From contig JAUYPI010000018.1 in assembly GCA_030697645.1 (NCBI GenBank), positions 10,457 to 74,456 of the forward strand: a stretch of DNA of 64,000 nucleotides. The letters are read 5' to 3'. Shown here piece by piece: positions 1 through 64,000 of this stretch. This DNA comes from a bacterium. Its GTDB lineage: Bacteria > Patescibacteriota > Minisyncoccia > Phycocordibacterales > VMGT01. The translations under genes were made by a program, and so were the position numbers. Below the pieces are notes generated by a model. It was not told the DNA's origin and did no database searches. It was given only the letters and a program-made list of their open reading frames with translations. How positions within the stretch are numbered: position 1 is the first letter of the stretch; each line of letters begins with the position of its first letter.

Positions 1-70
1 CCCACCGCGAACGGCGTGAGAAAGATGGCGAGGAGCAGCTTCCCTATTTCTTTGAGCGCGCTGAGCAACG

Positions 71-379
71 TCATATTTGTACCGTATCACATGCACGTAA
101 AAATGCGCGCGCGAGTACGCCGTGGACAGCGTTACGCGGAACGGTATACGTCGCCTCGCTCCACGACAGCGTACTTGCGAGCACGAGCGTGTCGACATTC
201 TGCTCGGCGACGCGTTTGACGACATACAGTATGCACGATTCACCTATTGCCGCGCCCGAAACGACGACAAAATCACCCACACGCGCTCGCCGGAGCGACG
301 TGGCCCAGTAAGTTTTCCCGGGGACGAGGCAGGGCCAGCAGGAGAGACCGGAAACGCGGACTCGAAAAATTGGCAGCAT
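71..379 (-). CDS. hypothetical protein (about 100 aa). The ORF-track N-terminus, 380-493, is translated palindromic repeat, so the start is taken at the first Met after the repeat
   Basis: Open minus-strand frame with GC-rich third codon positions like neighbouring genes. No recognisable motif; the VPGKT stretch is not a convincing P-loop. Confidence 0.3.
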   Translation of the reverse strand: MLPIFRVRVSGLSCWPCLVPGKTYWATSLRRARVGDFVVVSGAAIGESCILYVVKRVAEQNVDTLVLASTLSWSEATYTVPRNAVHGVLARAFLRACDTVQI

Positions 380-400
380 GCAGTATATATCCGTTACTCG

Positions 401-577
401 AATTTCCAAATTCCAAAAAACAAGCTCCAAACCAAATAAATTCCAAGCTCCAACCAACAAGCTCCAAACAAATTTCAAATTCCCATGCATCAAATCTCAA
501 ACACGCACGTCGTGTTTGGAAATTGGATTTTGAATATTGAGACTTGTTTGGAAATTGTTGGTTGGAAATTGGAGCTT
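401..577. repeat. Palindromic heptad-repeat element, B-type (TTTCCAA / TTGGAAA units around a CAAACACGCACGTCGTGTTTGG core)
   Basis: Left arm repeats AATTCCAAGCTCCAA-like units and the right arm is its reverse complement. The same architecture recurs at 9293, 31509 and 57371. Confidence 0.8.
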
Positions 578-646
578 ATGCGGGCTTCGACCATGGCGCT
601 GCATGTTGTTTACTGCTTGCCGCATACTGCTTGCTGCCAGGCCGTG

Positions 647-1129
647 TCAGTAAAGTGTATCAGTGATCGTTTTATACGCCTCATATTTCTCCGGCGCGCC
701 TTTAGTCTCGTAGAATATGCGCGCGATTTCGTCGACACCAGCGAGGAGCGCGACGGCATCTTCGGTGTGCGGATCTTGCTTGAGCTTCGAGGCGAGTTTT
801 ATGGTTTTCCAGAAAAGCTCATGGAGGTTCGGATATTTCTCAAGGTGCTCGGGTTTGAAGAAGTCTGACCAAAGGATTTCAAGTTCGCGCTTCACGAGCT
901 CGGCATGTTGCTCCTTGATCATAATGCGCCGCATGAGAGCGTTGTGATATGCGTTGATTGCGAGCATGTCGTTTTCATCTCCGGGCAGCGGCAGCGTATC
1001 GAGCTGCTCGACCATGCGCGCAACCGTTTTTGCGGCAATTTTCGCCGGTGTGGGATCGTAGATTCCGCACGGGATGTCACAGTGCGCCTCGGCGCGGATC
1101 GTGTGGATGAGTTTCATAGACGTTCTCAC
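647..1129 (-). CDS. sodN: nickel-containing superoxide dismutase (NiSOD) precursor
   Basis: After a short leader the sequence reads HCDIPCGIYDP, the Ni-hook motif, and ILWSDFFKPEHLEKYPNLH matches the NiSOD four-helix core. A propeptide precedes His1. Confidence 0.85.
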   Translation of the reverse strand: MRTSMKLIHTIRAEAHCDIPCGIYDPTPAKIAAKTVARMVEQLDTLPLPGDENDMLAINAYHNALMRRIMIKEQHAELVKRELEILWSDFFKPEHLEKYPNLHELFWKTIKLASKLKQDPHTEDAVALLAGVDEIARIFYETKGAPEKYEAYKTITDTLY

Positions 1130-1197
1130 TAAAGTTACGCGAATAATGGTAAACGTAGTATAGCAAAGCCGAGCATGGCACGGAAGCCCGCGAGGAA

Positions 1198-2118
1198 GTG
1201 GACGTCGCTCTGCTGCGCGCGCAGCCGCGGCGAGATGCTATACTGCCTCTAATGACGCCAGATTTTTTTGCCCACCACCAATATCGTGATTACGTGATTT
1301 ATACCGCGCTTGCAAGACGCGAGCGTAATCCGGAGTTCCGTCGGATTCTCGAGCTCCTGATTGGCCAGGAGTACACCGACTACGAGTTCTGGAAACAGTT
1401 TGCAACGCAAAAAGAGTTCCGCGTGCGGCGGCTTGATGTTGTGTTTTACCTGCTGCTGCGGCGGCTCTTCGGCCTCACGTTTACCGCGAAGTTTCTTGAG
1501 GGACGTGAGCGGCTTATGATCGAGCGCTACGAGCGCTACATCGCGGGAGTCAAAGATGCTGCGCTCCGAGTGCGGATGGAGGAGGTGCTCGCGCATGAGC
1601 GCGAGCACGAGCGGTACTTCATCAACCAGGTGAGGGAGGGAAAAGTGGAGTTCATGTCGAGTATCGTCTTGGGGCTTAATGACGGCCTGATCGAGCTCAC
1701 CGGTGCGCTCACCGGTTTCTCTTTTGCGCTTGGCACGACGCGCCTCGTTGCCGCGGCCGGGCTCATCACCGGCGTCGCGGCGTCGCTCTCTATGGCCGCA
1801 AGCGCATTCCTCCAGGCCGAGTTTGAGGCAGGGAAGCGGCCGCAGAGCGCCGCGCTCTACACCGGCGTCTCGTACCTCGCGGTCGTCGGCATCCTCGTCG
1901 CACCGTTTTTCTTTTTCGGCAGCGTTTTTTCGGCGCTCGCCCTGATGCTTACGAGCGCCGTCGCGATCATCGCCGCGGTGTCGTTTTACACCGCCGTGAT
2001 CTTCGGCCGCTCCTTCGCGCGCCAGCTCGGCACGATGCTTTTCTTCAGCCTCGGCGTTGCGGCAGTTGCATTCTCGATCGGGTTTCTTTTTCGTACACTC
2101 ACAGGCGTTACGGTATAA
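1198..2118 (+). CDS. VIT1/CCC1-family iron/manganese transporter with an N-terminal ferritin-like (rubrerythrin-type) domain. The start may be the internal Met near 1252
   Basis: N-terminal ferritin-like helices with ExxH-type motifs (EVLAHEREHE) are followed by a glycine-rich multi-TM domain typical of VIT1. The gene is divergent from sodN. Confidence 0.7.
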   Translation: MDVALLRAQPRRDAILPLMTPDFFAHHQYRDYVIYTALARRERNPEFRRILELLIGQEYTDYEFWKQFATQKEFRVRRLDVVFYLLLRRLFGLTFTAKFLEGRERLMIERYERYIAGVKDAALRVRMEEVLAHEREHERYFINQVREGKVEFMSSIVLGLNDGLIELTGALTGFSFALGTTRLVAAAGLITGVAASLSMAASAFLQAEFEAGKRPQSAALYTGVSYLAVVGILVAPFFFFGSVFSALALMLTSAVAIIAAVSFYTAVIFGRSFARQLGTMLFFSLGVAAVAFSIGFLFRTLTGVTV

Positions 2119-2184
2119 GGGTGGCAGTTTGCGAGCGTACCTTTCCCCTGCTCTAGTTTTCGTCGTGTTGGCTGCGGAATGTTG

Positions 2185-3135
2185 TTAGTTTTTGGCCGAG
2201 TCTTGAAACCAGCGAACTGTTCTTGCGAGGCCCTCTTTGAGCGGCGTGCGTGCTCTGAAGCCGAGGAGGCGTCGGGCTTTGTGTGTGTCCGCACGGGTGG
2301 CGCGGACATCGCCGATGCGCGGCGGTCGACGCTCGAGCTCGAGCGGCTTGCCAGTCGACCTCTCAATAAGCGAGTGCAGATCAGAGAGCGAGACGCTGGT
2401 GCCGCCTGCGACGTTGATTGCCATGCCGGAAAAAGGTTTTGCGGCGCGCATCGCGAGGATGTTTGCCTCGGCTACGTCGTCAACGTAGCAGAAGTCGCGT
2501 GACTGCCCCCCGTCGCCTTCAAGGTAGGGTGTTTTCGCGCCGTTTGTAAAGAGTGTTTCGAGCCATGCGGCAATGACGGTCGAGTACGGCGAGTCGCCGT
2601 GCTGCCCGGGGCCGTAGACGTTGAAATAGCGCAGGCAGACCGTGTCGAGTCCGTAGAGCTTGCTCCATTGTTGGCAGAGGAGCTCGCAGAGGTATTTTTG
2701 GAGCGCGTAGGGCGAGCGGGGGTTTGCGGGCGTGCTTTCCCTCGTCGGAAGTTGTGTCGTGTTGCCGTACACGGACGATGAGGAAGAGAATATGAAGCGT
2801 TTGACGTGGTGTTTTGCGGCTGCTTCAAGAAGCGCGATTGTGCCCAAGACATTGGTTTCCGCCGTTTCGTGCGGGTGCTCCACCGAATACGCGACGCGCG
2901 GGAGTGCCGCGAAGTGGAAGATATAGGAAGGGGAGTGGTTTCGAAACACACGCGCGAGAAGCTCGCGGTCGCAAATTGAACCGCGATAGAGCGTGGCGTC
3001 CTGAGGCACCACTTCAGCGCGGCCGTTTGAGAGATCGTCAATGCCGATAACTGGCACGCGTGGTCGTGCCCTCATGAAGCGCTTCGCGAAATTACTGCCG
3101 ATAAAGCCGGCGATGCCGGTGATGAGGATAGACAT
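2185..3135 (-). CDS. NAD-dependent epimerase/dehydratase (UDP-sugar 4-epimerase family)
   Basis: N-terminal GIAGFIGSNF Rossmann motif, a YxxxK catalytic motif (YALQK), and an SDR-extended fold along the whole length. Confidence 0.85.
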   Translation of the reverse strand: MSILITGIAGFIGSNFAKRFMRARPRVPVIGIDDLSNGRAEVVPQDATLYRGSICDRELLARVFRNHSPSYIFHFAALPRVAYSVEHPHETAETNVLGTIALLEAAAKHHVKRFIFSSSSSVYGNTTQLPTRESTPANPRSPYALQKYLCELLCQQWSKLYGLDTVCLRYFNVYGPGQHGDSPYSTVIAAWLETLFTNGAKTPYLEGDGGQSRDFCYVDDVAEANILAMRAAKPFSGMAINVAGGTSVSLSDLHSLIERSTGKPLELERRPPRIGDVRATRADTHKARRLLGFRARTPLKEGLARTVRWFQDSAKN

Positions 3136-3139
3136 GGTT

Positions 3140-3384
3140 TACACAATGTTTACACAATTTCCAATTTCTAACTTCTGATTTTTGAGTACGGACTTACCTC
3201 AATTCGAAATCAGAAATTAAAAATCCGAAGTTGCGTTAGCAAAATTCGAATTTGCGTCAGCGGTTTGCACAATTTTCAATTTTCAAGGGCCCAATTTTCA
3301 AACACGACCGTCGTCGTTATTGAGTCATTGACACATTAAAAATTGATTGAAAATTGCAAAATTGAAAATTGGAAATTAAGTGAT
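3140..3384. repeat. Composite palindromic heptad-repeat region: a degenerate arm at 3140-3262 plus a canonical A-type palindrome at 3271-3377
   Basis: AATTTTCAATTTTCAA...CAAACACGACCGTCGTCG...ATTGAGTCATTGACACATT...GAAAATTGCAAAATTGAAAATT. It sits between two minus-strand sugar-nucleotide genes. Confidence 0.8.
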
Positions 3385-4158
3385 TTAGGCATTGACGACA
3401 TCACTGCGTCCGGAGAAAAGCGAAGCGCGCACATTTGAGACTGTCCGGAGCTGCTCTGGCGTGTTGACGCCGAGGACTTCTTCGGGGAGCGCGGCGGGCA
3501 GGGCGAGAATAGAGCGGCCGCGCCCGGTGAGCACGCGCACGGCGTCAGTGAGATAATACTCGCCGTTTGCGCTGTTCGGCCGGAGGTTTTTGAGCGCAGA
3601 AAAGAGCGCTCGCGCACGATAGCAGTAGGCGCCCGCGTTGATCTCGCGGATCTCTCGCTCCTCCTCAGTCGCGCTTTTCTCTTCTTCAATCCGCACAACG
3701 CGGCCCGAGGCGTTCCGGACGATGCGGCCGTAGCCGGTTGGATTATCGAGGAGGGCGGTAAGAAGTGCTCCTGTCGCGCGTGCCTTTCGGTGCGCGACAA
3801 AAAGGCGCGCGAGGGTCTCGGAGCGGATAAGCGGCGTATCGCCGTAGCGGATGAGGACGTCACCGTCAAATCCTTTGAGGAGGCTCTCGGTAATGGAGAC
3901 CGCATGCCCAGTGCCGCGCTGTTCCTCCTGTCTTATAAACTCAATAGGAAGCTCCGAGTACGCACGCACGGCCCCGGCGACTGCCTCGGCCCGATAGCCG
4001 ACGACGAGAATGACGCGCTGGGGTGCGAGCGGCACAATGGCTTCGAGCACATGCGCGATCAATGGCTTGCCATCGAGTTCGTGGCAGACTTTCGGGATGT
4101 CGCCACCCATACGGGTACCTTTACCCGCCGCAAGGATTATTACTGCAAGGGAGCGCAT
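3385..4158 (-). CDS. sugar-phosphate nucleotidyltransferase (GlmU N-terminal uridyltransferase-domain-like), with no acetyltransferase LbH domain
   Basis: LAAGKGTRM nucleotide-binding motif near the N-terminus. The length fits a single NTP-transferase domain. The start is taken at the Met preceding the motif. Confidence 0.7.
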   Translation of the reverse strand: MRSLAVIILAAGKGTRMGGDIPKVCHELDGKPLIAHVLEAIVPLAPQRVILVVGYRAEAVAGAVRAYSELPIEFIRQEEQRGTGHAVSITESLLKGFDGDVLIRYGDTPLIRSETLARLFVAHRKARATGALLTALLDNPTGYGRIVRNASGRVVRIEEEKSATEEEREIREINAGAYCYRARALFSALKNLRPNSANGEYYLTDAVRVLTGRGRSILALPAALPEEVLGVNTPEQLRTVSNVRASLFSGRSDVVNA

Positions 4159-4250
4159 AGAAAATATGCACTTTCTGTAACTTCGCACGCCTGTGCGACG
4201 CTACATGCCTGGGCGCTACTCTCGCGAGCCCGCGTGAGATACAATGCTTA

Positions 4251-4430
4251 GGCCCCGTCCATAAATACCTTCCCCATCTCGCACTCACTGCACGCCCTTA
4301 TCGAGCATCGTGCTCAATCGCGAAATCCTCATCGTATCTCGATACGTCTCGGATTCGCTCATTCCGCGCCAAGCTGCATCAGGCCATGCACTGAGCACGA
4401 TATTAGGGGAACTTATTTATGGACGGGGCC
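4251..4430. mobile_element. MITE-like structured element, copy 1, with 17-bp terminal inverted repeats (GGCCCCGTCCATAAATA ... TATTTATGGACGGGGCC)
   Basis: Perfect terminal inverted repeats read directly from the sequence. The internal 145 bp is about 90% identical, in reverse orientation, to the copy at 60669-60845, and contains further internal inverted repeats. Confidence 0.75.
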
Positions 4431-4436
4431 TTACTG

Positions 4437-5300
4437 ATGTTCGTCGGCTTTAAGAAAAATATTCGCTCCTACGCACTCGTGGCGCTTTTTGCCGTGACCG
4501 TCTTTGTCTGGTACGCCGCGCTCCGCGAGGAGCGCGGCGGCGTGCTCTCCGTGGCATTCCTCGACGTAGGGCAGGGCGACGCGGCCCTGATTGAGAGCCC
4601 GACTGGCCGCCAGGTGCTCATTGACGGCGGGCCGGGGAGGAGCGTGCTCCGCGCCTTGGGGCGCACTATGCCTTTCTTCGACCGCTCGATTGACGTCGTA
4701 ATTGCAACGCACCCAGACCAGGACCACATCGGCGGGCTGCCGGAGGTGCTTGCGCGCTATCGCGTTTCGCATATCCTCGAGCCGGGCGTCGCTGCGGACA
4801 CGGCCGTGTACGGTGCGTTTGCAGAGAGCGTCCGAATCGAGGGTGCGGAACACATACTCGCACGGCGCGGGCAGAAAATCGAGCTTGGCGGCGGGGCGTA
4901 CCTCGACATTCTCTTCCCGGACCGCGACGCAGGCGGCCTCGAGACGAATACCGCCTCTGTCGTTCTAAAGCTCACCTATGGCGCGACCTCATTCCTCCTC
5001 ACCGGCGACTCGCCGAAGCAAATCGAGGAATACCTCGCGGCGCTCGACGGCGAAGCGCTCGACGTTGACGTCCTAAAGGCCGGGCACCATGGCTCGAAGA
5101 CGTCGACGTCAGACTACCTCCTCGGCCTTGCCTCGCCTGCCTATGCCGTGATCTCGGCCGGGCATGACAACCGCTACGGCCATCCGCACCGGGAGGTGCT
5201 CGACGCACTGGCACGTTTCGGAGTCAAGCCCCTCGGCACGTATGAGCGAGGCACCATCATTTTTGAGAGCGACGGCAGGGAGGTGCGGCTGAAGAAATAG
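4437..5300 (+). CDS. ComEC/Rec2-family metallo-beta-lactamase domain protein (competence-related), with a single N-terminal TM
   Basis: VAFLDVGQGDAALIE, HPDQDHIGG and KAGHHGSKTSTS motifs match the ComEC C-terminal MBL domain. The ORF-track start at 4419 lies inside the terminal repeat of the upstream element, so the next ATG is used. Confidence 0.8.
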   Translation: MFVGFKKNIRSYALVALFAVTVFVWYAALREERGGVLSVAFLDVGQGDAALIESPTGRQVLIDGGPGRSVLRALGRTMPFFDRSIDVVIATHPDQDHIGGLPEVLARYRVSHILEPGVAADTAVYGAFAESVRIEGAEHILARRGQKIELGGGAYLDILFPDRDAGGLETNTASVVLKLTYGATSFLLTGDSPKQIEEYLAALDGEALDVDVLKAGHHGSKTSTSDYLLGLASPAYAVISAGHDNRYGHPHREVLDALARFGVKPLGTYERGTIIFESDGREVRLKK

Positions 5301-5381
5301 GGGCGAGAGAACGATTGACATATATTAAAGTGCGTGCTACACCTGACATAGGGGTTTTTCGATAGCCACGCCACCTTACAT

Positions 5382-5813
5382 GTGGAGGAATCATCGATGA
5401 CGTTTTATGTTGTCAGACAGTATGGTGGTTCAGAACGTCGCCTCCAGGGAGTTTTGGTCGTTAGAAAATCAGAGTATTTTGTTATGGAGGCTTTGATCTC
5501 TGAGTGTCATGATACGCGCTTAAAACGCGTAAAAGAAGGACCTATCGCTGATCGAGCGCATGCTATCGAATTTGATTTAGGGCCTGAACGCGACTTTATT
5601 CCTCCTGCACTTCAGGAAGTATTACGACGTGCTGTCGACGACGGGTGTATGTTGAAATGGATGGTGGTCGACGAAAATCCTAGATTATTTTTCAGTCGTT
5701 GGGATGGGCGTTACAGTACCGAACGCGCCTTTACCGAATGGGAGGAGGTAGGAAAACAAGATGGAGGGCTAGAGGTCGTTCGAGATTATGCAGAAGAGGT
5801 TTCTCGATCGTAA
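5382..5813 (+). CDS. hypothetical protein, encoded in a lower-GC (~48%) segment
   Basis: Clean ORF followed by a strong terminator. Composition differs from the flanking DNA. No recognisable motif. Confidence 0.5.
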   Translation: MEESSMTFYVVRQYGGSERRLQGVLVVRKSEYFVMEALISECHDTRLKRVKEGPIADRAHAIEFDLGPERDFIPPALQEVLRRAVDDGCMLKWMVVDENPRLFFSRWDGRYSTERAFTEWEEVGKQDGGLEVVRDYAEEVSRS

Positions 5814-5834
5814 ACCGTAGAAAGCCTGCCGTAT

Positions 5835-5877
5835 CCCTGTGCTCGTGTTTGTCTCACGAGCACAGGGCTTATTTTTT
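5835..5877 (+). terminator. rho-independent terminator
   Basis: CCCTGTGCTCGTG-TTTGTC-TCACGAGCACAGGG hairpin followed by a CTTATTTTTT tract. Confidence 0.8.
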
Positions 5878-5948
5878 CATGCTTCAATTTGCTAATCAGC
5901 GAGGATTTTGGTTTGATAAAGCACAATGCATACCTCTCTGGTGTGCGC

Positions 5949-6023
5949 GCGAGCGTAGTTCAGTGGTAGAACGCTGACCTGATAAGTCAGAGGTCGAAGG
6001 TTCGATTCCTTCCGCTCGCACCA
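5949..6023 (+). tRNA. tRNA-Ile (anticodon GAT), CCA encoded
   Basis: Cloverleaf: acceptor GCGAGCG/CGCTCGC, D-arm GTAGTTCAGTGGTAGAAC, anticodon stem-loop CTGAC-CTGATAA-GTCAG, T-arm GAAGGTTCGATTCCTTC, 3' ACCA. Confidence 0.85.
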
Positions 6024-6046
6024 GATAGGAAAAGTCAAAGCATTTC

Positions 6047-6929
6047 GGAAAGGCGGCGGAGCCGCACCGCTCAAAACCGCAAAAGAACCTGGAGAAAAAC
6101 ATCGGCTCGCCTGCCCGCCTCTGGAGGGAACCATATTTTAATTTTGGGGGAAGAAAATTTTTTAATCCTATGAATAAGAAGGTTACTTTTTTTATAGGTT
6201 TATTAGGATATATATTCGCGGGAATAATAGCGCGATTAGTTTTTAGTAAATCTTCTTTTTATCCAGGGTTAGGATTACAGACTGCCGACTACTCAATTGC
6301 CAATTTAGCTTTTCTATCAATTATTCCCGCGATAATTTTTGTATTGTTTTTTTTCATTTTTCATTATCTATTTAAAGATAGAGAAAATATTATTTTAAAG
6401 TCAAGCGGTTTTATTTTAGTATTTTCTTCTATCTCAATTTATATATGGCGTACACTTTTAGTTTTTGGAATAGGTAGTAATGATCTTCCTATCGATCCAA
6501 TAATAGGATTATTGGGATTTGTTGGAACGCTTACGACATTTATTTATCTCTCCTATCATTCTCTCCGTCTTTATAAAAGTAGCAGCCGTTTATGGGTAGC
6601 CGAACTGATTGCATCAATAGTTGTTTTAGTATCAGGGACTATTTTTAGTGCTTCTGAGTTGTCATATGTAGGTCTAGTCTTACTACCTGCGAGCCTCGTA
6701 TTTTTCCTATTTTCTTTTTTCACCCTACTTATTAAATCATGGAGAGAAACACATAAGTCATCATTTTTCTTCTCTATTCTTGGTCTACTCGTCATAATTT
6801 TCTCAACAGGGCTAGTTTTTGTCATTAAAGTACTTTCCGAATGTTGCCACTGATTATTAACAACTTTTAAGATGGGTCGCCGCCAAAGAAAAATTGGAAA
6901 TTGTTATCGGTGCGGCTCCGCCGCCTTTC
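6047..6929. mobile_element. AT-rich inserted segment bounded by perfect 23-bp inverted repeats (GGAAAGGCGGCGGAGCCGCACCG / CGGTGCGGCTCCGCCGCCTTTCC), 24 bp downstream of tRNA-Ile
   Basis: The inverted repeats were read directly at 6047-6069 and 6907-6929. The enclosed DNA is ~30% GC against ~60% flanking. Confidence 0.6.
6170..6853 (+). CDS. hypothetical multi-pass membrane protein (AT-rich, probably foreign)
   Basis: Six or more hydrophobic segments and Ile/Phe/Leu/Lys-rich composition. It lies inside the inverted-repeat-bounded segment. Confidence 0.55.
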   Translation: MNKKVTFFIGLLGYIFAGIIARLVFSKSSFYPGLGLQTADYSIANLAFLSIIPAIIFVLFFFIFHYLFKDRENIILKSSGFILVFSSISIYIWRTLLVFGIGSNDLPIDPIIGLLGFVGTLTTFIYLSYHSLRLYKSSSRLWVAELIASIVVLVSGTIFSASELSYVGLVLLPASLVFFLFSFFTLLIKSWRETHKSSFFFSILGLLVIIFSTGLVFVIKVLSECCH

Positions 6930-7016
6930 CGAATTTTCGCGGGGGGATTTCTTCGCCGCCGCAGGCGGCGAAATGCGTTCGGACTAATTTAAGTAAGAAT
7001 GCTGCATGACGTTGTT

Positions 7017-7598
7017 ATGCTTGCTACGATTTTAAAATCGAAAAAACGCTGTTCGTGGGTTGGAAATGATCTGCCGATGCAGCAATATCACGATGAGGAA
7101 TGGGGCGTGCCTACCTACGATGACCTGAGGGCATTTGAATTTCTTGTACTTGAAAGTGCCCAGGCAGGATTAAGTTGGCGCACAGTTCTCCACAAAAGAG
7201 AAAACTATCGAAAAGCATTTGCAAACTTTGATCCACAAAGAGTTTCTCGTTTTTCGAGTCGTGATGTTGCGCGATTGTTAAAAAACTCTGGCATTATTAG
7301 AAACAATGCAAAAATTAATGCAGCCATTAATAATGCACATCGGTTTGTTGAAGTACAGGAAGAGTTCGACTCCTTTACGGCATATTCATGGGGGTTTGTT
7401 CATAACGAACCAATAAGACACTCTATTCGAGGAATAGCTGATTATCCAACGATAAGCGCTGAATCAGTTGCGTTTGCTGCCGATCTGAAAAATCGCGGAT
7501 TCAAATTTCTCGGCCCGACGATCATGTATGCTCACATGCAAGCCGTCGGCATGGTGAATGATCACATGATAGGATGTTTTCGTCGCACACGCGTATAA
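7017..7598 (+). CDS. tag: DNA-3-methyladenine glycosylase I
   Basis: CSWVGNDLPMQQYHDEEWGVP, LVLESAQAGLSW and C-terminal AHM..CF motifs characteristic of Tag. Confidence 0.85.
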   Translation: MLATILKSKKRCSWVGNDLPMQQYHDEEWGVPTYDDLRAFEFLVLESAQAGLSWRTVLHKRENYRKAFANFDPQRVSRFSSRDVARLLKNSGIIRNNAKINAAINNAHRFVEVQEEFDSFTAYSWGFVHNEPIRHSIRGIADYPTISAESVAFAADLKNRGFKFLGPTIMYAHMQAVGMVNDHMIGCFRRTRV

Positions 7599-7795
7599 TT
7601 CGACTACCATCTTCTTTCGGCGACGGTAGCCGAGTACGATGTCGTTTTATGAAAGGCGAGTATGTACAAGAGAAAGCGCGACCGCGGTCGGCACGGAGGC
7701 CGCCGCGGCTCGAGTGGAAAGTCGCGCGACGCGGCTCACGGCCGGTGCGGAAAGCACGTGCAATAGAGACGAAGTAGCGGCGGCAGTCGTGCACA

Positions 7796-8149
7796 CTACA
7801 TGCCGAGCGCGCGACGAATGCGCGTGTCGACTTCGGCCATATCGGCACTGCTTAGTCTGCCTGGCGCATAGCGTACCAAGCGCGGATCGAGCGTTGCCAG
7901 TTTCGCGCGGACCCACGACGGTGCAAGGAGGTTTGCCTGTCGCCAGTCTTTGAGCGCGTAATCGAACCGCGTGGCATGCCGCATTGAGGTAATCATGGCA
8001 ACCGTGAGATCGTCAGTTGCGTGTGTGAACGCAGACACGCTCACCACCACAGCGGGCCGTGTTTTGGCGGTCGAGAGGTCGCTAAAGGGGAAGGGGATGA
8101 GGACGACATCACCTCTGCGGTACATCGTAGATTTTTTGCCAGTTGTCAT
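7796..8149 (-). CDS. PemK/MazF-family endoribonuclease toxin (type II toxin-antitoxin)
   Basis: RGDVVLIPFPFSDLSTAKTRPAVVVS is the MazF/PemK signature. It overlaps the upstream antitoxin ORF. Confidence 0.8.
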   Translation of the reverse strand: MTTGKKSTMYRRGDVVLIPFPFSDLSTAKTRPAVVVSVSAFTHATDDLTVAMITSMRHATRFDYALKDWRQANLLAPSWVRAKLATLDPRLVRYAPGRLSSADMAEVDTRIRRALGM

Positions 8150-8357
8150 AGAGGGCGTCCTGTGGATTGTCCCAGTCGGCAGCGAAACTCGTCGCGGCGA
8201 GCGAACTCCACGCGGTGTCGTTCGCTACCGGGACTGTGTGTAGGCGATCGTCTGACGTGCGATTGCGGCGGAGCAAGCGCACCACTCGATGAACGAGCCG
8301 TACTTGATCAGAGCGGAGATCGCGGACGTCTATTGTATTGTGCGTGGTCGTTTGCAT
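8109..8357 (-). CDS. MazE-like antitoxin
   Basis: Small ORF directly upstream of and overlapping the MazF-like gene. The C-terminal acidic/aromatic tail (DWDNPQDALYDNW) is typical of MazE/PemI toxin-binding regions. Confidence 0.6.
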   Translation of the reverse strand: MQTTTHNTIDVRDLRSDQVRLVHRVVRLLRRNRTSDDRLHTVPVANDTAWSSLAATSFAADWDNPQDALYDNWQKIYDVPQR

Positions 8358-8425
8358 AACATGCGCATATCATAGCAAACGATTGGGAAAGGGCAACACG
8401 CAGGCGCGTACGCCGACTCGGCAGT

Positions 8426-9289
8426 TCAGGGCAGTTCAAGCATCGCGACGAATTTTTCGATTGGCACGCTTGCGCCGGAGGCATTGCGGTGCCCGCCGCC
8501 GCCGAGGAGAGTGGCGAGATCGAGCGCTGACGGGTTCTGCCCATCGGCGCTCCTCACGCTAAAATTGACGACCGCCCCTTTGAAGCGAAAAATGGCGACC
8601 GCGGAGTCGTGTTTTTTCGAGAGCGCATGCCCGAGCTCGGATTCAAAGTAGGGCGAATTGTAGCCCGGTACACGGTGCTCTCCTACACGGAGCCATGTCG
8701 GATCGCGGCCCTCGGCAAAGTGCGAGATCAGGGTGTCGGCGTAGCGGGTCATGTGCTCTCCGGCCGCAATAAACGGCTCGAGATTGCCACCGAGGAGCTC
8801 AAGTACGCGCTTGGGCTGGTTCATGAGCGTCGAGAGGTGCATCAGAAGATGGCGCGTGCGTTGTCCGAAGCTAAAGCGCCAGAGGTCATTATCTTCGACG
8901 AGCGTGATGAGTTCCGTCACGGGCTTCTCGGGAAAAAAGTGGTGCCACGCGAGGGAGGCACCGGAGCGTTCGTTATCAAAGACGAAAGTGAAGTTTTCGT
9001 GTTCGCGCGCGAGCTGCTCGAGGGTCTCTTTAATGCCGATGTGGTGATCAATCGTGACGACGCTTTTTGCATGTGCGAGAAGCTCCTGCACGCCGACCGC
9101 AATGTCAACGGTGTAGACTTCTGTGTCTGCGCTGACACGCCCGAGGAGGTTCTCGAGCTCGGAGTGTGAAATGTCGTGGCCCACCGGATGGAGCTCGATG
9201 TGCGGAAATTTTTTGAGCAGCACCGCGGCGGCCGCAGTGCCGTCCGTGCAGTCTTTGTGATAGAGGCCGATAGTGTGAGGGTGGTGCAT
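8426..9289 (-). CDS. DHH-family phosphoesterase (NrnA-like oligoribonuclease / pAp phosphatase)
   Basis: DHH motif (VTIDHHIG) and DHHA1 motif (GGGGHRNASGA). The start is taken at MHHPH, immediately after the upstream repeat. Confidence 0.8.
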   Translation of the reverse strand: MHHPHTIGLYHKDCTDGTAAAAVLLKKFPHIELHPVGHDISHSELENLLGRVSADTEVYTVDIAVGVQELLAHAKSVVTIDHHIGIKETLEQLAREHENFTFVFDNERSGASLAWHHFFPEKPVTELITLVEDNDLWRFSFGQRTRHLLMHLSTLMNQPKRVLELLGGNLEPFIAAGEHMTRYADTLISHFAEGRDPTWLRVGEHRVPGYNSPYFESELGHALSKKHDSAVAIFRFKGAVVNFSVRSADGQNPSALDLATLLGGGGHRNASGASVPIEKFVAMLELP

Positions 9290-9292
9290 ATA

Positions 9293-9445
9293 AGCAAAAT
9301 TCGAAATCCGAAACAAATCGAATTTCCAAGCAACCAATTTCCAAATTTTCAAATCTCAAACACGAACAACGTTCGGGTTTAGAAATTGGAGCTTTGAGAT
9401 TTGGAAATTGTCTTCCAAATTGATTCCTTGGAGCTTGGAAATTCG
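9293..9445. repeat. Palindromic heptad-repeat element, B-type
   Basis: AATTTCCAAGCAACCAATTTCCAAATTTTCAAATCTCAAACACGAACAACGTTCGGGTTTAGAAATTGGAGCTTTGAGATTTGGAAATT... It lies immediately 5' of the DHH gene start on the minus strand. Confidence 0.8.
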
Positions 9446-9576
9446 GGCATTGCCTGTATTTTGTGCTTCGATATTCGGATTTAGTGGGCTGAGGCATCGG
9501 ACGCCCCACAATTTTGTTGTTCAGCGCAAAAAGTGCCAACTAAAACGAATTTTGCTAGAGTATAGCATAGTCTTTC

Positions 9577-9660
9577 GGGCACGTGGCGGAATTGGTATAC
9601 GCGCTACGTTCAGGGCGTAGTCCCCGCAAGGGGTTGGGAGTTCGACTCTCCCCGTGCCCA
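9577..9660 (+). tRNA. tRNA-Leu (anticodon CAG), long variable arm, no encoded CCA
   Basis: Acceptor GGGCACG/CGTGCCC, anticodon stem-loop CTACG-TTCAGGG-CGTAG, variable arm TCCCCGCAAGGGGT, T-arm GGGAGTTCGACTCTCCC. Confidence 0.85.
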
Positions 9661-9692
9661 CAAACGCGAATTTTTCCATTTGTTTACGTTGT

Positions 9693-10277
9693 ATGGATAC
9701 TTTGAAACAAAACTGCATAATTATCCACGGCTGCCCATCAGATGCGGAGAAGGCGATGAATCCCACAACCAGAACATACGACAAGCACTGGATTCCTTGG
9801 GCCAAAAAGGAACTAACGACACTGGGCATAAAAACAGAAACGCCGCTCATGCCGAGTCCTTGGGAGCCGGACTATGAAAAATTTAAATCGGAGTTTGAAA
9901 AATATACAGTGGGAGAAAATACCACCGTGGTCGGCCATAGTTGCGGAGCGGCCTTTTTGGTTCGGTGGCTCGGAGAAACGAAGAGAAAAATCTGCAAACT
10001 TGTGCTTGTTGCTCCGTGGAAAATCTCTGACAAAGATGACGCGTTCCGGAAAGCATTTTACGCATGCCCCATCGACGAGACGATAAAATCGAGAGTCAGC
10101 AAGGTTGTGATGTTTACTGCCGACGACGAGGAAAGTGATGGAAAAGAAAGTTTACGAATTTTTCACCGCGCATTAGGCGGTGAAATTATCGAATTGCAAG
10201 GGCACGGCCACTACACAATGAATGACATGGGAACAGAGGAGTTCCCCGAATTACTTGAAGCAATGGTTGGGAAGTAA
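9693..10277 (+). CDS. serine hydrolase of the alpha/beta fold (YdeN/RBBP9-like esterase family)
   Basis: IIIHGCPSD near the N-terminus and the VGHSCGA nucleophile elbow (GxSxG). Lower-GC gene immediately after tRNA-Leu. Confidence 0.65.
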   Translation: MDTLKQNCIIIHGCPSDAEKAMNPTTRTYDKHWIPWAKKELTTLGIKTETPLMPSPWEPDYEKFKSEFEKYTVGENTTVVGHSCGAAFLVRWLGETKRKICKLVLVAPWKISDKDDAFRKAFYACPIDETIKSRVSKVVMFTADDEESDGKESLRIFHRALGGEIIELQGHGHYTMNDMGTEEFPELLEAMVGK

Positions 10278-10290
10278 TCAAGGCACCGTT

Positions 10291-10740
10291 ATGAACGAAA
10301 TCCCCCATATCGAACACGTCTGGTCGCAGCTGTGTCAATTGTCCTCGGTGGACCAGGACACGAATAGCGTGTCGCTTTTTCATCTGATTGAAGAGCTGGC
10401 GATTGAGCGCGCGAAAAGTGCGCCGCCTCCGCCTGAGGGGGGCGTCGTGATCCCCGTCGCCTGCGAGCTTGTGACGCTCTGGCATAAGCGCTCCGAGGGG
10501 CAGCACGTGATTGCCGACGTCGAGGTGGCGCTCTTTGATCCTCAAGGGGCGCGGCTTCAGAGTGTGATCTACAAACTCGACATCGCGCCGCAGCATAGTC
10601 GTACGCGTTTTCGTCTCAAGATGAATGGGCTCAAGATTACCACTGCGGGCACATATTCGTTTGCGGTGAATATCCGCGGCCCGAATGAGACGCAGTTTGT
10701 TGAGGCCGCCCGCGTGCCGCTCGGGGTGCGGATCAGCTGA
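10291..10740 (+). CDS. hypothetical protein
   Basis: ORF with a start adjusted to the first Met after the upstream stop. No recognisable motif. Confidence 0.45.
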   Translation: MNEIPHIEHVWSQLCQLSSVDQDTNSVSLFHLIEELAIERAKSAPPPPEGGVVIPVACELVTLWHKRSEGQHVIADVEVALFDPQGARLQSVIYKLDIAPQHSRTRFRLKMNGLKITTAGTYSFAVNIRGPNETQFVEAARVPLGVRIS

Positions 10741-10772
10741 AAGGCCACTATAGTTCGCTTCTCCACTGAACC

Positions 10773-12359
10773 ATGGGTGACTACAGCGCTTATTTTCGCG
10801 GCAAGCAGATTACGCTAATAGGCCTGGGGCTTCTTGGGCGCGGTGTTAATGTGGCGAAGTTTCTTGCGGAGTGTGGGGCGGATATGCTCGTGACCGATTT
10901 GAAAACGAAGGATCAGCTTCAGCCGTCGCTTAAAAAACTCGCGCGGTTTAAGAATATTCGCTTCGTGCTCGGCGAGCACCGACTCGAGAACTTCCGGGGT
11001 GTCGACATGGTGATCAAGGCCGCGGGCGTGCCGCTTGATTCGCCGTTTATCGCCGAGGCTCGCTCACATGGCGTGCCGGTCAAAATGGACGCGTCACTCT
11101 TTGCCGAGCTCGCGCCGCCCGGCGTGCTTCTTGTCGGCATTACCGGAACGCGCGGGAAGTCAACGACGACGCAGTTGCTCTACGAGGTGCTAAACGACTG
11201 GCGTAAGGTATTAGGTGTTAGGTATCAGGTTGGCGGACGTTCCGGCCACGAACTCCCCAGTTACCAGTTACCAGTTACCAGTCCCTCGCGGTCACATCGC
11301 GTCTTCCTCGGCGGTAACATCCGTGGCATGGCAACCCTGCCACTCCTCAAAAAAGTCCGCCCTGGCGACATCGTCGTTCTCGAGCTCGACTCGTGGCAGC
11401 TTCAGGGCTTCGGCGAGGCGAAGATCAGTCCGCACGTTGCGGTTTTTACGACATTTTTCGATGACCACCTTAATTACTATGATAGGGACCGCGGACGTTA
11501 TTTGAAGGATAAGGCAAACATTTTTACATACCAAAGTGGCGTAAAAAATTTTCAATTTTCAATTTTCAATTTTCAAACTCGGCCAGTATTGATTGTGGGC
11601 GCACAGGCGGCACCTTTGATACGCAAACATTTTGCGGAGCACGCACAGCGGATGAAGGTGGTGCGGCCGAGCAATGTACCGAAAAATTGGAAGCTCGCGA
11701 TTCCTGGCGAGCATAATCGCGCGAATGCTGCCTCGGCGCTCGTGGCGGCGGATGCACTTGGTGTGCCGCGTTCGGTCAGCAAGCGCGCTATTACTTCTTT
11801 TCATGGTCTCCCCGGTCGCCTCGAGCTCGTGCGAGAGCTCCGCGGCGTCAAAATTTATAACGACACGTGTGCGACGACTCCGGAGGCAACGATCGCCGCG
11901 CTCCGCGCGCTCGGCAGACTAAGCAGCAAGCAGCAAGCAGCAAGCAGCAAGGTCCATCGGATAATTCTTATTATGGGTGGAGCGGACAAAGGGCTCGACA
12001 TGTCGGGGCTGCTCAAGGAGATTCCAAGGTATTGCAGAGCAGTTATTTGGCTTCCGGGTACTGGCACAAATAGAATTATGAAGCATGAATCAAGAAGCAT
12101 GGAAACGGAAGCAATAATTCATTATTCCAAATTCTTGATTCAAGAGATGTACACAACCACACTGAGCGCGGCAATAAAGCAGGCGGTCCTTGTCGCAAGG
12201 AAGGGGGATAGTATTCTCTTCAGCCCCGCCTTCGCCTCATTCGGCATGTTCAAGAATGAGTACGACCGGGGAGAAAAATTTAATCGCGCGGTAGCGGCCC
12301 GTAAAGACACGACCCGCGCGAAGGCGCGGGTCAGTAGAATGCAACATAACGAATCTTAA
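10773..12359 (+). CDS. murD: UDP-N-acetylmuramoyl-L-alanine--D-glutamate ligase, enlarged by three in-frame heptanucleotide-repeat insertions
   Basis: Mur ligase ATP motif GITGTRGKSTTT, central and C-terminal Mur ligase domains (GGADKG, SPAFASFGMF). At 528 aa it is longer than a typical ~450 aa MurD. The coding sequence contains (TTACCAG)3 at 11261-11283, (AATTTTC)4 at 11547-11576 and (CAAGCAG)4-5 at 11921-11951. Confidence 0.85.
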   Translation: MGDYSAYFRGKQITLIGLGLLGRGVNVAKFLAECGADMLVTDLKTKDQLQPSLKKLARFKNIRFVLGEHRLENFRGVDMVIKAAGVPLDSPFIAEARSHGVPVKMDASLFAELAPPGVLLVGITGTRGKSTTTQLLYEVLNDWRKVLGVRYQVGGRSGHELPSYQLPVTSPSRSHRVFLGGNIRGMATLPLLKKVRPGDIVVLELDSWQLQGFGEAKISPHVAVFTTFFDDHLNYYDRDRGRYLKDKANIFTYQSGVKNFQFSIFNFQTRPVLIVGAQAAPLIRKHFAEHAQRMKVVRPSNVPKNWKLAIPGEHNRANAASALVAADALGVPRSVSKRAITSFHGLPGRLELVRELRGVKIYNDTCATTPEATIAALRALGRLSSKQQAASSKVHRIILIMGGADKGLDMSGLLKEIPRYCRAVIWLPGTGTNRIMKHESRSMETEAIIHYSKFLIQEMYTTTLSAAIKQAVLVARKGDSILFSPAFASFGMFKNEYDRGEKFNRAVAARKDTTRAKARVSRMQHNES

Positions 12360-13513
12360 ACACGTAACTTGGTGAGCAAACTGCGTGCTTGCTGCTCCGC
12401 CCATTCAATCGCGCTGAAAAGCGACACCACATCGTTCGCTTCGTACGGCGTATGTAGTCGCATCACGCCTTGGATACCGAGCGGAATCTGGTGAAATCCA
12501 ATGGAGCGGTCGAGAAATGCCCGCACAAAAACATCATTCGCCGCGCACATCACCGCTGGCATGGTGCCGCCGATTTTCGCCGCCTCGTAGGCCAGACTGA
12601 CGCACGGGAAACGATCGGTATCGCATGGCTCAAAGGTGAGTTCTCCTGGTGCGTCAAACAATGAAAATTTTGTTGCGTTGTGTACGGGGCGCCGCTGTGG
12701 GTACAGAAGCGCGTACTGAATGGGAATACGCATGTCCGGCACGCTCAGCTGGGCAAGGGTTGTTCCGTCTTTGAATGCCACCATGGAGTGGATGATTGAC
12801 TCAGGGTGAACCACTATATCTATCCGCTCCGGAGGAATCTCAAAGAGATGCATCACCTCAATCACCTCAAAACCCTTGTTCATCAGCGTTGCTGAGTCAA
12901 CGGTGATCTTCGGACCCATTTTCCAGGTGGGGTGCTTGAGGGCCTGTAGAGGTGTCACGCGCTCGAGTTTTCTTTTGGGGGTTTTGCGGAACGGCCCCCC
13001 TGAAGCCGTGAGGATAAGTCGTGCGACTGATTCTCGCGGCACTCCCTCGAGGCACTGAAAGATGGCGCTCGGTTCCGAGTCCACCGGAAGGATCCACGCC
13101 CCGTATTTTTTTGCGGTTTCCATCGTGAGGACTCCAGCCGCGACCATGGTTTCTTTGTTCGCGAGCGCCATGTCCTTTCCTTTTCCGAGCGCGGCAAGAG
13201 TGGGCTTGATTCCAGCAACCCCGACAATGCCGTTGACCACGAGATCGGCCTCTCCGAGAGTCGCGAGTTGTGCAAGCCCCGCTTCCCCCACAAACACCGG
13301 GATTGATACCTCCGGTATTAAAATTTTTGCCTGCGATGGATCGCTGACCGCGACGACTTGGGGCCGAAATTCCTTGATCTGTTTATACAACAGGGCGATT
13401 TTTTGGTGCGTGGAAAGAGCAACTATTTCGAGCAGATCAGGGTTATTTCGCACCACATCAAGTGTTTGCGTTCCGATAGAACCGGTTGATCCTAAAACGG
13501 TAAGTTTTTTCAT
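12356..13513 (-). CDS. dxr: 1-deoxy-D-xylulose 5-phosphate reductoisomerase
   Basis: N-terminal GSTGSIGTQTLDV NADPH motif and conserved Dxr core (ANKE, LPVDSEPSAI, HPTW) along the full length. Confidence 0.9.
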   Translation of the reverse strand: MKKLTVLGSTGSIGTQTLDVVRNNPDLLEIVALSTHQKIALLYKQIKEFRPQVVAVSDPSQAKILIPEVSIPVFVGEAGLAQLATLGEADLVVNGIVGVAGIKPTLAALGKGKDMALANKETMVAAGVLTMETAKKYGAWILPVDSEPSAIFQCLEGVPRESVARLILTASGGPFRKTPKRKLERVTPLQALKHPTWKMGPKITVDSATLMNKGFEVIEVMHLFEIPPERIDIVVHPESIIHSMVAFKDGTTLAQLSVPDMRIPIQYALLYPQRRPVHNATKFSLFDAPGELTFEPCDTDRFPCVSLAYEAAKIGGTMPAVMCAANDVFVRAFLDRSIGFHQIPLGIQGVMRLHTPYEANDVVSLFSAIEWAEQQARSLLTKLRV

Positions 13514-13638
13514 CGCTTTTCCCTTGCGTTGGCTCGCGGGTTTTTAATTGTGTCTGTGGTGTATAACCACGCTGCGCCAAAAAAGGAGACACGGGTTAGT
13601 TGAATAGAGCCTGACGACATAGGAGTCGTTGTAAAAAA

Positions 13639-13667
13639 TACGGCCGCCTGTAGAGCAGGCGGCCGTA
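13639..13667 (-). terminator. rho-independent terminator for the upstream minus-strand gene
   Basis: TACGGCCGCCTG-TAGAG-CAGGCGGCCGTA hairpin. On the minus strand it is followed by TTTTTT. Confidence 0.8.
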
Positions 13668-13690
13668 GACCGTTCAAGCGTTCTCCACCC

Positions 13691-14587
13691 TTACCGCCGG
13701 CGGATGACAAGCACTCCATTGCGGCCGTCGTGCTGGCCCAGGCTCACGGCGCGGCGGTGTGACCACCACACGTAATCGTTATCCGCGTCGAGGGCGCTAT
13801 AGGTGTCGGTGCCGTCTGTAGCTATGTTCGATGGCTCGATGTCACGGTGCTGAAATTGTGCCCGGATGATTTCCGGTATTGAGAGGCAGCCCGATGCGGG
13901 GTAACCACCACTCGCTAGGTGGCCGCAGGTAGCGTAGAAGTGTGCAAGTATGGCCTTGTTGGCCACAGCGTAGCGCGGATGGCGTGGGTCGTGAGTGAAG
14001 TGTACCGGGCCGATACCTCCGGCGACGAACACTTTTATCTCAGCCGAAATGCCTCTACGTATGCCATTTATTATCGCGTCAACAACGCTTGCCGATCGCA
14101 CTGTGGGCTCGATGTCGCCGACGATAGCAGCGCGGTTAAAGAGGGAATCTCGTCCGGCGTGCGCCGCGATGACCCAGTGCGTTGCGGTGTTGTACGCGAC
14201 TATAACGTGGCAGTCCGCGACAGAAAACCATGCGCCCGAGTGTGGCGGGAGCACGCACCCCTCTGCCAATGGGCCACGGAGCAGTGCGAATTTGCTGTTG
14301 GCGAGCGAAATGCGCTCGGTGAAATCCTCGCTCTCGCAGATAGCTGCGTTAAATCGTGAATGGTCAGGCGCATACACCGTATCGATGCCTGCCTGAAGTG
14401 CGACGTGGCGTAGCTGCGAGAATTGCTCGAGTGCTTCCGCGTGTTCGAGTTCCTCTTGCCGGCGCACCGCATCAATACGCCAATCAACGTCAGCACCATT
14501 ACGGCCGAAAAGGCGTACCTCAACCTTGCCGTCGAACGGCGTGAAGATTGCGCTGGGGTTCATAGGGTTCGATCGATTTCCGAGCAT
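13691..14587 (-). CDS. YfiH/PgeF-family (DUF152, Cu-oxidase_4-like) purine nucleoside phosphorylase / peptidoglycan editing factor (tentative)
   Basis: Conserved Cys and His spacing (SVADCHVIV ... HAGRDSL ... H) resembles the YfiH family. The assignment is uncertain. Confidence 0.5.
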   Translation of the reverse strand: MLGNRSNPMNPSAIFTPFDGKVEVRLFGRNGADVDWRIDAVRRQEELEHAEALEQFSQLRHVALQAGIDTVYAPDHSRFNAAICESEDFTERISLANSKFALLRGPLAEGCVLPPHSGAWFSVADCHVIVAYNTATHWVIAAHAGRDSLFNRAAIVGDIEPTVRSASVVDAIINGIRRGISAEIKVFVAGGIGPVHFTHDPRHPRYAVANKAILAHFYATCGHLASGGYPASGCLSIPEIIRAQFQHRDIEPSNIATDGTDTYSALDADNDYVWWSHRRAVSLGQHDGRNGVLVIRRR

Positions 14588-14629
14588 ATTTTTTCTCCTC
14601 GTCTCTAGGCGTGTGTGACATGTACTTTG

Positions 14630-15247
14630 TTACCATTTCCAAAAGAAGCGCGGTACGCTTTCGTAATACCGTGCGTACTCGGGCCCTTTCATCTCACGAA
14701 GGAGCGTCTCCTCGCGCGCGATGTTTGACCGGACGTAGCAGTAGGTGAGTACGCCGAGCAGAAGTGCGGCGACGTTTTGTAGCAGCAACACGAGCGCGAA
14801 TGCCTCGGCGAGTGAACCGCAATACATCGGGTTGCGACTCCATCGGTAAAGTCCGCGCACCGTCACTTTTCCTTCGCGAACAATCGGCCCCTTGACTGCA
14901 TTGCTCCAGTTCGCGCCAAGCTCCCACTTCGCACGAAGCTGAAGCACGATTGCCGCGATAAGAAGCGCAAGTCCCGCGAGGCAGAGCGCGTCATCTTCTG
15001 CAAAAATGCCCACAGGAATGGCCCTCAATGGACGAAGCACGCTCACAAACAACCACGGTGCAAGAGAACGAACAATGAGTGCGCCCCACAACAAGAGGAG
15101 TGCTCGTTCTTGAACCCAAAGCCATGGTACTTGTCGGTGCTTTTCGACACGCCCCTGTACTATTTTTTTGGAGAGCCACCACCTGCCAGTCCTGAGGACG
15201 ACAAAGAGCGAAACGATGATAACGAACAACGTTGTGTTTTCGATCAC
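14630..15247 (-). CDS. isoprenylcysteine carboxyl methyltransferase (ICMT)-family / phospholipid methyltransferase-like membrane protein
   Basis: Multi-TM protein with a C-terminal GLYRWSRNPMY motif and downstream E...R typical of the ICMT family. Confidence 0.7.
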   Translation of the reverse strand: MIENTTLFVIIVSLFVVLRTGRWWLSKKIVQGRVEKHRQVPWLWVQERALLLLWGALIVRSLAPWLFVSVLRPLRAIPVGIFAEDDALCLAGLALLIAAIVLQLRAKWELGANWSNAVKGPIVREGKVTVRGLYRWSRNPMYCGSLAEAFALVLLLQNVAALLLGVLTYCYVRSNIAREETLLREMKGPEYARYYESVPRFFWKW

Positions 15248-15484
15248 GGTTTTCTCCTCCGTGTGAGTGACTGCGAAGATTCAACTGTCCGCGCTTCAAA
15301 CTACTACAGTTGCCGCCGGAGCACAACGACACGCTACATTGCAGACGGACGGTGTCGGGCGCGAACGGGCTTGCTTTCGGCAAGGTCCTGTGGTAGCTTG
15401 CGCCGAGGATTGCATCGCGGCATAGTGCCGCAGCGCAACGTACGTTTCAGCGCAACAGTATTGTTGCAGGGAAAGGAAGTTGAG

Positions 15485-16288
15485 ATGGAGAACCAGGCCA
15501 CATATGGCGGCATACTGAGGTATCTTGACGCAATACCGATTCCGTCGAGTGCTATCGCGGTGCCGGTGCGGACCACGCAGACGGCAGAGACCCTGGCGGC
15601 ATCTCGTATTCTTTTTGATTTTGTCCATGATGAAGCCAGGCAGAGCCAGTTGGCAAGGTTTTTCGACGCTGTCAGCGTCGCACGGAAAGAGTCGGGGTTT
15701 GTTCAATCGTGTCGGCGGCTTTTAGTGCCCGAACGCGCCCCTTACGGTTTGCGCGGTTTTTCTTTTCTGACCGAAGAGCATGGCCTATTTCTCCCACTTA
15801 TTTGCGCCGCTATGAAGTGGGGGATTGATGTGCCTCCTTCTGACCCCGTGCTTACCAAACTTCGCCGTGTCTCTATCGACTCAAGCGCGCTGGGGGTAGT
15901 GGTGCAGGCGGGCGGAGGAGATTATTCTATTAAAACACGTCTCGACGGTAGCACACTCGGCGGCGAGCTCCACATTGTAGGAAAAAACGTCAAAAAGGAA
16001 CTCGTGGTTCTTGAGCGTCGGTGTTTACAGCTCGGATTCGGAACGATCCAGGAACCCATGGAGACAACGGGTCAAATCGGCGTGGCGCTCTTTGCCACAG
16101 AAGTTTTGTGGTATCCGATCTTCGGGCATGACCATGTCGTTAAGTATCTGCGGCACGCGCTCCAGGGCGCGATCGGCAGGGTGACGGACCCGCTACAGTT
16201 GGTGCAGTTGATGGCGAAGTGTGAGGCGAACGCGCCGCGTTTGCGCGAGGTTCTCTTTGCCGAGCCCGAGAAGGACCCAAGAAGCTAA
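15485..16288 (+). CDS. hypothetical protein. The ORF-track N-terminal extension runs antisense into the ICMT gene and is trimmed to the internal Met
   Basis: Start chosen at ATG 15485 (MENQATYGG), downstream of the convergent gene. A terminator hairpin follows. Confidence 0.5.
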   Translation: MENQATYGGILRYLDAIPIPSSAIAVPVRTTQTAETLAASRILFDFVHDEARQSQLARFFDAVSVARKESGFVQSCRRLLVPERAPYGLRGFSFLTEEHGLFLPLICAAMKWGIDVPPSDPVLTKLRRVSIDSSALGVVVQAGGGDYSIKTRLDGSTLGGELHIVGKNVKKELVVLERRCLQLGFGTIQEPMETTGQIGVALFATEVLWYPIFGHDHVVKYLRHALQGAIGRVTDPLQLVQLMAKCEANAPRLREVLFAEPEKDPRS

Positions 16289-16300
16289 AGGCCCAGAAAC

Positions 16301-16332
16301 ATAGCCCAGCCGCTTTTAAGCGACTGGGCTAT
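16301..16332 (+). terminator. terminator hairpin
   Basis: ATAGCCCAG-CCGCTTTTAAGCGA-CTGGGCTAT, a 9-bp perfect stem followed by a T-rich stretch. Confidence 0.6.
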
Positions 16333-16446
16333 CCGATTTTTCGGCAGACTTCTTTACAACGATACGAAGCCCGCTCCCTCGCGCGTGAGGGAGCGGTGTA
16401 CGTTTGAGCGCGTGCTGCGTATGGCTTGCTCGGCGTTGTTTACTGA

Positions 16447-17127
16447 TCAGCGAAGTTGTGCGTTGGGATCGAGACGGAAGCGGTCGAGGAAGTCCTGTCG
16501 CGCATTTTCGGGCGATCTCGATAAGAACACGCCCACCAGAGCAAAAAATGTGACCAAGCACGAGAAGGTTAGGAAGGTTAGGGCGTTCCTGGCGTGTGCT
16601 GCGGCATTTCGTGCAGGGTATGCCACTTCGAGTTCGAGTCCCGCGAGGTAGCTGAGGGCAGCAACAGCGCCAACAAATCCGAGCCGCCAGAGCCAGCCGC
16701 GAAATTTCACACGCCTGCTTGCGGAAACAATGCTCGCGATTTCCCCGATCGGTCGGATGCTCTCGCCCCAGAGGGCGATGCGGTGGCGGACGCTATTTTT
16801 GTCTGTCCCAATAAAAAGGGGATCGCGAAGATCGCGCCGCTCCGGCGTGCGAAGCTCGTAGCTCGCAAAGAGTTCCAGTTCATCCGCGAAGCGGAGTTCC
16901 TCATGGACTTCCTTTGGCGCTTCGTGTTGCGCCAGGGTGCGCGCGACGGTGTGGTGCAAAAGGGCGCGATTGGCATGCGAGTATGCATATCGCGTCGGGA
17001 GCCACGCCTGCCACGTGCTCTCTTCTTCGGCCGAGATCACAGGGTAGAAGAGTGATGGTTCGAGTTCGGTGAGCGCCGTGTTGTCCGGTGTTGCAAGCGT
17101 GTGCGTACGGAAAATATCTGTTTGCAT
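16447..17127 (-). CDS. hypothetical membrane-anchored protein
   Basis: Two C-terminal hydrophobic segments. No recognisable motif. The start is tentatively the second Met. Confidence 0.45.
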   Translation of the reverse strand: MQTDIFRTHTLATPDNTALTELEPSLFYPVISAEEESTWQAWLPTRYAYSHANRALLHHTVARTLAQHEAPKEVHEELRFADELELFASYELRTPERRDLRDPLFIGTDKNSVRHRIALWGESIRPIGEIASIVSASRRVKFRGWLWRLGFVGAVAALSYLAGLELEVAYPARNAAAHARNALTFLTFSCLVTFFALVGVFLSRSPENARQDFLDRFRLDPNAQLR

Positions 17128-17262
17128 GAGACGTCCTCCTCTGTGCAATATTTATTCTCGCGCAGGCATGACCTGTGCACTTGGTATCTATTCTTACATA
17201 TAGCAGGAATGCTGCAGTGAGGCAAGTCTCTTTGTCGAAGACGCGGCTGCGCCTACATATAC

Positions 17263-17288
17263 CAAACGCCCCCGAAGGGGCGTTTGGT
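17263..17288. terminator. bidirectional terminator hairpin downstream of the HU gene
   Basis: CCAAACGCCCC-GAAG-GGGGCGTTTGG. Confidence 0.6.
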
Positions 17289-17334
17289 ATAAATGGGATA
17301 CGTGCGCTCCGGAGCACACATTTCTTTTACGCGG

Positions 17335-17607
17335 TTATTTCACCGCGTCTTTGAGCGCCTTTGCGGCGCGGAACTTCGGCACGCGCTGTGCTGCCACCTG
17401 GATCGTCTCTCCGGTCCGCGGGTTGCGGGCTTGCCGTGCGGCACGCATCTTTGCCGAGAATATACCGAGGCCAGCGATCGAGACTTCGCGTCCTTGCTTG
17501 AGCGTTGCCACAATGGCCTCCATGAGGACCTCCATGGCCCGCTCGGCCTGAGCCCTCGTGAGCTCGACCTTGTGGCTGATTTCGTTCACTAAATCTGCTT
17601 TGTTCAT
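17335..17607 (-). CDS. hup: HU-family nucleoid-associated DNA-binding protein
   Basis: 90 aa with MNKADLVNEIS, GLGIFS and RNPRTGE motifs of the HU/IHF fold. Confidence 0.9.
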   Translation of the reverse strand: MNKADLVNEISHKVELTRAQAERAMEVLMEAIVATLKQGREVSIAGLGIFSAKMRAARQARNPRTGETIQVAAQRVPKFRAAKALKDAVK

Positions 17608-17726
17608 AGGAAAAGGTTAATTATCGCGAGTAAAATCGACCCAAACCCTTACACCTAGCCATTATAGGGCACTATCGGCGGTGCGCAAATGATAAAAATC
17701 GTGACTGTGGATAGCGAAAGTGGACG

Positions 17727-17817
17727 TGTATCTTGTATTTTGTATTTCGTAGTTTGTATAAAAGCTGAATCTCGCTATACAAAATACGAGATACAAGATA
17801 CGAAATACAAGCTACAA
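17727..17817. promoter_or_regulatory. Long imperfect AT-rich palindrome between rny and the HU gene
   Basis: GTATCTTGTATTTTGTATTTCGTAGTTTGTATA ... TATACAAAATACGAGATACAAGATACGAAATACAAGCTACAAG, imperfectly complementary arms around 17767. Confidence 0.4.
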
Positions 17818-17818
17818 G

Positions 17819-19348
17819 TTACCGCGCGAACTCTATCGCCCTGGTCTCGCGAATCACGGTTACTTTGATCTCTCCCGGAAATTTGAGCTCCTGCTCGACG
17901 CGTATTGCGATCTCGCGCGCGGTGGCGCGCGCCTCGGCGTCGGAGACGTCCTCGGGCTTCACAAAAATGCGTATCTCGCGGCCTGCCGAGAGGGCGAAGG
18001 ATTTTTCGATTCCCGGGAACGAGTTGGCGATCGCTTCGAGGTCTCCGAGGCGCTTGAGGTAGTTCTCTACGCTGTCGCGGCGCGCGCCGGGGCGGCCTCC
18101 GGAGATCGCGTCCGCGACTTGGACGATGATGGACTCGAGCGTCTCGTACGGGTATTCCTCATGGTGCGATTGCATGGCGAGAACGATCGCGGGGTCCACG
18201 TTGAACTTCTGAAGGATGCGTCGCCCGATCTCAACATGCGTACCTTGCACGTCGTGATCCACGGCCTTGCCGATATCGTGGAGGAGTGCCCCTGCGCGCG
18301 CGACAGCGGGGTTTGCGCCGACCTCCTCGGCGATCATGCCTGCGATATGGGCCATTTCGATTGAGTGCTGGAGCACGTTCTGTCCGTAGCTCGTGCGGAA
18401 ATGGAGGCGCCCCAGGATGCCGAGGAGCTTCGGGTCGAGGTTGAGCGCGCTGCACTCATAGGCGGCCTGCTCGCCTTTCTCTTTGATGATTTTACTGATG
18501 TCCGCCTGGGCTTTCTCAACAAGATCCTCGATCCGCGCGGGCTGGATTCTGCCGTCGAGGATGAGATTCTCGAGTGCGAGGCGCGCGACGTGGCGGCGCA
18601 CCGGATCAAAACAGGAGAGCGTGATCACCCCCGGCGTGTCGTCAACAATCACCTCGACGCCGGTTGCGCGCTCAAAGGCTTTGATATTGCGGCCCTCTTT
18701 GCCGATAATTTTTCCCTTGACGTCGTCCGAGGGGAGGGCCACGGTTGTCGCGAGCGTCTCCGAGGTGACGGCGTTCCCGAGCCTATGGATCGCGGTCGTG
18801 AGGATCTCGCGCGCGCGGCGCTCCAGGCGCTCGAGACCCGCGCTCTCGAGCTTCTGGACGCGCACCATCATGTCCTGGTCGAAATTTTTCTCGACCGTCG
18901 CGAGCAGTTCCGCGCGAGCCGCCTCCTCACTGAGACCCGCGACGCGCTCGAGCTCGCTCTGCTTGCGGCGCTCGAGTTCCTCGGCTCGCGCGCGTACCGC
19001 TTTTACCTCCTCGACTTTCTGCTTCACCCGCTCGACCTCGGCGTCAATCTCGCCTTGCCTGCGGTCGAGGAGTTCTTCTTTTTTAATAAAGCGCTCTTCG
19101 GTGCGTCTGAATTCGCCCTCACGGGTCTTCAGCGTGCGCTCGAATTCGGCCATCCCGACTTTTGCCTTTTCTTCTCCCTCGGCGACGATTTTTTGTGACT
19201 TTTCCTTGGCGTCAAGCATCATCTGCTTAATCGCAAGTTCCATCGAGCCCTTTTTTCCGAGCGAGACGATCCAGCGCAGGAAATATCCGAACGCTGTGCC
19301 TAGTAGGCCGGAGGCGGCGGCGAGAGCCAGTGCTATTTTAAGTGACAT
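17819..19348 (-). CDS. rny: ribonuclease Y
   Basis: N-terminal TM, long coiled-coil, KH domain (GKIIGKEGRNIK), and HD domain (HSIEMAHIAG...LLHDIGK). Confidence 0.9.
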   Translation of the reverse strand: MSLKIALALAAASGLLGTAFGYFLRWIVSLGKKGSMELAIKQMMLDAKEKSQKIVAEGEEKAKVGMAEFERTLKTREGEFRRTEERFIKKEELLDRRQGEIDAEVERVKQKVEEVKAVRARAEELERRKQSELERVAGLSEEAARAELLATVEKNFDQDMMVRVQKLESAGLERLERRAREILTTAIHRLGNAVTSETLATTVALPSDDVKGKIIGKEGRNIKAFERATGVEVIVDDTPGVITLSCFDPVRRHVARLALENLILDGRIQPARIEDLVEKAQADISKIIKEKGEQAAYECSALNLDPKLLGILGRLHFRTSYGQNVLQHSIEMAHIAGMIAEEVGANPAVARAGALLHDIGKAVDHDVQGTHVEIGRRILQKFNVDPAIVLAMQSHHEEYPYETLESIIVQVADAISGGRPGARRDSVENYLKRLGDLEAIANSFPGIEKSFALSAGREIRIFVKPEDVSDAEARATAREIAIRVEQELKFPGEIKVTVIRETRAIEFAR

Positions 19349-19629
19349 AGAGACGAAGGGCTTGCTCTATGCCGGTCGTGCATGAGTGTTCTTTGAGGCG
19401 CGCGAGGTTCGGGAATCCTGAGTCAGACGTACGAAGAGATACCCCCGTGTGCGCCAGGGCTCGAGCGGAAGGAATCTCGACATGTGCGGCTCAGGTGGGG
19501 TATGCTCATGAGAGAGACAAGCACGATACGGCCGGAGCAAACAACAATTGACTAAATTCCGGTAATAGCTACACTATACGCCGGAGTGTTCTTTTTGTCG
19601 AGCTGCTTTGAGGGAGGAGGCGATAGGCC

Positions 19630-20130
19630 ATGGCGTTTCTCAGTGGGTTATGTAGCCGTTGTCCGGGTGTCCTCATTGGGAGCTATTGGTGCGCGCACCT
19701 AGCGTGGTCCTTGTGTTTGTGGGGCTCATTTTCGACATTCGACAGTACGTGGTGGCGCGACCTTGGGGCGCATGCGGTTTCTGGGGCCATGCTTCTACTG
19801 TCGTGGTACGTTGCCTTCGGCGAGCCGAGCCCGCTGCCCGGCTGGGCACGGCGTATGTGCGAGTGGTTTCTCGTCCATCATACGTATACACGGGCTGTCT
19901 TTTTTGCGATTGTCGAGGGTGTGGTGTGGGAGCTTTTCGAGTGGACTCTCGATCGTGTGCGGTTATCTCTACCATTCCATCTTGCGGCGGCGCAAGACGG
20001 TTGGACGGACACACTGCTCGATATCGCCGTGGCGATCCCGACCGCGATGCTCGCGATGGCTGCGATCAGATGGCATGAGCGGCGGCGTCGATCGGCGCGC
20101 GAGCCTGTGGCGGTATGCGCCGCACCCTAA
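19630..20130 (+). CDS. hypothetical membrane protein (possibly VanZ-like). Which of three overlapping plus-strand frames is real is uncertain
   Basis: Hydrophobic helices with conserved-looking W/E/D positions. A high-GC region with several overlapping ORFs. Confidence 0.3.
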   Translation: MAFLSGLCSRCPGVLIGSYWCAHLAWSLCLWGSFSTFDSTWWRDLGAHAVSGAMLLLSWYVAFGEPSPLPGWARRMCEWFLVHHTYTRAVFFAIVEGVVWELFEWTLDRVRLSLPFHLAAAQDGWTDTLLDIAVAIPTAMLAMAAIRWHERRRRSAREPVAVCAAP

Positions 20131-20243
20131 CCCCCCTACGTTTGGCGTAGGGGGTTTCGTCGTGGCTGCCCGCCAGGCTTGTGCACAGACCGCAAAGATT
20201 ATCGCGCGGGTTGTTTGGTATACTGTGTGTAAATATAGGATTG

Positions 20244-20372
20244 AATTTTCAATTTCTAATTTTCAATCAATTTTCAATTATTCAATTTTCAAACACGAAC
20301 GGCGCGCCACCGTCATTGGATCATTGTAACATTGAAAATTTATTGGAAATTGAAAATTGTAAATTGAAAATT
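20244..20372. repeat. Palindromic heptad-repeat element, A-type, ending 4 nt before the pilB ATG
   Basis: AATTTTCAATTTCTAATTTTCAATCAATTTTCAATTATTCAATTTTCAAACACGAACGGCGCGCCACCGTCATTGGATCATTGTAACATTGAAAATTTATTGGAAATTGAAAATTGTAAATTGAAAATT. Confidence 0.85.
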
Positions 20373-20376
20373 TTGT

Positions 20377-22143
20377 ATGCACATAGAGGACCCCCAGCTC
20401 ATTGAATTCATCGAAGACGCCGGGCTTGTCTCGCGTGCCGATCTCGACCGAGCGAAGACAGAGGCGACGAAAAAGAAAACACCCCTCGGCGACTTTCTGG
20501 TGACCGATGGCAAGATTACCGCGGATGACTTACGTCGCATCGAGGCCTATATTCTCGGCATACCCTTTGTAAGCTTGCATGACCAACCGCTTGACCAAGC
20601 GACGCTCGCCCTCGTGCCCGAGCCCATCGCACGCACGCACAATATCGTCGCGTTCCGCAAAGACGGCGAGACGCTCGAGGTTGCGATGCTCGACGTCGAA
20701 GACCTCGGAGCTATTGATTTCGTGAAGAAGAAGACCGGTCTCAAAATCCTGCCGCGCCTCACCGACAGCGTTTCGATCAAGGACGCGCTCAAGCTCTATC
20801 AGCGCGGGCTCCATGAGGAATTTGGGGAGCTTATTAAAACCGACACCGCCGCGCTGCCGGACATTAAAGCCGCCGCGGAGGATATAGGCGGGGGCGGCGA
20901 GCCGAAAAGCGAGGCAGACCTCAAGAAGCTCGCGGAGGATCTGCCGGTTATAAGAATTGTCGACACGCTCCTTAAGCACGCCGTGCTCCAAAATGCCTCG
21001 GACATCCACATCGAGCCGATGGAAAATCAGGTTCTCGTGCGCTATCGGATTGACGGCCTGCTTCGCGACGCGATGGTGCTCCCGCGGCACGCGGCGGAGA
21101 GCATTACGGCGCGTATCAAGGTGCTCGCGCAGCTGAAGCTCGACGAGAAGCGCCTGCCGCAGGACGGGCGCTTTAAGGTGGAGTCCGAGAGCGAGCGGGT
21201 GGCGATCCGCGTCTCGATCCTACCCACCTACTTTGGCGAGAAGACGGTGATGCGTCTCCTCAGAGAGAGCGTTCAGGGATACACACTCGAGGGGCTTGGC
21301 TTTCACGGTGCGGCGCTTGAGCAGGTGCACCATGCGCTCACCAAGACGACCGGGATGGTTCTCACCACAGGCCCCACTGGATCAGGTAAAACCACGACGC
21401 TCTATACCATGCTCGACATCCTAAATACTCCGGGCGTCAACATTTCGACCATTGAAGACCCGATCGAGTACCAGATGGCGCGCGTCAACCAAACGCAGGT
21501 TCGCCCCGAGATCGGGCTTACCTTTGCCTCGGGGTTGCGCACCCTCGTGCGGCAGGACCCAGACATCGTGATGGTCGGCGAGATACGCGACACTGAGACC
21601 GCAGGGCTTGCGATCAATGCCGCGCTTACCGGCCACCTCGTGCTCTCGACCTTGCACACAAACTCCGCTGCGGGCGCGATGCCGCGCTTGATTGATATGA
21701 AGGCCGAGCCGTTCCTTCTCGTTTCGACTCTCAACGTGGTGATCGCACAGCGGCTCGTGCGCCGCATCGGCAAAGAGCGGGAGAAACTATCCCTCACGAA
21801 GAACGACCTCGCGTCGCTCGAGAAGCACGTTAATCTCGATCGCATTCAGAAGCAGCTTGAGGAGGAGAGTGTGATACCGGAAGGCACGAAGTTCGACAAA
21901 ATCGCGTTCTACCGGCCGAAGCACCCCGATGCGCTGGAAGGTTATCAGGGACGTGCGGGCATTTACGAGGTGCTGGTCGTCACGCCGGCGATTAAAGAGC
22001 TCGTGATGCGCGGCGTCCCTTCCGATGAGATCGCGGCTCGTGCGCGGGCGGATGGGATGCTCACCATGTTTGAGGACGGGATCTTCAAAGCGGCGCAGGG
22101 GATAACGACGATAGAAGAGGTGCTCAGGGTAATATCAGAGTAG
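20377..22143 (+). CDS. pilB: type IV pilus assembly ATPase PilB (GspE family)
   Basis: N-terminal GspII domain, Walker A TGPTGSGKTTTLY, Asp box and His box of secretion ATPases. Confidence 0.9.
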   Translation: MHIEDPQLIEFIEDAGLVSRADLDRAKTEATKKKTPLGDFLVTDGKITADDLRRIEAYILGIPFVSLHDQPLDQATLALVPEPIARTHNIVAFRKDGETLEVAMLDVEDLGAIDFVKKKTGLKILPRLTDSVSIKDALKLYQRGLHEEFGELIKTDTAALPDIKAAAEDIGGGGEPKSEADLKKLAEDLPVIRIVDTLLKHAVLQNASDIHIEPMENQVLVRYRIDGLLRDAMVLPRHAAESITARIKVLAQLKLDEKRLPQDGRFKVESESERVAIRVSILPTYFGEKTVMRLLRESVQGYTLEGLGFHGAALEQVHHALTKTTGMVLTTGPTGSGKTTTLYTMLDILNTPGVNISTIEDPIEYQMARVNQTQVRPEIGLTFASGLRTLVRQDPDIVMVGEIRDTETAGLAINAALTGHLVLSTLHTNSAAGAMPRLIDMKAEPFLLVSTLNVVIAQRLVRRIGKEREKLSLTKNDLASLEKHVNLDRIQKQLEEESVIPEGTKFDKIAFYRPKHPDALEGYQGRAGIYEVLVVTPAIKELVMRGVPSDEIAARARADGMLTMFEDGIFKAAQGITTIEEVLRVISE

Positions 22144-22145
22144 GC

Positions 22146-22265
22146 AAATTTTCAATTTTCAATTTTGCAATTTTCAATCAATTTTGCAATGACTCAATTT
22201 TCAAACACGAACGACGTCGTCGTCATTGAGACGTTGAAAATTTATTGAAAATTGAAAATTGAGAA
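22146..22265. repeat. Palindromic heptad-repeat element, A-type, between pilB and pilC
   Basis: AAATTTTCAATTTTCAATTTTGCAATTTTCAATCAATTTTGCAATGACTCAATTTTCAAACACGAACGACGTCGTCGTCATTGAGACGTTGAAAATTTATTGAAAATTGAAAATTGAGAATTGGAAATTG. Confidence 0.85.
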
Positions 22266-22283
22266 TTGGAAATTGCGATAGCT

Positions 22284-23513
22284 ATGCCTTCCTTCACCTA
22301 CAAGGCCAAAAAAACCGACGGTGCCGAATACGACGGCACCTTCGACGGCGTTGATCGCTTCGCGCTCTTTCACCATATCCGCGAGGAGGGCGGCACGGTG
22401 GTCTCGTTTGAGGAGAAAGGAGGAGAGAAACGCCGTGCGTTCCATGTGAACCTCGAGTCGATTAACGCGTTTTTGAGCCGGGTCAGAGAGCACGATAAAA
22501 TTTCTCTCGCGAGGAACCTCGGCGCGATGCTATCCGCCGGGCTCTCCGTCTCCCGCGCGCTCGAGATTCTCGATCGCCAGATGCGGCACCCAGCGCTCCG
22601 GAGAGTCTTCGGGCACCTCCAGGGCTCAATCAGCGCCGGCAAAACGCTCCATGAGGGGCTCTCCGCGTTTCCGCGCGTGTTCCCGCCGCTTTTTATCGCG
22701 ATGGTGCGGGCAGGGGAGGAGAGCGGCGGGCTCGCACAGGCGCTCGCGCTCATTTCGACCCAGATGGAACAAACGTATCTTCTCAAAAAACGTATTCGCG
22801 GCGCAATGATGTACCCGACGATCGTCCTCTGCGCCATGGTAGCGGTTGGCGCGGCAATGATGGTCTATGTGGTGCCGACCCTCTCGGACACCTTTCGCGA
22901 ACTCAAGGTAGAACTTCCCACGAGTACGCGCATCATCATCGGCATTAGCGATTTTATGAAAGCGCACTATCTGCTTGCGTTTGGTGGAGCCGTAGCGGCA
23001 ATCGTGGGCTTTTTCGCGCTCCTCCGCACGCGTCTTGGTCGCCGCGCCAAGGAGATCGTCCTACTCTATACCCCGATCATTCGCCCCTTGGTCCAGGAGA
23101 CGAATGCCGCGCGCGTCGCCCGCACGCTCTCCTCGCTCCTCTCTGCCGGCGTGGCGATTACCCACGCCTTTGAGATTACTGCCGACGTGGTGCAGCACAG
23201 CTCATTTCGCGCCGTGCTCGTCGAGGCCGAGGGGCGAATTCAGAAAGGGACGTCGATTGCGGATGTGTTCCGCGCCGCCGAACATCTTTATCCGCCGTTC
23301 GTCTCCGAGATGATCGCGGTTGGCGAGGAGACAGGCGATCTCTCCGCAATGCTTGTGCGCGTCGCTGATTTCTACGAGGAGGAAGTATCGCGCAAGACCA
23401 AGGACATGTCAACGGTCATCGAACCGTTTCTTATGGTGACGATCGGCGCCGGCGTCGGCTTCTTTGCCGTGTCCATGATCCAGCCCATTTATTCGTTATC
23501 GTCGGCAATTTAG
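22284..23513 (+). CDS. pilC: type IV pilus inner-membrane platform protein PilC (GspF family)
   Basis: Two GspF repeats with conserved motifs (LSRNLGAMLSAGLS / LSSLLSAGVAI) and three TM segments. Confidence 0.9.
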   Translation: MPSFTYKAKKTDGAEYDGTFDGVDRFALFHHIREEGGTVVSFEEKGGEKRRAFHVNLESINAFLSRVREHDKISLARNLGAMLSAGLSVSRALEILDRQMRHPALRRVFGHLQGSISAGKTLHEGLSAFPRVFPPLFIAMVRAGEESGGLAQALALISTQMEQTYLLKKRIRGAMMYPTIVLCAMVAVGAAMMVYVVPTLSDTFRELKVELPTSTRIIIGISDFMKAHYLLAFGGAVAAIVGFFALLRTRLGRRAKEIVLLYTPIIRPLVQETNAARVARTLSSLLSAGVAITHAFEITADVVQHSSFRAVLVEAEGRIQKGTSIADVFRAAEHLYPPFVSEMIAVGEETGDLSAMLVRVADFYEEEVSRKTKDMSTVIEPFLMVTIGAGVGFFAVSMIQPIYSLSSAI

Positions 23514-23539
23514 GTTTGTATAGCGCAAAGTGCTGCTAG

Positions 23540-23657
23540 AATTTTCAATTTACAATTTTCAATTTTCATTAAATTTTCAATTCCTCAATTTTCAAACACG
23601 AACGACGCCGCCGGCATTGAATCATTGACACATTGAAAATTGCAAAATTGAAAATTT
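23540..23657. repeat. Palindromic heptad-repeat element, A-type
   Basis: GAATTTTCAATTTACAATTTTCAATTTTCATTAAATTTTCAATTCCTCAATTTTCAAACACGAACGACGCCGCCGGCATTGAATCATTGACACATTGAAAATTGCAAAATTGAAAATTT. Confidence 0.85.
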
Positions 23658-23714
23658 AAGATACGGCGAGCACTTTGGTTTTGGCATGTGATATTAGTGC
23701 GACTACCAGTATTT

Positions 23715-24161
23715 ATGCGCGGTTTCACTTTAATTGAAATTCTTATCTCTGTTGCAGTCATTGCGATTCTCGCAAGCATTGCGACAATCTCGTTTACGGG
23801 CCTCCGCGAGCGGCAGGCGCTTTCAATCGGCGTCGAGGAGGTGCGCACACTCCTCTCTCGTGCCCGGGCGCGCACGCTTGCCGCGGAAGATGACAGCGTT
23901 TTCGGGCTCCACATAACCACTTCATCAGTCACGCTTTTTCGGGGTGTGACGTACAATCCTGCTGCAGGAGACAATGAACTGCATGTGCTCGATTCGCTCG
24001 TGACGATTTCCGCCCACGCACTTGCTGGCGGCGGCGCGGACGTGGTATTCGACAAACGAACTGGGATGACGAGTGATTACGGTACGATAACGGTGGCTCT
24101 CGCGAGTGACGTGAGCGAGAATAAGGTCATCACGATTGCGCAGACGGGGCTTGTGGAATAG
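23715..24161 (+). CDS. prepilin-type N-terminal cleavage/methylation domain protein (type IV pilin or pseudopilin)
   Basis: RGFTLIEILISVAVIAILASIA class III signal peptide with Gly(-1), Phe(+1), Glu(+5). Confidence 0.85.
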   Translation: MRGFTLIEILISVAVIAILASIATISFTGLRERQALSIGVEEVRTLLSRARARTLAAEDDSVFGLHITTSSVTLFRGVTYNPAAGDNELHVLDSLVTISAHALAGGGADVVFDKRTGMTSDYGTITVALASDVSENKVITIAQTGLVE

Positions 24162-24190
24162 CGAAATGGCCAAGGCAGCTGGTCGGGCCG

Positions 24191-24308
24191 AATTTTCAAT
24201 TTACAATTTTCAATCAATTTTCAATTACCCAATTCTCAAACACGACGCCGTCCGTAATTGAGTCATTGAAACATTGAAAATTTATTGAAAATTGAGAATT
24301 GGAAATTT
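24191..24308. repeat. Palindromic heptad-repeat element, A-type
   Basis: AATTTTCAATTTACAATTTTCAATCAATTTTCAATTACCCAATTCTCAAACACGACGCCGTCCGTAATTGAGTCATTGAAACATTGAAAATTTATTGAAAATTGAGAATTGGAAATTT. Confidence 0.85.
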
Positions 24309-24318
24309 AATTGCGGTT

Positions 24319-25365
24319 ATGTTGCTTACTACCAAGCCACCACGGGGCTTCAGCCTCGTTGAGGTCGTCGTCGGTTCCGCCATCATTCTCATCGTGCTCG
24401 GCGGGCTTATTGCCGCGTTCACTCGCTACGCAGCGACGCTTTTCCGCACTACCGATCGGGTACAAGCAACGTATCTTGCCGAGGAGGGGATTGAAGTGGC
24501 GCGTATCCTCCGCGACGCGAGCTGGACCAGCTTTGCCGCGCTCACGCTCGATACGCCGTACCGGCTCGCGCTCTCAAGCGGCGTGTGGGAGGCGACGACA
24601 AGCGAGGCGCTCATTGATGGCGCGTTTGATCGCACGATGACGCTTCAGAGCGTGTATCGGCGGACGAGCGATAGTGATATCGTTGCGTCAACCTCGCTCG
24701 CGAGCAAGGCGATCGACCCCGACGCGCGGTACGTTTTAGTGCGCCTCAGCTGGAGCCCGCTGCCGTTCTCCGAGGCCTCTGCGGAGGCATTTGAGGCAGG
24801 CTCCACAGACGGGGATCTTGGGGGCTTTCCGTCAAATAACGGCGGCAATGGCGACATCGCGCAGGGTTTCACCGTGCCTGCCGGGAGCGACATCGTGGTG
24901 CCGCGCGTGGAGCTTTATCTGCGTCGTGTAACCGCCGCACCATCTGATTTGTACCTTGAAATCCGAAGCGGCTCGACGGTAGGGCCCGTCGTTGCGACGT
25001 CCGCGACGCTTGATGGCGCGTCCCTGCCTGCGACACTGTTGTGGACTTCATTTACTTTTCCGACACGGCCGACGCTCACCGGGGGCGTTCTCTACCACCT
25101 GCGCCTTCGGAGTGATCCCGATTCGACCGTCGCATTTTCCGGTTCGATCGGAACGATTCATTGGGGCTATCTACAGGCTGACCCGAGCCCCTACGGAGGC
25201 GGCATCGCGCGACGATACGTTGGACGTCTTGGGAATCCACTGGACGAAGGTCAGGCGCTCGATCAGTACGACTTTTCGTTTCGTGTCTACAAGGAAGTGC
25301 CGGGCGGTTTTGCTGAGGCAATCGAGTACACGACACACCTTGTGAATTTGTTTGAGACACCGTAG
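24319..25365 (+). CDS. prepilin-like minor pilin (large pseudopilin)
   Basis: PRGFSLVEVVVGSAIILIVLGGLIA prepilin leader with Glu+5. 350 aa, Gly/Ser/Thr-rich C-terminal domain. Confidence 0.75.
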   Translation: MLLTTKPPRGFSLVEVVVGSAIILIVLGGLIAAFTRYAATLFRTTDRVQATYLAEEGIEVARILRDASWTSFAALTLDTPYRLALSSGVWEATTSEALIDGAFDRTMTLQSVYRRTSDSDIVASTSLASKAIDPDARYVLVRLSWSPLPFSEASAEAFEAGSTDGDLGGFPSNNGGNGDIAQGFTVPAGSDIVVPRVELYLRRVTAAPSDLYLEIRSGSTVGPVVATSATLDGASLPATLLWTSFTFPTRPTLTGGVLYHLRLRSDPDSTVAFSGSIGTIHWGYLQADPSPYGGGIARRYVGRLGNPLDEGQALDQYDFSFRVYKEVPGGFAEAIEYTTHLVNLFETP

Positions 25366-25367
25366 GC

Positions 25368-25660
25368 GAAATTTTCAATTTTCAATTTTGCAATTTTCAA
25401 TAAATTTTCAATGAATCAATTTTCAAACACGTAACCACTCACCTTCGTACACAACCGCGTAACAAAGCCGTCATTGCGAGGAGCAAGATCCCTTCGCTTC
25501 GCTCGGGACAGGCTCCGCAATTCAGAGTCAGTACGTAAAACCCCTGGATTGCTTCGCTCCTTTTAGTCGCTCGCAAAGACGGGCGTGAGTGATTACTCAA
25601 ACACGAACGGTGCCGTGGTCATTGAGACATTGAACCATTGAAAATTGCAAATTGAAAATT
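25368..25660. repeat. Palindromic heptad-repeat element, A-type, split by a nested 165-bp insertion
   Basis: The left arm ends ...CAATTTTCAAACACG at 25431 and the repeat resumes TCAAACACGAACGGTGCCGTGGTCATTGAGACATTGAACCATTGAAAATTGCAAATTGAAAATT at 25596, directly abutting the ATG at 25661. Confidence 0.85.
25431..25595. mobile_element. MITE-like insertion with 12-bp terminal inverted repeats (GTAACCACTCAC / GTGAGTGATTAC, one mismatch) and an 8-bp target-site duplication (TCAAACAC)
   Basis: Inverted-repeat ends and duplicated TCAAACAC on both flanks read directly from the sequence. The insertion interrupts an otherwise typical palindromic repeat at its core. Confidence 0.7.
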
Positions 25661-26191
25661 ATGCGAGATTTCCAACATCCAAAACTCGGTCAGACATTGA
25701 TTGAACTACTCGTCTATGCTGCGCTCGTGGTCATCATTGGCGGTATCGTGACGACGATGCTTGTCGCGATGCAGCGCGCGATTGCGCAGACGCTTGTTGC
25801 GCGCCGCGTTCAGGCGACGGCCGCAGTGGTACTTGAGCGCATCGTGCGCGACGCGCGAGTGGCCCATGACATTGACGAGCTCGCGAGTACGCTTGGCGTG
25901 CATCCCGGGCGTGTGACCCTGCTCGTTCGTGATGAGGGCGGCGGGCCGGATGTCGCGTACGCCTTCGAGGCGGTAGCGTCAGCGCTCGAAGTGCGGCGCA
26001 ACGGCGTGCTTGAAGGATCCCTGACGCCCGACACCGTTTCGGTTGCGAATCTTGTTTTTCGGGAAGTCGTAACGCCGGTGTCGGAGGCGCTCCGCATCGA
26101 GCTCACGCTGCATGCGGAGCAGGGGCGGGCGTCGAGTACGGAGAAATTTTATGTAACTACCGTTTTGCGGGATTCGTATCAGTTGGAGTAA
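25661..26191 (+). CDS. prepilin-like minor pilin
   Basis: KLGQTLIELLVYAALVVIIGGI N-terminal hydrophobic helix with Glu+5 after a short leader. Confidence 0.7.
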   Translation: MRDFQHPKLGQTLIELLVYAALVVIIGGIVTTMLVAMQRAIAQTLVARRVQATAAVVLERIVRDARVAHDIDELASTLGVHPGRVTLLVRDEGGGPDVAYAFEAVASALEVRRNGVLEGSLTPDTVSVANLVFREVVTPVSEALRIELTLHAEQGRASSTEKFYVTTVLRDSYQLE

Positions 26192-26213
26192 TCGTATGTC
26201 TTCGTGTGTGAAA

Positions 26214-26327
26214 AAATTTTTAATTATCAATTTTGCAATTTTCAATCAATTTTCAATTACCCAATTTTCAAACACGACGCCGTCGTCATTGAGTCATTGA
26301 AACATTGAAAATTGTAAATTGAAAATT
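26214..26327. repeat. Palindromic heptad-repeat element, A-type, abutting the ATG at 26328
   Basis: AATTATCAATTTTGCAATTTTCAATCAATTTTCAATTACCCAATTTTCAAACACGACGCCGTCGTCATTGAGTCATTGAAACATTGAAAATTGTAAATTGAAAATT. Confidence 0.85.
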
Positions 26328-27617
26328 ATGACATACCTGCAATCTCAAAACCGCGGCGCCGCTCTCACTCTCGCCGTTCTGATGCTCACCGCCGCCATGA
26401 TTCTCGTCGTCGGCGGCGTGATGTTCCCTGCGCTTCACGCGATCCGCTCCGCGCACGAGTTCACGCGCTCCGAGGACAGTTTTTTTCATGCTGAAGGATT
26501 GCTTGAGGACGTGCTCTATCGGATGCGCGAAGACGTCGACGTGGATACGCTCGAGGTTTTCTCGGAGAGCGGCCGCGTCGCCACCGCAACGGTAACAGCA
26601 GTGGGGACGCTCCAGGAGATCGTCTCACGTGGTGAGCGACTGCGCTCAGTGCGTAAGGTGCGCGCGCTTCTTGATATCGGCAGCGGTGGCGCGGTGTTTA
26701 ACTTCGGCATTCAAGCAGGCGATGGCGGTGTTGATCTCGATAACAACGCGAGCGTTATAGGCAATGTCTATTCAAATGGTCCAATAGTAGGCGAAGGCCT
26801 CAACGACATTACGGGCTCAGCCGTTTCAGCGAGTACAACGGGGCTTATAGACGACATTCATACCGGAGCGGATGCGTTCGCACACATGATCAAAGATTCC
26901 CTCGTTGACGGCGATGCCTACTATCAGATCATAACCGGCACGACTGTCACCGGCACGCCTTTCGATGAGAGTCCGGATCAAGCGACGAGCACGCTCCCCA
27001 TAAGTGACGCGATGGTAGCAGACTGGGAGGCGGACGCTGTCTTGGGCGGCACACTCGTGTGCAATAGCGGATCAGAGCATAAAATTACAAGCGATACGAC
27101 ACTTGGCCCGGTAAAAATTCCCTGCGATCTTGAGATTTCCGGCAATACGACGATCACACTTCGCGGCGTGGTGTGGGTCGAGGGAGATATGAATGTTCAG
27201 AATAATTCTATTATCCGCGTCGATCCTTCTTTGGGCGCGAAGAGCGTGCCAATTATCGCTGACAAGCCGTCGAGTCCTCTCACCAAAGGAAAGGTGATAC
27301 TGCAAAACCACGCCACGTTCCAAGGATCTGGAGTGGGTAACTCATATGTATTAGTCCTCTCGCAGCATGCTTCGAGCGGTTGTGGGGGCACACCGGCGAT
27401 TGATGCCAAAAATTTTGCGACCGGCGACCTCCTCGTCTACGCTGGCCATGGTGAGGTATTGATTGAGGACAACATTAATCTCAAAGAAGTGACCGCAAAC
27501 TGCGTGCACGCAAAGAACAGTGCTCAGGTTGTCTACGAAGGCGGACTTGCAACGCTCCTTTTTGTTACCGGCCCCAGCGGCGGCTATATCATCTCAAGCT
27601 GGCGGGAGGAGGAGTAG
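26328..27617 (+). CDS. large pilus-associated protein with an N-terminal pilin-like TM helix (PilX/PilY-like minor pilin or tip-adhesin candidate)
   Basis: N-terminal GAALTLAVLMLTAAMILVV helix, then a 400-aa Gly/Thr/Asn-rich domain. It is the last gene of the pilin gene series. Confidence 0.55.
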   Translation: MTYLQSQNRGAALTLAVLMLTAAMILVVGGVMFPALHAIRSAHEFTRSEDSFFHAEGLLEDVLYRMREDVDVDTLEVFSESGRVATATVTAVGTLQEIVSRGERLRSVRKVRALLDIGSGGAVFNFGIQAGDGGVDLDNNASVIGNVYSNGPIVGEGLNDITGSAVSASTTGLIDDIHTGADAFAHMIKDSLVDGDAYYQIITGTTVTGTPFDESPDQATSTLPISDAMVADWEADAVLGGTLVCNSGSEHKITSDTTLGPVKIPCDLEISGNTTITLRGVVWVEGDMNVQNNSIIRVDPSLGAKSVPIIADKPSSPLTKGKVILQNHATFQGSGVGNSYVLVLSQHASSGCGGTPAIDAKNFATGDLLVYAGHGEVLIEDNINLKEVTANCVHAKNSAQVVYEGGLATLLFVTGPSGGYIISSWREEE

Positions 27618-27620
27618 GTG

Positions 27621-27660
27621 GGCGAATTTCCAATTTCCAATAACCAATTTCCAAACAATT
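27621..27660. repeat. Heptad-repeat fragment (B-type units) upstream of tpiA
   Basis: GAATTTCCAATTTCCAATAACCAATTTCCAAACAATTTTGC. The ORF track translates it as a spurious N-terminal extension of TpiA. Confidence 0.6.
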
Positions 27661-27695
27661 TTGCTTCAGCGTGCCGCGTGCGCTACACTGGGGCC

Positions 27696-28469
27696 ATGGC
27701 GGCAGGCAGACAATACTTTCTCGTTGCAAACTGGAAGCTTCACCCGGCGCGGATGGCCGAGGCGAAGATGCTCGCGGGTATTGCAAAGAAGCGGGCGAAT
27801 CGCTGCACTCGCGTGCTGAGCGTAATTTGTCCGCCCGCGATTTTTCTCGCGGAGCTTGCCGCACGCTACAGCTCGCAGAGGCTCTCCTTCGGCGCGCAGG
27901 ATTGCTTTTTTGAAGAGCGCGGCGCATTCACCGGAGAAATCGCGGCGCAGATGATTAAAGACGTGCGGGGGCAGTATGTGATTCTCGGCCACTCGGAGCG
28001 CCGCGCACTCGGTGAGACTGACGAGACGGTTAGTAAGAAAGTACGCGCCGCGCTCGGCGCGGGGCTCACCGCAGTGCTCTGCATCGGCGAGCGCGAGCGG
28101 GACGATGAGGGTCGCTACCTCGCGTTTCTCGAAAGCCAGCTTGGGGCGGCGCTCGCAGGGCTCTCGCGGCAGAAGCTCGGCAAGCTCATGGTCGCCTACG
28201 AGCCGATCTGGGCTATTGGGAAGGGCGCGGAGAGCGCAATGGGTCCGCACGACATGCACGAAACTTCGCTTTTTATCCGGAAAGTTCTTCGCGAGCGCTA
28301 TGGCGAGAGAGCGGCGTTTGCCGTGCCCATACTCTACGGCGGATCAGTCGCACCGGAGAACGCGGCAGCGATTGTGCGGGACGGCGAAGTCCAAGGCCTC
28401 CTCGTGGGCCATAAGTCGCTTGACCCGAAGGCATTCGGGGAGATTATGGGAGAGCTTGACAGCATTTGA
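27696..28469 (+). CDS. tpiA: triosephosphate isomerase
   Basis: VANWKLH, ILGHSERR and AYEPIWAIGKG catalytic motifs. Confidence 0.9.
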   Translation: MAAGRQYFLVANWKLHPARMAEAKMLAGIAKKRANRCTRVLSVICPPAIFLAELAARYSSQRLSFGAQDCFFEERGAFTGEIAAQMIKDVRGQYVILGHSERRALGETDETVSKKVRAALGAGLTAVLCIGERERDDEGRYLAFLESQLGAALAGLSRQKLGKLMVAYEPIWAIGKGAESAMGPHDMHETSLFIRKVLRERYGERAAFAVPILYGGSVAPENAAAIVRDGEVQGLLVGHKSLDPKAFGEIMGELDSI

Positions 28470-28493
28470 TCCTCAATCATCAGGCGTTGTCAG

Positions 28494-28625
28494 AATTTTC
28501 AATGCTCAATTTTCAATTTTCAATCAATTTTCAATTACTCAATTTTCAAACACGACGCAGCCCGTCTTTGAATCATTGGGACATTGAAAATTTATTGGAA
28601 ATTGGAAATTGGAAATTGGAAATTT
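28494..28625. repeat. Palindromic heptad-repeat element, hybrid: A-type left arm and B-type right arm (GGAAATTGGAAATTGGAAATT)
   Basis: GAATTTTCAATGCTCAATTTTCAATTTTCAATCAATTTTCAATTACTCAATTTTCAAACACGACGCAGCCCGTCTTTGAATCATTGGGACATTGAAAATTTATTGGAAATTGGAAATTGGAAATTGGAAATTT. Confidence 0.85.
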
Positions 28626-29784
28626 AGACCGTGCACATATTCCGAGCATTCGAGACGCTGCCAATCTTCGAGGCAAGCGGATAGTGCTGCGCCTGGACTT
28701 GAATGTCCCTCTGACTCCGCAAGGCGAGGTGGCGGACGATTTTCGTATTCGCAAGGTGTTGCCGACGCTCGCGCTGCTCGGTGAGCGGGGAGCACTGGTG
28801 CGCGCCGTGAGCCACATTGACGGTGCGGGGGGGTCGCTGCGCGCGGTTGCGGACTATATGGTTCGGCATCTTGGCGTCGCGCTCACATTTGTGCCGGAAA
28901 TGGCGCACCCGCAAGCTGCACTCGTACTCGAGCGCCAGAGTCCGCGCGAGATTGTGCTTTTTGAAAACATCCGCCGCGAGCCCGGGGAAGAGCGTAATGA
29001 CCCGGCGTTTGCCGAGCGTCTCGCTGGCCTCGGGGATGTATATGTCAACGACGCGTTCTCCGTGTCGCATCGCCCCCACGCCTCGATTGTCGGCGTGCCA
29101 AAACTCCTTCCATCCTATACGGGGCTCCAGTTTACTGATGAAATCGAACACCTCTCGCAGGCCTTTGACCCGCCGCGCCCGTTTATCTTTATCATCGGCG
29201 GCATTAAATTTTCGACGAAGTTGCCTCTCGTGCGTAAGTTCCTCGATATCGCCGATGCCGTGTTTGTCGGCGGCGCGCTTGCAAACGACATTTTCCGGGC
29301 GCGCGGGCTCTCGGTGGGGAAATCGGTTGTTTCAGAGGAAGCGCTTGATCTATCTGGCATCGTTAATCACCCAAAACTCCTCACGCCCTCGGACGTCCGG
29401 GTGCGTCCGGCGGATGATCCGCGCGAAGAGGCAGCGCACCTCGCGCGGCCGGAGAATGTCAGCGCCGACGAGATTATTATGGACGCGGGGCCAGCGACAC
29501 TTGAGGCGCTTCGCGAGAGCATCGGCTCGGCAGCGTTCATTGTCTGGAATGGCCCCCTTGGCGATTACGAACATGATTTCGAGGAGGGGACCGAGGCGCT
29601 TGCGGCTTTGATCGCTGCGGCACTCGGGCGCTCGGTCGTTGGCGGCGGCGATACCATTGCCGCGATCAGTCGCCTCAAACTTGAAGCAAAGTTCACCTTT
29701 GTCTCCACCGGCGGTGGCGCGATGCTCGACTTTCTCGCCGATAGCATGCTGCCGGGTCTTGAGGCGTTGATGGCGCGTGTGTGA
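28609..29784 (+). CDS. pgk: phosphoglycerate kinase. The true start is probably GTG at 28631; the first codons of the ORF are translated repeat
   Basis: KRIVLRLDLNVP N-terminal motif, hinge and C-terminal GGGDT / TGGGA nucleotide-binding motifs. Confidence 0.9.
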   Translation: MEIGNLDRAHIPSIRDAANLRGKRIVLRLDLNVPLTPQGEVADDFRIRKVLPTLALLGERGALVRAVSHIDGAGGSLRAVADYMVRHLGVALTFVPEMAHPQAALVLERQSPREIVLFENIRREPGEERNDPAFAERLAGLGDVYVNDAFSVSHRPHASIVGVPKLLPSYTGLQFTDEIEHLSQAFDPPRPFIFIIGGIKFSTKLPLVRKFLDIADAVFVGGALANDIFRARGLSVGKSVVSEEALDLSGIVNHPKLLTPSDVRVRPADDPREEAAHLARPENVSADEIIMDAGPATLEALRESIGSAAFIVWNGPLGDYEHDFEEGTEALAALIAAALGRSVVGGGDTIAAISRLKLEAKFTFVSTGGGAMLDFLADSMLPGLEALMARV

Positions 29785-30009
29785 AGTCGGTTAGTTTTCA
29801 CTCTCCGGGGTTTTTGGGGTTGGGGACGACCACTTCTCCGACTGAATACCCAATATCAGCTTTCATCTTGCGCGGACTTTTTCGCGCCTCAATGCCTCTC
29901 TGTATCGCGCCCACTAAGGCCTCTTCAAATTCGCGTGTCTTGGAAATTTTTCTAGTTTTTCTGCTTGAAACCGCCAGAACATGTCTTTGACGGCTTTCTC
30001 GCTAAAATA

Positions 30010-30786
30010 TCACACGCTATATTCCCAATTTCTAATTTTTTCTGCATACTGCTCCTGCAATATAAGATATTCCTCTTTCAGTAAGAGCAACAATTGGGTG
30101 TCGGGGTAGCACAAACGAAATTCTTGATCACGTTGGTATGAGTATGGCGCGAGAAAATTTTTAATTTCTACAAAAAGATCCAACTCGGGTAAATAGAAAT
30201 CTGGCGTATAATTTTGTCTTAAAAGCCGAAACGTCTTTGGTTGATGTACCCATCTAATACTAAAGAAATCAAGCAGGCGGGCAAAGTTGGCCTCCCACCG
30301 ACTATAGAAATATATATCTCCGAGATCAGCACGCACGCCAGCCTTGGCGCGTGCGGCTCGTGGAGACGTTGGTTTTCCACCAATTACTTGCATCGCGCAC
30401 CTATTGCTGCAAAACTTTCGAGGCTGCCATCGCGCAAATACAATTTCTTTGCCGCACAGTGCGTTTTCACACCTCCCTCGTACAGGAGGTACCCGGATGA
30501 CACCTTTATGCTTATTGGGGCGACCGCGTAGTGCGTTTGCAATTTTATGCCTCGTGGCCTCAGTGTGGTGACGCAGAACGTTATTATACATCGCCGCGCA
30601 AGATTGAGAACAAAACTTTTTAGGGTCGGAGGGATTAACGACGAACACCCGACCACAGGCAACTTGTAGACAAGTTCGTTCCTCCTTTTTGCACAAACTA
30701 CCTAACTTACCTTCCTTCCAACCGTTGATAGAAATCACGCTTTGTTTTTCTCTGTATTCCAAAGAATCGTAAAAAGCGTATCTCAT
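30010..30786 (-). CDS. PD-(D/E)XK-nuclease-like protein with two N-terminal Cys-rich (zinc-ribbon-like) repeats. AT-rich, and abuts the tRNA-Thr 3' end
   Basis: C-terminal YTPDFYLPELDLFVEIK fits the D...E-x-K restriction-endonuclease-like motif. Tandem CxxC...FCSxxC repeats (KKFCSQSC, RKFCSNRC). ~40% GC. Confidence 0.55.
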   Translation of the reverse strand: MRYAFYDSLEYREKQSVISINGWKEGKLGSLCKKEERTCLQVACGRVFVVNPSDPKKFCSQSCAAMYNNVLRHHTEATRHKIANALRGRPNKHKGVIRVPPVRGRCENALCGKEIVFARWQPRKFCSNRCAMQVIGGKPTSPRAARAKAGVRADLGDIYFYSRWEANFARLLDFFSIRWVHQPKTFRLLRQNYTPDFYLPELDLFVEIKNFLAPYSYQRDQEFRLCYPDTQLLLLLKEEYLILQEQYAEKIRNWEYSV

Positions 30787-30789
30787 AGA

Positions 30790-30863
30790 GCCGGTGGAGG
30801 GACTCGAACCCACAAAGCCTTCGCTTTACAAAAGCGCTGCTCTACCAATTGAGCTACACCGGC
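30790..30863 (-). tRNA. tRNA-Thr (anticodon TGT), probable
   Basis: Minus strand: acceptor GCCGGTG/CACCGGC, D-arm GCTCAATTGGTAGAGC, anticodon stem-loop GCGCT-TTTGTAA-AGCGA, T-loop GGTTCGAGTCC. The variable region is one or two nt longer than canonical, so the fold is slightly irregular. Confidence 0.65.
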
Positions 30864-30963
30864 GCCTCTCAACCACCACACTAACACAAAAGCCCTGCCT
30901 CTTGCAGGGCTGTCGGCACTCTTTGCTCTCCACTCGCCGCTTTCTCGTTCTACCCTCCACCCT

Positions 30964-31347
30964 CTACTTTCCATCCGCTACTCTCTCTTTGTACCCTGCC
31001 ATCTTACGCAAGAAGGGCGAGGCGGTGGATGTCGCGGCGAGCGCACGTTTGCTCGCAAACATCATGTTCGTCGCACGCTGAGAGATCAGCGCGCTCGGCG
31101 CGCGCACGCGCGAGAATTGCTCAATCACGGCATTGGCAGAGCGCGCGATACACACACACACACGCACTCGTGAATCAGCCCCAAGCGCCGAGCGACATGC
31201 ATCGAATGCTCCGCTCACCACCGCATCCGCGGCTTCTCTCCTTGTGCCGCCAAAGCGTCGTCCCACGTGCATTTGACGGGCGGCGAGGATAAAAAGCGCG
31301 GCAAGGGCACCGAGCGAGCTTAGAAACACGACGATCAAGGCCGTCAT
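30964..31347 (-). CDS. hypothetical small membrane protein (low confidence) containing a (CA)8 microsatellite
   Basis: N-terminal hydrophobic helix. ACACACACACACACAC at 31148-31163 lies in-frame. Confidence 0.3.
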   Translation of the reverse strand: MTALIVVFLSSLGALAALFILAARQMHVGRRFGGTRREAADAVVSGAFDACRSALGADSRVRVCVCIARSANAVIEQFSRVRAPSALISQRATNMMFASKRALAATSTASPFLRKMAGYKERVADGK

Positions 31348-31508
31348 AGAAGTTCTGCGCTAGAAGTCATGGTATGATTACAGTGTAGCATACTGACGCA
31401 AAATATGCTCCAGCTCTTTCCACAATTTCGTATTCATTCGCTTCCAGCGCCGCGGTTTGGAAGTTGGAGGTCATAATTTTAGCGCATAATGCAAAATAAC
31501 ACAGTAAA

Positions 31509-31667
31509 AATTCCAAGCTCCAACCAACAAATTCCACGTAAATTCCAAGCTCCAAAAAACAAGCTCCAAACAAATTCCAATGATTCAAATTCCAATTTCC
31601 AAACACGCACGTTTGAGATTTGGAGTTTGAGATTTGTTTGGAAATTGTTTTTTGGAATTTGGAAATT
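31509..31667. repeat. Palindromic heptad-repeat element, B-type, upstream of smpB
   Basis: AATTCCAAGCTCCAACCAACAAATTCCACGTAAATTCCAAGCTCCAAAAAACAAGCTCCAAACAAATTCCAATGATTCAAATTCCAATTTCCAAACACGCACGTTTGAGATTTGGAGTTTGAGATTTGTTTGGAAATTGTTTTTTGGAATTTGGAAATT. Confidence 0.85.
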
Positions 31668-31693
31668 CATTTTGCTTTTTGTACTACCATACC

Positions 31694-32146
31694 ATGCCCC
31701 AGCTGCTCACCAACAAAAAGCGCTTGACCGACCTCGACGTCCTTGAGACGCTCGCGGCGGGCATCGAGCTCCTCGGCCACGAGGTAAAAGCCCTGCGCAC
31801 CGGCATGGGGTCGCTCTCGGCAGCACACGCGATCGTGCGCGGCGGCGAGGCGTTCCTCGTCAACATGTCGATCCCGCCCTACCAGAGCGCGAACACTCCC
31901 GCAGGCTACGATCCAGAGCGGCCGCGAAAACTGCTCCTCAGACAACAAGAAATCGCCCACCTTGCCGGCTACGAACGACAGAAGGGCTTGACAATCATAC
32001 CAATTTCTGTGTATACTTCCCGCAGGAAGATAAAAATCTCGCTCGCGATCGGCCGCGGCAGGAAAAAACACGATAAACGTGAGGTTCTCAAAAAGCGTGA
32101 CGCCGAGCGCGACATGCGACGCACTGTAAAGAGCAGTTCGCGCTAA
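31694..32146 (+). CDS. smpB: SsrA-binding protein SmpB
   Basis: KKRLTDLDVLETLAAGIELLGHEVKALR ... EAFLVNMSIPPY ... RPRKLLLRQQEI ... KKHDKRE matches the SmpB fold and the C-terminal basic tail. Confidence 0.9.
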   Translation: MPQLLTNKKRLTDLDVLETLAAGIELLGHEVKALRTGMGSLSAAHAIVRGGEAFLVNMSIPPYQSANTPAGYDPERPRKLLLRQQEIAHLAGYERQKGLTIIPISVYTSRRKIKISLAIGRGRKKHDKREVLKKRDAERDMRRTVKSSSR

Positions 32147-32163
32147 ACCCTCAGCAGTCGTTC

Positions 32164-32199
32164 CCAGCACCACTTTTACGCTTGTAAAAGTGGTGCTGG
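32164..32199 (+). terminator. Perfect 16-bp hairpin between smpB and the tmRNA 5' end
   Basis: CCAGCACCACTTTTAC-GCTTG-GTAAAAGTGGTGCTGG. Its 3' arm runs directly into the GGGGATG acceptor of ssrA. Confidence 0.5.
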
Positions 32200-32609
32200 G
32201 GATGATTGGTCTTGACAAAAGAATACGCCCGTGAGGTGCGCAGGAGTGCTCCGACATCACTTAAAAAGGCCGGAACCAATACGTGCCAAGAACACTCTTG
32301 CACGAGCAAAGTCTATTCTTTCTCCCTATTTTGGGGTAAGCGACTTTGCTCTCGCATACGCCTAAAGCCGCGTCAGCGGTTTTCACGTCTGCGACGCTTG
32401 TTCTCTTTGACGCCCGATAAGACCGAACGAGTGTAATAAAAATTCGGACTGGAGCGCCGCGTGTCCCGCGCAGCGCTCAAGATTCTAGGGACGGCACGCT
32501 CGGTGAGATTTTGCTTGTTTCTCACTCGCCAGTGTATAAAAACAAGCTACCCTGCGTAGATGCCTCAGAGCAATTCTTTTGCACCCGGGTTCGACTCCCG
32601 GCATCTCCA
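32198..32609 (+). ncRNA. ssrA: tmRNA (transfer-messenger RNA)
   Basis: 5' GGGGATGATTGGTCTTGAC (tRNA-like domain acceptor and D-analogue), 3' GGGTTCGACTCCCGGCATCTCCA (T-arm and acceptor), with a G3.U70 wobble as in tRNA-Ala. It follows smpB. A candidate tag reading frame is GCAAAG...GCCTAA at 32306-32365. CCA is not encoded. Confidence 0.85.
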
Positions 32610-32712
32610 CTCGACTCGCCCCTCCTCGCGGAGGGGCGCGCTCGTAACGCTCGTAAAAAAACGAGGCGTTAAAAACAGCATACGTAAGTTACCCTGTCTT
32701 TTTGATGAACTT
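32605..32712 (+). repeat. Direct repeat copy 1 (about 107 bp): the last few nt of ssrA plus the downstream terminator region
   Basis: CTCCACTCGACTCGCCCCTCCTCGCGGAGGGGCGCGCTCGTAACGCTCGTAAAAAAACGAGGCGTTAAAAACAGCATACGTAAGTTACCCTGTCTTTTTGATGAACTT is duplicated with one SNP at 34183-34289. Confidence 0.85.
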
Positions 32713-32930
32713 TTTTTCTTCTGCTGGGATTAGTCCTCCACATTCCGCGCATCGTTTTAACCACTGCACACTAAAGCGCGAAATAGTTTAAAACAAACTA
32801 TTTCTGTGGATTACTATACCACTTGATTTATTGTATAAAATATTGTAGTGCTAATGCAGACTAAAGACCGACAATTCCGATCCTCATAACATAAGGAGGG
32901 AGCATATCTCCTCAAGATCGGTGGGAGTCT

Positions 32931-33707
32931 GTGCCTAAGCTGGAGTGTGCATTGTTCGATGGCGGCGCCTGGAGCTTCATACTCCCGATTGCAGTGGTGT
33001 TGGGATGTATTCTAGTATTGTTCCTCCATACTATGCGCCGCTCACGGCGCGGAGAAGCCATATCGTTAAGTGAGTGGCTACCAACTCCTCCAACGGGTCC
33101 AGATTCACAGTCGCCCACGACATGGCTAATCTATGGGCTGAGTGTCGTGAGTAGAGTCCTCCCGCTAGCAACGTTCTCGAAAGTATTTTCACTGCGCTGG
33201 CATATCGTTGTGCACGACGCGTATTTTGCGTTCTGGGTCGCGCTTGCATTGGCAACGCTACTATGGCCTCAGTATGTGGATTTACCGTTGCCGCTCTTCA
33301 TACTTCGGATAGGCGAGCACCTCACCGTATTTCTATATGAACTGATATACATTAGCGGTTTGCCGGCAAATCTGCGCCGACAAGTCCGATTCTCAATCGT
33401 GTATCGTATGCTCTTTGAAGAGATCCAGATCTTTTTCACGGTGGTGATATACGCCGCCGCGATCTATCGCGCATATGCGCCGTATATCGGGCTCGAAACA
33501 AGTTCCTCCCCGGCATGGGACGCGCTCTACGTGAGCATCGTAACCATAAGTACGCTCGGGTTTGGTGACCACGTGCCTCGTGACTGTCTTCGGTTGGTTG
33601 TCATGGCTGAAGTCCTCGTGGGTATGTTCATCGTGATTATCGGCATCGCTCGCTTGGTCGGTAAGATTACCGGATATATGGGCAACCATGACCAGACGAC
33701 AGCATAA
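32931..33707 (+). CDS. potassium-channel-like membrane protein, encoded in an islet bracketed by ssrA 3'-end repeats
   Basis: Multi-TM protein with a pore signature VTISTLGFGDHVP (TxGFGD selectivity-filter-like) near the C-terminal TM pair. The flanking leader is AT-rich. Confidence 0.6.
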   Translation: MPKLECALFDGGAWSFILPIAVVLGCILVLFLHTMRRSRRGEAISLSEWLPTPPTGPDSQSPTTWLIYGLSVVSRVLPLATFSKVFSLRWHIVVHDAYFAFWVALALATLLWPQYVDLPLPLFILRIGEHLTVFLYELIYISGLPANLRRQVRFSIVYRMLFEEIQIFFTVVIYAAAIYRAYAPYIGLETSSSPAWDALYVSIVTISTLGFGDHVPRDCLRLVVMAEVLVGMFIVIIGIARLVGKITGYMGNHDQTTA

Positions 33708-34182
33708 TGCCGGGCGTAACAGAAAGAGCAACCCCCTGATTTTTTGAAATCAGGGGGTTGAATATTGTGAGAGCAGGACTGCCGTTTTATTTCCTGTCGA
33801 GCAGGCGGCGTATTAATCCCTTTACGTAGGCGATACAGGCGCGACGTCTTTTCATTCTTGCTAATTTCCTCCTCTGCTCTTCGGCCATTCCTTCGTCAAT
33901 TTCTGCCTGCGATACAAAGATTCCCCCGCGTATACAAATCACCCGTGCTTCTCGCATACTTCGTTCTCCGGCAGTAGAATTATTCACGACTCCCATGTCT
34001 TTTCCTTATGTAGAAAGCAAACGAATGTGTAGTGACGTACCCCTCTAATCTTATAAAATTTTACTATGTATATCTTAATAAGTCAAAAATTGCGCTCGTA
34101 GGTTCCACAAGCAAGCGAAATATCTGGCATATGAATATATCCCATTTCCCCCTCAAAAATAGTTCTAACGTCCTGCACGGTG

Positions 34183-34289
34183 CTCCACTCGACTCGCCCC
34201 TCCTCACGGAGGGGCGCGCTCGTAACGCTCGTAAAAAAACGAGGCGTTAAAAACAGCATACGTAAGTTACCCTGTCTTTTTGATGAACT
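34183..34289 (+). repeat. Direct repeat copy 2 of the ssrA 3'-end / terminator segment
   Basis: About 99% identical to 32605-32712 (CCTCGCGG becomes CCTCACGG). Confidence 0.85.
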
Positions 34290-34613
34290 TCGTTTTGTTT
34301 CTATGGTGCTAAACCCATCACGCACTTCGCACGGAAATCAAGCCCGTAAACAACCCTGTGCTCTTCGCACAGGGTTGTTTATATACGTTTGATTTGTAGA
34401 AGCGCGGCTTACTCGATTGCCCCCGTCTCCACACGCCACCCCGCACACCGTCACTGCCGTGGCGGTGTTTGTATGATGAGCAGATACGGAGGGAATCGAG
34501 TGCGCGCTCGAGAACAACTATAGCGCTCCCTACCATGCAGTTCGTATAATGGTGCGTAATTCATAGTTAGTGTGTTACATTTTATTTTCTTGATATCTTG
34601 ATAGATGTGGGGG

Positions 34614-35984
34614 TTATATACCGATGCCGCGATAGACGATTCCTGCCGTAAGAAATTTCTCCTTATCTAAACAATTGCGCCCATCCACGACTGCCCTGAC
34701 GCCGTGCGTCGTAAAAAAATCGGGAGATAGGTCCACGAACTGCTGGTGCGCTGTCGCAACAACGACCGCCGTTGCTCCTGAAACCGCCTCGTCGATAGTC
34801 TCGGCAGTGGATTGTTTTGGAACAAACGGATCAAAGACACGCACGGAAAGTCCGGCTCGCTCCAAACGCTCAATAATCTTATACGACGGACTCTCACGAT
34901 CGTCCTCGATATTCGGCTTATATGCGACACCCAGCACCGCGGCGGAGGCGCTGGCGAATGGTATTGAGAGATCCTTTAGCGCGCGGAGTAAGAGGTCTGC
35001 GGTATAGGCAGGCATGCGATTGTTGATCTTCCGCGCCAGGGAAAGAAAGTCATGGTGGAAACCATTCTCCTCGGCATAGCGGATCAGGTAATACGGATCA
35101 ACCGGAATGCAATGCCCGCCCACGCCGCAGCCGGGGTAATGCGCCAGAAACGAAAACGGCTTTGTCGAGGCGCCACGTATCACGTTCTCCACGTTAATCC
35201 CAAGACGCGCGAAGGAGAGCGCAAGCTCGTTTGCAAATGCGATATTCACGTCGCGAAACGAATTCTCGACGACTTTGACCGCCTCCGCTTCTCGAACGGA
35301 GTTCATCTCGAGAATCGCGGCATCAATGACCGACCGATAAAACGCGGACGCCCTCTCGAGACTCTCCGGTCCAATGCCGCCCACCACCCGCGGAATGTTC
35401 CCGACATGCCACAGGGAATCCCCCGGGTTAATCCGCTCCGGCGCATGGGCAACAAAAAAGTCACGTTCGACGGCAAGCCCGGAGTTCTTCTCGAGGAGCG
35501 GAACAACAATACTCTCTGTAACATTGGGGTTTACGGTCGACTCAAGTATGACGAGCTGCCCTGCCCGGAGGTACCGACCGACATCCCGACAGGCCGCTTT
35601 GAGCGGGCTTAAGTTCGGCGCATGATTCTTATAGACTGGCGTTGGCACGCATACCGCGATGATATCAGCGTCGGCCACGGCGAGAAAATCCGTCGAGAAT
35701 GTAAGCGACGGATTCGCGCCATTCTTCCTCTCGAGGCGGTGTGCAAGTGCGCTCACTTTTTCCTCGTCTATGTCTATGCCGGTTACAGAATACCCTCTGC
35801 GGTACGCCTGCTCCGCAAGCGGCAGGCCGACATAGCCAACGCCCACGACCGCAAGGGTCTTCCAAGCCGTACTCTGCTCCTCTCGGTTCTTCTCCGGCTC
35901 ATCAGCACCCCATTCACGCCGCTCGGTTTTTTGCGCTTCTTTATGTGTACTCATAACATAATCGCGAATAATCGCGAAAAACAA
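34614..35984 (-). CDS. nucleotide-sugar dehydrogenase (UDP-glucose / UDP-N-acetyl-mannosamine dehydrogenase family)
   Basis: N-terminal LAVVGVGYVGLPLA NAD-binding motif, catalytic Cys region (GGHCIPVDP), and C-terminal UDP-binding domain. Confidence 0.85.
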   Translation of the reverse strand: MFFAIIRDYVMSTHKEAQKTERREWGADEPEKNREEQSTAWKTLAVVGVGYVGLPLAEQAYRRGYSVTGIDIDEEKVSALAHRLERKNGANPSLTFSTDFLAVADADIIAVCVPTPVYKNHAPNLSPLKAACRDVGRYLRAGQLVILESTVNPNVTESIVVPLLEKNSGLAVERDFFVAHAPERINPGDSLWHVGNIPRVVGGIGPESLERASAFYRSVIDAAILEMNSVREAEAVKVVENSFRDVNIAFANELALSFARLGINVENVIRGASTKPFSFLAHYPGCGVGGHCIPVDPYYLIRYAEENGFHHDFLSLARKINNRMPAYTADLLLRALKDLSIPFASASAAVLGVAYKPNIEDDRESPSYKIIERLERAGLSVRVFDPFVPKQSTAETIDEAVSGATAVVVATAHQQFVDLSPDFFTTHGVRAVVDGRNCLDKEKFLTAGIVYRGIGI

Positions 35985-36236
35985 ACAAACTAATAATTAA
36001 AAGACCAACGATTCAACGATTCTGAATACACTGTATCGCAGAGTCGGTGAACGAAGCATGAACGTACGCATCAGACATCCTGCGCTTTGAGATACGCGAT
36101 ATGCCTAAAGATATGTCAACTGATTTAAAAATCCCGACGCCGTGGGCCGGTTTCCATTCATGAAAAATTTTATGAACAGACACGCACAAAAATGCTTTGA
36201 AATAAAAATGAATTCCAATACACTTCTCTGCATCCT

Positions 36237-37853
36237 ATGCATACAAACCCGAATAAAAAAAATAACGGTCGCGCGCTTTCAAATATGCTCCTGGCGACGA
36301 TTCTCTTTTCGCTCGGGCTCTTTGGTATAATGACCCTCGGCACTCGCGGGAGAGTACGCGCCGCGCCGAGTGAGCCGTTTCGGTACACATTTTCAACAGA
36401 CGGAAACCTGCGAGAATCCGCAACAAAAGAAGGGAGTTCGAGCCCGTACTGGTGGCTCGCATCGGGCGGCTATCTCGGCATACAAGGAGGTGTCGGGAAG
36501 AGCGTGCATGGCGCGCTCGACGTCGCTGATCCCGTCCGCGTACTTACTGCAAAGAAAAATGCATACGCGACCGACAACGGCTTTCATCCCCAAAATGTAT
36601 TCCGGCTGCTTACAAAAAATACGTCATGGGACAATGTCCATGTTGACGCCCTCGTTACTCTCGATAGCACCAATCTGTTCAACCCCGACAACGCTCACCC
36701 GTGGAACGGCGCGCACCTTATTGCCCGCTACACTGACGAAAATAATTACTACGCCGCGGGAATTCGTTTTGACGGCACTGCGGCCATAAAGAAAAAATCG
36801 GGCGGTATCTATACCACACTCGCCCAAGCGCCGGTATTTAGTGGTTTGTATGACCCGCTCAAATCCCACAATCTCCTGCCACACCACGAACCCATTCGCC
36901 TCCGCATGAGCGTCTTAAATGAACCGGGTGGAAATGTTCGCATCGCCCTCGAAAAAAACCCGACGAGCTCGGGGGTATGGACGTCGCTTGTCGAGACACT
37001 CGATACCGGAGCGCTCGGTGGCGCAATCCTCCCCGCAAGCGGCAGCGTCGGTCTATTCTCAGACTTCCTCGACATCACACTTGACGATATCGTCATTGAA
37101 AGCATCCCTGCGGAACCCGCCGTCCCGTATTATGGCCTCTCTCCGGAACGGCTCGTTCAAGAAGAGGGCTCTATGGCGGAGACCAGCGATGCGGCATGGT
37201 GGGTAAGCTCCGGCGGCTACTTCTCCATTCTCGGAGAAACCGGAGCTACGGTGCGCGGAGAGCTTGCAGATAACGACTACTGGCGGAAAGTATATGCTCT
37301 GGACAATCCGATAGACACCGACGATGGGTACCGGCCGCAGAATGTCTTCCGGCTTGTTACCAAAAAGCAAGCAAAAAACGTGAGCCAGCAGGCGTACTTT
37401 ACGATCGAACGATATAATACGAGCGAGAGCCCGAACCGCCAAGCTCATAATGGTATCCTTTTCTTCAGCCGCTACGTTGACGCAAATAATCTCTACTATA
37501 CCGGCATTCGGGTTGACGGGTATGTTGTTATTAAGAAAAAAATAAAAGGAACGTACTACACGCTCGCGACGAAAAAAATCTTTGACGGAACATATAATCG
37601 TACGACGAGCCCCATCCTCCTCCCCACTCTTGTCTGGATCGGCGTGCGCTCTGTAGTGGCGACGATGCCAGACGGCACCATTCTGATCTCGGTCGATGTG
37701 GATAAAAACAACAGCGGCTCTTGGGAGCGTGTTCTCAGCGCTCTTGACGATGGAACCAGCTTCGGGCCAACAATCGACCAGACAGGATACGCGGGTATGC
37801 GCACCGACTTTATGGATGTCGTGTTCAAAAAATACGCATTCGACTCACTCTAG
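36237..37853 (+). CDS. secreted protein with two tandem ~250-aa homologous repeats, function unknown
   Basis: N-terminal signal/TM (LLATILFSLGLFGIMTLG). Two halves share YWW/AWW-SGGY, PQNVFRL(L/V)TK, NNYY(A/T)GIR(F/V)DG and IKKK...YTLA motifs. A terminator hairpin lies at 37872-37910. Confidence 0.65.
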   Translation: MHTNPNKKNNGRALSNMLLATILFSLGLFGIMTLGTRGRVRAAPSEPFRYTFSTDGNLRESATKEGSSSPYWWLASGGYLGIQGGVGKSVHGALDVADPVRVLTAKKNAYATDNGFHPQNVFRLLTKNTSWDNVHVDALVTLDSTNLFNPDNAHPWNGAHLIARYTDENNYYAAGIRFDGTAAIKKKSGGIYTTLAQAPVFSGLYDPLKSHNLLPHHEPIRLRMSVLNEPGGNVRIALEKNPTSSGVWTSLVETLDTGALGGAILPASGSVGLFSDFLDITLDDIVIESIPAEPAVPYYGLSPERLVQEEGSMAETSDAAWWVSSGGYFSILGETGATVRGELADNDYWRKVYALDNPIDTDDGYRPQNVFRLVTKKQAKNVSQQAYFTIERYNTSESPNRQAHNGILFFSRYVDANNLYYTGIRVDGYVVIKKKIKGTYYTLATKKIFDGTYNRTTSPILLPTLVWIGVRSVVATMPDGTILISVDVDKNNSGSWERVLSALDDGTSFGPTIDQTGYAGMRTDFMDVVFKKYAFDSL

Positions 37854-38089
37854 CCATGCCAGTGAGACCGAAAGACAAACACCCCCGCCTATAGCGGGGG
37901 TGTTTGTCTTTCATGCTATACGCAAAAGAACTAAACAGAACTTTCAAGAATTCTCTCAACACTTTCACCACCGATGCAACCCATACAATGCAGACGACTC
38001 CTTCGCATTCACGCCTTCATATCAATCCTCTTCCGTCGTTCTGTTTTTTAGAATACCACAACAATCGTGAACAATTCGTGAACATGTAT

Positions 38090-39250
38090 CTATTTACGTA
38101 AAAAGTCGATCGATATCTCGTCTTGATAGTGCGCAGCAGGGGCTGTATCGTGTGCGCGCGGATCATAATTGCCACACGGGAGCAGCACATACACGATCGT
38201 GCCTTTTCCCTGACTGCTTTTTATGCTGATGCGGCCATTATGGAGACGAATCAACTCGCTCACTATCGCAAGCCCGAGTCCGCTCCCGCCTTGTTTTCTG
38301 CCGCGCGATGGATCGCCTCGATAAAAAGGTTCGAAAATATGAAACAGGTCCTTTTTTGCGATGCCCCTGCCGGTGTCCGCGACGACCAGTTCAATATGAC
38401 CCTTATAATCGGGCCGAATCGTGAGGGTAATAACGCCGCCCTCTGGCGTATGCGTGACGGCGTTTTTCAGAAGATTCATCACCACCTGTTCCATCGCCAC
38501 CGCGTTCGCCCATATACTGCAAAAATCGCTTCGTTTGATAACGATGTCGATGTTTTGGCTGCGAATCATCTGGGTCAATTTGTTAATCGTACGATCCACT
38601 ATCACCCCCAGGTCGATGTCCACGAACTCGATACGTCCGGGCCGAAGGAGCCGGTTGAACGTGAGCAGGTTGTTAATGATTTCAGAGATGCGGTCGAGCT
38701 CTTCTATATTGCTTTGCAGCTGTTTTGTCGTTTCTGCATCGAATTTTTCTCCCTCAAGCAGGAGGACTTCGGTATTTGCCTTCACTATGGCAAGCGGCGT
38801 GCGTAATTCGTGGGCGATATCGGAAATAAATCGTTTTTGTGCCTCAATCGTTTTACGAGTCGGTATCAGTATGAGACGCGTCAGGAAGTATCCGAACACG
38901 GCGGTAAGCGAGAGCATCACCGCATAAAAAATGAGGTAGTTATGGCCGTATATCTTACGAAGGGATTCGTCGATGGATATTTTCGGCGGTGTGCCGGTTT
39001 TTATAAGCGACGAGAGGCCGGTGGTTATGGTTTCCGTTATCCGCGCGTTGAACCTATATAACATCGCCGTGAAGACGATCACCATGGTGATGGTAAACAC
39101 TACCATCAACACGACCACCATGATGGTCGTGTTGGCGAATGTGCCTCGCGGGATTTTATTCCTTAAAACGGTAGCCAGTTCCCCTGACCGTTTCAATAAT
39201 TTCCGCAGTGTCTCCTTTGTTCGCAAGCTTCTTGCGGAGTTTTTTAACAT
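38090..39250 (-). CDS. sensor histidine kinase (two-component system). The ORF start overlaps the upstream response-regulator gene by ~95 nt, and the true start may be the internal Met near 39121
   Basis: Two N-terminal TMs, H-box ISDIAHELRTPL, N, G1 (DTGRGI) and G2 (GGSGLGLAIV) boxes. Confidence 0.85.
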   Translation of the reverse strand: MLKNSARSLRTKETLRKLLKRSGELATVLRNKIPRGTFANTTIMVVVLMVVFTITMVIVFTAMLYRFNARITETITTGLSSLIKTGTPPKISIDESLRKIYGHNYLIFYAVMLSLTAVFGYFLTRLILIPTRKTIEAQKRFISDIAHELRTPLAIVKANTEVLLLEGEKFDAETTKQLQSNIEELDRISEIINNLLTFNRLLRPGRIEFVDIDLGVIVDRTINKLTQMIRSQNIDIVIKRSDFCSIWANAVAMEQVVMNLLKNAVTHTPEGGVITLTIRPDYKGHIELVVADTGRGIAKKDLFHIFEPFYRGDPSRGRKQGGSGLGLAIVSELIRLHNGRISIKSSQGKGTIVYVLLPCGNYDPRAHDTAPAAHYQDEISIDFLRK

Positions 39251-39833
39251 ACACGTCGACTACATTGCTAAAGCCATCGAAATAAAAATCCCAGACGTTC
39301 GTTATGATCTCTTCCCGATTCAGCGCTCGGCCGGGATTGCGCATCAGGTATTCAAGCAGCGCAAACTCCCGAAGCGTCAGAGCGAGCAGCACGTCCTCTT
39401 TTTTTGCAACCCGTGCCGCGGGGTCGAGCTCGATACCGTGTGCGCTTAATTTAGTCGGCAGCGTTTTCTGCGGCCGCCGCATAAGCGCCTGAATACGCGC
39501 ACAGAGCTCGGCGAATGAAAACGGTTTCAGGACATAGTCATCTGCACCTGCGTTCAGAGCTTCAACCTTCTTGTCAATCTCGTGGCGGGCGGTGAGCACC
39601 AAAAACGGCATCAACACTCCCGCCTCTCTCGCCTCGCGACATATGGCTATACCGTCAAGCGAGGGGAGCATCAAGTCAACTATCGCCAGGTCATACTCAT
39701 TGCGGTAGAGCAAGATACGACGGAGGGCTTTATGTCCGTCATCTAATATATCTACCGCATAGCCCATCTTCGTAAGTCCTTTTTCGAGGCTCTGGGCGAG
39801 CTTCTCTTCGTCTTCAATGAGTAGTATTCGCAT
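39156..39833 (-). CDS. OmpR/PhoB-family response regulator
   Basis: Receiver domain (MRILLIEDE, DLAIVDLMLP) and a winged-helix C-terminus (LTLREFALLEYLM...GTGYRF). Confidence 0.9.
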   Translation of the reverse strand: MRILLIEDEEKLAQSLEKGLTKMGYAVDILDDGHKALRRILLYRNEYDLAIVDLMLPSLDGIAICREAREAGVLMPFLVLTARHEIDKKVEALNAGADDYVLKPFSFAELCARIQALMRRPQKTLPTKLSAHGIELDPAARVAKKEDVLLALTLREFALLEYLMRNPGRALNREEIITNVWDFYFDGFSNVVDVYVKKLRKKLANKGDTAEIIETVRGTGYRFKE

Positions 39834-39984
39834 ACGAGAATATATACTGGTTAAAGCGAGTAGGTAGGTATTCTGCGCTGCTCACGCGTCGTCTCAGAAA
39901 TCGTCTCTACAGTTCAGTATACTACTCGTACATGAATTTTTCATGAACGGGCGTCCACCGATGCGAGAGACGGGTTTTCGAGCG

Positions 39985-41616
39985 CTATTCGTCGATCGGC
40001 GTCGCACGAGGGGTTGTCGCTCTAATTGGGGTTACCGAGACGGAATCAACCACAAGCTCGCTTTTGTCTACCTCAGGGTCCCAGATCTTTATACCGATGC
40101 CACCTTGAGACAGCTCGGGCTCGAGAAATTCGCTTGCCACGAGCACCTCGTCGTTCATGCTACAGGAGACGACTCTGCCTTCCACACGAATACCGACGCT
40201 AAAGGTGCCCTCCGGGATCAAAAACGAAGGACGCCGCTCGCCCTTTATGACACGCCGCTCCCCCTCAAGCGTCTCTTCGACGTGCGCAAACCCATTGCCG
40301 AAATTGCAAGCGGCATTGTTGTCTTTGTCCTTAAAACGCGCCCAGAGGAGCACTCCGGTGCGGGGCTCTGATGCGACGAGTGCCCTGAATTCATAATCAC
40401 CCCAATGACCGGTTCCATCAAGCAAAGCGGCGCTGCCGGTTTCCCCGGGGGAATTCACCATTTTCAATACTCCGTTTTCGAGGGCGTGCTCACCCCACAT
40501 CGAGAACCAGTCAAGAGTATTCGTTTCGAATATATCGCGATACGGCAAGTCTTTTCCGTACCCGCTCTCGAGTACCGCGAGCAGGTCTTTTCCGTCCCAG
40601 AGAGAAGATACCTCGATGCGCTTTACCATAAACGACTCATGGTGCGGATCAGGATAATTCTGCGAGAGCCCTTCGCCCCTAAAAGTCTGGTAGAACACGG
40701 TATCATAGACAGCGTGCGCTCTGTCGCGTAAAACGACTGACGGTTCAAGGCCTGAATCCAACTGCCCGAAATCTCCAAAGGGGAATGCAAACGTGTGCAC
40801 CGGCAGGCCATAAACTGCCTCAAGTCTCTCCCGCGAGACTCTGAGATCCTCGCCGATGCGCGCGCGGTACTCCTCGAGAGTCTCCGTGCGGTCCTCCTCG
40901 GCGAGCCAGAGCGGGTGCGCGAGGTACGAGCCGGTATTCCCCTCTCTGTCTATAGCGACTGAGGCGTCGTGTCCGTCCTGGCCATGAGAGCCGATCTCCC
41001 ACCTGCCGCTCGCGAGCATCGAGGCAATTTCGCCTTCTGAGAGATAATAACTGCTGCCTTCTCTGGTTGAATACTTGGGAAGTATGAAGTTGACCGCTCT
41101 AAACCCGAGAATCTGGAGCACAGGATCGACGGGGTAAAAGCTCTCTTTTGGACCGTCGTCGAAGGTGAGGAGAAATGAGCGCGCCGGAAGTCGCTTGGTG
41201 CCGTCAAGGAAGGCCGCTGCGTCTCTAAGCGTCACCGTGTGCCACCCGGCACGCTTCAGTATAAACATCTGCTCCGCAAACAGCGCTCGCGTCACCTTGT
41301 GCCCGTTTGGCTCACGTGTCAGGGCGTGGTATATCAGGACCGGAAGAGCCTCGGTGGGCGGGGATTCATGTCTGTAGCGCACCGCGCTGATACCGGCAAT
41401 GGCAGCCGCGAGCGACGTACCCCCGCCGAGCGCCCACCGGCTCGAGTAGTTCGCCAGGAAAACATACCGCTCACCGATGCGCTTGAGCGCGTAGGTAAAC
41501 GGCATACTGCCAAACCGGGCTTCTTTAACCGCGAGGGTACCCGCGACACACCCCATCAGCATGATTATGATGGCGGCGAGCACACATATTTTTCTTAAAG
41601 AGATGTCGGCGTGCAT
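39985..41616 (-). CDS. polysaccharide deacetylase (NodB homology domain; PgaB/IcaB-like) with a large C-terminal extension
   Basis: N-terminal TM, NodB motif LTFDDG and downstream His motifs. It is adjacent to a processive GT2 gene. Confidence 0.7.
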   Translation of the reverse strand: MHADISLRKICVLAAIIIMLMGCVAGTLAVKEARFGSMPFTYALKRIGERYVFLANYSSRWALGGGTSLAAAIAGISAVRYRHESPPTEALPVLIYHALTREPNGHKVTRALFAEQMFILKRAGWHTVTLRDAAAFLDGTKRLPARSFLLTFDDGPKESFYPVDPVLQILGFRAVNFILPKYSTREGSSYYLSEGEIASMLASGRWEIGSHGQDGHDASVAIDREGNTGSYLAHPLWLAEEDRTETLEEYRARIGEDLRVSRERLEAVYGLPVHTFAFPFGDFGQLDSGLEPSVVLRDRAHAVYDTVFYQTFRGEGLSQNYPDPHHESFMVKRIEVSSLWDGKDLLAVLESGYGKDLPYRDIFETNTLDWFSMWGEHALENGVLKMVNSPGETGSAALLDGTGHWGDYEFRALVASEPRTGVLLWARFKDKDNNAACNFGNGFAHVEETLEGERRVIKGERRPSFLIPEGTFSVGIRVEGRVVSCSMNDEVLVASEFLEPELSQGGIGIKIWDPEVDKSELVVDSVSVTPIRATTPRATPIDE

Positions 41617-41672
41617 GAAGATAAAGAACGTGAATTACGAAACTGCCCTTTCGTCATTAGAAAAAAGGGGAT

Positions 41673-43073
41673 TTACCGCGTTCCCCACCGGGAGTCATTC
41701 AGGGTGAAGATGGCCCACGGCAGCTGCCATATCAGCACGACCGTATTGATCCAAAAATATAAAACCGCCATAATCCATGCCCGCGGCCCTGCTTTCAGCC
41801 GATAATACGCGCCGTGGAGAAGCAACATGCAAAAAAGACCGAACAGGTAGGCGATCGGCAGTGCCCTCGTCGAGAGCGGCAGCCAGAGAACCGCTCGAAA
41901 GAAGACAATCGGCGAGACAAAAGCAAGAAAGACGTAACAGTAGAACGAGAGCGCGGCAATCGGATTTTTTCTCCACACGAACGAGCTGGCGATGAACGTT
42001 TCCCGCACCCATGATTTTTTCCAGCGCTGCTGCTGCCGCAGGTACTTCTTAAACGTATCGGGAACAACGGTGTGCGCCTTTGCCTCCGGAGAATAAACGG
42101 CTTTCCAACGCCGAATCACGAAGTTGGTCAGACTGCGGTCATCGCCAAACGTGCACTCGGTGCCTAAAAATTTTTGGTGCAGCCATTCCTCAATCACCGG
42201 CATGATATAGGCCCTCCGGTATGCGCTGCAGCAGCCGGGGCAACAGGTAACCATCCCGAAGACTGATTCCGCGGCCTTGTATACCGCGAAAGAAATATAA
42301 TAACGGACGGACTGCATTTGCGTCAGGAGATTCGTCTCCCGATTATAGACATCCGTGTGCCCCGACACGGCTCCCACAGCGCGATTCGAAAAATATTTCA
42401 CGAGGTGTTTGACGCAGTCCGGTTCAATGAAGCTGTCGGAGTCGATAAAGATGACGATCTCATTCAACGCGCGTTTGACGCCTTCGGCCATCCCGTGCCG
42501 TTTGCCACGATTTTTTTTCCAATCAATAACCTCAACGCGCTTGATGAACGGCTCGATCAGGCGCTCGACTTCGAGCATTTTTTCGAGCGTCCCGTCCGTC
42601 GAGCCGTCATTGATCGCGATCACTTCGATCTTCTCGTGCGGATAATTCACCTCCGCAAACCGCCATATCGTCTGCGCAATATTGTCTTCTTCGTTCTTTG
42701 CAGGTACGACAAAAGTAACGGACGGTTCATAATTCTTGTCGTACGGCAGAGAACGCTGAAAGTATGCAAGCAAAAACCGAGAGAGAATATAGACGGTGAT
42801 AAGGATGCTATAGGTCCCAAAAAGTATATTGTCGGTAATCGAAGACGCGGTCAGGGCCTTGAGCAGCAAGATGACATATATGGTAAAAAAGAAAAGAAAC
42901 CAAGCGCCGAGGTCGCCAAAAACCCCCCGGACAGAGCCAGGATAGCGAAATACATGCCGCTGCTGTGGGAGGGCGTTTCGAGGCATGTGCCTCACCCTAG
43001 CAACAGGAGCATTAAAAAAAGATGAATGAATCTTCCCCCAGGAAATGTAAGATTTCATGGGGCACGCCGACAA
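41673..43073 (-). CDS. processive family-2 glycosyltransferase (PgaC / IcaA / cellulose-synthase-like polysaccharide synthase)
   Basis: GT-A domain with DGSTD and DSD motifs, a QQQRW (QxxRW) motif, and multiple TM helices on both sides. Confidence 0.8.
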   Translation of the reverse strand: MSACPMKSYISWGKIHSSFFNAPVARVRHMPRNALPQQRHVFRYPGSVRGVFGDLGAWFLFFFTIYVILLLKALTASSITDNILFGTYSILITVYILSRFLLAYFQRSLPYDKNYEPSVTFVVPAKNEEDNIAQTIWRFAEVNYPHEKIEVIAINDGSTDGTLEKMLEVERLIEPFIKRVEVIDWKKNRGKRHGMAEGVKRALNEIVIFIDSDSFIEPDCVKHLVKYFSNRAVGAVSGHTDVYNRETNLLTQMQSVRYYISFAVYKAAESVFGMVTCCPGCCSAYRRAYIMPVIEEWLHQKFLGTECTFGDDRSLTNFVIRRWKAVYSPEAKAHTVVPDTFKKYLRQQQRWKKSWVRETFIASSFVWRKNPIAALSFYCYVFLAFVSPIVFFRAVLWLPLSTRALPIAYLFGLFCMLLLHGAYYRLKAGPRAWIMAVLYFWINTVVLIWQLPWAIFTLNDSRWGTR

Positions 43074-43078
43074 CTAGT

Positions 43079-43588
43079 ATGAATCAGGATATCGAGGAAC
43101 AATTTTTGAAAGCACACGACGCATACGCCGATGCGCTCTTTCGCCATTGCTATTTCCGCGTCTACGACCGGGAGCTCGCGAAGGATTTGACCCAGGAGAC
43201 ATTCTGCAGAACGTGGACGTATCTTGCCGAAGGCAAAGAGATCGGCAACATCCGCGCCTTTCTCTACCGCGTCCTCCACCACGTCATTGTCGATGAAATA
43301 AGACGGAAAAAGTCGATCTCGCTCGATCGGCTTATAGAAAAGGGATTCTCGCCGCAGGACGAATCCTTTTTAGAGGGCGAGGATCAGCGCCGTGTCGTCA
43401 CCGAGCTTCTGCAGAAATTAAGCCGCCTTGATGAACCGTATCGAGATGCGGTCCGCATGCGATTTGTTGACGAGCTGTCTCCCAAAGAAATAGCCTCGAT
43501 TCTCGGCGTATCGGAAAACGTCGTATCGGTACGTATACACCGGGGGACGAAAAAACTGCGGCACTTACTACACGCAGAACAAGCATGA
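43079..43588 (+). CDS. ECF-type RNA polymerase sigma-70 factor
   Basis: Region 2 (FRHCYFRVYDRELAKDLTQETF) and region 4 HTH (LSPKEIASILGVSENVVSVRIHRGTKKLR). Its stop overlaps the start of the following gene (ATGA). Confidence 0.85.
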   Translation: MNQDIEEQFLKAHDAYADALFRHCYFRVYDRELAKDLTQETFCRTWTYLAEGKEIGNIRAFLYRVLHHVIVDEIRRKKSISLDRLIEKGFSPQDESFLEGEDQRRVVTELLQKLSRLDEPYRDAVRMRFVDELSPKEIASILGVSENVVSVRIHRGTKKLRHLLHAEQA

Positions 43589-44838
43589 TCCTTTCCTATC
43601 TCACTCGTATGGACAACGATCTACAAAACATTTTTAATACAGCACAGCACGTACGCCTCTCATCTGTGGAAAAAGCAGAGATGCGGGCGGGCTTGGTGTT
43701 GTTCACGGAAAAACACCCGGTAAGAAACATCGCGGTCGCCCGACAACTCATGAGAGAAAGGTCGAAACCCGATATTCTCGCGTTTGCGGAAATGTCGGCA
43801 TTACAATCATTGCTAAGCAGATTACAACCTATGTTTATAGCTTTACTTATTGCACTCCTCGTAGGAGGAGGCACGTCGTTTGCGGCGGGGAGCGCCCTTC
43901 CCGGCGATGTCTTGTACCCGGTCAAGATCGGCGTCAATGAAGAGGTCGGCAGTTTCCTCGCGTTTTCCGACGAAGCGCAAGCCCGCTTCGATGCGAGAAG
44001 GGCGGAGAATAGGCTCGAGGAGGCGGAAAAGCTCGCCGCCAAAGGACGATTAGATGCCGAGGCAAGTGCTCAAATAGAATCTCGCTTCGAGAGTCACACC
44101 AAAGCATTCGAAGAGGGTGTCGCGGCGGTAGCGGCAAAGAAAAATAGTCCATCATCGTTTGAAATGCATTCAAACTTTGAAGCGTCGCTCGGTGCTCACG
44201 AACAAGTTCTGGCTCGGCTCGCCCTCGAGCGCTCAGAGGCTCGTCTCGTGCTGGAACCTCTCTTGATTAGCGTACGTACGCGGCTCGAAGCAACAGAGAG
44301 AGCGAGGGTCAGCGCCGAGACGGATGTCAGAGCACAAGCGAACGGCGAGTTCAAAACCGCGGCAGAAGGTAAGATGCGCGCTGCAGAAAACAAAATCCGC
44401 GAAGTTCGCAGCTTTCTCGAGAGAAAGAAAGCGTCCATCAGCGCAGGCGCATACGCAGCGGCCGAAGCACGGCTCGGTGTTGCAGCAGACGTCATTGCCC
44501 GAGGAAAAGCAGAAATGGAGGCCGAAACATACGGCAGTGCATTTGCGAGCTTGCAGGAGGCAATCCGTATTGCCCAGGAGGTACAGGTGCTCACGGCAGT
44601 GGAAGATCGCATCGACATTGAAATCGAGGTGCCGGGGATCGATCTAAAAATAAAAACCGGCGACGCCTTAGAGGATGAGGCACGAGTGGAAGGAGCGGGA
44701 GAAGCCGAAGAGGGTGCCACACAAGGAACATCGTCAAGGGCTTTCATTGAGCTGGAATCGGAAACAAAACTGGAATCGGAAACTGATTCTAAAAAAATTG
44801 AAGGAGAAGGTAAGATAAAAATCGATGTTGGGTTGTAA
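43585..44838 (+). CDS. putative anti-sigma factor (DUF5667-like): single TM and an extracytoplasmic coiled-coil domain
   Basis: Translationally coupled to the ECF sigma gene. One TM segment (FIALLIALLVGGG) followed by the PGDVLYPVK motif typical of DUF5667 partners of ECF sigmas. Ala/Glu/Arg-rich. Confidence 0.55.
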   Translation: MILSYLTRMDNDLQNIFNTAQHVRLSSVEKAEMRAGLVLFTEKHPVRNIAVARQLMRERSKPDILAFAEMSALQSLLSRLQPMFIALLIALLVGGGTSFAAGSALPGDVLYPVKIGVNEEVGSFLAFSDEAQARFDARRAENRLEEAEKLAAKGRLDAEASAQIESRFESHTKAFEEGVAAVAAKKNSPSSFEMHSNFEASLGAHEQVLARLALERSEARLVLEPLLISVRTRLEATERARVSAETDVRAQANGEFKTAAEGKMRAAENKIREVRSFLERKKASISAGAYAAAEARLGVAADVIARGKAEMEAETYGSAFASLQEAIRIAQEVQVLTAVEDRIDIEIEVPGIDLKIKTGDALEDEARVEGAGEAEEGATQGTSSRAFIELESETKLESETDSKKIEGEGKIKIDVGL

Positions 44839-45081
44839 CCATCTCCGCTGTTGCGCTACCTTGCTGCACCACGAAGCTATGCGTTGGATTTCCAAAGAGC
44901 TCGAAGCGAAACATTCCCCCATCTCCACCACCAAGCGCACACCGCACATCACGAACCGCGCAGCAAGCTGCGCGGTTCGTGATGTGCGGACGGTTCCGAG
45001 AAACTTTTCGTCCGCACTCTTTGTTTTCTTAAATGTCGCGACACAAAAACAGTTCTCCTATACTGCATGGAGGTTTGAGAG

Positions 45082-45858
45082 GTGATTCTAGTCTGCTCTG
45101 ATTCAGACGGCGTTCTCAAAGATGGCAAGAAGCCGGTGCCACTAGAAATCATTCGAGCAATCGACACTGCCCGCGCGCGGCTCGATATCATGTTCGTCAG
45201 AATCACCGGCGCCCCCGTTGCCCACCTCTCTGACGGCCTCAAAGCTGATCGCGCTTTTGGCGAAGCCGGTGGCGTGGAACTATTGCCCGATGGTGCTGTC
45301 GCCGTAGCACGCTATGCCGAGAGGGCAGTCAGAGCTCTACGCACGCTAAAACAGGGTCTCGACGTCAGAGCCGAAGATGGAATCGTCGGCAGTCCATACG
45401 GCACGTTTGGCCTTGAGGGCGTACGGCATACATCCCTGACACTTTTTTTTGGAGAGCATGCGCTCTACCCCGGCCAGTCCACAACAGCAGAGCCTGAGCA
45501 CGTCGCAGCATGGATTCAAAATCACATTAGAAGGCTGGACTTGCCGCTCTATATGAGAGCTGGCAGAAGTGGCACGTACACGTATCTTGATATCGGCCAC
45601 CCGCAGGTCATGAAAAAAGAACGTGTGGTCAGGGTGATTTTGAGAAGCACATCCCATGAACGAGCCTATTATCTGGGCGACTCGGGGAATGATGCGGGTG
45701 CCATGCGTTTGAGAGGGATAATTCCGGTAACGTTTGCAAACGGTACCGCTGACATCCAAAGAATCGTCAAGAAAAGAAAGGGGTTAAAAATAGAAAAGCC
45801 TGGTCCGTACGGCGGTGTCGAAGAATTCTTTGCCCGCCTCAGTACAGGAGGTCTATAG
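45082..45858 (+). CDS. HAD-superfamily hydrolase (Cof-like sugar phosphatase)
   Basis: Motif I variant SDSDGVL and motif IV GDSGNDAGAM. Confidence 0.6.
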   Translation: MILVCSDSDGVLKDGKKPVPLEIIRAIDTARARLDIMFVRITGAPVAHLSDGLKADRAFGEAGGVELLPDGAVAVARYAERAVRALRTLKQGLDVRAEDGIVGSPYGTFGLEGVRHTSLTLFFGEHALYPGQSTTAEPEHVAAWIQNHIRRLDLPLYMRAGRSGTYTYLDIGHPQVMKKERVVRVILRSTSHERAYYLGDSGNDAGAMRLRGIIPVTFANGTADIQRIVKKRKGLKIEKPGPYGGVEEFFARLSTGGL

Positions 45859-45905
45859 CTCATAGTGTGGGGAGGTACTCGTACCTCCCCATTACCTTTG
45901 GTTGG

Positions 45906-46838
45906 TTATTGCCTCCCCCGCGCAAACACTGCTGCTGCGGCGCCTAAAAGCCCGGCATCGTCGCCAAGCGGCGTTCGTTGAATCTTTGGCAACGCAAGGT
46001 AGCGATCTGCATATTTCTTTATCCCCGCAAGAATAGTGGGGTTCTGGAGTGCCACCGACCCTCCGAGCGTGATTATTTCGGGATCGTACGCAACGATACA
46101 ATTAGAGATTGCGCGTCCGTTAATCCTATGCAGCTCTTCGAGAAAACGGCGTGAAAGACTCTCGCCCGCGCGAGCTCTCTCGAACAAATCCTTGGAGTCG
46201 GTCGGCTCAAAGTCAGTTCTACATCCATTGGCTTTCGTCCACGCTTCGAAAAATCTCGGGATGTTCCGTCCGGACGCATAGCCCTCCCAATGCCCGGCTC
46301 CCGTGCCGCAGGTACAGGGAAGATTAAGAGCGGTGTCAATGACCATGTGGCCCACTTCAGCCGCGTTGCCGCTTCTCCCGAGCACAAGTCTCCCATCAAC
46401 GAGCGCCCCAGCGCCAATGCCGGTTGAGATTGTTATATACAGAATGTTCTTGCGCCGTCGGCCTGCACCAAACCGCTGCTCCCCCAAAACCGCAGCATTA
46501 CAGTCGTTCAATAATACAACGGGCAGGTTGAATCTTTTTGAGAGCGGGGCCACCAGTGGCACAAAAGCAAATGGAATGTTGGGCGAGGAGAGCGGGCCTC
46601 CGCGCCTGTAATCGAGGGGGCCCATTGAAGATACACCGACGCCGAGAATGGGGATGCGTCTGTGCTTCGACGCGACTGACTCGAGCATCGCCGCAATTTT
46701 TTGAGGAATAACACCAGGTGTTTTTCCGTGCCGCGGCGTGTTAACTTTTAGTCTCTCAATAATCCGCCCGTCGGAGCATATAAGCCCGACCCGAACGTTC
46801 GTTGCCCCGAGATCAACCGCAAACGCATACGTTTTCAT
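45906..46838 (-). CDS. ROK-family sugar kinase (glucokinase / N-acetylglucosamine kinase-like)
   Basis: N-terminal DLGATNVRVGL ATP-binding motif, ROK Cys/His zinc motif (CTCGTGAGHWE), and GIGAG. Confidence 0.85.
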   Translation of the reverse strand: MKTYAFAVDLGATNVRVGLICSDGRIIERLKVNTPRHGKTPGVIPQKIAAMLESVASKHRRIPILGVGVSSMGPLDYRRGGPLSSPNIPFAFVPLVAPLSKRFNLPVVLLNDCNAAVLGEQRFGAGRRRKNILYITISTGIGAGALVDGRLVLGRSGNAAEVGHMVIDTALNLPCTCGTGAGHWEGYASGRNIPRFFEAWTKANGCRTDFEPTDSKDLFERARAGESLSRRFLEELHRINGRAISNCIVAYDPEIITLGGSVALQNPTILAGIKKYADRYLALPKIQRTPLGDDAGLLGAAAAVFARGRQ

Positions 46839-47041
46839 GGCACTGATTGCAACGACATTCAGTCCTTAGAAGATACAAACTGTCCTGGGCCGCACGGGCG
46901 TCTCTCTCTGGCCGAGCGGAGATGATTTATCGGGGGGACATAGTGAGGGGCATTTTGTGCCTTCCACAAAATGGTTATCCCCAGCTCATCGCTGCTATCT
47001 TACAGGTTACCATGTGATAAATTTAAGTCACCAGTGATGCT

Positions 47042-47377
47042 ATGCCCAAAGGTAAACCAATTTCAGGTGGAGGTGGTGGTATGCCTGCCGACGATGCATA
47101 CATGACGAAACGTGGCTGGGACAAGGGTCTCAGGCGTGATATTGCAGCGCTTCCGCGTCGAGATCGTGCACGCATTGAAGCCATGAAAGACGCAGGACAA
47201 TTGCTCGATTCGGACTATGCACGAGGCGGCGTATTCGGTCCAATAAAACGTGATGTTATCACCGGAAAAGAAGCAAAAACATTTATAGAGGGTATAGAGA
47301 AAAATCGCGCAACGTTGGGGTTGTCAGGGCGGTCAGTCGACGCTCTTAAAAATGCTTTTAAAAAACGAATGAGGTAG
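47042..47377 (+). CDS. hypothetical small basic protein
   Basis: ORF with a Gly-rich N-terminus, followed by a strong bidirectional terminator. Confidence 0.45.
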   Translation: MPKGKPISGGGGGMPADDAYMTKRGWDKGLRRDIAALPRRDRARIEAMKDAGQLLDSDYARGGVFGPIKRDVITGKEAKTFIEGIEKNRATLGLSGRSVDALKNAFKKRMR

Positions 47378-47438
47378 TGGAGAAGTAAGCGTTTTCTGCT
47401 CGCGTGGGGCTCGATAAAGCGCAAAGTTAATTACAGCA

Positions 47439-47482
47439 CCAAACAAAACCGTCCTGTCTGAAGCAGGACGGTTTTGTTTGGT
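47439..47482. terminator. bidirectional rho-independent terminator
   Basis: CCAAACAAAACCGTCCTG-TCTGAAG-CAGGACGGTTTTGTTTGG, a perfect 18-bp stem. Its 3' end abuts the tRNA-Leu 3' CCA. Confidence 0.8.
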
Positions 47483-47565
47483 GCCCAGGAGAGGATTTGA
47501 ACCTCCACGGGATTGCTCCCATACGCCCCTCAAGCGTACGCGTAAACCAGTTCCGCCACCTGGGC
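47479..47565 (-). tRNA. tRNA-Leu (anticodon GAG), long variable arm, CCA encoded
   Basis: Minus strand: acceptor GCCCAGG/CCTGGGC, anticodon stem-loop TACGC-TTGAGGG-GCGTA, variable arm TGGGAGCAATCCCGT, T-arm GGAGGTTCAAATCCTCT, 3' ACCA. Confidence 0.85.
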
Positions 47566-48270
47566 ATTTTTATTGTGGGTCTCATTTATGGAAAATATTT
47601 TTTGCGCTTTGACGAATTTTCTTTCTAGACAAGGAAGGCCTGTCGCATAGTACATGCGTTCAAAAAGAGCGAGGGATTCTCTTTTGGCGTATCGCAGTTG
47701 TAACACGCGCGAACCCTGACCTATTCGACCCCGTACGCCCACTAACCTCCGCGAGGTTTGTTGCAACCACTCTAAAAATGGGCGGCTTGCCGACACAAAC
47801 GAAAGATAAAACACGTAGCTGCTATGCCAACGTGGATCCCAATATGCATAGATGCTGCCGTCCCCATCAAAACATCCACGCAAAAAATCAAAAAAGAACT
47901 GGTCTGGAACCGCGAGCGCGCCGATGGTCTTGGATTTATTGGGGGTTAACCCAATGCCCTGCAACCAATGATAAAAACTAACATCTCCGAATTGAACCTT
48001 GTAATACTCCTTTTGATCCCCGCGACCACTATAACCCGTTCCTATTTTAATCCTTTGCAGCCCAAGAATATTTTTGAACGTTTCAAGCTGGTCCTTGTCT
48101 TTTGATACAAGAATTATATGTCGACCGCTTTTTGACAGGCTGCCGTCTGTTGCGATCAGGCCAACAGCGTAGGCCATTTTTTCTGACCACTCAATCGAAG
48201 ACGGATCGCGAGGTTTTGGCCCTCTCTTTCCCATCACTCTAGTATACCCTGTATACCAATTAGTAGACAA
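47530..48270 (-). CDS. LAGLIDADG-family homing endonuclease (double-motif, free-standing). Its 3' end overlaps the first ~35 nt of tRNA-Leu
   Basis: Two LAGLIDADG motifs, LIATDGSL and FDGDGSI, about 100 aa apart. Lower-GC gene between rplS and tRNA-Leu. Confidence 0.8.
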   Translation of the reverse strand: MSTNWYTGYTRVMGKRGPKPRDPSSIEWSEKMAYAVGLIATDGSLSKSGRHIILVSKDKDQLETFKNILGLQRIKIGTGYSGRGDQKEYYKVQFGDVSFYHWLQGIGLTPNKSKTIGALAVPDQFFFDFLRGCFDGDGSIYAYWDPRWHSSYVFYLSFVSASRPFLEWLQQTSRRLVGVRGRIGQGSRVLQLRYAKRESLALFERMYYATGLPCLERKFVKAQKIFSINETHNKNAQVAELVYAYA

Positions 48271-48305
48271 CCCAACAGCAAAGAAAGGGAAGCAGTGCGG
48301 ACCCG

Positions 48306-48737
48306 TTACCCGGCAACAACATTACTACCCTCCTGTTGGTCGCTCACCTCGACCGGCTTCGGTGTATCGTCCTCCGTCGTCCGGTATTCGAGCCTGCTGC
48401 GGCGGAGCTGGCGGCGCGCTTCTCTCGCCGCTCTCTCGCGGATGTAGCCAAGCTTCGCGCGGCGCACCTTCGCGCGCTTCACAATCTCGATTTTGGCGAT
48501 GACCGGCGAGTGGAGGGGAAAAATGCGCTCGACGCCGACGCCGCTTGCGACGCGCCGCACTGTAAATGTCGCGCCGATCTCACTCCCATGCCGCACGCCG
48601 AGCACGAGCCCCTCGAAGAGCTGCACCCGCGTCTTGCCCTTTTCTTGTATTTTCTGCGAGACGCGCACCGTGTCCCCGGGCCGAATGCCGAGCTTAGCGC
48701 GCGCTGCCCTATTCACCGGCGTAAAAACAATTGCCAT
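48306..48737 (-). CDS. rplS: 50S ribosomal protein L19 with a ~40-aa C-terminal extension
   Basis: [31 protein letters not shown] core of bL19. The start is taken at MAIVFTPV. Confidence 0.85.
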
Positions 48738-48778
48738 TAGACAAGACGATACCATGACGTCTCGCGGGGCGCAATGCA

Positions 48779-49549
48779 CTATGACGCCCGCATGCCGTCG
48801 AGTAGTACGAGCGCCCGCTCGAAATCCTCCGGCAGTGGCGCCTCGAGTGTGAGACGCACGAGAGAGGGCATAACGAGCGAGAGTTGCCGTGCATGGAGCG
48901 CAAGGCGCGTGAAGCCGAGCGCGCAGGCTCGGGCGGATGCGTACCGACGGTCACACACAACGGGGTGCCCAATTGCCTTGAAATGAACACGGATCTGATG
49001 CGTCCGGCCAGTCTTCGGCCGCACCTCGAGAAAAGAAAAGCCCCCCGCAGTCTCAAGCACGCGATACTCGGTCAGTGCGTCGCGAAGTTTCCCGCGCGCC
49101 CCTCGCTCCGCAGAAAACTTTCTAAAATCGTTCCGACTCCGGCCGATTGAAGCCGTAATCGTGCCAGAATGCTCGTGCGGCACACCATAAAGAAACGCAT
49201 TATATGTCTTACTCACCTCGCGCGCTTGAAATGCGTGTTTCAAATACGCAAACATCTCCTGTGTTTTTGCGATAAGCACTACACCAGAGGTCTCCCGATC
49301 AAGTCGGTGCACGATCCCCGGGCGCGCGAGCACGCTTCCGTCGGCGAGCCGCATCGGCTCGCCGACCCCCTCGATCGCCGGATAATGCTCCGTGGCCCAG
49401 TCGGCAACCGTGCCGCCTGCTTCCTTATCGCTCGCATGTATCAAAACACCTGCTGGTTTATTGATACCTATGAGCACGTCATCTTCGTATATAACAGTAA
49501 TTGTTCCCGCCATGTAGTTATCTGCCATGACGCCTCGTGCGCTCGGCAT
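48779..49549 (-). CDS. RluA-family pseudouridine synthase (RluD/RluC-like)
   Basis: Catalytic [12 protein letters not shown] motif and the RluA-family core ([18 protein letters not shown]). Confidence 0.85.
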
Positions 49550-50240
49550 ACTGTTTAATCAGAGAAAAAAATTCCTTTTTTGAAAAAGCGGGCCAGTAAG
49601 TATCGGTGAAAAAAAGTTCGCTATACACCGACTGCCACGGCAAAAAGCCCGAGAGCCGATATTCCCCACTCGTACGAATAATCATATCTGGATCGGGAAA
49701 ATCCTTCGTCCATAATTTCTTCGTAAACAGCGTTTCATCGAGATGTATAGTTTCTGTTGGGGAAAGAGAGCGAATCGCCGAAATAATTTCCGCTCGTCCA
49801 CCATACGAGAGTGCCACACCAAGCGTCAGACCGGAAAATATCTTTGTTTTTTCTTCAACACGTTTCATCCCCGCCACCACATCAGGCGAAAAACGTTCTC
49901 GCTCACCGATAAAAATAACACGTGTTTTTTGTGTTGTTGCTGCCGTGAGCAAATCATTCATCATCGTGCGGAAAAGATCCATCAAATAACTGACTTCGTC
50001 TTGGGCACGATTCCAATTTTCCGTCGAAAACGCATAGACAATAACATGTGAAATGCCGATTTCCCGGGCCCATTCGATAAGCTTTTTGAGTTTCGCATAT
50101 CCTCGTCTATGCCCTTCGAATGTTGGCAGGCCCCGCGCACGAGCAAAGCGGCGGTTGCCGTCCATAATGATTCCGACGCAGCAGGGCACTGTTGTTGCTT
50201 TCTCGGGAATAGCACCGTCTTGTTTTTTTCTCCAAAGCAT
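49518..50240 (-). CDS. uppS: undecaprenyl-diphosphate synthase (cis-isoprenyl transferase)
   Basis: GIIMDGNRRFA substrate-binding motif and the C-terminal RxxG / ExxxR region of the UPPS fold. Confidence 0.85.
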   Translation of the reverse strand: MLWRKKQDGAIPEKATTVPCCVGIIMDGNRRFARARGLPTFEGHRRGYAKLKKLIEWAREIGISHVIVYAFSTENWNRAQDEVSYLMDLFRTMMNDLLTAATTQKTRVIFIGERERFSPDVVAGMKRVEEKTKIFSGLTLGVALSYGGRAEIISAIRSLSPTETIHLDETLFTKKLWTKDFPDPDMIIRTSGEYRLSGFLPWQSVYSELFFTDTYWPAFSKKEFFSLIKQYAERTRRHGR

Positions 50241-50245
50241 CGTAC

Positions 50246-50524
50246 TTAGTACACTATTCGGAAATCAGAATAGTTTCCCTGCGGCTCGTTCCATGCGACA
50301 GCGACATGCTCGACAGACGAAAGTAGAGGACCTTTTTTGAGGATCTCGATGAATGCTCGCAAGTCCTCTTCTCTTCCCTCCGCCTCCACTCGTACGGAAC
50401 CATCCGGCATATTTTGCACCGTCCCGACAAGGTGAAGCCGCCGAGCATTGCGTTTCGCAAAGTCGCGGTACATCACCATCTGCACACGGCCGGTAATGCG
50501 ACACAAAATTTCTTTCTGTTTCAT
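50246..50524 (-). CDS. acyP: acylphosphatase
   Basis: 92 aa. ITGRVQMVMYRDF and GTVQNMPDGSVRVEAEG motifs of the acylphosphatase fold. Confidence 0.8.
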   Translation of the reverse strand: MKQKEILCRITGRVQMVMYRDFAKRNARRLHLVGTVQNMPDGSVRVEAEGREEDLRAFIEILKKGPLLSSVEHVAVAWNEPQGNYSDFRIVY

Positions 50525-50618
50525 ACGTTGGCATTGCGCTCGGCGCTACAAGCATGCTATAAAAACGTGAGTTGTAAGCTCTACTCGAATCGAAGGCACC
50601 TCAGAAAAGGGAATACCC

Positions 50619-51251
50619 ATGCTCAAAAAAGTAGACCATGTGACCTATGCCGTGCTACCGGAGCGTATGCGTTTCTGGCTATGGTACCATATTGAAGTAG
50701 AAGGGGGGCGGCTCGTAACTAAGCTCGACGATGTAACTCCCGACGCACCGAGCAGTATGACGCTCTGCTGTATCGACTACGATGACGAATTCGGAATCGC
50801 GCTCGTCTCGGGTATTGACCGGGTGAAACGCTCGCAGGTGAGCGTCTTCGTTGAGCGACACGGAGATCACGCCGTCCAGCACGTGGCGTATGGCGTCGAA
50901 AACCTCGACGACTTTGTCAATCGGCTCTGCTCGCTCGGTGGACGGATGCGCGGTGAAATGATCACGCGCCATGACGGTTTCGGCCTGGTGAAGCAAGGCT
51001 TTGGGAAAGGATACGCGGCGTCCGGAGACCCGGCGGCAGACTCGTTCCCGGAGTACCTCGAGCGTCCTCCTCGTGCGCGGCGCAAGAAAGCCCGCATGCG
51101 GCCGCATATTACTTTTTCAGTAACCGCAGGGCGCGGATTCTACGAACAACTTGAACGCGCTCGCGCTACGGCTGACGCCGAGCCGCTCATCGACGAGTCC
51201 TCAATGCCATCCGATTGGACGATACCGGAGCCGCAAACAAAAACGCCGTAA
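50619..51251 (+). CDS. VOC-superfamily (glyoxalase/dioxygenase-like) protein, tentative
   Basis: Paired beta-alpha-beta-beta-beta-like modules beginning HVTYAV / VQHVAYGV. Weak assignment. Confidence 0.4.
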   Translation: MLKKVDHVTYAVLPERMRFWLWYHIEVEGGRLVTKLDDVTPDAPSSMTLCCIDYDDEFGIALVSGIDRVKRSQVSVFVERHGDHAVQHVAYGVENLDDFVNRLCSLGGRMRGEMITRHDGFGLVKQGFGKGYAASGDPAADSFPEYLERPPRARRKKARMRPHITFSVTAGRGFYEQLERARATADAEPLIDESSMPSDWTIPEPQTKTP

Positions 51252-51352
51252 GCGATGCACGTAGCGTCTATGGCACCATCGCCCCGCCCGAGAGAGCGGG
51301 GCGTCTTCTGTGGGATTCTCGCGTTTACCACAGAAGACTGTGGTGGGCACGC

Positions 51353-51613
51353 TTATCCATACAATCGATCATGCGGGCCGATTTCGACAAAAACGACCGT
51401 GTCGCGATCGAGCTGTTTAAAAATGACTCGTAGGTCCCCGCCGACATTAAAGCCCCGGTACCCATCATATTTCCCGGCGAGCGGATGATTGTTGAGCAAC
51501 GGATGGAATTGATCCGCCAAAAAAAGATCGCGTCGCTCCTTGAATTTTCTTTTCTCGGCAAGACGGAGCAGCCGATACCTCTTCTCAAAACGCCTATGGA
51601 GAATAATAATCAT
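51353..51613 (-). CDS. RelE/ParE-superfamily toxin (YafQ-like)
   Basis: 86 aa. HPLAGKYDGYRGFNVGGDLRVIF...VFVEIGPHDRLY matches the RelE/YafQ pattern. It overlaps the upstream antitoxin gene (ATGA). Confidence 0.75.
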   Translation of the reverse strand: MIIILHRRFEKRYRLLRLAEKRKFKERRDLFLADQFHPLLNNHPLAGKYDGYRGFNVGGDLRVIFKQLDRDTVVFVEIGPHDRLYG

Positions 51614-51885
51614 AGCGCGTCGAGGTAGGCGTCCATTTTCGCGGCACTCGTAAACGCGGGCGAAAAATTTTTCTTCCTGCGAATATCACGATCAACGTCC
51701 ACCAACAGCCGCTCGAGCTCCGGCGACATGCGGGGGATAGTGGCGGCATACAGCGCTCGGCTCCGAATAAATTGGCGGAGCTGCGCATTCATCACCGCGG
51801 AGAGGGAGAGACCGAGCTCTCCCGCGATCTGCTGCGCGTTTTCTTTCACTTCCCGATCTGCCTTAATGTGAATGATTGTTTTCAT
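51610..51885 (-). CDS. RelB/DinJ-family antitoxin
   Basis: Small ribbon-helix-helix-like N-terminus (IHIKADREVKENAQQIAGELGLSLSAVMNAQLRQF). Translationally coupled to the toxin. Confidence 0.7.
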   Translation of the reverse strand: MKTIIHIKADREVKENAQQIAGELGLSLSAVMNAQLRQFIRSRALYAATIPRMSPELERLLVDVDRDIRRKKNFSPAFTSAAKMDAYLDAL

Positions 51886-51943
51886 AACCTGAAGTATATA
51901 CGACGGTTACAGATGAGTCAAGCAGGCCTCTCGTACCTATCTC

Positions 51944-53173
51944 TCACACCACAATTTCTTCCCCTTTGTAGTGCCGCAGCGTCGGGAGCGCGCGGGCGAC
52001 GAGGAGTGTCGCGACGAGCGTCCCTATGCCGCCCGCGACGACCGAGAACGGTGCCGACGTCGCCGCGGCGAGAAGCCCGGCCTCGGCATCCCCGAGCTTC
52101 GGTCCCCCTGCTGCAAACAGAAGATTGATGCCGACCATCCGGCCCCGGAGGCGCCCGGGCGTCAGTGTGTGTCGAATCGTATTGCGCAGGATAACGCTCA
52201 CCATGTCGCCTGCCCCCGCGAGCGCGAGCAGCGCGAGCGAGAGATAAAAGGAACGTGAGAGCCCGAACCCGATCGTTGCAATGCCGTAGACGCTGACCGC
52301 TACAAGTATAATCCGCCCCTGATGTTCTATGTGTTTCAGGCCGGACAGCGCAAGTCCCGCAAGAATGGCGCCTGCGGACGTCGCCGCGTAGAGGATCCCA
52401 AGCCCCCGGGCGTCCACCGCGAGAATGTCCAGCGCGAAAATAGGCAGGAGCGACGTTGCGGATCCGAAAAACGTGGCAAAAAAATCGAGGAGGGTTGTCG
52501 AGAAAATAATCTTTGAGTTTTTGACGAATCGCACCCCTTCCACAAACGAGTGCACGCTAAATGACGCCCGTGCCTCGGCGTGGTGTGGGCGAATGTTGAG
52601 CGGGATAATGGTGAGTATCATCGCGACGAGCGCAACGCTGTTAAAGAAATAAATACTCTGCACGCCGTAGAGCGCGATGAGAAAGCCGGCGATCGCGGGG
52701 CCGACGATAACCGCTGCCTGCCGCGCGAGCGTGTTTAAGCTGACCGCGTTAAGAAGGTGCGTCTTGGGGATCAAATCTGGGATGATGGATTGCCGCACCG
52801 GCCCAAAGAAAGCCATCGCAGCAAAATTGCATGCCACCAGCGCAAAGAGCAGCGCCGGAGAAACTGCGCTAGACGCTGTTGTGAGAGCGAGGGTGAGAGC
52901 AACGAGGGCCAGGAAGACCTGGGTGGCAACCAAGAGTTTCTTTCTGTTCACGGTGTCCGCCGCGATCCCACCGACGCTCGAAAGCAGAAGAATCGGCAGA
53001 AAACTCACGACACCGATGAGCCCGAGCATCACGGCGGAGCGGGTCATCTCATACATCTGCCAGCTGATCGCAATAGCCTGCATCTGGGAACCCATCTGCG
53101 AGACAAAAAAGCCGGCGAGAAAGAGCCGGTATTCCCTGATGGAGAGTGACGAAAAAGGGGAAAGTTTTTTCAT
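51944..53173 (-). CDS. MFS-family transporter
   Basis: Twelve predicted TM helices with MFS-like loop motifs. The start is set at MKKLSPF; the ORF-track upstream extension is GC-rich leader. Confidence 0.8.
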   Translation of the reverse strand: MKKLSPFSSLSIREYRLFLAGFFVSQMGSQMQAIAISWQMYEMTRSAVMLGLIGVVSFLPILLLSSVGGIAADTVNRKKLLVATQVFLALVALTLALTTASSAVSPALLFALVACNFAAMAFFGPVRQSIIPDLIPKTHLLNAVSLNTLARQAAVIVGPAIAGFLIALYGVQSIYFFNSVALVAMILTIIPLNIRPHHAEARASFSVHSFVEGVRFVKNSKIIFSTTLLDFFATFFGSATSLLPIFALDILAVDARGLGILYAATSAGAILAGLALSGLKHIEHQGRIILVAVSVYGIATIGFGLSRSFYLSLALLALAGAGDMVSVILRNTIRHTLTPGRLRGRMVGINLLFAAGGPKLGDAEAGLLAAATSAPFSVVAGGIGTLVATLLVARALPTLRHYKGEEIVV

Positions 53174-53192
53174 AAAAAATAAGGTAACGAAC

Positions 53193-53335
53193 GGAGGAGG
53201 TGGCATTGAACCTCGTCGCTCCGCTCCTCGCTCAGAACCCACGGTTCTAAACAGCTCCCCCCAGCCCTCTCTAGCGGGAAGGGCTGGGTCGCTGCTCTCC
53301 TGCACGGGGAACTCCCGTCTTCGGCGGGGCTCCCT
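53193..53335 (+). repeat. GC-rich tRNA-Ser-related repeat, copy 1 (partial)
   Basis: Shares GGAGGAGGTGG, ACCCACGGTT and CACGGGGAACTCCCGT blocks with 56171-56303. It flanks an AT-rich islet. Confidence 0.5.
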
Positions 53336-53336
53336 T

Positions 53337-53708
53337 CTACATAGTAGCCCTATATGCCTTTATCCTATCCTTATCTTCGTTTTCCGATTCACCCTTGAAA
53401 TAAATCTCAATAAACTCGACCTTCAGTGTTTGGACATGGAAAGCGTAGATGATCCTGATCCCACTTTTCACTCCACGTCCCTTCAATGCCTTACAAGCAA
53501 ATTTTTTGAGTTTGCAAATTAGAACCTCGTCAGTACAGAATTGCGGCATCGGGAAGATTGCCTGCTTATTGATCTTTTGGGTGTGGTAAAGCTCAGTGGC
53601 GAACGCCTTGGCAACCTCAATATCTTCGTTGAGGGAGTGAAATTTCTTGAGAAGTCTCTTGAGATCACGCTCAAATTCTTCCGTGGAGCTATAAGTCAGT
53701 TTCGTCAT
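53337..53708 (-). CDS. RelE/ParE-fold toxin (ParE_toxin-like)
   Basis: C-terminal LKGRGVKSGIRIIYAFHVQTLKVEFIEIYFKG resembles the ParE/RelE core (Y-R-I-I-Y ... hydrophobic ... K). It overlaps the upstream HTH-antitoxin gene by 20 nt. ~35% GC. Confidence 0.55.
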   Translation of the reverse strand: MTKLTYSSTEEFERDLKRLLKKFHSLNEDIEVAKAFATELYHTQKINKQAIFPMPQFCTDEVLICKLKKFACKALKGRGVKSGIRIIYAFHVQTLKVEFIEIYFKGESENEDKDRIKAYRATM

Positions 53709-54468
53709 AGATCCGTACGGAAGTTTCCGGAGTTCGATAAAAGACAGATTCGTATTTTATGATTTGCCCCTCTTCGGTCCCAAGCCAGGGCACATCTTTA
53801 TGAGAGTAGTCGCTCAATTCAGTCGCGGTTTTATCGGAAAGTCGAGAAAGCACTTCGTCTATATGTTTGATTTCTTGGGCATTTAGGACGGAAATATCAG
53901 CATCTCTTCGCGGAAGATACTTGGTTTGCTCGTGTTGAAAATACTTGCTCTTGACCGTCTCTAGTTCGCCTTTCTTCTCCATTGACTCAACGATCTTCTT
54001 AAACTCAACTGGAGTCGGTCCGAAATGATTCCGTGTGTATGTTGCTCCAATGAGCTGTTCTTCAAACTTTTCGTAAAAATCAAAGTCAATAAAGTAGAGT
54101 AGCTTATACAGCACCGTCATACCGACATTTGGTTTACTGCCGACTTTCTTAAGTATATAAAGCAAAACCTCCTTGAACTTTTTAACATGACGTTGGGGCA
54201 CATCAATACGCATCTCCTGTTTCGGGGAGCTGTGGGCTTTTTCACTTAAAGAAACTTTGACGTCCGGAGCTACCTTGCCTGCAATCAGATCTGAAAATGA
54301 AATATTAAAAATTTGGGCGATCTTGTTCGCCTGGGAGAGAGTGAGTTCTTTTGCCCCCTTCTCAATTTCTATATAACTCGCACGAGAAACACCGATTTTA
54401 TCAGCCACAAAAGCCTGCGAAAGCCCCTGCTTATTACGCAGTTCTAGTAGAAAATAGTGCTTAATCAT
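53689..54468 (-). CDS. XRE-family HTH fused to a Panacea (DUF4065, SocA-like) antitoxin domain
   Basis: N-terminal HTH (LRNKQGLSQAFVADKIGVSRASYIEIEKG). The C-terminal VLYKLLYFIDFDFYEKFEEQLIGATYTRNHFGPTPVEF matches the DUF4065/Panacea pattern. Confidence 0.65.
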   Translation of the reverse strand: MIKHYFLLELRNKQGLSQAFVADKIGVSRASYIEIEKGAKELTLSQANKIAQIFNISFSDLIAGKVAPDVKVSLSEKAHSSPKQEMRIDVPQRHVKKFKEVLLYILKKVGSKPNVGMTVLYKLLYFIDFDFYEKFEEQLIGATYTRNHFGPTPVEFKKIVESMEKKGELETVKSKYFQHEQTKYLPRRDADISVLNAQEIKHIDEVLSRLSDKTATELSDYSHKDVPWLGTEEGQIIKYESVFYRTPETSVRIYDETDL

Positions 54469-54650
54469 GGTTTGAGTATAGCAAACGGGAATAAGTTGTC
54501 AAGTATTCCGACAATCTAACTGTTGATAATCTTGACAACGAAAATGCGAGGAGTAAAATAGCAAAAGAGTGGCACTGTTGCGGCAGTAACCACTCGATCA
54601 TTCGGAAAGGCTTTTTAGCCCTTTGGGGCCTTCCGGCCTATCTCTGCACA

Positions 54651-54929
54651 ATGCGATCCAACAATTTCATTCTAACAGACCTAGACTCATTAACAAACAA
54701 GGGTTATAAACTTCTTCACAAAATGCCCTATTACACTCGTAATACTGGCAAACCGTGGAAGGCACAAGACGTTTCCCAACTCAGGCAACTGATTCATCAA
54801 AATGCCCCGACGCGGGTAGCCGGATTCAAACTTGGGAGAACTGATGATGCAGTCAGGGCCGAGGCAAGCAAAATAGGCCTCAGTCTCAAACCGGCAAATC
54901 AGTCCCCGTACACTCGCCGTAAGTCGTAG
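54651..54929 (+). CDS. hypothetical small protein (AT-rich islet)
   Basis: ORF with no recognisable motif. Confidence 0.35.
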   Translation: MRSNNFILTDLDSLTNKGYKLLHKMPYYTRNTGKPWKAQDVSQLRQLIHQNAPTRVAGFKLGRTDDAVRAEASKIGLSLKPANQSPYTRRKS

Positions 54930-55003
54930 GTAATAAAAGAGGAGCAGAGCCGCAACCTGCTCCTCTTTTATTTCCCAGATTTAGTTCGATTATCTTGTTT
55001 GCA

Positions 55004-55468
55004 TTACCGATTTCCTTTTGCCCGGTTGTGTGTTTTGCACAACATCTGGCAATTTTCGACGATAGTTTTACCGCCTTCATGCCAAGGAGTAATGTGATCT
55101 GCTTCCATTTCTGAAATATCGTACTTCTTCTTACAAAATGGGCAAATACCATTTTGCCGCTCGTATGCTTCGCGCTTCATCTTGTCGGTAAAAGCACGGA
55201 TTGAAAGATAGTTCTCTCGTCTTGTCAGAACATACGGATAAATACCGGATTTTTTGGTAACATCCTCGTCTTGCATTAACTCTTTAATTTCGGTTTCCAG
55301 TTTAGCGGCGTTTAGTTTCTTATCTTTGTATTGGTTGTGTAGTTCTCCCCAATTTACATGCGCCATTTCATGTCGATAATTTGGAAAAGTTTTTCGCACC
55401 CACGCAATCACATCTTGGAAGTATTGCCACAACTCATCAGCATTTCTGTCGTGCTGATGTTTGGCCAT
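55004..55468 (-). CDS. HNH-family nuclease domain protein (DUF1524 / McrA-like His-Me finger), probably a remnant of a larger defence gene
   Basis: CPFCKKKYDISEMEADHITPWHEGGKTIVENCQMLCKTHNRAKGN is an HNH motif with Cys-pairs and an H-N-N/H arrangement. Confidence 0.7.
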   Translation of the reverse strand: MAKHQHDRNADELWQYFQDVIAWVRKTFPNYRHEMAHVNWGELHNQYKDKKLNAAKLETEIKELMQDEDVTKKSGIYPYVLTRRENYLSIRAFTDKMKREAYERQNGICPFCKKKYDISEMEADHITPWHEGGKTIVENCQMLCKTHNRAKGNR

Positions 55469-55559
55469 ATAATCTTCTATTTTGCCGTCATTTATCCATG
55501 AAAGCGTGGTTTCTAAGTATTCTTGCCGGATTGGTGAGCCGCTAACTAATTGTCCGCCG

Positions 55560-55916
55560 TCATTCGCTAACAGATACGCCGCACAGTTTGATTTGCTGAA
55601 TTTTAAAGATTTCTTTGTAAGTAATCGCGTTTTGATTACCCATAATTAAGAACTTTTTCTTGTGCTTTACTAGTTGAGCAACATATTCACGGAATAAAGA
55701 AAATGGAGGGTTGGTTATGACTATATCGGATTGCTTGAGTGATTCGATGCATTCGTCGCTCCGAAAGTCACCACTACCACGCAGAGGGGTTGCGGTGTTC
55801 TTGTCGTGTTTGAGCAAATACTTAACGTCATCAAGATTTATCGCTCCATCCTTGTCGATATCCGGCACTTTTGTAATTTCAATTTTGAAAGGTTGTTTGC
55901 CTTTTGATCCAGCCAC
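55560..55916 (-). pseudogene. fragment of an N6-adenine DNA methyltransferase (motif IV only)
   Basis: VITNPPF catalytic motif in a 118-aa ORF with no motif I or target-recognition domain. Different frame from the downstream HNH ORF. GTG start. Confidence 0.5.
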
Positions 55917-56060
55917 TTCAAATAACGGTAATTGCCCTCCAACAATCGGTGAACCGCTGTAGCTTGTAGTGATGAGCTTTTTCAGCCCGAGAGCGTTGAA
56001 ATTAGATGCAAAGTATTTGAAAAAGTTGCTCTCATGTGGATCATCGCAATTACAATATTA

Positions 56061-56162
56061 TTTCAAGAGCTCGTCGCTTGTTACTCCCAACGCTTGGGCG
56101 ATTTTTTCAATGGTGGCAAGCGTGGGATTGCCTTTGCCTGCCTCAATATTGCTCATTTTTTC
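56061..56162 (-). pseudogene. C-terminal fragment of an XRE-family HTH regulator
   Basis: The minus-strand translation MSNIEAGKGNPTLATIEKIAQALGVTSDELLK is the second half of a Cro/C1-type HTH, with no N-terminal half. Confidence 0.5.
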
Positions 56163-56170
56163 AATTTTGG

Positions 56171-56303
56171 CGGAGGAGGTGGGATAGAACCGTTTGGAAA
56201 CCCACGGTTTTCCAACGTTCGCTCACTCCGTTCGCTCACTGCCTTCCTCCACGGGGAACTCCCGTTCCCCGACCCCCTCCCGTTCGAATCCCACCTCCTC
56301 TCG
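56171..56303 (+). repeat. degenerate tRNA-Ser-like sequence (pseudo-tRNA / att-like repeat copy 2)
   Basis: 5' GGAGGAGGTGGGATAG and 3' CCCGTTCGAATCCCACCTCCTC resemble the ends of the adjacent tRNA-Ser, but the T-stem cannot pair and about 60 extra nt lie in the middle. Confidence 0.5.
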
Positions 56304-56333
56304 CAAAATATATTCGCTGCGCTCGGTATTTTG

Positions 56334-56417
56334 CGGTGGAGGTGGTATTCGAACCCACGAGGCCTTGCGGCCGGCTGTTTTCAAAACAGCTGGAATAAAC
56401 CACTATCCGACTCCTCC
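56334..56417 (-). tRNA. tRNA-Ser (anticodon TGA), long variable arm
   Basis: Minus strand: acceptor GGAGGAG/CTCCACC (one A.A mismatch), anticodon stem-loop GCTGT-TTTGAAA-ACAGC, variable arm CGGCCGCAAGGCCTC, T-arm GTGGGTTCGAATACCAC, discriminator G. Confidence 0.8.
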
Positions 56418-56455
56418 AGTGTGTATGGAATGTGTGATAGTATAGCATGGAGCGC

Positions 56456-56905
56456 ATGAGATTTTTAGGCATTGACTATGGCACGAAACACGTTGGGATC
56501 GCGATTTCCGATGAGCGGGGAGCGGTTGCGTTTCCGAAGGCGGTGCTTGTGAACATTCCCGGCGTCGTTGATGAGATCGCAGCTCTGGCGCAGGCGGAGG
56601 GAGTTCAGGGCGTCGTGGTCGGAGAATCGCGTCGCGCGGATGGGGGAGAGAATGCGCTTCAGCGCGAGATAGTTCGATTTAAACACACGCTCGAGAGCGC
56701 GCTGCCGGGCGTGTCTGTTTCTCTACAGCACGAGGGGATGAGTACGCAGAGCGCGCGGGTGGCGCCTAAGGCGCGGCGTGGCGTTCTCTCGCGAGAGCGC
56801 CGCGCTCCGGCGGCCGCGGCGCGTCGGCGTGAGCCCGCTGATGCTCGTGCCGCGGCAGTGATTTTACAGCGGTTTCTTGATCGACAGTCTCACACTAAAA
56901 GCTAG
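56456..56905 (+). CDS. ruvX: RuvX/YqgF-family putative pre-16S rRNA nuclease (Holliday-junction-resolvase-like)
   Basis: FLGIDYGTKHVGIAISD N-terminal RNase H-like motif and conserved acidic residues. Arg-rich C-terminal tail. Confidence 0.8.
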   Translation: MRFLGIDYGTKHVGIAISDERGAVAFPKAVLVNIPGVVDEIAALAQAEGVQGVVVGESRRADGGENALQREIVRFKHTLESALPGVSVSLQHEGMSTQSARVAPKARRGVLSRERRAPAAAARRREPADARAAAVILQRFLDRQSHTKS

Positions 56906-56930
56906 AAGCTAACAGCTAAAAGCTAAGTCC

Positions 56931-57254
56931 GTGGTTTCCTTCGACGATTTTCAAAAACTTGATGTTCGCATCGGTACCATTGTTTCTGCCGAGCGCGTCG
57001 TGGGGAGCGACAAACTCCTCAAGCTCACCGTGGATATCGGGGAGTCCTCACCGTGCCAGATCATTGCCGGCATCGCGGCGTTCGTTCGGCCCGAGGCGCT
57101 TGTCGGAGCGCAGTGTCCGTTCGTGGCAAACCTTGAGCCGCGGATGATTCGCGGCCTCGAGAGCCAAGGGATGCTTCTCGCGATAGACGCGGAGGAGGGA
57201 TTCGCACTCCTCCACCCGAGCCGTGCTGTAGCGACAGGCAGCAGGGTACGGTAG
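56931..57254 (+). CDS. tRNA-binding domain protein (CsaA / Trbp111 / EMAP-like OB-fold)
   Basis: FQKLDVRIGTIVSAE...KLLKLTVDIGE...QIIAGI...LVG...VANLEPRMIRG.ESQGMLL matches the Myf/tRNA-binding domain. Confidence 0.75.
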   Translation: MVSFDDFQKLDVRIGTIVSAERVVGSDKLLKLTVDIGESSPCQIIAGIAAFVRPEALVGAQCPFVANLEPRMIRGLESQGMLLAIDAEEGFALLHPSRAVATGSRVR

Positions 57255-57370
57255 TCCAGTGGCAACTGTGTATCCGGTGGACAATGAATCCGCGATTCAG
57301 ATGTCCCCCCGTCATTTCTAAATCCGAAGTCTGGATATGGAGATCAAACATACCCAGAATACCAAGCTCG

Positions 57371-57510
57371 AATTTCCAAATTCCAAAAAACAAGTTCCAA
57401 ACAAATCACAATACTCAAAATCCAATTTCCAAACACGACGTGCGTGTTTGGGATTTGATGCATTGAAATTTGAAATTTGTTTGGAACTTGTTGGTTGGAG
57501 CTTGGAGTTT
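57371..57510. repeat. Palindromic heptad-repeat element, B-type, upstream of pilM
   Basis: AATTTCCAAATTCCAAAAAACAAGTTCCAAACAAATCACAATACTCAAAATCCAATTTCCAAACACGACGTGCGTGTTTGGGATTTGATGCATTGAAATTTGAAATTTGTTTGGAACTTGTTGGTTGGAGCTTGGAGTTT. Confidence 0.85.
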
Positions 57511-57668
57511 ATGACTCGGAGTCTCGGGTCGGCAATTTCGTTATTCACCGTGCTCATATTCTTGCTCCACTCGAATGCGGGAAGCGTACGAGGTTCTCAA
57601 CAGGCGCATGGTAGAGCTCGCTCACGCGGCGCGGTATACTAGAGGTGCGGCAGACCTTTGCCTCTACC

Positions 57669-58811
57669 ATGGCAGCTACAGTGCTCACTCACACGCCTGC
57701 GCTCCGCGGCGCCTCTCTCGGTGATCGGATTCTTGACTGGTTTCCGGCGCCGAAACTGCTTGCGCTGCCTGCAATAGGCATTGACATCTCAGAGAGCGCC
57801 GTTCGCTACATAGAGCTTTGCCGTACGGCAGCAGGCGTGAGGCTTGGTTCCTTTGGCGACATTGCTCTTGGAGCAGGCACATTCCAGAGTGGCGGCATCG
57901 CAGATCGTGCACGGGTCGTGGACGCGCTGCGGCGCGTGCGCAGCGTGATCCGTACTCCCTACGTGTGGGCTTCTCTACCGACTGAGAGGGCATACATTTT
58001 CGAGGTCGCACTGCCATCGCGCACTATTGGATATGCTGATCTGCGGCGAACGATTGAGTTCCACCTCGAGGAGCACGTGCCGCTTGCCTCACGTGACGCT
58101 ATCATCGATGTTGTCACCGCAGATCTGCTCGCCCCCTTGGCCGGGGCCGCCGTCGTTGCAGTGCCGGCTACACTGGCCGAGGAGTATCTCGGCGTTTTTC
58201 ATGAGAGCGGGCTGCGCCCGCTCTCGCTTGAAGTCGCTGCGGAGGCCGTAGCGCGCGCTCTTGTGGTCCCCGGGGATGCCGAGACCGTCCTCATCCTGCG
58301 TATGGGGAGCGACCGTACGTCCCTCATCTTCGCCCGCTCTGCGGTGGCGTTGTTCGCCTCGACGATTGAGTTTGGTGGAGCGGCGCTTACGGCCGCGCTC
58401 GCACATGAGCTCGGGATCGTCGTGGATGAGGCGGAGCGTCTTAAGCGCGAGAGCGGGCTCATCGCGAGTGCGGAGAATAAGCGCATCTCTACGACGCTCG
58501 GCGAGCATGTAGGCGTTCTTGTCAAGGAGGTCGCGCGTTACATCGGGTACTGGAGTACGCACGGAGCCGAGACGCCGAGCGGCGAGGCTCTAAAAGCTGG
58601 CCGGCAGGGCGTCTCCCGCGTGTATCTCTGCGGCGGCGGGGCAAATCTTCGCGGTCTCGCGTCACATCTCAGCTCCGCGCTCGCTCTCCCGGTCTCTCTT
58701 GCCGATGTGTGGACGAGCTGTTTTTCGCTCGACGAGTATATTCCGACGCTCCCGCGGCACGAATCACTGGCGTATTGCGCTGCAGTCGGCCTTGCCCTCC
58801 GAGGGCTGTGA
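57669..58811 (+). CDS. pilM: type IV pilus assembly protein PilM (actin-like ATPase fold). An alternative GTG start lies at 57645
   Basis: AIGIDISESAVRYIEL N-terminal sugar-kinase/actin-fold motif and C-terminal LCGGGANLRGL. It is followed by a pilN-like gene. Confidence 0.75.
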   Translation: MAATVLTHTPALRGASLGDRILDWFPAPKLLALPAIGIDISESAVRYIELCRTAAGVRLGSFGDIALGAGTFQSGGIADRARVVDALRRVRSVIRTPYVWASLPTERAYIFEVALPSRTIGYADLRRTIEFHLEEHVPLASRDAIIDVVTADLLAPLAGAAVVAVPATLAEEYLGVFHESGLRPLSLEVAAEAVARALVVPGDAETVLILRMGSDRTSLIFARSAVALFASTIEFGGAALTAALAHELGIVVDEAERLKRESGLIASAENKRISTTLGEHVGVLVKEVARYIGYWSTHGAETPSGEALKAGRQGVSRVYLCGGGANLRGLASHLSSALALPVSLADVWTSCFSLDEYIPTLPRHESLAYCAAVGLALRGL

Positions 58812-58835
58812 TAAGAGGAGCTAGAGGAAATAATA

Positions 58836-59393
58836 ATGTCAAATCTTCTTCCGATAGTAGAAAAACGATTATTGCTGCGCGAGTATCGGCTCCGCACGGG
58901 AATCGCGATCCTGTATTTTCTCGGAGCGCTTGCGGCGATCGGCGCCGTTGCGCTCATCCCCTCGCTCGTGCGCGTCCACTCGCTCGTTTCCTCGGTGGAG
59001 CGTGCGCGACAATTCGAGGAGAAAACCCTTGAGCAACTCGGCGCCTCCGCTGTCGCACATGGCTTCCGGGAAGCGAACGAGGAACTTGCCTCACTCGCGT
59101 CTATCCTCACAGAGCCCGAGCTCGCGGTTCTCGTGCATACCGTTGCGGTCGTTCGTCCTGCCAGCGTTTCTATTCAGAGCATTGCGTATGAACCGAAGGG
59201 CGATGGAGCTGGATCGCTTACCCTCGGCGGTACGGCGATGCTTCGGGATGATCTGCTGCAGTTCGTCGAGGCGCTCCGGCGCGAGGCGGCGTTCGTCGCC
59301 GTCAATCTTCCGATCGGCGCCCTCGCGCGTGAGCGCGACGCGAATTTCACTATTTCGGTTAAGCTTGCGGAGAAGGAGCGGACGGGGGAGTGA
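58836..59393 (+). CDS. pilN: type IV pilus assembly protein PilN
   Basis: MSNLLPIVEKRLL, the NLLP motif at the N-terminus, and a single TM. A GAGGAG ribosome-binding site lies 8 nt upstream. Confidence 0.75.
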   Translation: MSNLLPIVEKRLLLREYRLRTGIAILYFLGALAAIGAVALIPSLVRVHSLVSSVERARQFEEKTLEQLGASAVAHGFREANEELASLASILTEPELAVLVHTVAVVRPASVSIQSIAYEPKGDGAGSLTLGGTAMLRDDLLQFVEALRREAAFVAVNLPIGALARERDANFTISVKLAEKERTGE

Positions 59394-59487
59394 GATGTGC
59401 AGGACGCAAGGCCTGAAAGCCGATGTTCCCAAATAATCAATAAGCAAGATATAAAAAGTTCAAATGCCAAAATCGAAATGTCAACGA

Positions 59488-59612
59488 AATTTTCAATTTT
59501 GCAATTTTCAATCAATTTTGCAATGACACAATTTTCAAACACGACGTCGTCCGTCATTGAGCATTGAAACATTGAAAATTCATTGAAAATTGCAAAATTG
59601 AAAATTGTAAAT
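59488..59612. repeat. Palindromic heptad-repeat element, A-type, upstream of the pilO-like gene
   Basis: AAATTTTCAATTTTGCAATTTTCAATCAATTTTGCAATGACACAATTTTCAAACACGACGTCGTCCGTCATTGAGCATTGAAACATTGAAAATTCATTGAAAATTGCAAAATTGAAAATTGTAAATT. Confidence 0.85.
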
Positions 59613-59708
59613 TCTTGGACTTGATTTGACATTTGGCATTAATGCACGGTCACATTTTTGGTGTTTGGCGACTTGTATATTTGCTATTTTGATTTGTACT
59701 TTGTATCC

Positions 59709-60248
59709 ATGGGTTACAAGCAACAATTTTTTCTCGCGCTCTCGGTGGGCATCGTCGCGCTTGCACTTCTCGTTAGTGAGCTCGCGGCGATCCGCAGCGG
59801 CAGAGCGCGTCTCGCGTTCACGCTCGAGGCGATATCTGCCCTCGAGCACGAGCGTGAGGCGCTCGACGCGACACGTTCACTCGCGGAGAGAACGGCGAGA
59901 GATCGCGCGGCGCTCGACGAGAAGTTTATACCGCGCGACGGAGTCGTCGCGTTTTTGAAACGCATTGAGGATTTGGGGAAACGCTCGGGCACAACACTTG
60001 CGGTCGAGACCCTCTCGGCTGCCTCCCCCATATCATCGGAGGCATCACTTGAAGACATGGCGCTCCGTTTTACCGCTCTCGGAGCGTTTCAGAACATTGT
60101 GCACCTGCTGGCGCTCGTTGAGTCTCTGCCGGTGGCCGCAGAGGTCACCTCCGCGCGTCTCGAGGCTGCACCCGCCGGTGAGGAGGGCGCCTCCTTGTGG
60201 CGGACGACCGTTTTTCTTCACGCGCTCAAGAAGCGCGACGCACAATAA
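59709..60248 (+). CDS. pilO: PilO-like type IV pilus assembly protein
   Basis: Single N-terminal TM then a coiled-coil and periplasmic domain. Position after pilM and pilN. Assigned by architecture only. Confidence 0.5.
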   Translation: MGYKQQFFLALSVGIVALALLVSELAAIRSGRARLAFTLEAISALEHEREALDATRSLAERTARDRAALDEKFIPRDGVVAFLKRIEDLGKRSGTTLAVETLSAASPISSEASLEDMALRFTALGAFQNIVHLLALVESLPVAAEVTSARLEAAPAGEEGASLWRTTVFLHALKKRDAQ

Positions 60249-60267
60249 AAATAAATAATGACTTGCT

Positions 60268-60609
60268 ATGTTTCCATTTGGAATGTTCAATAATGGATTT
60301 GCGCACCTTCGGCGCCACTCGGGCGCCGAGCGGGCGTGGCGTTTCCCGGATGTGCGCCGCCTATGGCTTTGGATGCTCATCGCGGGTGCGGGCCTTGTGG
60401 TGGGACTCTCCGGATACGGCGTTCTCACGTTTCGATATCTCGACCGGCTTGATCTCACCGTAGCAGAGCCTGACATACCCCTCCGCCTCGCGCGCGTGCT
60501 CGATGAGGAACTCCTGCGCTCGGTGCGCGCCGAATTCGATGCCCTCGAGACCGTACATAAACGACTCCTTGAGAATCCGTCAGCCGATATTGTTGACCCC
60601 GCGCGGTAA
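60268..60609 (+). CDS. hypothetical small membrane protein (possible PilP-like partner)
   Basis: One TM (LWLWMLIAGAGLVVGLSGYGVL). Last gene of the pilMNO block. Confidence 0.35.
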   Translation: MFPFGMFNNGFAHLRRHSGAERAWRFPDVRRLWLWMLIAGAGLVVGLSGYGVLTFRYLDRLDLTVAEPDIPLRLARVLDEELLRSVRAEFDALETVHKRLLENPSADIVDPAR

Positions 60610-60668
60610 TATTGATAGCGTGTTTGTGAACTCCCTGCGTACGTGACCTATGGTGCTGCGTACGCTAA

Positions 60669-60845
60669 GGCCCCGTCCATAAATAAGTTCACTCATATCG
60701 TGCTCAATGCGTGCCCTGATGCAGCTTGGCGCGGAATGAGCGAATCCGAAACGTATCGAGATACGAAGAGGATTCGCGACTGAGCACGAGTTGCATAAGG
60801 GTGCGCAGTGAGTGCGAGATGGGGAAGTTATTTATGGACGGGGCC
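60669..60845. mobile_element. MITE-like structured element, copy 2 (same 17-bp terminal inverted repeats, reverse orientation relative to copy 1), 6 nt upstream of tRNA-Arg
   Basis: GGCCCCGTCCATAAATA ... TATTTATGGACGGGGCC. The interior is about 90% identical to the reverse complement of 4270-4413. Confidence 0.75.
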
Positions 60846-60851
60846 TAACCA

Positions 60852-60923
60852 CCCCTCGTAGCTCAATGGACAGAGCCGCGGACTTCTAAGCCGCTGATGG
60901 GGGTTCGATTCCCTCCGAGGGGA
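60852..60923 (+). tRNA. tRNA-Arg (anticodon TCT)
   Basis: Acceptor CCCCTCG/CGAGGGG, D-arm GCTCAATGGACAGAGC, anticodon loop CTTCTAA, T-arm GGGGGTTCGATTCCCTC. No CCA. Confidence 0.8.
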
Positions 60924-60969
60924 TAGAAAGGTTTTGCGAAGAAGGAGCGGCCAAAAAAACTCAGCTGCC

Positions 60970-61046
60970 GGACGATTAGCTCAGTTGGCTAGAGCGCTGC
61001 TTTTACACAGCAGAGGCCGGAGGTTCGAGCCCTCCATCGTCCACCA
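60970..61046 (+). tRNA. tRNA-Val (anticodon TAC), CCA encoded
   Basis: Acceptor GGACGAT/ATCGTCC, anticodon stem-loop CTGCT-TTTACAC-AGCAG, T-arm GGAGGTTCGAGCCCTCC, ACCA. Confidence 0.85.
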
Positions 61047-61198
61047 GAATTTTTAAGTGCGGTTAATTGCTTGCGTGAAAACACGCACACTGTGGTGAGT
61101 TCTGGCCCGCAGCGACGCAATCGCTGCAGGGCTTTTCTTTTTGTGTTTTTCTTGATAGAAATTGGATAGGACGTGCCGCTGTTTTGAAAGTCAAACAC

Positions 61199-61380
61199 GC
61201 ACCCTTAGCTCAGCTGGCTAGAGCGTTCGTTCATCCCGTTAGAAAGCGTGGGCACTTAGCTCAGTTGGTAGAGCGTTCCCTTCACACGGGAGAGGCCACA
61301 GGTTCGAGTCCTGTAGTGCCCATTGCTTTCTAACGGGACGAGCACGCGAGAGGCCGTAGGTTCGAGTCCTACAGGGTGCA
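61199..61380 (+). tRNA. Split tRNA-like gene (182 nt): canonical acceptor, D- and T-arms, but the anticodon region is occupied by a 13-bp helix bearing a complete tRNA. The anticodon cannot be assigned
   Basis: 5' GCACCCT-TA-GCTCAGCTGGCTAGAGC and 3' GTAGGTTCGAGTCCTAC-AGGGTGC-A form a perfect acceptor and T-arm. Between them lie TTCGTTCAT-CCCGTTAGAAAGC-GT-[tRNA-Val]-TT-GCTTTCTAACGGG-ACGAGCACGCGAG. Confidence 0.6.
61250..61322 (+). tRNA. tRNA-Val (anticodon CAC), nested inside the split tRNA-like gene
   Basis: Acceptor GGGCACT/AGTGCCC, D-arm GCTCAGTTGGTAGAGC, anticodon stem-loop TTCCC-TTCACAC-GGGAG, variable AGGCC, T-arm ACAGGTTCGAGTCCTGT, discriminator A. Confidence 0.85.
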
Positions 61381-61413
61381 TCGAAACGCTACACAAGCTG
61401 CGCGAAATACTTC

Positions 61414-61484
61414 GGGCTCATAGTAAAGTGGTATTACGCGGCATTCGCATTGCCGAGTCCCGGGTTCGATTCCCGGTGAGTCCA
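61414..61484 (+). tRNA. tRNA-Ala (anticodon CGC), G3.U70 present
   Basis: Acceptor GGGCTCA/TGAGTCC with a G3.U70 wobble, D-arm GTAAAGTGGTATTAC, anticodon stem-loop CGGCA-TTCGCAT-TGCCG, T-arm CCGGGTTCGATTCCCGG. Confidence 0.8.
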
Positions 61485-61529
61485 TGTCAATCCATTTTAA
61501 TCTACTCGCAGCTACGTTAATCTATAGAT

Positions 61530-61925
61530 ATGACAAGGCGAAACATTTTAGCGGTCATTATCGGATTGATTATTGGGTTTGTTCCTGCTTACACGAGGTT
61601 GCTTTTTTATGTCGGTAAACCGTTCTTAATGTTCTTTAACCCAATAATTAGTAGTTTAATTGCAGAGTGGTTATACTTCTTGATTTTGGGGATTGCGGTA
61701 TTCGTTGCAAGTTTTCCTAAATCGTATTACCTAATTCCTGTTGTTGGATTACCTATTGCAATAGTATCCGCATTGAATAATTATTTGACCCTATCGGTAT
61801 GGACAAGCACAGTATCGGTGTTTCTATCCTTTATGGTTTTCGGAAGTATTGGTTATTTTATAGCAAAACTGATATCTGTAAGTTTTGCCAAACCACCAAC
61901 TCTTGTAAAATCTGGTTCCAATTAA
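61530..61925 (+). CDS. hypothetical membrane protein (AT-rich, directly after the tRNA cluster)
   Basis: Four hydrophobic helices. ~35% GC against ~60% background. Confidence 0.5.
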   Translation: MTRRNILAVIIGLIIGFVPAYTRLLFYVGKPFLMFFNPIISSLIAEWLYFLILGIAVFVASFPKSYYLIPVVGLPIAIVSALNNYLTLSVWTSTVSVFLSFMVFGSIGYFIAKLISVSFAKPPTLVKSGSN

Positions 61926-62052
61926 TCCTCACGAAGTCCATACATACCCGAAAGCAATAGGTTTGCGAAAATGTTGGAGATCGATCGCCATAAGAATCTG
62001 CGCAAAGAATTCGTCCGGTGCCTTTGCCACAATAGAGCTGCAATTATGAGCT

Positions 62053-63216
62053 ATGTTAAGGGCTCGTCCAAAAATTTTTTATGTTGCGAACGCACGGATG
62101 CCCTCGGAAAAAGCGCACGGGATTCAGCTCGCGAAGATGTGCGAGGCGTTTATTGAGCAGGGCGTTGATCTTACGCTTGTGGTGCCGCGTGTGAGTGGTG
62201 GCGGCCACGGCAGCGTGCGTGCGTACTACGGCCTGCGCGTCGATGTGCCTACTGTTTTTTTGCCTGTTCTAAATTTTTTTCCATCGGCGTCGTGGGGTTT
62301 TACGCTCCGGGCGTTTTCGTTTGCGGTGAGTTCGTTTTTGTATGTGTTGCTCAAGCGGCTGCGGTACGGCCGCGCTGGCGCGTTTATCTACACAATAGAC
62401 CTTGATCAATTTTCCTATTTTCTCTTGCCGCTTGCAGGGTTTCCGGTTTTTTTTGAGGCACACGGGGGGAAGTGGTCGAGTGCGTTTTTGCGGTTTTTCC
62501 TCCGCCGCGTGCGTGGCGTTATCACAAACAGCGGCGGCACCAAGGCCGCTCTCTTGCGAGATTTTGATCTCGCCGAAGCGCGCGTCGTCGTCGAGCCGAA
62601 CGGTATTGATCTTGCTCAGTTTGCTGCGCTCCCCACGCGAGAGGAGGCGCGGCGCGCGCTTGGCTTGCCGCAAGAAGCCGAGATCGCGCTCTACGTCGGT
62701 CGTTTCTACGGGTGGAAGGGGCTCAGTATTCTTATCGAGGCGGCGCGATTGCTCCCAAATGTCGCCTTTTGGCTCGTCGGCGGCGGGATTGAGGAATTTT
62801 GCGGTGTCGCGGGCGTCTCGATGAGCGACGTGCCCGCAAACATTTCTTTTGTTGGCGGCGTGTCGCAGAGCGAGGTGCCGCGCTGGCTCGCCGCCGCAGA
62901 CGTCCTCCTCGTCCTCGGCACGCAGCACAACGAGTACTCCTGGCGCGAGACCTCGCCGATGAAGCTTTTTGAATACATGGCCTCGCGCCGTCCCATAGTC
63001 GCGAGCGCGACGCCGGCAAACAGAGAAATTGTCTCCGACGACGAGGCGATCTTTTATACGCCCGACGATGCAGATTCTCTCGCACGCGCAATTACACGCG
63101 CGCTTGGCGAACGAGAGATTTCTACCGCACTCACTGACAGAGCGTTCGCGAAAGTCGCTCGATGGACCTGGTCCGAGCGCGCGAGGCGAGTGCTTGACTT
63201 TTGCTTACGTTCGTGA
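62053..63216 (+). CDS. family-4 (GT-B) glycosyltransferase
   Basis: GT4 C-terminal domain with an E-x7-E-type motif region (EYSWRETSPMKLFEYMASRRPIVAS) and an N-terminal GT-B half. Confidence 0.8.
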   Translation: MLRARPKIFYVANARMPSEKAHGIQLAKMCEAFIEQGVDLTLVVPRVSGGGHGSVRAYYGLRVDVPTVFLPVLNFFPSASWGFTLRAFSFAVSSFLYVLLKRLRYGRAGAFIYTIDLDQFSYFLLPLAGFPVFFEAHGGKWSSAFLRFFLRRVRGVITNSGGTKAALLRDFDLAEARVVVEPNGIDLAQFAALPTREEARRALGLPQEAEIALYVGRFYGWKGLSILIEAARLLPNVAFWLVGGGIEEFCGVAGVSMSDVPANISFVGGVSQSEVPRWLAAADVLLVLGTQHNEYSWRETSPMKLFEYMASRRPIVASATPANREIVSDDEAIFYTPDDADSLARAITRALGEREISTALTDRAFAKVARWTWSERARRVLDFCLRS

Positions 63217-63382
63217 TAGTGAACTAGCAGATGAACGCACCAACGAGATCCAGGCGTTATCCCTTTGTTCATGTGTTCAATGAAGTCCAGAGGAGGAGAG
63301 GATTGCAGTACCCACAGCCCCGTATCGTTTTCGCAGGAGCGAGCGTGCAATCTACGCGGAGATTTTCTTCCCAAAGAAGGTC

Positions 63383-63802
63383 GTGTACATGCGCGAGGTT
63401 TATCGGGCCTTGGAGGAAAGTTTACAAGAAAGTATAGTGAGGAGCGACCTGATGACGAATGCACCAGATCTGCTGGTTGAATTGCAGGACTACACCAATC
63501 TTTTCGATCCCCAGCAGTACAGAAGAATGTATCCCCGCACGACACCGATCACGGTTGCAGAAGCCCATCAGCGCATTTTACGGTATCGAACTGTCATCGC
63601 TGGCTGGTCAATCTATGAAGTTGATGGCGTCTACATGAACCCGCGTCGTGACCAACCGGACGATGAGTTGACACAGGTGGTGCGGCTCGTTTTCCGTCCG
63701 GAGAATCATATAAGGAGGAACATAAAGCGGGTAGAAAAAGCACGCAAAATTCATGGCCGCAGACAGTACTACGCAGCGTATCAAAGGCGTCGTCGCGCGT
63801 AG
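63383..63802 (+). CDS. hypothetical protein
   Basis: ORF with a basic C-terminus. No recognisable motif. Confidence 0.4.
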   Translation: MYMREVYRALEESLQESIVRSDLMTNAPDLLVELQDYTNLFDPQQYRRMYPRTTPITVAEAHQRILRYRTVIAGWSIYEVDGVYMNPRRDQPDDELTQVVRLVFRPENHIRRNIKRVEKARKIHGRRQYYAAYQRRRRA

Positions 63803-64000
63803 AGGCACCACGGTACACAAAAAGTCATCATCGAGCCGGCTTCCTTCGTGGAGCCGGTTTTGTTTCTATGCCACACCATGTTCAGTTTGGTCCTGGTTGC
63901 CGACACCCACACGGACGTGTGGCTCGCGACCGAGGAAGAGTTGCTGCCGGAGAACTCCTGCGGCCACTGGTATCCGCGGCACGTTGCACTTCGTGCGCTC

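Follow-up and report, generated by a model that had tools for sequence, protein, structure and literature searches.

The window, i.e., the whole stretch of 64,000 nucleotides that was analysed, carries a tRNA-Thr(UGU) gene followed on the same strand by an open reading frame for a nuclease (Table 1). The tRNA gene is complete, contains no intron, and does not encode the CCA end. The start codon of the nuclease agrees with the N-terminus conserved in its family, M..(F/Y)Y.S.EY, and is separated from the tRNA by 1 nt according to ARAGORN, or by 2 nt after the discriminator base. The original prediction, made from the letters of the DNA, of a nuclease-fold gene at the exact 3' end of tRNA-Thr was confirmed in position and in the assignment to the PD-(D/E)XK superfamily; its ORF length of 259 aa and gap of 4 nt gave way to the values reported here. 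A terminator-like hairpin belonging to the upstream 127-aa ORF bounds the tRNA-nuclease unit on its upstream side. On the other side, the terminator scan detected no terminator-like site in the spacer that precedes the convergent pgk gene.

Table 1. Position of the tRNA gene, the nuclease gene with its protein modules, and the flanking features in the window.
Feature	Position	Strand	Evidence or remark
Terminator-like hairpin of upstream 127-aa ORF	30891-30911	minus	27 nt before tRNA; terminator scan
tRNA-Thr(UGU)	30788/30789-30863	minus	ARAGORN; Rfam RF00005, 61 bits
Nuclease ORF, 258 aa + stop	30010-30786	minus	ATG at 30786
N-terminal helical region, residues 1-32	30691-30786	minus	alignment and model (helices 2-32)
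Cys4 finger 1, residues 33-71 (C39, C44, C59, C63)	30574-30690	minus	invariant Cys; motif ...KxxCSxxCA
NUMOD3-like helix, residues 72-91	30514-30573	minus	Pfam NUMOD3 matches
Cys4 finger 2, residues 100-135 (C106, C111, C126, C130)	30382-30489	minus	invariant Cys; weak YacG match
Flexible linker, residues 136-150 (GGKPTSPxAA)	30337-30381	minus	pLDDT < 50 at residues 138-147
PD-(D/E)XK nuclease domain, T7 endonuclease I type, residues 151-258	30013-30336	minus	
Catalytic E165	30292-30294	minus	
Catalytic D196	30199-30201	minus	
Catalytic E207	30166-30168	minus	
Catalytic K209	30160-30162	minus	
Spacer, nuclease stop to convergent pgk stop	29785-30009		no tRNA-tail remnant, no terminator-like site

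The GC content of the nuclease gene was 44.7% (GC3, 42.6%) against 53.6% for the window, in place of the approximately 40% in a 60% GC genome first estimated, and the neighbouring genes showed a GC of 52-62% and a GC3 of 58-72%. Its GC3 was the sixth lowest among 57 ORFs (z = -1.55); the gene thus lies below its surroundings in GC, yet is not extreme. Across the family, the nuclease fell below its host by 9 points on average in GC (41 of 43 loci) and by 15 points in GC3 (39 of 43 loci), and its GC correlated with that of the host (r = 0.88). The low GC had been taken as a sign of foreign origin; recent import into this genome is not supported by it, as the deficit is family-wide and tracks host GC.

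Neither a promoter of its own nor a Shine-Dalgarno sequence was found for the nuclease gene of the window. About two thirds of the loci have an extended -10 promoter whose end lies 6 nt upstream of the ATG; the remaining loci, among them the window, have an ATG that abuts the tRNA. The mRNA of the window nuclease is presumably co-transcribed with the tRNA and would be near-leaderless after tRNA 3' processing, which in zero-gap loci would itself produce the 5' end of the mRNA. Leaderless expression of the nuclease is predicted from this arrangement.

The two Cys-rich repeats and the C-terminal catalytic motif named in the original prediction were both present. All eight finger cysteines were invariant among 21 aligned homologues, as were the catalytic residues E165, D196, E207, and K209 in the 21 aligned sequences, which carry the motif YTPDFYLP...VEIK. 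The N-terminal region conserves (F/Y)Y.S.EY..KQS and W23, with Y11, Q15, W23, and G26 invariant in the alignment. The AF2 model of the window protein had a pLDDT of 81, with low confidence in the linkers between modules; the sequence of the linker at residues 136-150 is highly conserved despite its low pLDDT. In the model, the nuclease domain adopts a restriction-endonuclease-like alpha/beta fold according to fold matches, and the fingers show a beta-hairpin knuckle followed by a helix. This geometry and the weak Pfam matches of the window protein to zf-CGNR, zf-FCS, and YacG make a treble-clef-like finger more probable than a classical zinc ribbon.

The family relationships were obtained from profiles and per-member scans, not from single-sequence searches: with the window protein alone, Pfam gave no match at E <= 0.01, and the Pfam, NCBIfam, and PDB searches yielded sub-threshold zinc-finger matches at most. 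NUMOD3 matched the window protein short of the cut-off (E = 0.067) and 8 of the 21 homologues at E <= 0.01 (best, 1e-5), while the per-member Pfam scan detected zf-CGNR in 15 of the 21 members (best, 2.9e-6). PHROG profiles of the DNA-binding regions of HNH endonucleases matched residues 22-133 (5e-7 to 5e-5), and PHROG nuclease matches were also obtained. The N-terminal part resembles, at the level of these profiles, the NUMOD3 and zinc-finger DNA-binding modules of phage homing endonucleases. PF05367 (Phage_endo_I) was matched by 10 of the 21 homologues (best, 1.8e-5) and, as a precomputed match, by one database homologue, and the family profile retrieved T7 endonuclease I from the PDB at E = 0.003. 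E165/D196/E207/K209 align with E20/D55/E65/K67 of T7 endonuclease I, in which YTPDFLLP..VETK corresponds to YTPDFYLP..VEIK of the nuclease. By these comparisons, the C-terminal domain appears closest to T7 endonuclease I. The original prediction had offered no named family for the protein; the nuclease domain can be named by its closest match (T7 endonuclease I, PF05367), and the family as a whole is undescribed.

A total of 386 homologues, all full length, were found, and homologues with 45-58% identity are spread over many Patescibacteria lineages. The source databases annotate them as 'hypothetical protein', NCBIfam and PADLOC (cut-off, E <= 0.01) gave no match, and literature searches found no description of the family. 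The window nuclease is an intact member of this undescribed Patescibacteria family. In all 58 genome loci with readable upstream sequence, which represent more than 12 candidate phyla, the nuclease was immediately preceded by tRNA-Thr(UGU) in the same orientation, at a distance of -1 to 81 nt, and it likewise followed tRNA-Thr(UGU) directly in 37 metagenome contigs. The downstream neighbours varied and included 16S rRNA, tRNA-Tyr, tRNA-Thr(GGU), and protein genes, such as pgk in the window. The linkage was kept even at loci in which a terminator lies behind the tRNA and the nuclease has a promoter to itself, so sharing of a promoter fails to explain it. The nuclease domain also has hundreds of phage relatives, of which 1 of 80 lay next to a tRNA gene.

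Next, sites with and without the nuclease were compared. Among metagenome contigs containing a common 5' half of tRNA-Thr, 37 carried the nuclease and 33 did not, a ratio biased towards alleles known to carry the gene, as the scan used a Nealsonbacteria-type tRNA 5' half; another metagenome scan with the 26-mer of the window's own tRNA-Thr returned no contig. Some filled and empty contigs bear identical tRNA-Thr alleles. The empty spacers measured 188-507 nt between thrU and 16S and 5-76 nt between thrU and thrT, and both sites also occurred in filled versions that are syntenic with the empty ones. In locus L211, the insert is followed by a short tRNA-tail repeat and then by the same rRNA promoter that lies behind the tRNA in the empty locus L169. 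The closest relatives of the window (tpi-pgk, 78-86% nucleotide identity) lack the unit downstream of pgk. Neither a conserved motif 3' of the tRNA nor an alternative endonuclease family was detected in the empty sites, which contained unrelated GDH-like, ArsR-like, and transposase-like genes instead. The comparison shows that orthologous sites of related genomes differ in whether they contain the cassette.

Fragments of tRNA genes around the insertion sites were scored by position weight matrices with an empirical background, after a loose regular expression for the T-arm and acceptor had been abandoned as noisy and insensitive. Remnants of the tRNA 3' tail were detected in the spacer between tRNA and ATG in 14 of 81 filled loci (0.3 expected) and after the stop codon of the nuclease in 13-14 of 81 (1.2 expected), against 2 of 33 empty loci, and 5' remnants upstream in 20 of 79 filled loci (2.4 expected) against 2 of 32 empty ones. 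The remnants are foreign tRNA-Thr(UGU) alleles with compensatory changes in the stems, and their end-points point to the D-loop, anticodon loop, and variable loop. Because they are diverged alleles, a search for near-exact downstream repeats of the 3' end of each resident tRNA found none. In locus L196, 40 nt of native tRNA precede a complete foreign tRNA and the nuclease. Displaced 5' and 3' pieces of other tRNA-Thr(UGU) alleles are thus overrepresented at filled sites. The direct repeat of the tRNA-Thr 3' end for which the original prediction suggested looking downstream of the gene was not found in the window, although such remnants occur in relatives; the best matrix score in the spacer was -3.8 (threshold, 0.94). 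A matrix match at 3866-3885 of the window was dismissed as a chance hit in GC-rich coding sequence.

Evidence for lateral transfer came from locus L230. Compared with its close relative L215, its flanks were 95-100% identical, whereas the segment from about position 26 of the tRNA to position +650 of the nuclease was only 44-84% identical. The same segment was 92-100% identical to L231 and L179, the flanks of which could not be aligned. The mosaic spans the 3' two-thirds of the tRNA and the 5' part of the nuclease gene, showing that this portion of the tRNA moved laterally along with the cassette. Such a mosaic could also result from DNA uptake followed by ordinary homologous recombination, with no contribution by the nuclease. 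Approximately 10% of the copies were degraded by nonsense mutation, frameshift, or truncation (L026, L049, L056, L057, L058, L060, L062, L173/L183, L195, and L197), and L181 retains a relic of 19 codons from the 3' end of the gene. The dN/dS of intact pairs was 0.08-0.16. These comparisons show decay in some lineages and strong purifying selection on intact copies. The cross-lineage identity of the nuclease (45-58%) was close to that of the housekeeping protein PGK (48-58%), and this conservation, together with the low dN/dS, would also fit a gene that benefits its host.

Taken together, the nuclease ORF is probably a free-standing, homing-endonuclease-like gene within a cassette composed of tRNA-Thr(UGU) and the nuclease, a reading drawn from comparative sequence data. 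The homing or selfish element suggested in the original prediction is favoured by the strict linkage to the tRNA, the presence and absence at orthologous sites, the tRNA fragments, the lateral mosaic, and the decayed copies. The mobility of the copy in the window is inferred from the family, as the window has neither remnants nor a close relative with an empty orthologous site.

The modular DNA-binding N-terminus, tethered by the flexible linker to the nuclease domain of T7 endonuclease I type, would bind the tRNA-Thr(UGU) gene and break either the gene itself or the DNA just beside it; the end-points of the remnants place the putative break in the region of the D-loop, anticodon loop, or variable loop. 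The break would then be repaired from a cassette-bearing copy, with the conserved tRNA, plus 16S rRNA or neighbouring tRNAs where available, serving as homology arms. A working tRNA-Thr(UGU), or the 3' part of one, comes with the cassette, so that spread would at no point cost the host this essential tRNA. The resident tRNA is the same in filled and empty sites, which differ only in the sequence 3' of the tRNA. If the target lay wholly inside the tRNA, avoidance of self-cleavage would be unexplained, since the tRNA shows no visible immunity change; immunity of carriers would accordingly need a bipartite site spanning the tRNA end. A simple one-step homing model does not account for the order of complete tRNA, tail remnant, promoter, and nuclease. 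A fuller account is possible and is put forward tentatively: the nuclease may recognise and break the single-copy tRNA-Thr(UGU) gene at the anticodon-to-variable-loop region, and the self-contained cassette may overwrite the essential tRNA of the host, acting as a gene-replacement drive in bacteria, which would supply a functional substitute for the gene that it destroys and leave 5' and 3' tRNA fragments behind. Such a nuclease would be the first homing endonuclease built on a domain of T7 endonuclease I type.

The gene could alternatively be a housekeeping nuclease of the CPR for DNA repair or recombination, inherited vertically, e.g., a Holliday-junction resolvase, which merely lies in the tRNA-Thr transcription unit. 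Junction resolution is the function of T7 endonuclease I, the nearest named relative, and PHROG 9019 bears a resolvase annotation; strong purifying selection (dN/dS of about 0.1), an identity on par with PGK, and a GC that tracks the host also agree with such a role. However, about half of the contigs with the common tRNA 5' half lack the gene, several of them with an identical tRNA allele, and it was not found downstream of pgk in the closest relatives of the window; the pseudogenes, which make up about 10% of the copies, the mosaic transfer, the tRNA fragments at the flanks, and the tRNA-Thr linkage kept despite a separate promoter also speak against inheritance of this kind. In addition, modules that read sequence, such as NUMOD3 and zinc fingers, characterise homing endonucleases and are not typical of structure-specific resolvases. 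This explanation is considered unlikely. An RNA-processing enzyme for the co-transcribed tRNA-Thr precursor is the least credible of the explanations weighed, as the E/D/E/K metal-binding tetrad matches the one in T7 endonuclease I and other DNA nucleases, the tRNA has no intron to remove, half of the related genomes do without the gene, and it is separately transcribed in many loci.

The PD-(D/E)XK fold common to restriction enzymes, the patchy distribution with low GC, and the hundreds of phage relatives of the nuclease domain would suit a solitary nuclease with a defence or toxin role, either restriction-like or of the abortive-infection kind, that by chance occupies a hot spot beside the tRNA. 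Against this stand the lack of a PADLOC match, of a methylase, antitoxin, or other partner in any locus, and a position exact to a narrow nucleotide range at a single isoacceptor, unlike that of defence islands, and both the tRNA fragments and the tRNA segment transferred with the gene suggest that recombination took place at the tRNA itself; a defence function is thus very improbable. Scarcely credible, too, and slightly behind it, is the last surviving cargo gene of an integrase-type island once integrated in the 3' end of tRNA-Thr, for which the partial direct repeats bracketing the insert in some loci could pass as attL and attR. No tyrosine or serine integrase was detected in any locus in the interval from the tRNA to the remnant or to the downstream gene, and none of the roughly 95 loci showed another island gene. 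A single gene of about 0.8 kb with short spacers makes up the insert, the repeats are diverged foreign alleles instead of identical att cores, the upstream 5' tRNA fragments are not a product of integrase crossover, and the window has no repeat at all. On the same grounds (no integrase, a single-gene insert), the cargo end of a degraded island, which the original prediction had also allowed, is not supported; the window copy is a real and intact gene, neither island cargo nor a pseudogene. A group I intron was rejected as well: the Rfam search found no intron, nothing is missing from the tRNA, and the remnants do not rebuild exons.

If the homing reading is true, a widespread and unannotated selfish element of Patescibacteria targets a tRNA gene with neither an intron nor an integrase involved and avoids killing its host by supplying a tRNA or tRNA end itself, a strategy documented earlier for protein genes of fungal mitochondria. 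It would add a new catalytic scaffold, that of T7 endonuclease I, and a new domain order to the homing endonucleases, and the compact enzyme of about 260 aa could be a site-specific nuclease. The cassette would also be a natural marker for DNA exchange between uncultivated CPR lineages and would account for the 'hypothetical protein' that recurs beside tRNA-Thr, in some cases within the rRNA operon leader, among hundreds of metagenome-assembled genomes.

T7 endonuclease I (gp3; PF05367; PDB 1M0D and 2PFJ) is a structure-specific junction resolvase of 149 aa without DNA-reading modules. It is the best match of the C-terminal domain in sequence and fold, and the catalytic tetrads align; the Patescibacteria nuclease, however, adds about 150 N-terminal residues with two Cys4 fingers and a NUMOD3-like helix, and is chromosomal in the CPR and tied to a tRNA gene. 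Tyrosine-integrase islands in tRNA genes are likewise inserted at the 3' end of a tRNA and lie between an intact tRNA and a partial 3' repeat; they differ from the present loci, which have no integrase, diverged foreign repeats, 5' fragments as well, and a one-gene insert.

The modular DNA-binding elements of the present nuclease (NUMOD3-like, zinc finger) appear to resemble those of I-TevI and I-BmoI-type enzymes. SegB of phage T4 is a free-standing endonuclease encoded among tRNA genes that promotes the inheritance of itself and the neighbouring tRNA region (PMC2330249). The embedding of a free-standing gene among tRNA genes is similar, whereas SegB is a GIY-YIG enzyme with an N-terminal nuclease that acts in phage co-infection, and the present nuclease has a C-terminal domain of T7 endonuclease I type and resides in a cellular chromosome. 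Unlike phage free-standing homing endonucleases of this kind, the phage relatives of the Patescibacteria family almost never lie beside a tRNA gene. I-Ssp6803I (PF11645), mentioned in PMC13011429, is the PD-(D/E)XK homing endonuclease of the cyanobacterial tRNA-fMet intron. It belongs to the same nuclease superfamily and is likewise a mobile element associated with a tRNA gene, but it is encoded in a self-splicing group I intron of the anticodon loop and has no zinc fingers, whereas the Patescibacteria nuclease lies outside any intron and the function of the tRNA is preserved by carrying or abutting a complete tRNA.

The mORFs of fungal mitochondria (Allomyces atp6; Glomus atp6, atp9, cox2, and nad3) are endonuclease ORFs at the 3' end of an essential gene, which bring a foreign replacement 3' end, leave the native 3' end as a downstream remnant, and show evidence of lateral transfer (PMC3630166). 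The tRNA-Thr loci display the same order of tRNA 5' part, foreign 3' part, nuclease, and tail remnant; this layout, with the foreign 3' end upstream and the displaced 3' remnant downstream, was seen in relatives and is absent from the window, the copy of which has no remnant. The present element differs from the mORFs in that the host gene is a tRNA gene of a bacterial chromosome, the nuclease is of the PD-(D/E)XK type instead of LAGLIDADG or GIY-YIG, and replacement of the whole tRNA and 5' remnants also occur.

The tRNA-Thr(UGU) gene and the nuclease ORF behind it lie between tpiA-pgk, convergent with the ORF, and a 127-aa ORF with no Pfam match, which is followed by smpB and tmRNA. A longer frame starting at GTG 30813, overlapping the tRNA, was rejected because the N-terminus of the family aligns from the ATG. 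In the window scan, promoters and terminator-like sites were absent both from the gap between tRNA and ORF and from the sequence past the ORF, and no remnants (displaced fragments of a tRNA-Thr allele) were seen around this intact, zero-gap, promoter-less copy, the mobility of which is suggested by its family. The original prediction of a Cys-rich nuclease adjacent to tRNA-Thr was confirmed, although its numbers for protein length and distance from the tRNA were slightly off (see the table).

Single-sequence searches with the window protein gave only zinc-finger and NUMOD3 matches, all sub-threshold. In PHROGs, residues 159-245 matched phage endonuclease and 'Holliday junction resolvase' families (4e-13), and residues 22-133 matched non-catalytic parts of phage HNH homing endonucleases. 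Among 21 aligned homologues, eight Cys, arranged as two CxxxxC...CSxxC units, and E165, D196 (YTPDFYLP), E207, and K209 are invariant, and a member-by-member Pfam scan matched zf-CGNR in 15, Phage_endo_I (PF05367) in 10, and NUMOD3 in 8 of the 21. Therefore, the predicted Cys-rich repeats and nuclease domain were correct, and the nuclease domain, part of a combination previously considered not assignable to a named family, can be named.

The protein database contained 386 homologues, essentially all of which were from Patescibacteria, of full length, at 45-58% identity, and unnamed or annotated as 'hypothetical'. A scan of one genome per species yielded 63 Patescibacteria loci, plus nuclease-domain-only relatives in other phyla; the lineages carrying the gene include Nealson-, Gribaldo-, Wolfe-, Kaiser-, Taylor-, Harrison-, Staskawicz-, Nomura-, Yanofsky-, Lipton-, Morani-, and Berkelbacteria. 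A same-strand tRNA-Thr with anticodon TGT was located upstream in 59 of the 60 loci scanned for tRNAs, and in 61 of 63 when L062 and L063 were added (L numbers denote the loci and contigs compared with the window), the two exceptions beginning at a contig end. The gap from tRNA to start codon was -1 to 81 nt. The downstream neighbours varied among tRNA-Tyr (4-31 nt beyond the gene in L001, L008, L042, L043, and L048), tRNA-Thr(GGU), the 16S rRNA gene, and protein genes (pgk in the window). In a Nealsonbacteria-like clade (L226, L181, L206, and others), the unit is placed in the leader of the rRNA operon; the 16S genes of some such contigs (e.g. L226) are broken into conserved blocks by long insertions, which are known in CPR rRNA genes. 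Downstream of the nuclease in L006 (~6815-6890) and L014 (~4200-4352), tRNA-Thr(GGU)-like starts (GCCGA(C/T)GTAGCTC...) were seemingly interrupted, which may represent the divergent group I introns reported in Patescibacteria tRNA-Thr(GGU) (PMC13011429). Relatives of the nuclease domain, some also with one finger, were detected in more than 317 phage contigs (25-42% identity), and one of 80 adjoined a tRNA. This sole case (viral contig L158, 5415-7199) has tRNA-Pro and tRNA-Asn on either side within a cluster of 21 tRNAs, and a tRNA-Thr(tgt) follows ~400 nt downstream.

Fifty-six loci had a gap of 13 nt or more; in 44 of these, a -10 hexamer with 5 or 6 of its 6 positions matching was found, 40 of the 44 having a TG extension, and the same test succeeded at 3% of random positions. 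The end of the hexamer is 4-9 nt (in most cases 6 nt) ahead of the ATG, and thus a leaderless nuclease mRNA is predicted; some spacers also hold a hairpin terminator behind the tRNA. The remaining 25 loci, including the window, lacked a promoter and had gaps of up to 12 nt, and their nuclease message would derive from the tRNA transcript, with its 5' end produced by tRNA 3' processing. Promoter sharing cannot be the reason for the linkage, because the linkage also holds where the gene has its own promoter.

The GC content of the nuclease ORF was 44.7% (GC3 42.6%), compared with 53.6% for the whole window and 52-62% (GC3 58-72%) for pgk, tpi, smpB, and other neighbours; its GC3 was the sixth lowest of 57 non-overlapping window ORFs (z = -1.55). 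Over 43 loci, nuclease GC followed that of the flanking ORFs (r = 0.88, slope 0.67) at a mean deficit of 9 points in GC and 15 in GC3, being lower in 41 and 39 of the 43 loci, respectively. The low GC of the window copy is therefore a family trait: the predicted foreign composition held in so far as GC was below that of the neighbours, but as a sign of recent import into the window genome it was rejected. Selfish genes commonly show such a low GC.

In this genome, ORFs of low GC seem to recur downstream of tRNAs; two of them, shortly past tRNA-Ile and tRNA-Ala(cgc), have predicted hydrophobic N-termini and no Pfam match. With the LAGLIDADG_3 ORF, the window has a second homing-endonuclease-like gene that touches a tRNA. 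The HNH ORF and the antitoxin-like gene ~0.5 kb downstream on the same strand were both compositionally low. The palindromes consist of TTGGAAA/TTTCCAA heptamers and resemble a dispersed repeat of the MITE or REP type; copies shared 92-93% identity with one at 605-707 of the related contig L161, where coding DNA was 83-86% identical.

Features located in the window
Feature	Position	Strand	Remarks
tRNA-Thr(UGU)	30788-30863	minus	ARAGORN; Rfam 61 bits
Nuclease ORF, 258 aa	30010-30786	minus	same strand as tRNA-Thr(UGU); ATG 1 nt past tRNA end
Terminator-like hairpin	30891-30911		precedes tRNA-Thr(UGU)
LAGLIDADG_3 ORF, 234 aa	47530-48234	minus	Pfam 9.5e-9; GC3 0.47 (lowish); 3' end overlaps 5' end of tRNA-Leu(gag)
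tRNA-Leu(gag)	47479-47565	minus	
HTH + SocA/Panacea antitoxin-like gene	53689-54468	minus	GC 42%
HNH endonuclease ORF, 154 aa	55004-55468	minus	GC 41%
tRNA-Ile	5949-6023		
ORF past tRNA-Ile	6170-6853	plus	32% GC
tRNA-Ala(cgc)	61414-61484		
ORF past tRNA-Ala(cgc)	61530-61925	plus	36% GC
Imperfect palindromes	438-537, 27625-27662, 28489-28629, 31508-31672, 57411-57513		AT-rich, intergenic

The closest relatives of the window (PGK 84% and 81% identical; tpi-pgk 78-86% nt identity) had neither tRNA-Thr nor nuclease downstream of pgk, and no contig matched the window's own tRNA when this was used for a scan. With the 5' half of a Nealsonbacteria-type tRNA-Thr(UGU), the scan returned 80 contigs, of which 37 were filled (nuclease directly behind the tRNA), 33 were empty (no nuclease despite at least 250 nt of sequence downstream of the tRNA), and 10 were too short to judge. 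Identical tRNA alleles occurred in both classes (L185 = L172, L182, L189, L200, L215, and L221; L169 = L211 and L235). Orthologous sites were seen in both states. The tRNA-16S spacing was 188-507 nt at empty sites, and filled sites read tRNA, 59-74 nt, nuclease, 303-470 nt, 16S; similarly, tRNA-Thr(UGU) and tRNA-Thr(GGU) were 5-76 nt apart at empty sites, with filled counterparts in L167 and L171. Past the insert in L211, a short tRNA-tail copy is followed by the rRNA promoter (TTGACA...) that is also present behind the tRNA in empty L169. The empty site L185 has a 445-aa ORF (+91 to +1429 from the tRNA end) with an N-terminal HTH-like region resembling IS transposase, and the 3' side of this tRNA may attract other insertions too.

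In six loci of the genome set, a 16-25-nt tRNA-Thr 3' remnant, comprising T-loop, T-stem, acceptor strand, and discriminator, was located 0-20 nt from the nuclease stop codon (p ~1e-3 each). These remnants diverge from the resident tRNA (that of L003 has a compensatory T-stem change), and five of the six are closer to tRNA-Thr(UGU) tails of other lineages than to tRNA-Thr(GGU) tails. At a PWM threshold of 1e-4 per site, 3' tail remnants were counted in the tRNA-ATG spacer of 14 of 81 filled loci (0.3 expected by chance) and within 150 nt past the stop in 13-14 of 81 (1.2 expected), and within 250 nt past the tRNA in 2 of 33 empty loci. Remnants of the 5' part were present within 300 nt upstream in 20 of 79 filled (2.4 expected) and 2 of 32 empty loci. 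The 5' remnants consist of acceptor and D-arm, often reaching the anticodon loop, and their end-points cluster in the D-loop (~position 19-22) and anticodon loop (~35-41); the 3' remnants start near the variable loop. In the clearest case, L196, a 40-nt piece of the native tRNA-Thr(UGU) stands 12 nt ahead of a foreign tRNA-Thr(UGU) that is complete and has a rare T-loop; behind the latter come a promoter and then the nuclease. In L181, classed as empty, the last 19 nuclease codons persist ~820 nt downstream of the tRNA.

The nuclease and its upstream flank were discordant in a comparison of 561 locus pairs. L230 and its close relative L215 shared 95-100% nt identity in the flanks (100% at the 16S 5' end), 44-84% from tRNA position ~26 to nuclease nt +650, 98-100% from +654 to +903, and 46-58% past a break inside the downstream tail remnant. 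The tRNA, spacer, and first ~450 nt of the L230 nuclease were 92-100% identical to L231 and L179, the upstream flanks of which were 67-68% identical over aligned parts and unalignable beside the tRNA. As judged from these alignments, L230 is a recent recombinant in which the 3' two-thirds of the tRNA and the 5' part of the nuclease were imported jointly. L215 (+920 to +1229 from the tRNA end) and L230 (+925 to +1229) also have a small ORF, located between the tail remnant of the nuclease and the promoter of the rRNA operon, that is ~50% identical amid surroundings of 95-100%; it is a second hyper-divergent or exchanged segment beside the cassette. Degraded copies carried nonsense codons (at the invariant residues W23 in L026 and Q15 in L049) or frameshifts (L058, L060, and L062), had lost N-terminal sequence (L057) or ended ahead of the ExK motif (L056), and were truncated in L173/L183, L195, and L197 of the metagenome set; some may be assembly errors.

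The fixed site beside a conserved gene, presence/absence among relatives, co-transferred flanks, decayed copies, architecture of the homing-endonuclease type, and persistent AT bias combine into the sequence signature of a free-standing homing-endonuclease-like element, with putative cleavage activity and target. Of the two origins originally predicted, a selfish element was supported and the cargo of an island was rejected. The mosaics could also have arisen by ordinary recombination after DNA uptake, and the high conservation and low dN/dS (0.08-0.16 in intact pairs) would fit a gene that benefits the host in some way equally well.

For the homing-like element, the cassette would bring along either a whole tRNA-Thr or the 3' part of one, thereby keeping the essential gene whole and leaving the displaced native pieces as remnants. 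No immunity change was visible in the tRNA, identical alleles occurring with and without the nuclease gene. If the nuclease binds at the tRNA, its cut, or some portion of its site, would be at or beyond the tRNA 3' end, as with I-TevI-type enzymes, which bind and cut at separate places. The element was not described in a recent survey of Patescibacteria tRNA introns (PMC13011429), nor was a description found in the other literature searched.

In summary, the element is probably a homing-endonuclease or mORF-like cassette (after the mobile ORFs of fungal mitochondria) on a domain of the T7 endonuclease I type, tied to tRNA-Thr(UGU). Free-standing homing endonucleases have DNA-reading modules as beads on a string with a tethered nuclease, and the Patescibacteria protein has the same layout with the nuclease at the C-terminal. 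The mobile ORFs of fungal mitochondria use the same trick as the cassette, keeping the host gene whole with foreign replacement C-termini in place of tRNA parts (PMC3630166), and for the location among tRNA genes T4 SegB, itself a free-standing homing endonuclease, is a precedent (PMC2330249).

Follow-up and report, generated by a model that had tools for sequence, protein, structure and literature searches.

Here we found that a 1,470-bp segment in a genome of the Patescibacteria, lying just downstream of the tmRNA gene ssrA, is bracketed by two almost identical, directly repeated copies of the ssrA 3′ end and of the DNA that follows it. The segment (hereafter the islet) carries a K+-channel-type gene and an orphan reverse ORF of 69 aa. 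Its appearance is that of a small mobile island lacking its own recombinase, which would make it an atypical version of a familiar type of insertion. We give roughly even chances to the reading that it is a cargo-only, CIME-like mini-island sitting in an ssrA attachment site. The window, meaning the whole stretch of DNA that was analysed, is 64 kb long, and the features of the locus are listed in Table 1.

Table 1. Features of the ssrA locus and of the islet, in window coordinates.
Feature	Position	Strand	Remarks
smpB	31694-32146	+	conserved upstream partner of ssrA; Pfam SmpB 9.7e-45
ssrA (tmRNA gene)	32198-32610	+	3′ end ...GGCATCTCCA|C; CCA incompletely encoded
R1, left copy, attL-like	32605-32712	+	ssrA end and trailer; hairpin 32618-32637, loop TCGC
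AT-rich islet leader	32713-32930	+	GC 0.43-0.44
Inverted repeat in leader	32780-32804		GAAATAGTTT-AAAAC-AAACTATTTC
Channel gene	32931-33707	+	258 aa; six predicted transmembrane helices and pore helix; filter TLGFGD, residues 208-213
Perfect 14-bp hairpin	33729-33760		between the two convergent islet ORFs; terminator-like on minus strand
p69	33787-33996	-	orphan 69-aa ORF
Promoter-like site for p69	34086-34058
R2, right copy, attR-like	34183-34290	+	loop TCAC
Right flank	34291-34613		non-coding; hairpin at 34347-34381
UDP-glucose/GDP-mannose dehydrogenase-family gene	34614-35984	-	convergent, past the non-coding right flank; exact look-up gave no record

The duplicated ssrA end

The tmRNA gene is full-length and intact (ARAGORN; Rfam RF00023, 90.9 bits over model positions 1-374, the whole model), and ARAGORN gives its peptide tag as AKNTLARAKSILSPYFGVSDFALAYA followed by a stop. 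The smpB-ssrA neighbourhood is kept in relatives. The direct repeat, R, is 108 nt long, with 107 of 108 positions identical and a spacing of 1,578 bp between R1 and R2; it consists of the last 5-6 nt of ssrA, CTCCA(C), and of a trailer of 102-103 nt. An earlier note on this DNA had described the duplication as differing by one substitution, and the alignment bears this out. The start that it gave for the second copy, 34183, is correct, whereas its end, 34289, falls one base short of 34290. The sole mismatch (G32628 versus A34206) lies in the loop of the hairpin GCCCCTCC-TC(G/A)C-GGAGGGGC, which in R1 is followed by two CGCTCGTAA units and then by AAAAAAACGAGGCG. This hairpin had been taken for a terminator, a role that we no longer assign to it, since no U-tract follows it and the terminator scan gave no terminator-like call at R. 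A 24-mer taken from R occurs twice in the window, against 0.00 occurrences expected.

Outside the repeat, no similarity was detected between the DNA 5′ of R1 and that 5′ of R2, the anchored alignment being no better than shuffles. We also considered a decayed second ssrA copy, or a T-arm remnant, left of R2, and rejected it: the local alignment score equals the shuffle mean, and anchored alignments at the window and at the contig L027 are no better than shuffles. Neither R nor the ssrA trailers of other lineages came near the threshold of any known RNA family, and no group I intron was found in them. The islet itself has no terminal inverted repeats.

The geometry fits an attL/attR pair, with an intact ssrA and a same-orientation copy of its 3′ end 1.58 kb downstream. 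In the mini-island reading, a circle made of the islet and one R would have recombined with a chromosomal ssrA-R site, leaving R1 joined to ssrA and R2 joined to the former downstream flank, and both ssrA and its trailer of ~103 nt would be restored upon insertion. The earlier proposal that the element regenerates the ssrA 3′ end thus applies mainly to the trailer and to almost nothing of ssrA itself, of which only 5-6 nt are duplicated. The recombinase would not act in cis: another part of the genome or an infecting element could provide it in trans, or it could have been lost by internal deletion. The empty junction would read ssrA-R-CGTTTTGTTTC and the circular junction ..CACGGTG-R-TTTTTCTTC.., and the cognate recombinase might adjoin a sequence containing CTCCACTCGACTCG. 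What we infer is the circular intermediate, the involvement of a site-specific enzyme, and mobility, together with the function of R1 and R2 as putative att sites.

A repeat of 108 bp at 99% identity requires no site-specific enzyme, which counts against an island. The main rival is a RecA-dependent, Campbell-type insertion, in which a transformed circle from a conspecific, carrying R and the channel genes, would have entered by a single crossover at the resident R. We consider this possible, though unlikely. No site-specific recombinase would ever have been involved, and the islet could still loop out by homologous recombination. The length and identity of R are ample for RecA, nearly all of the identity block is host-type trailer, and the type IV pilus and ComEC-like proteins encoded in the window (ORFs interpreted by reading) fit DNA uptake. 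However, the donor must already have had the islet beside R, and the position of the junction, discussed below, is left unexplained.

The islet and its cargo

The earlier description of the islet, an AT-rich leader followed by a multi-TM gene with a TLGFGD signature and a small reverse ORF, with no integrase, was confirmed in every item. The cargo would be self-contained: the channel-type gene has its own leader and hairpin, and the small reverse ORF lies beyond them. The leader, with its inverted repeat, may act as a promoter or operator.

The assignment of the larger ORF to K+-channel-like proteins, already made in the earlier note, is supported by the agreement of Pfam, filter and predicted fold, an M1-P-M2 model of the P-loop tetrameric K+-channel type. 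The Ion_trans_2 family (PF07885) matches residues 168-244 at 2e-11, with 44.1 bits against a gathering cut-off of 22.5, and sequence matches in the PDB include NaK, K2P, KvAP and MthK. The AF2 model (pLDDT 81) places the pore helix at residues 195-208. All its Foldseek matches are tetrameric cation channels, with weak E-values (at least 0.03), and the superposition on KcsA (7mdj_C) gives a TMt of 0.72 and an rmsd of 3.1 over 108 columns. In the family alignment, T208, G212 and D213 of the T-x-G-[FY]-G-D filter are invariant and G210 is nearly so. The protein shares with KcsA, NaK, the MthK pore, KvAP and MlotiK1 the succession of outer helix, pore helix, T-L-G-F-G-D filter and inner helix. It differs from the two-TM and six-TM K+ channels in having four extra N-terminal helices that lack an arginine-rich S4, and in lacking a cytoplasmic gating domain. 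Its K+ selectivity and K+ conduction are putative. This family is small and divergent (13 representatives at E <= 1e-10; full-length members 31-39% identical). Its members in L086 and L088-L092 are ordinary chromosomal genes, without repeats and distant from ssrA, and viral contigs gave one weak match to it, confined to the pore region. The GC3 of the channel gene is 0.58 for a window mean of 0.585, and no compositional foreignness was detected. This counts against an island, as do the repeat-free homologues away from ssrA; a composition like that of the host favors both the RecA-driven insertion and an origin by local duplication (see below).

The second ORF, p69, matches no family in Pfam, NCBIfam, PADLOC or PHROG; its sole database match is itself, and the small ORF next to the L086 channel homologue shows no relationship to it. 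Its AF2 model (pLDDT 70.7) is one long helix, residues 30-68, and p69 may be no real gene. We rejected it as an excisionase or regulator, as it has no family, no homologue and a single-helix model. The two-gene cargo was likewise rejected as a defence system, there being no PADLOC match.

Could the arrangement be an assembly artefact or a mixture of populations? In that case the chromosome would have a single R, and the islet with one R would be a separate circular or strain-specific molecule threaded into it. Two independent Logan contigs, L001 and L002, are 100% identical to the islet, and the ends of L002 are the exact break points expected of a k=31 graph at R; such contigs break at R and cannot separate the two states. 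Furthermore, in the second MAG from this species the contig breaks off inside ssrA, at window position 32572. The final base of R1 lies exactly 140 nt further on, a distance that a k=141 assembly graph might conceivably produce if ssrA-R1 had two continuations, and such a branch would speak for the mini-island. Against an artefact, a 108-nt repeat is shorter than 150-nt reads and than the largest k-mers common in metagenome assemblers, and is therefore directly spannable. The SNP separates the two copies, and the Logan contigs reproduce its R2 version. A 1.58-kb circle would have no replication gene, and in a public 91.7-kb NCBI MAG contig SmpB and the channel protein have adjacent accessions (MDP3735648.1/MDP3735649.1). 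We hence regard an artefact as very improbable. Deep read sets of this species include SRR26726066, SRR13727529 and the source of GCA_034376905.1.

Junctions and trailers at ssrA in other Patescibacteria

The first argument for a site-specific event comes from L027, a contig from an independent lineage of Patescibacteria (48% SmpB identity with the window). There, a direct repeat of ~100 nt (92.6% identity over 94 nt) begins at the same ssrA nucleotide as R, CAT|CTCCACCA, and brackets a Gp49/HigB-like and HTH_3 pair (toxin-antitoxin) together with an extra, displaced ssrA fragment of 17 nt; contig L027 carries no integrase. Fragments of the ssrA 3′ end, 16-20 nt long and displaced to positions downstream of the gene, also occur in L024, L032, L116 and L181, which makes ssrA a frequent insertion point in the phylum.

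The second argument is the position of the junction. The left edge of the identity block lies 3 nt inside the acceptor 3′ strand (CAT|CTCCA). In gamma-proteobacterial ssrA prophages with P4-, P2- or CTX-type integrases, excision alters the ssrA 3′ end, ...CAGC|T|CCACCA, and the left limit of R adjoins the acceptor-strand base that the P4-type prophages delete at excision (PMC10107115, Table 1). The RecA-driven insertion explains neither this adjacency nor the start nucleotide shared with the unrelated L027. On the other hand, the 5-6 ssrA nt of R fall outside all three crossover subsites listed for tDNA islands, namely the anticodon loop, the T loop and the T/acceptor junction (PMC4383910).

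What, then, is the trailer? In other Patescibacteria (L008, L018, L019, L173, L181 and L188) a structured trailer lies between ssrA and a conserved GIY-YIG gene, and trailer and GIY-YIG gene are paired in every other locus that has the trailer. The start of R fits this module, with TCGACTCR right after the CTCCAY of ssrA, a variable hairpin, then CGCTCRT. A profile built from six trailers ranked R2 (E = 0.027) and R1 (E = 0.047) as the top two in the window, in register, a weak match that covers the first ~41 nt of R and stops at position 42. Beyond it, ACGAGGCG is the only later element of the module retained in R, which lacks the TGGYAARCCA hairpin, the terminator hairpin, the GAGKCGARTGYCCYGAGCG and GTCGARKGGGCTA blocks, and the helix closing with the ssrA 3′ end. 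The resemblance of the start of R to the trailer of other lineages would give an element a reason to carry a long identity block.

This likeness also fits a local duplication without any mobile element. The channel genes would then be old residents 3′ of ssrA, and template switching or unequal exchange would have copied the trailer to their far side, where the second copy was kept as functional; the trailer may serve ssrA 3′ processing or termination, or act as a regulatory leader. That R starts as a structured trailer type found after ssrA elsewhere and folds well (z = -3.6) agrees with such a role. However, with one mismatch in 108 nt the event must be very recent, but nothing corresponding to the islet lies 3′ of ssrA in any of the relatives compared. 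For the copied 5-6 ssrA nt no use is apparent at their second location, and the parallel case of L027 has a different cargo. Such a duplication therefore appears doubtful.

The constant pairing of the trailer with a GIY-YIG gene raises another explanation, that the locus is a rearranged ssrA-trailer-GIY-YIG remnant in which nuclease-linked breakage and repair swapped the nuclease gene for the channel islet and doubled the trailer. Nuclease genes also abut tRNA-Thr and tRNA-Leu within the window. However, tblastn of three GIY-YIG proteins found no ~88-aa GIY-YIG gene in the window, and the search for a pseudogene after R1 or R2 detected no remnant in or near the islet. Moreover, copying repair of a double-strand break makes no direct repeats, and the small GIY-YIG proteins (a family of >670 clusters) are so highly conserved and syntenic that the gene looks like a resident rather than a homing endonuclease. 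We find this origin quite improbable.

A broader proposal takes the ssrA 3′ end and its trailer as a dedicated landing site of Patescibacteria, at which small integrase-less cassettes would be exchanged by an unrecognised system cutting CAT|CTCCA. As cassettes it would count the K+ channel of the window, the toxin-antitoxin pair of L027 and perhaps even the GIY-YIG module of L181; the cutting enzyme would either act in trans from a gene located elsewhere or be the ssrA-linked nuclease. In our view this is a long shot.

The search for a recombinase covered the islet, its neighbours and ten unassigned ORFs with Pfam, and the other ORFs by reading their translations. Neither the islet nor the ORFs of the 64-kb window yielded a tyrosine or serine recombinase, and none of the ten unassigned ORFs matched a recombinase family. 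This counts against the island and fits the RecA-driven insertion; an integrase lying elsewhere, one of the options in the earlier note, was not found among these ORFs. An exact 24-mer of R had no match in JGI metagenomes and IMG/VR, nor did R with the islet in phage and plasmid collections. The relatives in which an empty ssrA site was sought are too distant. The best GTDB genome found through SmpB is 63% identical and loses synteny past smpB-ssrA. The best metagenome contig, L093 (87%), ends 139 nt past ssrA, with an unrelated trailer, and its homology with the window stops exactly at 32610, the ssrA 3′ end, as does the synteny between L018 and L015; both breaks favor the mini-island. The insertion of att type is partly supported, by the attL/attR geometry, by L027 and by the P4-type junction, while no empty site, free or circular form or integrase-bearing relative was found in the collections searched.

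Likeness to known islands and implications

The tmRNA gene is a favoured target of tDNA-integrated islands, and the Islander criteria for these are an intact tRNA or tmRNA gene, a downstream same-orientation displaced 3′ fragment, a tyrosine integrase inside, a size of 2-200 kb, a crossover at one of the three subsites named above and sporadic occurrence, with empty sites in relatives (PMC4383910). The locus shows the same order of intact target gene, element and same-orientation copy of the 3′ end, with an identity block that restores the target, and such a fragment is present although its gene-derived part is only 5-6 nt. It differs in that the islet has no integrase and, at 1.5 kb, does not reach the 2-kb minimum, in that ~95% of the identity block is trailer, and in that the host belongs to the Patescibacteria and no excision or empty site was seen. 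As island finders require an integrase and at least 2 kb, the islet would escape them. CP4-57, VPI and Fels-2 are examples of elements integrated in ssrA by tyrosine integrases.

The streptococcal CIMEs have lost their integration and transfer genes and kept attL and attR (PMC6323972). Similarly, the islet is cargo-only, has no integration or transfer genes, and keeps both putative att copies complete and 99% identical. What identifies a CIME is that its att sites also occur in a known ICE from the same species, with which it moves by accretion; the islet has no known partner element. As for integron cassettes, the resemblance lies in a short cargo unit with similar structured bounds of ~100 nt, beside a fixed chromosomal point. 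However, R lacks the R″/R′ inverted core symmetry of attC (its ends are not complementary, and attC-like symmetry was rejected), the cargo consists of its own leader and two convergent ORFs, and the window yielded no integron integrase. To our knowledge, conjugation is not expected in this lineage, and little is known about mobile elements in the Candidate Phyla Radiation.

In conclusion, our study brings to light a structured ssrA trailer, without an Rfam family, that is linked to a widespread GIY-YIG gene and could itself be studied as a tmRNA 3′-processing or regulatory element. Should the islet prove immobile, the locus would simply be a divergent K+ channel gene with a local duplication of recent date next to it. 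If it is mobile, tiny cargo-only islands can ride ssrA attachment sites in reduced genomes, and the rule of target restoration would then cover, beyond the gene, a functional trailer on its downstream side.

The duplicated ssrA end and the segment that it encloses

The earlier note had described the 3′ end of ssrA as duplicated in a direct repeat (R) bracketing a small islet, and both a repeat finder and direct comparison of the left (R1) and right (R2) copies confirm this. The repeat spans 108 nt and is real, more than chance would give: a 24-mer taken from it occurs exactly twice in the window, with 0.00 copies expected. It consists of the last ssrA bases, CTCCA(C), followed by 102-103 nt of trailer, the sequence directly 3′ of the gene. 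The sole mismatch, G32628 versus A34206, falls in a hairpin loop (GCCCCTCC-TC(G/A)C-GGAGGGGC), and the left flanks of the two copies are unrelated. The proposal that this hairpin is a terminator is doubtful, since it lacks a U-tract and was not flagged by a terminator scan. The ssrA gene matches the Rfam tmRNA model end to end (90.9 bits). The host belongs to the Patescibacteria and is uncultured; its closest SmpB relatives are metagenome-assembled genomes (MAGs) labelled Patescibacteria, Paceibacterota and Adlerbacteria.

Positions of the features in the window and on the contigs compared with it
Feature	Contig	Position	Strand	Remark
smpB	window	31694-32146		directly upstream of ssrA
ssrA (tmRNA gene)	window	32198-32610	+	ARAGORN, tag AKNTLARAKSILSPYFGVSDFALAYA*
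R1	window	32605-32712
R2	window	34183-34290
Islet	window	32713-34182		1,470 bp, between R1 and R2
AT-rich leader	window			islet start; carries 10-bp inverted repeat
Channel ORF	window	32931-33707		258 aa
Hairpin	window	33729-33760		perfect, 14 bp
p69	window	33787-33996	-	69 aa; promoter-like site upstream
Trailer, ssrA to GIY-YIG	L008	10920-11056
Trailer, ssrA to GIY-YIG	L018	3833-3990
Trailer, ssrA to GIY-YIG	L019	9489-9634
Trailer, ssrA to GIY-YIG	L173	3841-4000
Trailer, ssrA to GIY-YIG	L181	3817-4000
Trailer, ssrA to GIY-YIG	L188	2870-3008
ssrA 3′-end copy	L024	9410-9425		exact, T arm to acceptor end
ssrA 3′-end copy	L032	3868-3887		exact, T arm to acceptor end
ssrA 3′-end copy	L116	8966-8984		exact, T arm to acceptor end
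ssrA 3′-end copy	L181	5594-5613		exact, T arm to acceptor end
Repeat, left copy	L027	1639-1742
Repeat, right copy	L027	2610-2715

The arrangement is supported independently. Two Logan contigs assembled from other sequencing runs match the islet at 100% identity. One, L002, extends from 30 nt before the R1 end to 30 nt past the R2 mismatch, exactly as expected from a k=31 graph at such a repeat. A 91.7-kb NCBI contig carries SmpB and the channel protein (a 99-aa C-terminal call) under adjacent accessions, MDP3735648.1 and MDP3735649.1. Another MAG of this species (GCA_034376905.1, contig JAXMIX010000103.1, 99.99% identical) stops at window position 32572, which leaves exactly 140 nt to the last base of R1, an offset of k-1 for k=141. 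This end may mark a graph branch at the R1/islet junction, with both islet-bearing and islet-free genomes in one sample. That the arrangement is itself an artefact of assembly or of a mixed population is the least probable of the explanations considered here.

The earlier reading of the 258-aa product as K+-channel-like stands, and its K+ selectivity is predicted. It exceeds the curated cut-off of Pfam Ion_trans_2 (2e-11), and the filter T-[LIV]-G-[FY]-G-D is kept across its family. The check for homology to KcsA/MthK-type pores that the earlier note had proposed gave matches: a PDB sequence search returned the pores of NaK, K2P4, KvAP and MthK (E about 1e-3), and the AlphaFold model (pLDDT 81), with six long helices and a pore helix, matches tetrameric cation channels exclusively in Foldseek searches of the PDB, with weak E-values; KcsA aligns to it with a TMt of 0.72 and an rmsd of 3.1 Å. 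The family is small and divergent (13 representatives at E <= 1e-10, full-length members 31-39% identical). Its members in L086 and L088-L092 are ordinary chromosomal genes, distant from ssrA and without flanking repeats. A small reverse ORF also follows the channel gene in two homologue loci, L086 and the contig of P0003, that of L086 being unrelated to p69. No family was found for p69, which retrieved only itself in searches and is predicted to form a single helix.

The islet contains no recombinase (the earlier note had already seen no integrase in it), and Pfam revealed none among the ten window ORFs that could not be assigned by reading. The other ORFs, judged from their translations, are ordinary housekeeping, pilus and cell-envelope genes.

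Two nuclease-type genes adjoin tRNA genes in the window. The likely ATG of the first (30010-30813, -) lies 1 nt after tRNA-Thr (30788-30863, -); its product joins a NUMOD-like N-terminal region to a PD-(D/E)xK-type endonuclease C-terminus and matches PHROG resolvase/endonuclease families at 4.5e-13. The second (47530-48270, -; LAGLIDADG_3, 1.1e-08) abuts or overlaps tRNA-Leu(gag) (47479-47565, -). From translations, a low-GC cluster (53337-55916) beside tRNA-Ser (56333-56417, -) encodes a small toxin-like ORF, an XRE-type HTH, an HNH-motif protein and a methyltransferase-like fragment. Intergenic copies of a AAATTCCAA-rich, roughly 130-nt element containing inverted repeats form a dispersed family: at least three lie in the window (31508-31672, 438-573, 57368-57510) and two in the related contig L093 (5561-5695, 7812-7942; 72-86% identity).

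The trailer and the GIY-YIG gene

Directly after ssrA, contigs L008, L018 and L019 carry TCGACTCR, a hairpin of variable sequence and CGCTCRTGGYAARCCAC, then more conserved blocks and a GIY-YIG gene of about 88 aa. Among 112 SmpB-gathered tmRNA loci this trailer type is confined to these three and the window, and the gene is present in all three of the others. In Patescibacteria this gene belongs to a large, well-conserved GIY-YIG family, with 673 clusters at E <= 1e-10 and identities of 62-83% across the 119 homologues listed, and the order smpB-ssrA-trailer-GIY-YIG recurs in three more lineages, the L173 and L181 groups and L188. In L188 (1462-2165 and 2300-2876), three small ORFs lie between smpB and an unusually long ssrA (about 575 nt) that ARAGORN did not call.

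These trailers are structured, about 115-185 nt long, and fold far better than shuffles (z -4.4 to -5.9). The RNAalifold consensus pairs the ssrA 3′ end and TCGACTC with a downstream block, one pair being U-A in half of the six sequences and C-G in the other half; no Rfam family matches. When the window was scanned with the six-trailer profile, R2 and R1 were the top two matches (E = 0.027 and 0.047), both in register at profile positions 1-42, and the first ~41 nt of R are therefore probably of this type. For the remainder of R no counterpart was detectable. The third match (25474-25565, -, E = 0.067), a ..TGTCCCGAGCGAAGCGA.. stretch flanked by two pilin-like genes, could be a chance hit or reflect a short motif common with trailers. 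The window has no GIY-YIG gene, and the notion that the locus is a rearranged GIY-YIG module, suggested by the trailer-like start of R, is improbable.

Parallels at other ssrA genes

Neither an empty site nor a parent element came to light. Neither the JGI metagenomes nor IMG/VR contained R, phage and plasmid collections gave no match to R plus the islet, and GTDB relatives had nothing in common with the window beyond smpB-ssrA. The nearest relative found, L093 (SmpB 87%, DNA 82%), is collinear to base 32610, the ssrA end, beyond which its trailer is unrelated and the contig then ends; similarity between L018 and L015 is likewise lost sharply at the ssrA 3′ end.

All tmRNA loci were searched for repeated ssrA 3′ ends, and four contain displaced fragments of 16-20 nt. 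In L024, L032 and L116 the distance downstream of ssrA is 154-168 nt; in L181 it is 1.77 kb, and the fragment there encloses the trailer, the GIY-YIG gene and two ORFs of unassigned function. In the former three, part of the ssrA T arm is repeated in inverted orientation, with a terminator hairpin between it and ssrA. The closest parallel is L027, where direct repeats of about 100 nt (92.6% over 94 nt) begin, with CTCCACCA, at the very ssrA nucleotide where the window repeat begins and bracket a Gp49/HigB-like gene and an HTH_3 gene; within them is a further 17-nt displaced fragment (1850-1866), and the contig has no integrase. The L027 and window repeats have CTCCAC in common and nothing beyond, and their common limit thus does not stem from shared repeat ancestry.

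Excision of gamma-proteobacterial ssrA prophages with P4-, P2- or CTX-type integrases turns ...CAGCTCCACCA into ...CAGC-CCACCA or shorter (PMC10107115, Table 1), and the base damaged adjoins the limit of the window repeat. The crossover subsites listed by Islander are the anticodon loop, the T loop and the T/acceptor junction; the islet falls outside its formal definition, which demands an integrase and a length of 2 kb or more (PMC4383910). The nearest named category is the cis-mobilizable element (CIME), which keeps attL and attR and has lost integration and transfer genes (PMC6323972).

Origin of the islet

We give an about even chance to the islet being a cargo-only, CIME-like island at ssrA, whose site-specific insertion would have involved a long identity block restoring ssrA and its trailer. 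Such an event is favoured because the exact junction in ssrA recurs and matches a known integrase-linked position, because displaced ssrA fragments are frequent in the phylum and because the L027 cargo is of typical accessory type. Against it stand the recombinase that was not found, the lack of any sign of excision, and a host-like composition, the channel gene having a GC3 of 0.58, equal to the window mean of 0.585. A RecA-driven Campbell insertion, for which 108 bp of near-identity would suffice to do the same job, is a possible but clearly less probable origin. A fixed local duplication is unlikely, and ranks above the rearranged module and the artefact.

The locus is a variant of the familiar tDNA-island theme, not a new kind of system; the interest of the islet lies in its host phylum, its very small, integrase-less form and the duplication of the trailer.

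Follow-up and report, generated by a model that had tools for sequence, protein, structure and literature searches.

A free-standing LAGLIDADG homing endonuclease gene with a conserved tRNA-like fragment at the tRNA-Leu(GAG) locus of Patescibacteria

The stretch of DNA analyzed here (64,000 nt in full, hereafter the window) carries on its minus strand the gene for ribosomal protein L19 (rplS, 48306..48779; Pfam Ribosomal_L19, E=1.8e-33), a LAGLIDADG homing endonuclease gene (47530..48234) and an intact tRNA-Leu(GAG) gene (47479..47565; ARAGORN; Rfam tRNA, 51.8 bits). rplS is the conserved upstream flank, while the tRNA forms the right flank and is the probable target gene. The open-reading-frame listing had given the endonuclease ORF as 47530..48270 on the minus strand, with 246 aa from a TTG codon, and the preliminary description took it up as a 246-aa, two-motif ORF. 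The ORF and both motifs are real, but the true start is likely the ATG at 48234, which gives 234 aa plus a stop codon: the 234-aa product is identical to database protein P0001, the N-terminus MGKRGPKP is conserved, and a −10 box lies 6 nt upstream. The TTG taken as the start falls within a −35-like hexamer (48265..48270). A lower GC content than that of the neighbors, also claimed for the ORF (0.45–0.48), holds against the rplS side (0.59–0.65) but not against the opposite side (0.46–0.48).

At its other end the ORF reads into the tRNA. Its last 11 codons and TGA stop coincide with tRNA positions 1–36 (47530..47565, minus strand), and this overlap of 36 nt including the stop codon agrees with the earlier estimate of a stop about 35 nt inside the tRNA. 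The stop reads as U33-G34-A35 of the anticodon loop, and the same +36 overlap recurs in 27 other loci. With no 3' untranslated region, one frame in three would read into the tRNA, and read-through would end at the unavoidable UGA that U33 forms with the anticodon's GA. To judge from these sequences, the overlap is a by-product that depends on the reading frame and not a conserved protein feature. The tRNA 3' end had been thought to abut a perfect 18-bp terminator; the hairpin is real but longer, comprising 22 bp (47435..47485; RNA fold −39.4 kcal/mol, z=−8.85) and taking in the last 7 nt of the tRNA. It is detected by the terminator scan on the plus strand, and serves both convergent transcription units.

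The motifs GLIATDGSL and FDGDGSI are both present in the ORF product, which matches Pfam LAGLIDADG_3 (PF14528) above the cutoff in the profile search (E=1.1e-8); the Pfam search found no further domain in it, including any extra DNA-binding domain. The ORF is intact in all 78 copies aligned, and the Asp-Gly pairs D42-G43 (GLIATDG) and D137-G138 (FDGDG) are invariant in 78/78 homologs, as are K112 and R131. An AlphaFold2 model (pLDDT 87.3) comprises two αββαββα repeats, with the tail inside the tRNA modeled at low confidence, and the predicted structure can confidently be assigned to the LAGLIDADG fold. Its best fold match in Foldseek is I-Tsp061I (PDB 2dch, E=5.7e-13), which also leads the sequence matches (E=2.3e-7); WhiA ranks second by structure, and the top matches also include I-SceI and I-DmoI. 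The ORF is an intact, active-looking, free-standing single-chain LAGLIDADG homing endonuclease gene, and we infer that its product is active in cleavage.

Intron and intein origins were both considered for this gene. ARAGORN and Rfam bear out the preliminary view of a contiguous tRNA without an intron, and the Rfam scan returned no group I or group II intron model at E<=10 across 46500–49500, only the tRNA and noise. An intron-encoded endonuclease was rejected because Rfam finds the tRNA alone, the tRNA is contiguous, and there is no spare sequence between the ORF, the tRNA and the upstream fragment described below. An intein-associated enzyme was rejected because LAGLIDADG_3 is the only Pfam match, the gene has its own ATG behind a promoter, and there is no Hint or host-protein context. 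One family protein (P0018) is labeled 'Intein-containing protein' in the database, which appears to be an annotation artefact.

The new finding here is what reads as a conserved tRNA-Leu-like fragment upstream of the gene. Directly 5' of the ATG (48235..48261, minus strand) lies a degenerate 5' part of a tRNA-Leu, in which AATTGGTATAC corresponds to the D-loop and AGAGTG is a remnant of the anticodon loop TTGAGGT. The preliminary description placed the ORF immediately upstream of the tRNA; the ORF does read into it, but a 5' fragment of a tRNA lies on its far side too. The family consensus AAT-TGGTAGACGC-TATTACC-TTGAGGT stands 5' of the start in about 65 of 74 loci, spans the D-loop to the anticodon loop, ends at about tRNA position 38/39, and has a pairwise identity of 0.74 as against 0.42 in the adjacent spacer. 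About 0–15 nt separate fragment and ATG, and none separate ORF and tRNA. The fragment reads CTCAG where the neighbor is tRNA-Leu(CAG) (L076, L079), and is a Phe-type D-arm where the neighbor is tRNA-Phe (L008, L063). Fragments resemble each other more than the local tRNA, and 63 of 65 have an internal spacing of 7 nt, one more than the 6 of real tRNAs; this mutual closeness and the extra base rule out, at most loci, a fragment made anew from each resident tRNA. Two loci with fragments that include an acceptor-like part (L059, L014) may be younger insertions. Elsewhere in the 64,000 nt there is no second copy and no further tRNA fragment. A cassette with a whole tRNA or an att repeat was set aside because the 3'-half tRNA repeat that it would leave downstream of occupied loci is generally absent (median z=−0.1). 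At a few loci, 3'-half-like repeats were seen downstream.

The same short region contains promoter-like sequences. A promoter scan identified a −35-like hexamer TTGTCT (48265..48270) and a −10 hexamer TATACT (48241..48246) on the minus strand, which together make 9/12 matches across an 18-nt spacer, the latter ending 6 nt before the ATG. Across the family, a hexamer at least 5/6 like TATAAT ends exactly 6 nt 5' of the start in 46 of 74 loci (chance expectation 0.39 per position). A −10 box six nucleotides from the ATG predicts a leaderless or near-leaderless mRNA. As far as such elements can be read, the ORF has its own promoter-like element in an intergenic slot, as free-standing endonucleases do.

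To place the locus within its family, we compared 80 homologous loci picked by protein similarity, a choice that favors intact copies. The ORF ends −34 to +47 nt from the 5' end of a tRNA-Leu in 76 of the 80, with the anticodon GAG at 73 of these, CAG at 2 and AAG at 1. Upstream of the endonuclease gene, 68 of 81 loci have the L19 gene, while the downstream side shows no conserved genes. The endonucleases of homologous loci are 45–68% identical, and the family, found in at least 383 species-level genomes, comprises >2,000 protein clusters at 90% identity. These neighborhoods indicate that this large family of the ultra-small Patescibacteria keeps to a single chromosomal slot, flanked by rplS and tRNA-Leu(GAG). 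Its subclades track the neighboring tRNA, and sister lineages stand at other tRNAs. Among them are the copies beside tRNA-Phe (L008, L063); the tRNA-Phe of L063 carries a group I intron (Rfam 70.5 bits), and the endonuclease gene lies outside that intron.

The preliminary description proposed a check of related genomes for the same tRNA-Leu without the ORF, and relatives with an ORF-free rplS/tRNA-Leu junction were found. In the closest (L081/L082; L19 95–96% identical, tRNA 93%), rplS is followed after about 51 nt by tRNA-Leu, with no endonuclease gene. Other empty junctions include L085, L086/L087, L088, L089, L108 and L109, and occupied ones L083/L084, L104, L114 and L183. In a sample drawn by tRNA pattern, 3 rplS-linked loci were occupied and about 8 empty, while none of about 100 tRNA-Leu(GAG) loci without an upstream rplS, probably from other phyla, was occupied. 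On a basis of ~18 independent loci, about a quarter of the sampled junctions are occupied. A −10 box 4–16 nt from the tRNA +1 is present in 5/14 empty and 13/82 occupied alleles (p=0.13), and the idea that occupied alleles have lost the tRNA promoter was dropped on this difference.

The correlation of endonuclease identity with that of L19 or RluA is weak (rho 0.24–0.32, as compared with 0.60 between L19 and RluA), and the relative with 91% L19 identity has an endonuclease just 69% identical. The mean identity of the endonucleases (53%) exceeds that of L19 (49%). These comparisons suggest that the divergence of the gene is decoupled from that of host genes. No decaying copy occurs at the tRNA-Leu site among the 80 loci, whose choice by protein similarity favors intact copies; such an absence is unusual for a purely selfish gene. 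Co-variation with the endonuclease, calculated on short, saturated segments, gave a partial rho of 0.035 for the tRNA 5' half (p=0.2) and 0.166 for the 3' half (p=0.013). The 5' half shows no co-variation, which lends nothing to co-conversion or to a 5' half borne by the element. An element that carries the tRNA 5' half was rejected for want of the co-variation it predicts; the duplication is kept as an observation, and which copy is element-borne is left unassigned. Empty-site tRNAs match the fragment-derived sequence better than occupied ones (median 18 vs 15 of 31, p=0.03, n=14, uncorrected for kinship).

Our preferred reading, to which we give a probability of about 0.7, is that the gene encodes a free-standing, mobile homing endonuclease directed at the tRNA gene itself, this target being read from the fragment alone. 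The preliminary description had, as one option, a free-standing enzyme aimed at the rplS/tRNA-Leu junction. Its free-standing nature stands, given the lack of a ribozyme and the promoter-like element of its own; the conserved tRNA 5' fragment at the opposite end of the ORF suggests that the target is the tRNA gene and not the spacer. The element would then consist of a pseudo-5'-part of a tRNA, its own promoter, the ORF and, directly after it, the intact tRNA. The enzyme would cut element-free tRNA-Leu(GAG) genes within the region from D-loop to anticodon stem that the fragment mimics, and the break would be repaired from an occupied allele, with rplS and the fragment as left homology and the tRNA as right homology, so that the gene is copied in by intronless homing. 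A whole tRNA would survive without splicing because its 5' part is duplicated. We infer that the gene moves by homing and that the fragment serves as a homology arm, an operator, or both. Against this, a target within the tRNA would persist in the intact tRNA of occupied alleles and leave these open to cutting; the better fragment match of empty-site tRNAs is the sole hint on immunity.

A more detailed version of the homing reading is tentative, and we consider it possible but doubtful. In it, the gene would live in a tRNA gene free of splicing through an uncleavable, one-base-shifted pseudo-5'-half that acts at once as homology arm, promoter part and self-repression operator. As the ORF runs on into the tRNA, RNase P processing would take the stop codon off the co-transcript, so that most of the mRNA would be non-stop and cleared by tmRNA, and sister lineages would have been retargeted to tRNA-Leu(CAG) and tRNA-Phe with a matching pseudo-fragment. 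If true, clearing by RNase P and tmRNA would be an inherent brake on a nuclease that may be toxic. A tmRNA is encoded within the window (32198–32612).

Several features of the family could also be expected of a domesticated LAGLIDADG protein, immobile and with a host function at the rplS/tRNA-Leu locus, for instance a WhiA-like regulator that binds the fragment at its own promoter. The fixed chromosomal slot, the 78/78 intact ORFs and a mean identity above that of L19 all suit such a protein, as do the rank of WhiA among the structural matches and the position of the fragment, which overlaps the promoter, the expected place of an operator. We nevertheless regard domestication as unlikely, since WhiA is not known to have the catalytic Asp residues and both are invariant here, the Pfam search gave no extra DNA-binding domain, and the closest relatives lack the gene, as do about three quarters of the junctions sampled, with a divergence decoupled from host genes and sister lineages at other tRNAs.

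Still less probable is a relic of an intron-encoded endonuclease, in which the anticodon loop of an ancestral tRNA-Leu had a group I intron with the gene inside, the ribozyme was then lost, and a duplication of exon 1 made the tRNA whole again. The preliminary description had offered an intron relic as an option, and it may hold as a remote origin; at the locus there is neither a ribozyme remnant (no signal at E<=10) nor room for one, with ~0–15 nt between fragment and ATG and 0 nt between ORF and tRNA. The end of the fragment beside the classical anticodon-loop intron sites is in its favor, as is the intron-encoded nature of the closest solved structure. Patescibacterial tRNAs do carry group I introns, but the tRNA-intron endonucleases reported there are HNH and not LAGLIDADG enzymes (PMC13011429), and the sister copy beside the intron-bearing tRNA-Phe, a proximity that suits a relic, lies outside the intron. 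An integrase-type element, with the fragment as an att-like repeat and the endonuclease as a passenger, is barely credible. In its favor, integration into tRNA genes is classical, the gene for a large serine recombinase adjoins the same tRNA in L081, and a few loci have the 3'-half-like repeats; against it, what is duplicated is the tRNA 5' part, at a distance of <40 nt from the ORF, the unit is just ~0.75 kb, no general 3' repeat exists, and no recombinase turns up repeatedly across the 80 loci.

The usual view is that a homing endonuclease can reside within an essential gene only by means of an intron or intein. These data describe a widespread bacterial family that sits at a tRNA gene through a partial tRNA duplicate and not through splicing. 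Its members are mostly annotated as 'hypothetical' or wrongly as 'intein-containing', and the tRNA-like fragment is unannotated. The full-text literature searched, in which few subscription journals are covered, contains no account of patescibacterial LAGLIDADG genes located at the 5' ends of tRNAs, and we found there no earlier description of intron-free life at a tRNA gene via a leftover tRNA piece. Should the tRNA be confirmed as the target, the family would offer a natural intermediate for models of how free-standing endonucleases and introns become combined, with both at one tRNA in L063; a set of diverged LAGLIDADG scaffolds whose specificities are related but shifted (Leu-GAG, Leu-CAG, Phe-GAA), of use in work on how specificity evolves; and evidence that Patescibacteria exchange DNA.

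Intronless homing by free-standing endonucleases is known from the seg and mob genes of phage T4 (PMC3984707), and SegB sits in the tRNA gene cluster of T-even phages (PMC13096335). The gene described here is likewise a stand-alone ORF with its own apparent promoter, in an intergenic slot, sporadic among relatives and with a presumed target in an adjacent conserved gene. Unlike the phage-borne GIY-YIG or HNH enzymes, it is a LAGLIDADG gene on a bacterial chromosome, part of its presumed target recurs beside it as a conserved duplicate, and its ORF abuts or overlaps the tRNA. In collaborative homing, a free-standing endonuclease and an ORF-less intron share one site, as with cyanophage psbA and T4 mobE/I-TevIII (PMC3984707, PMC2790892). 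There an intron could interrupt the enzyme's target, whereas the tRNA-Leu of the window has no intron, so the same device cannot explain immunity here. I-TevI, in work by Edgell and colleagues from 2004, reportedly represses itself at an operator that resembles its homing site; in our case a target-like sequence similarly overlaps the endonuclease gene's own promoter, although the enzyme family differs and the operator is putative.

LAGLIDADG genes also occur in rRNA insertions of CPR bacteria (PMC11270868). Those genes and I-Tsp061I, an archaeal rRNA-intron enzyme, share the fold and Pfam family of the present protein, and the CPR cases come from the same phylum; they reside inside rRNA introns or insertions, whereas the family described here lies outside any intron and is tied to tRNA genes. 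The organellar rps3 and atp6 cases are in-frame fusions with 3'-end duplications of protein-coding genes. In Allomyces atp6, as Paquin and colleagues are said to have described in 1994, an endonuclease gene is inserted along with a second copy of the gene end that it displaced. For Ophiostoma, PMC7902536 cites Gibb and Hausner 2005 and Sethuraman et al. 2009 on fusions of LAGLIDADG genes with mitochondrial rps3. The present locus resembles these organellar cases in having no intron or intein and in combining one complete gene copy with a leftover partial copy, and differs in that the host gene is a tRNA, its 5' part appears to be the part duplicated, and the leftover is conserved and overlaps the predicted promoter.

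The homing endonuclease gene (HEG) is a minus-strand open reading frame (47530–48270) that overlaps tRNA-Leu(GAG) (47479–47565, minus; ARAGORN; Rfam tRNA, 51.8 bits) by 36 nt, in line with the roughly 35 nt of the preliminary description. The 246-aa ORF reported there is present when counted from a TTG at 48270, but translation most probably begins at ATG 48234, since an identical protein in the database (P0001) has 234 aa, the N-terminus MGKRGPKP is conserved in the homolog alignment, and a promoter-like pair lies upstream. As rplS ends at 48306, only 71 nt separate it from this ATG. The low GC content also attributed to the gene holds against the rplS side only. Read from the window sequence, the TGA stop is formed by U33 together with anticodon positions G34 and A35, a stop that no ORF can avoid if it runs in this frame into a tRNA whose anticodon is GAN. 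Pfam assigns the protein to LAGLIDADG_3 (E=1.1e-8), and its nearest solved relative is I-Tsp061I (2dch, E=2.3e-7). An AlphaFold2 model built with 23 homologs is confident (pLDDT 87.3, pTM 0.82) and features two alpha-beta-beta-alpha-beta-beta-alpha repeats, with low confidence in residues 1–20 and in the last ~15, the tRNA-encoded tail. Foldseek ranks I-Tsp061I top (E=5.7e-13), followed by WhiA, intein endonucleases, I-SceI and I-DmoI. Residues D42, G43, D137, G138, K112 and R131 are kept in 78 of 78 copies, all of them intact. One family member (P0018) is labelled 'Intein-containing protein' in its public record, a label that looks wrong because the family lacks a host protein or splicing domain.

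The tRNA-Leu(GAG) of the window is uninterrupted, and an Rfam scan of 46500–49500 (E≤10) returned only the tRNA and sub-threshold noise, with no match to group I or group II models. The preliminary description, which had proposed a group I search around the ORF, was thus right in seeing a contiguous tRNA without an obvious intron. A protein search (E≤1e-3) yielded 2,125 clusters, mostly from Parcubacteria/Patescibacteria; at least 383 genomes contain a relative, and 80 loci were taken from species-level genomes. In 76 of these 80, the ORF terminus lies at −34 to +47 nt relative to the start of a tRNA-Leu, the anticodon being GAG in 73, CAG in 2 and AAG in 1. The commonest offset is that of the window, +36 (27 loci), and in the alignment many homologs of 55–65% identity have a tail such as AQV-EL/KLV, of the kind that a tRNA-Leu 5' end encodes. 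Such tRNA linkage characterizes the HEG family. Of 81 loci, 68 have rplS upstream and 54 a gene for an RluA-type pseudouridine synthase, and the genes downstream are not conserved among the 81. At two loci (L013:3061-4028 and L037:2071-4055), ~1–2 kb of additional sequence separates rplS from the HEG. From a conserved C-terminal Arg-Lys to tRNA +1, loci vary between 39 and 80 nt, and each of the three frames is represented (39, 23 and 16 loci); the HEG therefore lacks a 3' untranslated region, and the stop position is set by frame. The overlap is best read as a by-product, the tRNA-encoded tail not being a conserved part of the protein. In one subfamily, TTGACA(A/G)A is conserved 8–9 nt before tRNA +1; depending on the locus it is coding or non-coding. 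The loci concerned (8–14 nt before +1) are L025, L027, L033, L034, L037, L045, L048-L050, L053, L057, L065, L070, L078 and L114.

When the 70-nt stretches preceding the conserved start codon were compared across all loci, a common motif emerged, AAT-TGGTAGACGC-TATTACC-TTGAGGT(G); often, the rplS terminator's T-run stands in front of it. This motif corresponds to the part of tRNA-Leu(GAG) that runs from the D-loop along the anticodon stem (5' strand) into the anticodon loop; in local alignment of each locus with its own tRNA, most fragments span positions 13/14 to 37–40. Two length classes occur. One has TGGTA beginning 38–41 nt ahead of the ATG, with (TG)ATATAAT and 6 nt after it. In the second, to which the window belongs, the motif begins 24 nt ahead of the ATG, and the anticodon-loop remnant leads directly into the start codon. 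The window fragment (48261–48235, minus; AATTGGTATAC-AGGG-TATACT-AGAGTG) is degenerate and in register. Fragments share a pairwise identity of 0.74; the corresponding values are 0.42 in the 24 nt immediately upstream and 0.69 in this segment of functional tRNAs. The GACGC-TTGAG spacing is 7 nt in 63 of 65 fragments, as opposed to 6 nt in real tRNAs. This identity and shared spacing argue that the fragments are of common origin and under selection, rather than independently decaying leftovers. Two fragments (L059, L014) also retain an acceptor-stem-like part.

The fragment also overlaps the core promoter, whichever the length class. The promoter-like pair of the window comprises TTGTCT (48270–48265) and TATACT (48246–48241) with an 18-nt spacer, and the order is TATACT, AGAGTG, ATG. 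Across the family, 46 of 74 loci have a TATAAT-like hexamer (≥5/6) whose end is exactly 6 nt upstream of the start codon, and five more have one at 7 nt (chance expectation, 0.39 per position). With the usual spacing from −10 box to transcription start, the HEG mRNA is predicted to be leaderless or nearly so. Beyond the tRNA, the terminator hairpin (47435–47485) also serves a convergent gene (47042–47377, plus), a 111-aa ORF with no Pfam match at E≤0.1. A terminator had been described as adjoining the tRNA 3' end; it is present, but measures 22 bp rather than 18 (−39.4 kcal/mol, z=−8.9). The final 7 nt of the tRNA (GGCACCA) are part of the hairpin, which in the precursor would therefore form in competition with the acceptor stem. 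The window also holds a tmRNA gene (32198–32612) with a long predicted tag peptide (AKNTLARAKSILSPYFGVSDFALAYA), which bears solely on the idea that RNase P processing would leave the HEG mRNA without a stop codon.

Where the neighboring tRNA differs, so does the fragment. At the two HEGs abutting tRNA-Leu(CAG) (L076, L079) the fragment loop reads CTCAG, not TTGAG. Two further genomes (L008, L063) each contain a second family member directly 5' of tRNA-Phe(GAA), preceded by a Phe-type D-arm piece (CTCGGTGGTAG and AGCTCAGTGGTAG, respectively). The Phe copies are mutually closest (54%, versus 41–47% to Leu-type copies), as are the CAG copies (60% versus ~50%). Such agreement is the pattern expected if the enzyme recognizes tRNA genes and its target changes between lineages. 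The L008 copy (L008:4137-4918) is intact and abuts an intron-free tRNA-Phe. At L063 (4902-5866), the tRNA-Phe, missed by ARAGORN, has its anticodon loop interrupted by a group I intron (Rfam 70.5 bits, E=2.5e-17), and the HEG lies outside the intron. Two short family ORF pieces before a tRNA-Phe (L039:6004-6746; pieces at 6004-6252 and 6448-6693) look like a broken copy.

Relatives with rplS and tRNA-Leu but without the ORF, proposed as a check in the preliminary description, do exist among comparison loci picked by L19 protein, not by HEG. The closest (L081/L082; L19 96%/95% to the window, tRNA 93% identical) are empty, with ~51 nt from rplS to tRNA-Leu(GAG), as are L085 (84%, ~66 nt), L086/L087 (67%, 11 nt), L089 (70%, 40 nt) and L088 (76%), where synteny differs; L083/L084 (91%) are occupied by an HEG only 69% identical. 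A metagenome scan with a search pattern built on the tRNA's 3' two-thirds, and hence without bias for the 5' side, gave 3 occupied (L104, L114, L183) and ~8 empty rplS-linked matches; none of its ~100 tRNA-Leu(GAG) genes without rplS upstream, probably from other phyla, was occupied. Overall, ~1/4 of sampled junctions are occupied, and similarity between empty and occupied alleles restarts exactly at tRNA +1. Across 66 loci, mean identity is higher for the HEG (53%) than for L19 (49%) or RluA (44%), and HEG divergence correlates weakly with that of host genes (rho 0.24–0.32, versus 0.60 for L19 and RluA). The empty sites, this weak correlation and the intact, conserved copies suggest that the HEG is kept by selection for its own activity and exchanged between lineages; vertical inheritance as a host gene would fit less well.

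Intronless homing (reviewed in PMC3984707) into the tRNA-Leu(GAG) gene is most likely how the HEG works, with cleavage and repair steps that we infer. The enzyme would cut tRNA-Leu(GAG) genes lacking the element within the region mimicked by the fragment; the break would be repaired from an occupied allele, with rplS and the fragment as left homology and the tRNA as right, and repair would copy the HEG in. As the partial duplication leaves a complete tRNA, splicing is unnecessary. The earlier view of a stand-alone endonuclease at the rplS/tRNA-Leu junction holds as to its being free-standing, but the fragment points to the tRNA gene as target. A difficulty is that the intact tRNA of occupied alleles still contains any intra-tRNA target. 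The sole, weak hint at immunity is that tRNAs at empty sites agree more closely with the fragment-derived sequence than do HEG-linked ones (median 18/31 versus 15/31; p=0.03, n=14, phylogenetically uncorrected), with a 31/31 match at L086; the extra base would be expected to render the fragment itself uncleavable. No co-variation with the HEG is seen in the tRNA 5' half, so the element cannot be said to carry it.

A domesticated regulator would account for the high degree of conservation and for a fragment sited at the promoter, but three observations contradict it: catalytic residues are retained, distribution is patchy, and sister copies occur at other tRNAs. Descent from an intron is possible as a remote origin only. 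The features expected of an integrase-type element at a tRNA, a recurrent recombinase and a 3' repeat, are absent in the sampled loci; in general no remnant of the tRNA 3' half lies downstream of the tRNA (median z=−0.1). Five loci only (L036, L049, L056, L070, L080) have 3'-half-like sequences (z 4.7–7.8) within 300 nt downstream of the intact tRNA, which may be att-like repeats of other elements. At L081, a large serine recombinase gene (3519-5132, opposite strand; Resolvase, Recombinase and Zn_ribbon_recom domains) overlaps or adjoins the empty-site tRNA-Leu(GAG) (3539-3625), and may belong to a different mobile element using the same tRNA.

In Patescibacteria, tRNAs are known to contain internal group I introns with HNH endonucleases (10.1101/2025.07.03.662931; PMC13011429), and rRNA insertions contain LAGLIDADG genes (PMC11270868). 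Organellar endonuclease fusions to rps3 are cited in PMC7902536. Neither free-standing LAGLIDADG genes at tRNA 5' ends nor the tRNA-like fragment is mentioned in the Patescibacteria intron and insertion literature searched, and further literature searches were likewise negative. The enzyme family and free-standing homing as a general idea are already known; judged by that literature, the HEG-fragment-tRNA architecture and its spread in Patescibacteria appear new. With a stand-alone endonuclease and an intron at a single tRNA, L063 resembles 'collaborative homing'. The nearest precedent is found in organelles, where endonuclease genes enter protein-coding genes (rps3, atp6) and bring a duplicate of the displaced end of their host gene.
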